Shown: positions 1 through 8,671 of the stretch, one piece after another
Layout of the letters: each line of letters begins with the position of its first letter
Position numbering within the stretch: the stretch's first letter is position 1
IMG/VR virus record: IMGVR_UViG_2537562017_000016
Direction: 5' to 3' (one strand)
DNA: 8,671 nt
Source: a virus
Lineage: Duplodnaviria > Heunggongvirae > Uroviricota > Caudoviricetes
Program-made: the position numbers and the translations under genes
The notes under the pieces: model-generated
What the model was told of the DNA's origin: nothing
The model's input: only the letters and a program-made list of their open reading frames with translations
Databases searched by the model: none

Positions 1-1256
1 GATTTGAATCCTCCGGCTCCGAGACGGTGCTCGGTACAGAAGTGAAATATGACACGCCGATCACCCGGACCATCACGTCGGCAAACATTGACCGTCTGCG
101 TTTTACTTTCGGCGTGCAGGCACTGGTGGAAACCACCTCAAAGGGGGACAGGAATCCATCGGAAGTCCGCCTGCTGGTTCAGATACAACGTAACGGTGGC
201 TGGGTGACGGAAAAAGACATCACCATTAAGGGTAAAACCACTTCACAGTATCTGGCCTCGGTGGTGGTGGATAACCTGCCGCCGCGCCCGTTCAGTATCC
301 GGATGCGCAGGATGACGCCGGACAGCACCACAGACCAGCTGCAGAACAAAACGCTCTGGTCGTCATACACCGAAATTATCGATGTGAAACAGTGCTACCC
401 GAACACGGCACTGTTCGGCGTGCAGGTGGACTCGGAGCAGTTCGGCAGCCAGCAGGTGAGCCGTAATTATCATCTGCGCGGGCGTATTCTGCAGGTGCCG
501 TCGAATTATAACCCGCAGACGCGGCAATACAGCGGTATCTGGGACGGAACGTTTAAACCGGCATACAGCAACAACATGGCCTGGTGTATGTGGGATATGC
601 TGACCCATCCGCGCTACGGCATGGGGAAACGTCTTGGTGCAGCGGATGTAGATAAATGGGCGCTGTATGTCATCGGCCAGTACTGCGACCAGTCGGTGCC
701 GGACGGCTTTGGCGGCACGGAGCCGCGCATCACCTGTAATGCGTACCTGACCACACAGCGCAAGGCGTGGGATGTGCTCAGTGATTTCTGCTCGGCGATG
801 CGCTGTATGCCGGTATGGAACGGGCAGACGCTGACGTTCGTGCAGGACCGACCATCAGATAAGGTGTGGACCTATAACCGCAGTAATGTGGTGATGCCGG
901 ATGATGGCGCGCCGTTCCGCTACAGCTTCAGCGCCCTGAAGGACCGCCATAATGCCGTTGAGGTGAACTGGATTGACCCGAACAACGGCTGGGAGACGGC
1001 GACAGAGCTTGTTGAAGATACGCAGGCCATTGCCCGTTACGGTCGTAATGTCACGAAGATGGATGCCTTTGGCTGTACCAGCCGGGGGCAGGCACACCGC
1101 GCCGGGCTGTGGCTGATTAAAACGGAACTGCTGGAACGCAGACCGTGGACTTCAGCGTGGGTGCCGAAGGGCTTCGCCATGTACCGGGCGATGTCATTGA
1201 AATCTGCGATGATGACTATGCCGGTATCCGCACCGGCGGGCGTGTGCTGGCGGTGA
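1..1256 (+). CDS. J: J fragment: intact J-like reading from the window edge to about 1136, then out-of-frame read-through to the stop at 1254-1256
   Basis: Six-frame ORF 27..1256 extended to the window edge (no stop upstream in this frame); J-like sequence ends at ...GLWLIKTELLE, after which the J reading (TQTVDFSVGAEG...) continues in another frame. Confidence 0.55.
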   Translation, partial: FESSGSETVLGTEVKYDTPITRTITSANIDRLRFTFGVQALVETTSKGDRNPSEVRLLVQIQRNGGWVTEKDITIKGKTTSQYLASVVVDNLPPRPFSIRMRRMTPDSTTDQLQNKTLWSSYTEIIDVKQCYPNTALFGVQVDSEQFGSQQVSRNYHLRGRILQVPSNYNPQTRQYSGIWDGTFKPAYSNNMAWCMWDMLTHPRYGMGKRLGAADVDKWALYVIGQYCDQSVPDGFGGTEPRITCNAYLTTQRKAWDVLSDFCSAMRCMPVWNGQTLTFVQDRPSDKVWTYNRSNVVMPDDGAPFRYSFSALKDRHNAVEVNWIDPNNGWETATELVEDTQAIARYGRNVTKMDAFGCTSRGQAHRAGLWLIKTELLERRPWTSAWVPKGFAMYRAMSLKSAMMTMPVSAPAGVCWR

Positions 1257-1735
1257 ACAGCCAGACCCGGACGCTGACGCTCGACCGTGAAATCACGCTG
1301 CCATCTCCGGACCACGCTGATAAGCCTGGTTGACGGAGGGATCCGGTCAGCGTGGAGGTCAGTCCGTCACCGACGGCGTGAAGGTAAAGTGAGCCGTGTT
1401 CCTGACGGCGTTGCGATACAGCGTTGGGGGCTGAAGCTGCCGACGTGCGCCAGCGCCTGTTCCGCTGCGTGAGTATCCGTGAGAACGAGACGGCACGTAT
1501 GCCATCACCGCCGTGCAGCATGTACCGGAAAAAGAGGCCATCGTGGATAACGGGGCGCACTTTGACGGCGACCAGAGCGGCACGGTAATGGTGTCACGCC
1601 GCCAGCGTGCAGCACTGACCGCGAAGTCACGCAGACAGCGGGGAATATCAGGTGCTGGCGCGTGGGACACCCGAAGGTGGTGAAGGGCGTGAGCTTCCTG
1701 CTTCGCCTGACCGTGGCAGCGGATGACGGCAGTGA

Positions 1736-3139
<1,404 letters not shown>

Positions 3140-3156
3140 ATTTTATAACCCAGAAC

Positions 3157-3184
3157 GGGCGTCAGAAATGACGCCTTTTTTATT
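3157..3184 (+). terminator. Rho-independent terminator downstream of J
   Basis: Perfect 7-bp stem GGCGTCA (3158-3164) / TGACGCC (3169-3175) with GAAA loop, followed directly by TTTTTTATT. Confidence 0.75.
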
Positions 3185-3205
3185 GCAGAGAAGCGAGAGG
3201 TAATT

Positions 3206-3802
3206 ATGCGTAAACTTTATGCCGCCATTTTGTCCGCAGCCATTTGTCTGGCCGTATCCGGTGCGCCTGCATGGGCGTCTGAACATCAGTCCACGCTGAG
3301 CGCGGGGTATCTTCATGCCTCGACGAACGTTCCCGGCAGCGATGATCTGAACGGGATTAACGTGAAATACCGTTATGAGTTTACGGACACACTGGGGATG
3401 GTGACGTCATTCAGCTATGCAGGAGACAAGAATCGCCAGTACCCGTTACAGCGATACCCGCTGGCATGAAGATTCCGTCGTAACCGCTGGTTCAGCGTGA
3501 TGGCGGGGCCGTCTGTGCGCGTGAATGAATGGTTCAGCGCGTATGCGATGGCGGGTGTGGCTTACAGCCGTGTGTCGACTTTCTCCGGGGATTATCTCCG
3601 CGTAACTGACAACAAGGGGAAAACGCACGATGTACTGACCGGAAGTGATGACGGTCGCCACAGCAACACGTCTCTGGCGTGGGGAGCTGGCGTGCAGTTT
3701 AACCCGACCGAATCCGTGGCCATTGATGTCGCTTATGAAGGCTCCGGCAGTGGTGACTGGCGCACTGACGGGCTCATCGTGGGTGTTGGTTATAAGTTCT
3801 GA
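3206..3802 (+). pseudogene. lom: Lom outer-membrane protein (Ail/Lom/OmpX/PagC beta-barrel family); frame interrupted by three single-base deletions near 3440-3441 and 3479 that create a premature TGA at 3467-3469
   Basis: ATG at 3206 with GAGAGG (3195-3200) 5 nt upstream. ORFs 3206..3469 and 3497..3802 are in the same frame and together give a Lom-like protein (MRKLYAAILSAAICLAVSGAPAWASEHQSTLSAGYLHAS... / ...FSVMAGPSVRVNEWFSAYAMAGVAYSRV...GVGYKF); the 3441-3479 stretch reads as Lom-like (TRYSDTRWHEDSV) only in the shifted frame. Confidence 0.85.
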
Positions 3803-3828
3803 TTAGCCAGGTAACACAGTGTTATGAC

Positions 3829-3856
3829 AGCCCGCCGGTTCAGGCGGGCTTTTTTG
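3829..3856 (+). terminator. Rho-independent terminator downstream of lom
   Basis: Perfect 8-bp stem AGCCCGCC (3829-3836) / GGCGGGCT (3843-3850) with GGTTCA loop, followed by a T run (3851-3855). Confidence 0.75.
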
Positions 3857-3866
3857 TGGGGTGAAT

Positions 3867-6800
3867 ATGGCAGTAAAGATTTCAGGTGTACTGAAAGACG
3901 GCACAGGAAAACCGGTACAGAACTGCACAATCCAGCTGAAAGCAAAACGTAACAGCACCACGGTGGTGGTGAACACGCTGGCCTCAGAAAATCCGGATGA
4001 AGCCGGGCGTTACAGCATGGACGTTGAGTACGGTCAGTACAGCGTTATTCTGTTGGTGGAAGGATTCCCGCCGTCACATGCCGGGACCATCACCGTGTAT
4101 GAAGATTCTCAACCCGGTACGCTGAATGATTTTCTCGGTGCCATGACGGAGGATGATGCCCGTCCGGAGGCACTGCGCCGTTTTGAACTGATGGTGGAAG
4201 AGGTGGCGCGTAACGCGTCCGGGTGGCACAGAACACGGCGCCGCGAAGAAGTCAGCCGTGATGCCAGCACATCAGCCCGTGAGGCGGCAACCCATGCGAC
4301 TGATGCTGCAGGCTCAGCACGCGCAGCCAGCACGTCAGCCGGACAGGCCGCGTCGTCGGCTCAGTCAGCGACTTCCAGCGCAGGAACGGCATCAACAAAG
4401 GCCACTGAAGCATCAAAAAGTGCTGCCGCTGCAGAGTCCTCAAAAAGCGCGGCAGCTACCAGTGCCAGTGCCGCGAAAACGTCAGAAACGAATGCTGCAG
4501 CGTCACAACAATCAGCAGCCACTTCTGCATCCACCGCGACTACGAAAGCGTCAGAAGCTGCCACCTCAGCCCGGGATGCGGCGGCTTCAAAAGAGGCGGC
4601 AAAATCATCAGAAACGAACGCATCCTCGAGCGCCAGTAGCGCAGCTTCCTCGGCAACAGCGGCAGGAAATTCCGCGAAGGCGGCAAAAACGTCAGAGACG
4701 AACGCCAGGTCTTCTGAAACGGCAGCGGGACAGAGCGCCTCGGCTGCGGCAGGCTCAAAAACAGCGGCTGCGTCGTCTGCCAGTGCAGCGTCAACAAGTG
4801 CCGGGCAGGCCTCAGCCAGTGCCACCGCCGCCGGAAAATCGGCAGAAAGCGCCGCATCGTCTGCTTCAACAGCCACAACGAAGGCTGGCGAAGCCACTGA
4901 ACAGGCCAGCGCAGCAGCGAGGTCTGCTTCCGCAGCGAAGACATCCGAAACGAACGCGAAAGCGTCGGAAACCAGCGCAGAATCCTCAAAAACGGCTGCC
5001 GCATCGTCAGCCAGTTCGGCGTCGTCATCGGCATCATCGGCGTCTGCTTCAAAAGATGAGGCGACCAGACAGGCGTCAGCAGCGAAGAGCAGCGCCACGA
5101 CGGCATCCACGAAGGCAACAGAGGCGGCAGGCAGTGCGACGGCAGCATCTCAGAGCAAAACTACTGCTGAATCCGCTGCGACCCGTGCGGAAGCTGCTGC
5201 TGATCGTGCTGAAGAGATTGCCGGTGCAGTTGCGATGGAAGACGCAAGCCTTACAACTAAAGGTGTTGTGAAACTTAGCAGTGCTGTTGATAGCACCAGT
5301 GAATCGCTGGCCGCAACGCCAAAAGCAGTTAAAGCAGCCAATGACAATGCGAATAGCAGGGTGCCATCTAACCGAAAAGTTAACGGAAAAGCATTGACTG
5401 CGGATATAACATTAACGCCGAAAGATATTGGTACTTTAAATTCAGTAACGATGTCTTTCTCTGGCGGGGCTGGGTGGTTCAAACTGGCTACGGTTACCAT
5501 GCCACAAGCGAGTTCCATCGTTTACATCGCATTGATTGGTGGCGCTGGTTACAACGTCGGTTCCCCACATCAGGCAGGCATTTCAGAACTGGTTCTACGA
5601 GCAGGCAATGGAAACCCCAAAGGAATTACCGGGGCTTTGTGGAAGCGTACAGCCGTCGGATTAACGAATTTCGCCTGGATCAACACATCCGGCGATACAT
5701 ATGATATTTACGTTGAGATTGGCAATTATGCGACGAGTGTAAATATCCATTGGGATTGTACTGCAAATGCGTCAGTTTCTGTTTATACCTCGCCAACATA
5801 TTCAGCGAGTAAGCCTTCCAGCGTTACCTATGGTGTTGTTTATACGATGTATAGCTCACATCAGAAACCTACACCATCAGATATTGGAGCACTGCCAACA
5901 ACCGGAGGAACAGTTTCAGGTCCGTTGTCTGTTACAGGTGGATTAACTGGTTCATTGAATGGTAATGCAAGTACAGCCACGAAATTGCAGACGGCAAGAT
6001 CTATCGGTGGAGTTGTTTTCGACGGTTCTGCAAATATTAACCTTCCAGGTGTAAACACTACGGGTAATCAGAACACCACTGGTAATGCTGCAACTGCTAC
6101 AAAACTTCAGACTGCAAGAAAAATATCCGGTGTTCCATTTGATGGTTCTACTGATATCACTTTAACCGCCGCGCATGTGGCTGCTTTTGCCAGAAGGGCA
6201 ACGGATACATATGCCGATGCGGATGGTGGCGTTCCCTGGAATGCCGAATCAGGCGCTTACAATGTCACCCGCTCTGGCGACACCTATATTCTGGTTAACT
6301 TCTATACCGGAGTCGGAAGTTGCCGGACCCTGCAGATGAAGGCGCATTACAGAAATGGAGGTCTGTTCTACCGTTCCTCAAGAGATGGCTATGGTTTTGA
6401 GGAAGGCTGGGCAGAAGTTTATACCTCGAAAAATCTTCCACCAGAAAGCTACCCAGTTGGCGCACCAATCCCGTGGCCATCAGATACCGTTCCGTCTGGT
6501 TATGCCCTGATGCAGGGGCAGACTTTTGACAAATCTGCTTACCCGAAACTTGCAGCGGCTTATCCGTCAGGCGTGATCCCTGATATGCGTGGCTGGACGA
6601 TTAAGGGCAAGCCCGCCAGTGGTCGTGCCGTATTGTCTCAGGAACAGGATGGCATTAAATCGCATACCCACAGCGCCAGCGCATCCAGTACGGATTTGGG
6701 GACGAAAACCACATCGTCGTTTGATTACGGCACTAAATCCACGAATAACACCGGGGCGCATACCCATAGTGTTAGCGGTACGGCTGCTTCAGCCGGTGCA

Positions 6801-7091
6801 CATACCCATTCGATAACATTTGTTTCAGGTGGCACCAAAGGTGCTCCGGGAAGTGGATCACCTGATTATTCTAAATACAGTGTTAACACTTCTTCTGCAG
6901 GCGCTCATACGCACTCTGTATCGGGTACTGCTGCAAGCGCAGGTGCACACGCACATACTGTAGGTATTGGTGCGCATACGCACTCGGTTGCGATTGGTTC
7001 ACATGGACACACCATCACCGTTAACGCTGCTGGTAACGCGGAAAACACCGTCAAAAACATCGCATTTAACTATATTGTGAGGCTTGCATAA
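3867..7091 (+). CDS. stfR: Side tail fibre protein (Stf; Rac-type StfR-like): N-terminal tail-attachment region, Ala/Ser/Thr-rich shaft, tail-fibre repeats, collar-like domain and His-rich HxH C-terminal array
   Basis: ATG at 3867 with GGGG (3858-3861) upstream; the ORF track's GTG at 3861 is less likely. Protein [37 protein letters not shown]...; two KLQTAR-x-I-GG/SG-V-x-FDGS repeats; GAPIPWPSD...[19 protein letters not shown] collar-like motif; repeated GAHTHS/GAHAHT/SHGHT; ends ...[25 protein letters not shown] at 7089-7091. Confidence 0.9.
4260..5230 (+). repeat. Degenerate in-frame tandem repeat region encoding the Ala/Ser/Thr-rich shaft of Stf
   Basis: About 320 codons almost entirely A/S/T/K/E/Q, with a recurring AAKTSETNA-type motif at DNA positions about 4473, 4603, 4681 and 4936. 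GC-rich GCN/TCN/ACN codon bias, which generates the long spurious ORFs in the alternative and antisense frames. Confidence 0.6.
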
Positions 7092-7675
7092 TGGCATTCA
7101 GAATGAGTGAACAACCACGGACCATAAAAATTTATAATCTGCTGGCCGGAACTAATGAATTTATTGGTGAAGGTGATGCATATATTCCGCCTCATACAGG
7201 TCTGCCAGCAAACAGTACCGACATTGCACCGCCAGATATTCCAGCTGGCTTCGTGGCTGTTTTCAACAGTGATGAGTCATCGTGGCATCTCGTTGAAGAT
7301 CATCGGGGTAAAACGGTTTATGACGTGGCTTCCGGCGACGCGTTATTTATTTCTGAACTCGGCTCATTACCGGAAAATGTCACCTGGTTATCGCCGGAAG
7401 GGGAGTTTCAGAAGTGGAACGGCACAGCCTGGGTGAAAGATGCAGAAGCAGAAAAACTGTTCCGGATCCGGGAGGCGGAAGAAACAAAAAACAGCCTGAT
7501 GCAGGTAGCCAGTGAGCATATTGCGCCACTTCAGGATGCTGTAGATCTGGAAATCGCAACGGAGGAAGAAACCTCATTGCTGGAAGTCTGGAAAAAGTAT
7601 CGGGTGTTGCTGAACCGTGTTGATACATCAACTGCACCGGATATTGAATGGCCAACAGGACCCATTATCGAATAG
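7091..7675 (+). CDS. tfaR: Tail fibre assembly protein (Tfa; TfaR-like chaperone for Stf)
   Basis: ATG at 7091 overlaps the stf stop (TAATG), with GTGAGG (7077-7082) upstream, indicating translational coupling. 194 aa, [54 protein letters not shown]..., typical of Tfa. Confidence 0.9.
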
Positions 7676-7683
7676 TGCATTAC

Positions 7684-7722
7684 AAACTGCAGGATATTAT
7701 ATGGGATAATATTCTGCAGTTT
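7684..7722. terminator. 17-bp inverted repeat with 5-nt loop between convergent tfa and pin; candidate bidirectional terminator or protein-binding site
   Basis: AAACTGCAGGATATTAT (7684-7700), loop ATGGG, ATAATATTCTGCAGTTT (7706-7722). One non-Watson-Crick position (G7693 with T7713) is a G-U pair in the + strand transcript. AT-rich stem, so terminator strength is uncertain. Confidence 0.45.
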
Positions 7723-7785
7723 ATTGGGGCTAAAAAAGGGGGCTATTTTGAGTGAGTTATCACCTTCTCACACCGAGATTATTTT

Positions 7786-8376
7786 TTATATGTCAGGTGT
7801 CTGAAGTTTTGCTTTGGCTCTTAAAATGGTTTGCCGCGAGGTTTTGAATTCCCGGGCAATGGCACTTATACTTACACCTGACTTAATTCGTTCGAATACC
7901 GCCTGTTTCTGTTCTTCATTTAACACAGGTGGTCGACCAAAACGTTTCCCTGCGCCGCGGGCTCTTACTATCCCGGAATGAGTGCGTTCAAGTAAAAGGT
8001 CTCGTTCAAATTCAGCGACTGCTGAAATTACTTGCATCATCATTTTTCCTGTTGGACTGGTCAGGTCAATGCCCCCCAATGCTAAGCAATGCACTCTGAT
8101 ACCTGTTTCGGTCAGTTGTTCCACTGTTTTCCTGATATCCATTGCATTACAACCAAGGCGATCCAGTTTTGTCACAATCAATTGATCACCACATTTCAGG
8201 CGAGCAAGCAACCGGTTAAAACCAGGACGCTCACTGGTTGCTGCTGAGCCGCTAATGTGTTCTTCGATTATTTGCTGAGGTTTGATTTTAAAACCTGCAC
8301 TTTCGATTTCCCGGCGTTGATTTTCGGTGGTCTGATCCAGCGTTGATATCCGACAGTAAGCAAAAATTTGAGACAT
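7786..8376 (-). CDS. pinR: Serine recombinase, DNA invertase of the Pin family (PinR/PinQ-like)
   Basis: 196 aa, [29 protein letters not shown]... with the catalytic Ser in the YCRISTLDQ motif at residue 10 and a C-terminal helix-turn-helix region ([21 protein letters not shown]). Start is ATG at 8374-8376 (- strand), stop TAA at 7786-7788. Confidence 0.9.
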
Positions 8377-8648
8377 AGTGAGACTCTATACGAAATTGGT
8401 GTTCATATCATAATGCATCTCAGAAAATAATTATGATTATTTTTGTGCATATTTGTATGTACACGTTCGAAAATAAACGAATGCGTATGCAACCCCGTAA
8501 TTTTGGTGAGACCCAAAATCGATTTTGTGAAAAATGGCTTTAACTCGGTTTGTTTTTCGAGTTCCGGGCGGACTCAAGGGAGAAGAATAGTGTTGCGTGT
8601 TATTTTAACCAGATTTCAAGTTGTTTGGTCGTGGAAAAGTGGAGCAAA
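8377..8648. promoter_or_regulatory. AT-rich divergent intergenic region upstream of pin and of the next gene; contains a 7-bp perfect palindrome pair
   Basis: Non-coding and AT-rich. ATTTTGG (8500-8506), 6-bp spacer, CCAAAAT (8513-8519), followed by a direct partial repeat GATTTTGTGA (8521-8530). No promoter elements could be assigned confidently by eye. Confidence 0.3.
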
Positions 8649-8671
8649 ATGTTGTTAAAGTGGAAAAATGA
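8649..8671 (+). CDS. Start of an unidentified gene running off the right edge of the window (only 7 codons visible)
   Basis: ATG at 8649 preceded by GGAG (8641-8644); reads MLLKWKN... to the window end. Too short to identify. Confidence 0.2.

What the first reader, a model, noticed from the sequence alone, without database searches (positions are those of the whole stretch)
4221..4259. Hidden triple frameshift inside the apparently intact stf ORF
In the stf frame, residues around 119-131 read [13 protein letters not shown], an Arg-rich patch unlike the surrounding Ala/Ser/Thr-rich sequence. The other two frames read VAQNTA (4223-4240) and AAKKSA (4240-4257), which fit the context. Restoring one G at each of three G-runs (about 4221-4223, 4238-4240, 4257-4258) gives NASG-VAQNTA-AAKKSA-GDAS. 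Because the three -1 events sum to -3 and create no stop, ORF calling cannot see them. Other cryptic compensated errors may therefore exist in this window that I cannot detect without a reference.
Basis: partly seen in the sequence, partly recalled or inferred. Interest (0 to 1): 0.55.

Follow-up and report, generated by a model that had tools for sequence, protein, structure and literature searches.

The report
Assembly errors hidden inside tail-fibre gene
Three single missing bases within 37 bp of a prophage side-tail-fibre gene scramble 13 amino acids but leave the reading frame open; they are almost certainly consensus errors of a 2013 draft E. coli assembly, not biology.

Summary
In the stf frame, window 4221-4259 reads [13 protein letters not shown], and the other two frames read VAQNTA and AAKKSA. 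Every homologue examined carries one extra base at each of three sites (after 4221, 4239 and 4257) and reads NAS[A/V]VAQNTAAAKKSA[S/G]DAS. These include the best-ranked places in 5,426 complete E. coli genomes, 120 related proteins and one metagenome scaffold. The patch was not found in three contig collections, and the protein is a singleton cluster.

The window is the whole 8,671-bp contig APWY01000131.1 of draft assembly GCA_000358895.1 (E. coli 178200). The contig carries 26 more single-base deletions and no insertions; they break J and lom. Against the nearest relatives, the affected stretches show deletions only:
- 1256-1854: 21 deletions, 0 substitutions.
- 4188-5038: the 3 stf deletions, 0 substitutions.

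Twenty of the 29 deletion sites fall on columns where known alleles differ (5 expected by chance). A draft with a neighbouring accession (BCE030_MS-09) shows the same defect in the same gene, while its unique flank is error-free.

Best explanation: a consensus artefact, probably from collapsed diverged prophage copies. The "G-run" detail is wrong, because the missing bases are T/C, A and A/G. This is not a biological feature, and interest is low.

The parts
4221..4259 (+). Scrambled 13-codon patch ([13 protein letters not shown]) in stf. It is read in two wrong frames between three single-base deletions.
   Evidence: Three-frame translations; alignments to 9 references and a metagenome scaffold.
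4221..4222 (+). Deletion site 1. Homologues have T (Val, GTG) or C (Ala, GCG/GCA) between TCCG and GGTGG. The window's GGG run results from this loss.
   Evidence: The column is polymorphic T/C among references.
4239..4240 (+). Deletion site 2. All references have A (ACGGC-A-GCCGCG). This is not a homopolymer.
   Evidence: The column is invariant among the 9 references.
4257..4258 (+). Deletion site 3. Homologues have A (Ser, AGT/AGC) or G (Gly, GGC) between AGCC and GTGAT.
   Evidence: The column is polymorphic A/G.
3867..7091 (+). stf, a lambda/Rac-type side tail fibre gene (1074 aa). Apart from the patch, no indel was found against the nearest relatives.
   Evidence: Pfam PF08400 at residues 1-123, Collar at 865-912, Phage_fiber repeat. 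4188-5038 is identical to strain G5 except for the 3 deletions. 5029-6538 is identical to metagenome scaffold L006, and 4602-7091 differs from it only by substitutions.
1134..1783 (+). 22 single-base deletions and no insertions in gene J. They break J into ORFs 27-1256 and 2114-3139. Same error class as the stf patch.
   Evidence: (21 deletions and 0 substitutions in 1256-1854 against strain EC09).
3154..3479 (+). Further single-base deletions: after 3154 in the J-lom spacer, two after 3439, and one after 3478. They split lom into ORFs 3206-3469 and 3497-3802.
   Evidence: 3399-3556 against G5: 0 substitutions, 3 deletions.
7091..7675 (+). tfa, the tail fibre assembly gene. It is intact, and the exact protein also occurs on independent contigs.
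7786..8376 (-). pin, a serine recombinase/invertase gene. It is intact.

Best explanation
The patch is an artefact of the deposited draft assembly, not a property of the phage gene. The real stf of E. coli 178200 most likely reads ...VARNAS[V/A]VAQNTAAAKKSA[S/G]DASTS..., like all its relatives.

The contig consensus lost one base at each of three positions within 37 bp. The reading frame therefore passes through the two wrong frames for 13 codons and then returns. Because the shifted frames of this GC-rich, Ala-rich stretch contain no stop there, the ORF stays open, and the error was carried into a RefSeq protein (WP_071597468.1).

The most likely way the bases were lost is inferred, not shown. 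The contig is a repeated lambdoid tail region. Reads from two or more diverged prophage copies were stacked into one consensus. At columns where the copies disagree, the consensus caller emitted a gap instead of either base. This would explain why the losses are all single-base deletions, never insertions, mostly outside homopolymers, clustered in patches, and located at allele-variable positions.

Shown: the deletions exist; they are unique to this record; they occur with no accompanying substitutions; they coincide with polymorphic columns; and a sister draft has the same defect.

Inferred: that they are absent from the real DNA, and the collapsed-copy consensus mechanism.
For: 1. Provenance. 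The window is identical to the whole 8,671-bp contig APWY01000131.1 of draft GCA_000358895.1, E. coli 178200.

2. Uniqueness.
- No top-ranked place among 12,138 places in 5,426 complete E. coli genomes shows the 3-nt-shorter version; the 40 best rows all span 304 nt for 301 nt.
- The patch DNA gave 0 exact matches in genome contigs, metagenome contigs and viral contigs.
- No protein with the patch was found.
- The Stf protein is a one-member cluster seen on one contig.

3. Restoration.
- Inserting T, A, A gives 99.7% identity to strains EC416 and 'numer 3', and at least 99% identity in 213 records.
- The PF08400 match rises from 226.8 to 244.3 bits and from 123/134 to 134/134 profile positions.

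4. Deletions without substitutions.
- Against strain G5, window 4188-5038 has 0 substitutions and only the 3 deletions.
- Against strain EC09, window 1256-1854 has 0 substitutions and 21 single-base deletions.
- Window 3399-3556 has 0 substitutions and 3 deletions.
- Overall there are 29 one-way single-base losses and no insertions in the affected regions.

5. Position. 20 of the 29 deletion sites lie on, or can slide onto, columns polymorphic among 9 references. The random expectation is 5.0 +/- 2.0, and 0 of 5000 permutations reach 20. The alignment shows the lost bases sitting where the EC09 allele differs from the other alleles.

6. Same defect in a sister draft.
- E. coli BCE030_MS-09 (APXN01000046.1) has nine 1-nt deletions and 0 substitutions at L016:2290-2495, in the same stf region, against the same-lineage complete genome E1739.
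- 2,652 bp of unique chromosomal flank on the same contig is 100.0% identical to E1739.
- 7 of the 9 lost bases are where the E1739 copy differs from another allele.

7. Elsewhere the window is clean. 5029-6538 is identical to an independent metagenome scaffold.
Against: - No reads were available, so the absence of the deletions from the real DNA is not directly shown.
- Site 2 (A after 4239) is invariant in my references, so the 'drop at a disagreeing column' mechanism accounts for only 2 of the 3 stf sites. About 9 of the 29 sites overall are not on known polymorphic columns.
- The hypothetical second allele was not found as such. Restoring C, G, G gave no exact match. A crafted second copy for the sister assembly matched at only 97.9%.
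- The sequencing platform and assembler of the project could not be documented.
- Ordinary bubble-popping assemblers pick one allele rather than deleting a base, so the exact software step remains conjecture.
Confidence: 0.92

Rival explanations
1. Homopolymer-length miscalls. On this view each deletion is a G dropped from a G-run by a platform that miscounts homopolymers (454, Ion Torrent or nanopore type). This is still an artefact, but a read-chemistry one rather than a consensus one.
For: Site 1 lies in GGG (4221-4223) in the window as deposited. All losses are deletions of one base. About half of the J deletions touch a 2-base run in the reference.
Against: - By homology the missing bases are T/C, A and A/G, not G. 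Sites 2 and 3 are not in runs, and the GGG at site 1 exists only because the T/C was lost.
- Many J and lom deletions are in non-repetitive contexts such as GACG[C]TGCG, GGT[G]AAT and CAC[G]CCG.
- Errors are not spread over the contig. 4602-7091 has no indels despite containing runs.
- The unique flank of the sister contig is error-free.
- Homopolymer errors would not be enriched at allele-variable columns.
Confidence: 0.04
2. The deletions are real mutations in a decaying prophage of strain 178200. On this view J and lom are true pseudogenes, and stf carries a genuine frame-restoring triple deletion. That would produce a variant fibre with a basic 13-residue linker between the N-terminal tail-attachment domain and the Ala/Ser-rich shaft.
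For: - The sequence is what was deposited, and NCBI annotated the ORF as an intact protein.
- Prophage tail genes do decay. The references themselves include truncated stf, tfa and IS insertions.
- A real single-base frameshift in stf is known from laboratory lambda (own knowledge: Hendrix and Duda 1992).
Against: - 29 single-base deletions, no insertions and zero substitutions in the same stretches relative to the nearest alleles is not a natural mutation spectrum.
- Natural deletions have no reason to fall on columns where other alleles differ.
- The patch was not found in any other genome, metagenome, virus contig or protein searched.
- A second draft with a neighbouring accession shows the same defect, while a complete genome of its lineage does not.
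Confidence: 0.03
3. A single complex natural event created the patch in one step. Examples are template switching, or gene conversion from a diverged or misaligned donor.
For: The three changes are tightly clustered (37 bp), and the flanks are identical to known alleles. That pattern is what a short conversion tract would look like.
Against: - No donor sequence with this stretch exists in any collection searched.
- The change is three clean 1-nt losses, not a replaced tract. The 17-nt segments between the sites are identical to the references.
- This idea does not explain the 26 similar losses elsewhere in the contig.
Confidence: 0.01

Closest known systems
Consensus indel errors at collapsed, slightly diverged repeats in short-read draft assemblies (general knowledge of assembly artefacts; not a curated family)
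   Same: - The errors are confined to a multi-copy prophage region on a short contig, and unique sequence is clean.
- The errors sit at positions where copies or alleles differ.
- They are absent from complete genomes.
   Different: The errors here are exclusively 1-nt deletions rather than allele mixtures or Ns. The responsible software step could not be identified. One of the three stf sites is not at a known variable column.
Homopolymer-length errors of 454, Ion Torrent or nanopore data
   Same: Single-base deletions that create frameshifts in otherwise conserved genes.
   Different: The lost bases are mostly not in homopolymers, are clustered in patches, and coincide with allele differences.
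The stf frameshift of laboratory lambda PaPa, a 1-bp deletion that splits stf into orf-401 and orf-314 (Hendrix and Duda 1992; own knowledge, not checked here)
   Same: Same gene family (lambda/Rac-type side tail fibre with a PF08400 N-terminus), and a single-base deletion within it.
   Different: The lambda lesion is a real, experimentally verified and uncompensated frameshift that abolishes side fibres. The case here is three compensating losses, unique to one draft contig and best explained as an artefact.
E. coli K-12 Rac prophage StfR-TfaR-PinR module
   Same: Gene order stf-tfa-pin(-), with ydfK beyond in the relatives. RefSeq labels the homologues stfR/tfaR/pinR.
   Different: The window also carries J and lom upstream. 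Its stf C-terminus and tfa are of the type found next to the bio locus in other strains. It is 94-96% identical to the nearest complete loci, not the same prophage.

Membership tests
Lambda/Rac-type side tail fibre (Stf/StfR) | N-terminal 'prophage tail fibre N-terminal' domain (Pfam PF08400) | tested here: met
   PF08400 scores E = 9.7e-61 over residues 1-123. The match stops at profile position 123/134, exactly at the patch, and becomes 134/134 after the three bases are restored.
Lambda/Rac-type side tail fibre (Stf/StfR) | Genomic context: downstream of J and lom, followed by the tail fibre assembly gene tfa | tested here: met
   The order J, lom, stf, tfa, pin is seen in the window and in 8 annotated complete-genome loci.
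Sequencing/assembly artefact | The variant is confined to one deposited record and absent from independent sequences of the same allele | tested here: met
   Singleton protein cluster on one contig. No top-ranked place in 5,426 complete genomes has the shorter version. 0 matches in three contig collections.
Sequencing/assembly artefact | Removing the variant yields a sequence identical or nearly identical to independent genomes | tested here: met
   With T, A, A restored, identity is 99.7% to two genomes and at least 99% in 213 records. Window 4188-5038 is otherwise identical to strain G5.
Sequencing/assembly artefact | The same record shows further errors of the same class, with a non-biological spectrum | tested here: met
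   26 more 1-nt deletions and 0 insertions. There are 21 deletions against 0 substitutions in 1256-1854.
Sequencing/assembly artefact | Reads contradict the consensus | not testable with these tools
   No read data are accessible.
Collapsed-repeat consensus error (sub-mechanism) | Errors fall at positions where repeat copies or alleles differ | tested here: met
   20 of 29 sites lie on polymorphic columns against 5.0 expected, with 0 of 5000 permutations reaching 20. See also the alignment. In the sister contig, 7 of 9 sites do so.
Collapsed-repeat consensus error (sub-mechanism) | A second copy in the same genome that differs at exactly the error sites; about double read depth | tested here: inconclusive
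Crafted second-copy queries found no exact match.
Homopolymer-length sequencing error | The missing base belongs to a run of the same base in the true sequence | tested here: not met
   By homology the missing bases are T/C (between G and GG), A (between C and G) and A/G. Many J and lom losses are in non-run contexts.
Natural compensated frameshift variant | Present in independent isolates or lineages | tested here: not met
   The only similar scramble (P0168) is a different, uncompensated pattern in another draft with a neighbouring accession.

The most novel reading that the evidence does not exclude
The three deletions are real in strain 178200. In that case a lambdoid side tail fibre tolerates replacement of 14 conserved residues ([V/A]VAQNTAAAKKSA[S/G]) by a 13-residue Arg-rich segment, through a frame-restoring triple deletion. 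The change lies at the junction between the tail-attachment domain and the shaft, and the neighbouring J and lom genes would be genuinely riddled with single-base deletions at allele-variable sites. That would imply an unknown process that deletes mismatched bases, for example during recombination between diverged prophages.
Probability: 0.03. Interest if true: 0.45.

Novelty: not a real feature. Interest (0 to 1): 0.07.

Why it matters
This has little biological importance; its value is as a data-quality warning.

- A frame-preserving cluster of consensus errors passes ORF calling and annotation. It has placed a protein with a bogus 13-residue patch in RefSeq and UniRef (WP_071597468.1, a singleton cluster).
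- The same contig turns J and lom into apparent pseudogenes.
- Studies that count prophage pseudogenes, tail-fibre diversity or "novel" receptor-binding variants from 2013-era drafts of this kind would be misled. At least one sister assembly, BCE030_MS-09, shows the same defect in the same gene.
- The coincidence of the lost bases with allele-variable columns gives a simple diagnostic for this class of error.

Tried and rejected
1. Exact and degenerate DNA scans for the patch in genome contigs, metagenome contigs and viral contigs found 0 matches.

2. Protein searches for the patch found none.
- The first search listed only short proteins and did not even list the query's own protein, so it is not exhaustive.
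- The targeted 52-aa query returned 6 proteins, none with the patch.
- 'EEVSR' hits in five proteins turned out to be an unrelated upstream MVEEVSRNAS variant.

3. Restoring C, G, G as a hypothetical second allele gave no exact match; the best was 98.7%.

4. A crafted second copy for the sister assembly, intended to locate the other stf copy in its complete-genome relative, matched at only 97.9%, and E1739 was not among the rows. This test is inconclusive.

5. Contigs sharing the exact Tfa protein were fetched in the hope of a near-identical independent prophage.
- Most end inside stf.
- Only L006 reaches the site. It is a different allele there, and it also has the three bases.

6. Literature searches for strain 178200, accession APWY and BCE030, made to learn the platform and assembler, returned nothing relevant.

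7. The homopolymer-slip explanation was considered and rejected on base identity and context.

8. Natural decay or gene conversion was considered and rejected on the mutation spectrum and the lack of any donor.

9. The indel cluster at 6401-6418 against L002 was checked as a possible second hidden frameshift. It lies inside 5029-6538, which is identical to L006, so it is real allelic divergence.

Full report
**What is in the sequence**

The window holds the distal tail region of a lambdoid prophage:
- gene J, broken into ORFs 27-1256 and 2114-3139;
- lom, broken into ORFs 3206-3469 and 3497-3802;
- an apparently intact side tail fibre gene stf (ATG 3867 to stop 7091, 1074 aa);
- tfa (7091-7675);
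- a pin-type invertase on the minus strand (7786-8376).

In the stf frame, residues 119-131 (nt 4221-4259) read [13 protein letters not shown]. The frame starting at 4202 reads VAQNTA at 4223-4240, and the frame starting at 4201 reads AAKKSA at 4240-4257. The patch has 5 Arg in 13 residues, against 8 Arg in the next 329 residues.

**Comparison with relatives**

A megablast of window:4100-4400 against 5,426 complete E. coli genomes found 12,138 places. All 40 best-ranked rows span 304 nt for the 301-nt query. A full-length gap-free match would have ranked above them, and none did.

Alignment to nine annotated loci and to one metagenome scaffold shows one extra base in every reference at three sites:
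- after window 4221: T or C;
- after 4239: A;
- after 4257: A or G.

The 17-nt segments between the sites are conserved. Among 120 related proteins, none has the patch. Nearly all that cover the site read [AV]VAQ[NS]TA.AKKSA[SG]DA; the one exception, P0084, is a different frameshifted reading. A second search targeted at the patch also found none.

Inserting T, A, A gives 99.7% identity to two complete genomes and at least 99% identity in 213 records. The Pfam PF08400 match stops at profile position 123 of 134 on the deposited protein. It covers 134/134 and gains 17.5 bits on the restored one.

The missing bases, however, are not G's from G-runs. The GGG at 4221-4223 exists only because the T/C between G and GG is missing, and sites 2 and 3 are not runs at all.

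**Where the window comes from**

An exact-protein look-up shows that the window is the entire 8,671-bp contig APWY01000131.1 of draft assembly GCA_000358895.1, E. coli 178200. The DNA is identical. The Stf protein (WP_071597468.1) forms a one-member cluster seen on one contig among about 15 billion proteins. A 51-mer and a degenerate 45-mer spanning the three sites have no exact match in the genome, metagenome or viral contig collections.

**The rest of the contig**

Against complete-genome loci, the window shows 22 single-base deletions and no insertions in J between 1134 and 1783. It shows further single-base deletions at 3154, 3439 (two) and 3478 in and near lom. These break J and lom.

Against the nearest alleles, the pattern is as follows:
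- Against strain EC09, window 1256-1854 has 21 deletions and zero substitutions.
- Against strain G5, window 3399-3556 has 3 deletions and zero substitutions.
- Against strain G5, window 4188-5038 has exactly the three stf deletions and zero substitutions.

A natural process does not produce dozens of one-base losses with no insertions and no substitutions. Elsewhere the contig is clean. Window 5029-6538 is identical to an independent metagenome scaffold (L006), and 4602-7091 differs from it only by substitutions. No second frame-compensated error was found in stf. The indel cluster at 6401-6418 against one reference lies inside that identical span, so it is real allelic divergence.

**Where the lost bases lie**

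The alignment shows that the lost bases in J sit at the positions where the EC09-type allele differs from the other alleles. Examples are CATCT[T/C]CCGG[C/T]ACC, GACG[T/C]TGCG, GGT[A/G]AATGG and GCGCG[A/C]TGGG.

Over the three affected regions, 20 of the 29 deletion sites fall on, or can slide within a run onto, columns that are polymorphic among nine references. Random placement gives 5.0 +/- 2.0, and none of 5000 permutations reaches 20. An earlier test with eight references gave Fisher p = 8e-6. In stf, sites 1 (T/C, Val/Ala) and 3 (A/G, Ser/Gly) are such columns. Site 2 is invariant in my references.

**A second case**

The targeted protein search turned up P0168 from E. coli BCE030_MS-09 (contig APXN01000046.1, GCA_000356385.1). 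It has a neighbouring accession and a different scramble at the same place (NAPRGTEHGSREEVSQDAS...).

- Its contig has nine single-base deletions and no substitutions at L016:2290-2495, compared with the complete genome of the same lineage, E1739.
- 2,652 bp of unique chromosomal flank on the same contig is 100.0% identical to E1739.
- Seven of the nine lost bases are positions where the E1739 copy differs from another stf allele.
- One of them is the same T/C site as site 1 of the window.

This is not an independent occurrence of the same patch. It is an independent occurrence of the same kind of defect, confined to the repeated prophage gene.

**Explanation**

The patch is best explained as a consensus artefact of the draft assembly (confidence about 0.92). 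The most likely mechanism is that reads from two or more diverged lambdoid tail regions were stacked into one contig, and that the consensus step emitted a gap where the copies disagree. For example, a mismatch may be represented as two half-gapped columns. This part rests on my own knowledge of how multi-alignment consensus callers behave, and it is an inference.

The mechanism accounts for several features:
- deletions only, always of one base;
- contexts that are mostly not homopolymers;
- patchy distribution;
- coincidence with variable columns;
- clean unique sequence.

It does not fully account for site 2 or for roughly nine other sites. I could not find the postulated second allele, nor the platform or assembler.

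Any three successive -1 losses restore the frame, and the shifted frames are open over these 13 codons. So the survival of the ORF is unremarkable.

**Rivals**

- Real prophage decay or a real compensated triple deletion fails on the mutation spectrum, on the coincidence with allele differences, on uniqueness and on the sister-assembly control. It cannot be formally excluded without reads (about 3%).
- A one-step conversion event has no donor and does not explain the other 26 losses.

**Comparison with what is known**

The gene itself is an ordinary member of the lambda/Rac Stf family. It has the PF08400 N-terminus, the collar domain, fibre repeats and the context J-lom-stf-tfa-pin.

The only well-known real frameshift in this gene family is the single-base deletion in laboratory lambda PaPa stf (own knowledge, not verified here). 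That one is uncompensated and experimentally confirmed, unlike the case here.

**Verdict**

The thing itself is not a biological feature. Interest is low and lies mainly in showing that frame-preserving assembly errors can seed reference protein databases.

Noticed in passing
window 1134-1783: Gene J carries 22 single-base deletions and no insertions relative to complete-genome alleles. In 1256-1854 there are 21 deletions and 0 substitutions against strain EC09. These split J into ORFs 27-1256 and 2114-3139 and create a spurious minus-strand gene call at 1359-2089.
   Followed up: yes
window 3154-3479: lom is split into two ORFs (3206-3469 and 3497-3802) by single-base deletions after 3439 (two) and 3478. 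One more deletion lies in the J-lom spacer after 3154. GenBank annotated the fragments as separate Ail/Lom proteins (ENG83932.1).
   Followed up: yes
L016:2290-2495 (APXN01000046.1, E. coli BCE030_MS-09): A second 2013 draft with a neighbouring accession has nine single-base deletions in the same part of stf, and the gene is split into fragments. Its unique flank (L016:5900-8551) is 100.0% identical to complete genome E1739.
   Followed up: yes
L016:2174-2282, 2831-2921 and 3419-3467 versus L017 (E1739): Apart from the deletion patch, the sister draft differs from its same-lineage complete genome in tight clusters of substitutions: 16 in 110 bp, 7 in 90 bp and 16 in 50 bp. These are separated by long identical stretches. 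This looks like a consensus that switches between stf copies, or like real gene conversion between prophages.
   Followed up: partly
window 7676-7790: The 90 bp after tfa (to 7766) match contigs in which tfa is followed by a GGDEF host gene next to the bio-uvrB locus (L004-L007). From 7767 the window instead continues into pin, as in Rac/Qin-type loci. This is either a natural mosaic junction or an assembly chimera.
   Followed up: partly
window 5029-5083 versus L006:1003-1212: The otherwise near-identical metagenome scaffold L006 carries about 100 bp more in the Ala/Ser-rich repeat region of stf; window 5029-5083 aligns to two places in L006. The repeat copy number differs, or it is collapsed in one of the two assemblies.
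   Followed up: no
window 3867-7091 (protein WP_071597468.1): The protein translated from this contig is in RefSeq and UniRef as an intact 'prophage tail fiber N-terminal domain-containing protein'. It forms a singleton 90% cluster, so an apparent assembly error has become a reference protein.
   Followed up: yes
window 6401-6418: A dense cluster of small indels relative to strain 30EVA1 (L002) looked like a second hidden frameshift. It lies inside the span 5029-6538 that is identical to the independent scaffold L006, so it is a real mosaic boundary in the receptor-binding part of stf.
   Followed up: yes
output: The word-indexed protein search with a 173-aa Stf segment returned only proteins shorter than 300 aa and did not list the query's own 1074-aa protein. 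Absence of the patch in that list is therefore weaker evidence than it looks, and the DNA-level searches carry more weight.
   Followed up: partly

Follow-up and report, generated by a model that had tools for sequence, protein, structure and literature searches.

Probable multi-block mosaicism of the side tail fibre gene stf in a lambdoid Escherichia coli prophage

Does an abrupt fall in G+C content midway along a side tail fibre gene mark a segment acquired from another phage, or is it a by-product of the protein that the DNA encodes? The question is raised by stf (3861–7091, + strand) in an 8,671-nucleotide stretch of a Caudoviricetes genome (IMG/VR record IMGVR_UViG_2537562017_000016), referred to here as the window. 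The original prediction was that 5230–6450 forms a single low-G+C, beta-rich module with different codon usage and sharp compositional boundaries, exchanged between phages as a route to host-range change. Sequence comparison strongly suggests that stf, the side tail fibre gene of a lambdoid E. coli prophage of the Rac/Qin type, is a mosaic of several blocks.

Gene neighbourhood and the heptad shaft

J, lom, stf, tfa, and pin lie in the window, which covers the tail end of this prophage. The stf reading frame, recognized from the ORF list, Pfam domains (phage_tail_N, Collar, and Phage_fiber), and PDB 9e7m, is intact, opens at GTG 3861, and encodes 1076 residues; the true start is likely ATG 3867 (MAVKISG...). 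Membership of the Stf family is indicated by the J–lom–stf–tfa gene order and by the N-terminal prophage tail fibre attachment domain (aa 3–125; 3867–4235, + strand; Pfam PF08400, E=1e-60), which has a G+C of 0.525 and a GC3 of 0.57. The lambda tail fibre N-terminus (PDB 9e7m) matches aa 3–96 with E=5e-52. Fibres of the Stf class are trimers on the virion and bind OmpC or LPS; here, both J and lom have damaged reading frames, and the frameshift in J may render the prophage defective. The cognate assembly chaperone gene tfa (7091–7675, + strand; PF02413, Caudo_TAP, E=2.8e-44) lies directly downstream, its start overlapping the stf stop codon. It converges with a pin-type serine DNA invertase gene (7786–8376, − strand; Pfam Resolvase and HTH_7). 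In E. coli relatives, the equivalents of these two genes are labelled tfaR/tfaQ and pinR/pinQ.

The anchor is followed by an Ala/Ser/Thr shaft (4248–5225, + strand; G+C 0.615) of about 46 uninterrupted heptads with the pattern xSAxxAx. Residue identity is 0.39–0.45 at lags of 7, 14, 21, 28, and 35 as compared with about 0.18 at other lags, in one register all 46 heptads have Ala, and the DNA repeats are spaced at multiples of 21 nt. This periodicity makes a coiled coil probable. Ur-lambda Stf and the StfR/StfQ proteins of Rac and Qin share the J–lom–stf–tfa position, the anchor, the Ala/Ser shaft, the collar and HxH tip, and the Tfa partner.

Composition along stf

G+C falls from 0.615 in the shaft (4200–5222) to 0.469 in 5229–6452 and is 0.520 in 6453–7088. 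The best single change point of total G+C along the gene is nt 5235 (t=6.0, p≤0.003), a value exceeding all 300 codon permutations against which it was tested, so that the left edge predicted near 5230 is genuine and in the right place. Of the drop of 0.146, GC2 (0.80 to 0.54) contributes about 0.087, GC3 (0.50 to 0.38) about 0.04, and GC1 about 0.017. Codon positions 1 and 2 thus account for approximately 70% of it, and the drop mostly reflects the Ala/Ser/Thr content of the shaft rather than codon choice. The shaft reaches a G+C of 0.615 because its Ala/Ser heptad repeat has a GC2 of 0.80. Beside an Ala/Ser-rich repeat, a raw G+C step mostly reflects amino-acid content, and GC3 is the measure to judge by.

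A true synonymous shift remains beside the amino-acid effect. The GC3 of 0.38 in 5229–6452 compares with 0.58 predicted when codons are resampled with the usage of the other genes of the window (z=-8.3) and with 0.46 under stf-wide synonymous usage (z=-3.3). The claim of lower G+C with different codon usage accordingly survives for GC3, subject to most of the drop lying in the first two codon positions. GC3 has its change point at 5142, and segmentation with a permutation control delineates a GC3-low island at 5694–6161 (+ strand; 0.26 inside versus 0.48 in the rest of stf; t=5.1 versus a permutation maximum of 4.2; sliding GC3 0.27–0.30). Two homology junctions coincide with the GC3 change point and with the island's right end at 6161; its left end at 5694 matches none of the junctions mapped.

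Composition shows no edge at 6450. The best low-G+C interval extends to about 6900, GC3 drops again to 0.25–0.33 at 6740–7040, and it is also low downstream (0.43 in tfa and 0.37 in pin). The sharp boundaries of the original prediction therefore reduce to one sharp left edge, itself mostly an amino-acid effect; as a homology boundary, position 6450 exists only in comparisons with lambda and mEp460. The distal stf halves of 2H10, mEp460, Cyrano, and 9g likewise have G+C and GC3 below those of their shafts, so low G+C alone is no mark of import, and its use as a marker specific to the central cassette was rejected. On this evidence, the G+C-rich shaft is as much an outlier as the centre.

Homology blocks and their junctions

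Block edges were set by 30-nt sliding identity against about ten relatives, and carriers of the first central block, block A, were sought among 50,697 phage records. The nearest relatives differ from one stf segment to the next, and identity changes abruptly between segments; the per-segment comparison put forward with the original prediction thus bears out a mosaic fibre. It does not bear out 5230–6450 as one module, which comprises at least two nested blocks, A and B, joined at about 6080–6164 in the second of two tail-fibre repeats.

The upstream junction zone (5140–5369, + strand) was delimited by sliding identity, Pfam PF03406, and the change points of GC3 (5142) and G+C (5235). The lambdoid relatives 2H10, ev099, and mEp460 are 93–100% identical to stf up to about 5140 and 60–87% across about 5140/5170–5350, and they have no detectable homology across 5350–6080 by sliding identity or blastn. 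Lambda, whose shorter stf lacks both blocks, is 69.5% identical over 5077–5332 and has no nucleotide homology to 5350–6450. The left junction falls at the Phage_fiber_2 motif (aa 463–503, conserved stretch 5259–5351; PF03406, E=3.6e-19), and the Mu S structures PDB 5yvq and 8ju3 match aa 455–506.

Block A (about 5150–6110) occurs at 94–98% identity and full length in only three of the phage records, namely the lambdoid phi458, Cyrano, and CMS-2020a. phi458 is 97% identical across 3101–6110; past about 6110 it diverges into a stretch that contains an inverted ‘tail fiber’ ORF, IS1, and an invertase fragment. In the 108-kb phages Cyrano and CMS-2020a, the match (94%) is confined to 4480–6110/6400: they have the distal shaft from about 4480 in common with stf, but the N-terminal anchor, J (no similarity), and everything after about 6110–6400 are unrelated. 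The identity of donor-like phages (94%) is no higher than that of the sister-lambdoid flanks (93–94%), which argues that the exchange was not recent. Of 5,426 complete E. coli genomes, 3,558 carry the anchor and shaft (15,718 places) and 557 carry block A (775 places, 173 of them plasmid-borne), making block A a minority allele at about 5% of stf-like places. E. coli GE3 has the same stf allele at 98% amino acid identity.

The core of block A (5349–5960, + strand) was characterized with blastn/blastp, PHROG, AF2, and Foldseek as a cassette encoding a knob, D1 (aa ~527–662, nt 5439–5846), that is predicted to be a beta-sandwich. Neither blastn nor blastp detects homology to the core at the equivalent part of 2H10, ev099, mEp460, or lambda, and BLASTP finds no similarity between aa ~505–735 and the corresponding stretch in 2H10 or mEp460. 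Searched alone against Pfam, block A (5349–6080) returns no family even at E≤10, and a PDB sequence search finds nothing for aa 507–772. The core does match PHROG 3299, 21552, and 6722, and it is 40–50% identical at the amino acid level to T-even gp37 and to fibres of 86–90-kb Salmonella/Escherichia phages. D1 homologues occur in both groups of fibres and also upstream of depolymerase beta-helices. Recent transfer from T-even phages was ruled out, as block A has only this 40–50% amino acid identity to gp37 and the tip only about 71% nucleotide identity to T4.

The AF2 model covers a single chain of what is a trimeric fibre, and its mean pLDDT is 63.7, with 70–88 in D1. Its alignment was built from 50%-cluster representatives because the plain homologue set, consisting of near-identical E. 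coli proteins with many truncated calls from Met459, was unfit for a deep alignment. Foldseek matches D1 to 6tgf, 6c72, and tail fibres and depolymerases in BFVD. The sequences quoted for this region in the original prediction are all present: the DNA string at 5424–5453, WFKLATVT...GYNVG at aa 539–567 (nt 5475–5561), and a second protein stretch at aa 629–651 (nt 5745–5813). Its beta-rich centre is supported at the level of prediction by the modelled beta-sandwich knob domains and linker repeats in 5230–6450, and the domain search that it proposed for aa ~455–860 yields Phage_fiber_2 and PF12604/Mu S but no Pfam family in 5349–6080.

Both of the expected 28-residue tail-fibre repeats were confirmed at 5961–6044 and 6081–6164 (+ strand), and 53 of their 84 DNA positions are identical. 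The motif (...FDGS) recurs many times in numerous phage fibres, including those of P1, P7, Goslar, and Acinetobacter T4-like phages. Repeat 2 is the downstream junction by sliding identity: that of phi458 and Cyrano ends at about 6110, inside the repeat, and that of 2H10, ev099, and the P1-like Ro157c2 is back to at least 93% at about 6140–6164 and persists up to about 6740. Siphovirus 9g is 87–100% identical over 6044–6403 only, and homology to lambda and mEp460 restarts only at about 6450–6460. Both junctions thus lie in motifs conserved across otherwise unrelated fibres.

Block B in its full extent (about 6140–6740) is 93–100% identical in 2H10, ev099, and Ro157c2. Its part at 6165–6461 (+ strand), assigned from Pfam PF12604, PDB 8ju3, and the identity maps, encodes a predicted beta domain, D2 (aa 773–867), that resembles gp37_C (PF12604, E=1e-5 to 1.5e-6) and Mu S (8ju3; Foldseek 43% identity, E=2e-6; PDB sequence match to aa 773–867). 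This region is present in 2H10, ev099, Ro157c2, and 9g and missing from lambda and mEp460. The collar, HxH needle, and receptor-binding tip follow (aa 862–1076; 6444–7088, + strand; Pfam Collar at aa 867–914 and Phage_fiber). The T4 gp37 tip (PDB 2xgf) aligns end to end with these residues (E=2.4e-88), HxH motifs included, of which the tip holds seven. Within the tip, identity collapses against every relative compared in a hypervariable patch at about 6740–6950. In contrast to the tip, the N-terminal attachment region and shaft are unrelated to those of T4, a virulent myovirus.

Origin and role of the central blocks

That the centre merely diverged in place, with the G+C step a pure by-product of protein composition, is extremely improbable. 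This explanation would account for the weight of codon positions 1 and 2 in the drop and for the lower G+C seen distally in other stf genes. It does not account for the GC3 shift (z=-8.3 and -3.3, with a permutation-supported change point and island), for the 94–98% identity of block A to 108-kb phages with nothing else in common with the prophage, or for a block with neither DNA nor protein homology in sister lambdoids whose flanks are 93–100% identical. If blocks were indeed exchanged, the adjacent Pin-type invertase could have swapped them at crossover sites inside stf. Such a site-specific route has been suggested to explain how P1, Mu, e14, and others exchange tail fibres, and invertase-driven exchange is cited for stf genes (PMC3945230). 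A serine invertase gene adjoins the fibre genes here as in the switched systems Mu G, P1 C, and e14 P, with pin only 110 bp downstream of tfa. In addition, phi458 and Ro157c2 carry an invertase along with tail-fibre and assembly ORFs in inverted orientation, and the point at which each gains or loses homology to the window lies at about 6067–6145. The Phage_fiber_2 motif and D2 match Mu S (5yvq and 8ju3), and the Ro157c2 S gene is 93% identical to 6067–6737; the Mu/P1 S protein (Sc/Sv, under Gin/Cin inversion) is, however, a myovirus baseplate fibre, and the stf backbone is that of a siphovirus side fibre.

The crossover consensus of Gin/Cin/Hin/Pin-type invertases is TTNTCNNAAACCNNGGTTTNNGANAA. 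With this consensus, no such site, and hence no inverted 26-bp site pair, was found in the window at up to three mismatches. Inverted repeats linking stf to the pin side do not exceed 16-nt chance-level matches; one of these (5320–5335/8537–8552) was judged to be chance. There is also no inverted Sv′/U′ cassette and no reverse-strand fibre ORF in the 110 bp between tfa and pin, with 295 bp visible past pin. These negative searches, together with junctions in protein-conserved motifs that suit homologous recombination, make the invertase route very unlikely. A third proposal concerns purpose rather than mechanism, in that the swap would be adaptive for host range and D1 an accessory glycan- or receptor-binding domain. 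The predicted D1 beta-sandwich resembles domains preceding the catalytic beta-helix of tailspikes and EPS depolymerases, and a minority allele at about 5% is expected of a polymorphic specificity element. Against it, the receptor-binding site of the solved homologue is the C-terminal tip (2xgf), outside block A, and the lectin and CBM fold matches of D1 in Foldseek are at noise level (probability about 0.1). The proposal is on balance unlikely, and the host-range link predicted for 5230–6450 finds no support, as the tip (aa 862–1076) and the variable patch lie outside it. It is more speculative still that D1 might bind surface glycans as an accessory module and be traded separately from the receptor-binding tip; if so, D1 would give lambdoid side fibres a second exchangeable, mid-fibre specificity determinant.

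The favoured explanation remains a mosaic assembled by homologous or relaxed homologous recombination in short motifs conserved across tail fibres, probably Phage_fiber_2 on the left and the 28-residue ...FDGS repeat on the right. In order, the gene comprises (i) a lambdoid N-terminal anchor and Ala/Ser heptad shaft, (ii) a cassette of about 1 kb (~5150–6110) in which a conserved fibre motif is joined by a predicted beta-sandwich knob and by linker repeats, (iii) a cassette (~6140–6740) with a Mu-S/gp37_C-like domain and the collar, (iv) the hypervariable HxH patch, and (v) the T4-gp37-like tip; the cognate tfa comes next. Mainly, the G+C step at about 5235 is the end of the GCN/TCN/ACN-rich shaft, and the smaller GC3 shift would stem from DNA of a lower-G+C pan-phage tail-fibre gene pool. 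The cassette itself may have a structural role as shaft or knob.

The mosaicism of stf is real but ordinary, known in kind, and textbook behaviour of phage tail fibre genes. Horizontal transfer of stf genes among unrelated temperate and virulent phages is documented, and lambda recombines with Rac and Qin across stf–tfa (PMC3945230). Engineered lambda–P2 Stf chimeras are functional (bioRxiv 10.1101/2022.09.30.509847). The locus adds no new principle, and its stf allele is already common, occurring in hundreds of sequenced E. coli genomes. Phages, and delivery vehicles derived from them, alter what they bind through tail-fibre mosaicism; stf offers a clean natural example of it, and its two conserved junction motifs could be splice points for engineered Stf chimeras.

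Gene neighbourhood and domain anatomy of Stf

The ORF list and Pfam searches identify the window as a lambdoid prophage's distal tail region, with the C-terminal portion of the tip attachment protein J at 3-3136, lom at 3206-3802, stf (1076 aa, probable ATG at 3867) at 3861-7091, tfa at 7091-7675, and a convergent pin-type invertase at 7786-8376. E. coli chromosomes match the entire window (93-97% coverage, ~95% identity), and because the neighbours there are annotated gpJ, Ail/Lom, tfaR/tfaQ, and pinR/pinQ, the window groups with Rac/Qin-type prophages. No record identical over the full window occurs in the complete-genome set. The J frame is broken: the intact J of E. coli GE3 aligns in frame 3 at nt 3-1784 and in frame 2 at nt 1136-3136, which implies at least one frameshift and thus a defective prophage or a sequence with errors. 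An in-frame TGA (3467-3469) and a short local frame slip leave lom as two ORFs, 3206-3469 and 3497-3802. A 17-nt inverted repeat at 7684-7722 (94% complementary, 5-nt loop), lying between tfa and the convergent pin, may be a bidirectional terminator.

Stf opens with a prophage tail fibre N-terminal domain (aa 3-125; PF08400, E=1e-60) that matches PDB 9e7m, the N-terminal piece of lambda's tail fibre protein. Lag identity reveals an uninterrupted heptad repeat at aa ~130-455 (nt 4248-5225), in which ~46 heptads keep one xSAxxAx register throughout, a single position is Ala in 46/46, and residue identity is 0.39-0.45 at lags 7, 14, 21, 28, and 35 versus ~0.18 elsewhere. Given this periodicity, the Ala/Ser/Thr shaft most likely forms a very long Ala/Ser-cored coiled coil. 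Long ORFs (202-337 aa) in other frames or on the other strand of the shaft, at 4258-5271 (+), 4361-5110 (-), and 4540-5148 (-), result from the repetition of GCN-rich codons in the shaft; their homologues, likewise artefacts, are labelled orf206b or hypothetical proteins in the records of phi458, ev099, and lambda. In the databases, many "tail fiber" proteins begin at Met459, apparently because gene callers mishandle the shaft region.

Distal to the shaft lie a Phage_fiber_2 motif (aa 463-503; PF03406, E=3.6e-19) that is also present in Mu S (5yvq/8ju3); a stretch, aa ~505-700, for which Pfam and PDB sequence searches return no family and no relative; two copies of a 28-aa repeat (aa 701-728 and aa 741-768); a gp37_C-like domain (aa 773-867; PF12604) shared with Mu S residues 322-415; and the receptor-binding tip (aa 862-1076), which carries seven HxH motifs and can be aligned over its full length to 2XGF, the corresponding tip of T4 gp37 (E=2.4e-88).

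Composition and relatives along stf

The original prediction placed one low-G+C, horizontally exchanged module at 5230-6450, with sharp edges and different codon usage; the sequences it quoted are all present where it located them. The shaft (4200-5222) has a G+C of 0.615, against 0.469 for 5229-6452 and 0.520 for 6453-7088; in a change-point scan over codons, the single step that fits total G+C best falls at nt 5235 (t=6.0, exceeding all 300 permutations). The left step is thus real and 5 nt off the predicted start. In other stf genes, too, the distal half is lower in G+C than the G+C-rich shaft before it. From shaft to centre, GC1 goes from 0.54 to 0.49, GC2 from 0.80 to 0.54, and GC3 from 0.50 to 0.38. 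Thus ~70% of the G+C drop is due to the encoded amino acids (shaft Ala GCN, Ser TCN, Thr ACN), the shaft GC2 of 0.80 reflecting its Ala/Ser/Thr heptads, and codon usage accounts for the smaller part. The predicted codon-usage difference does exist and is modest: on synonymous codon resampling of the same protein, the GC3 of 0.38 in 5229-6452 lies 8.3 SD under the expectation from other window genes and 3.3 SD under that from stf-wide usage. Change-point scanning puts a GC3 shift at 5142, and the strongest GC3-low island spans 5694-6161 (0.26 vs 0.48; t=5.1, permutation maximum 4.2). GC3 is ~0.5 over 6200-6740 and then 0.25-0.33 over 6740-7040, with 0.43 in tfa and 0.37 in pin. Neither the GC nor the GC3 profile has an edge at 6450, and the predicted sharp right boundary is not real.

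When the window is mapped to ten loci by blastn and by sliding identity (30 nt), the best relatives differ along the gene. The sister lambdoids 2H10, ev099, and mEp460 are 93-100% identical up to ~5140 and 60-87% over 5170-5350 (the Phage_fiber_2 motif), and give no alignment over 5350-6080; aa ~505-735 has no BLASTP match to the corresponding part of 2H10 or mEp460. Identity is at least 93% from ~6140-6164 to ~6740 in 2H10, ev099, and the P1-like Ro157c2, and homology to lambda and mEp460 restarts only at ~6450-6460. The lambdoid phi458 is 97% identical from lom to ~6110. The 108-kb phages Cyrano and CMS-2020a match at 94% only over ~4480-6110/6400, with no similarity to the window in J or the fibre ends, and the siphovirus 9g is 87-100% identical solely over 6044-6403 and 53-73% from 6404 onward. 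As no single lineage is the best match throughout, the mosaic interpretation of stf stands.

The proposed single module does not, being split by a junction at 6080-6164, within the second 28-aa repeat, into block A (~5150-6110) and block B (~6140-6740). Block A is the rarer, with 5349-6080 present full length at ≥94% in only 3/50,697 phage records; block B is common to many phage types, and the tip (6453-7091) is matched by 311 phage records, lambdoid, P1-like, P2-like, and T-even included. Position 6450 is a boundary solely relative to lambda and mEp460. Two compositional landmarks survive permutation, the GC3 change point (5142) and the GC3 island's right end (6161). Both coincide with these homology junctions and thus support them independently; no matching junction was found for the island's left end at 5694.

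Predicted modules encoded by the central blocks

The central region (aa 497-864) has 4,346 homologues in the 50%-cluster library, among which its sub-blocks recur separately, some many times per protein. An AlphaFold2 monomer model (17 diverse sequences, mean pLDDT 63.7) contains two better-defined beta domains, D1 (aa ~527-662, pLDDT 70-88) and D2 (aa ~792-853). By Foldseek, D2 resembles the Mu tail fibre (8ju3; 43% identity, E=2e-6), and D1 resembles the N-terminal beta-sandwiches of the Fri1 tailspike (6c72) and of WceF, a tailspike-like protein (6tgf; E~1e-5, 11% identity). In BFVD the D1 model retrieves tail fibres along with T-even gp37 proteins and EPS depolymerases. By tblastn, T-even gp37 and fibres from 86-90-kb Salmonella/Escherichia phages hold D1 relatives at 40-50% aa identity. 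In the fibre shaft, the central blocks would serve as structural knob and linker modules.

The host-range role proposed for 5230-6450 finds no support. Because the receptor-binding tip sits outside block A, an effect of block A swaps on host range is possible but unsupported. It is unlikely that knob D1 is a second binding module traded independently. A candidate specificity determinant is the hypervariable patch at ~6740-6950 within the HxH needle, in the portion of the tip that differs from fibre to fibre; here every relative examined loses identity between flanks above 90%.

Route of exchange and frequency of the allele

The junctions fall in motifs that otherwise unrelated fibres have conserved, so the simplest mechanism would be recombination at these motifs, homologous or relaxed homologous, between infecting phages and co-resident prophages. 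Experiments by De Paepe et al. showed lambda recombining with Rac and Qin over stf-tfa (PMC3945230), stf being described there as a documented ancient exchange among temperate and virulent phages, and functional lambda-P2 Stf chimeras show that modular joins give working fibres (bioRxiv 10.1101/2022.09.30.509847). The alternative cited is that stf-associated invertases drive exchange (PMC3945230). Such a route is not supported at this locus, though it may have acted historically, as the window contains no Gin/Cin/Hin/Pin-type crossover site with ≤3 mismatches to the consensus, no meaningful inverted repeats, and no alternative inverted cassette between tfa and pin. Upstream of pin, GCTTTAACTCGGTTTGTTTTTCGA at 8537-8560 has a CTCGGTTT core that is reminiscent of half a gix/pix crossover site, and it does not fit the full consensus. 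The phi458 fibre departs from the window at ~6110, past which its locus (L001 5880-8175, own coordinates) holds a small ORF, a "tail fiber" ORF in inverted orientation, IS1, and a truncated DNA invertase, and looks like a decayed invertible fibre segment.

E. coli GE3 has the same stf allele (98% aa; 100% nt over 4758-6557). Block A occurs in 557/5,426 complete E. coli genomes at 775 places, 173 of them on plasmids, against 15,718 places in 3,558 genomes for the anchor and shaft; block A is thus a minority allele (~5% of places) of a very common gene. Tail-fibre mosaicism, the relationship between lambda Stf and T4 gp37, and fibre-segment exchange have long been established, and the allele is abundant in public E. 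coli genomes, making this a sound, ordinary annotation. The exchange is neither recent nor private.
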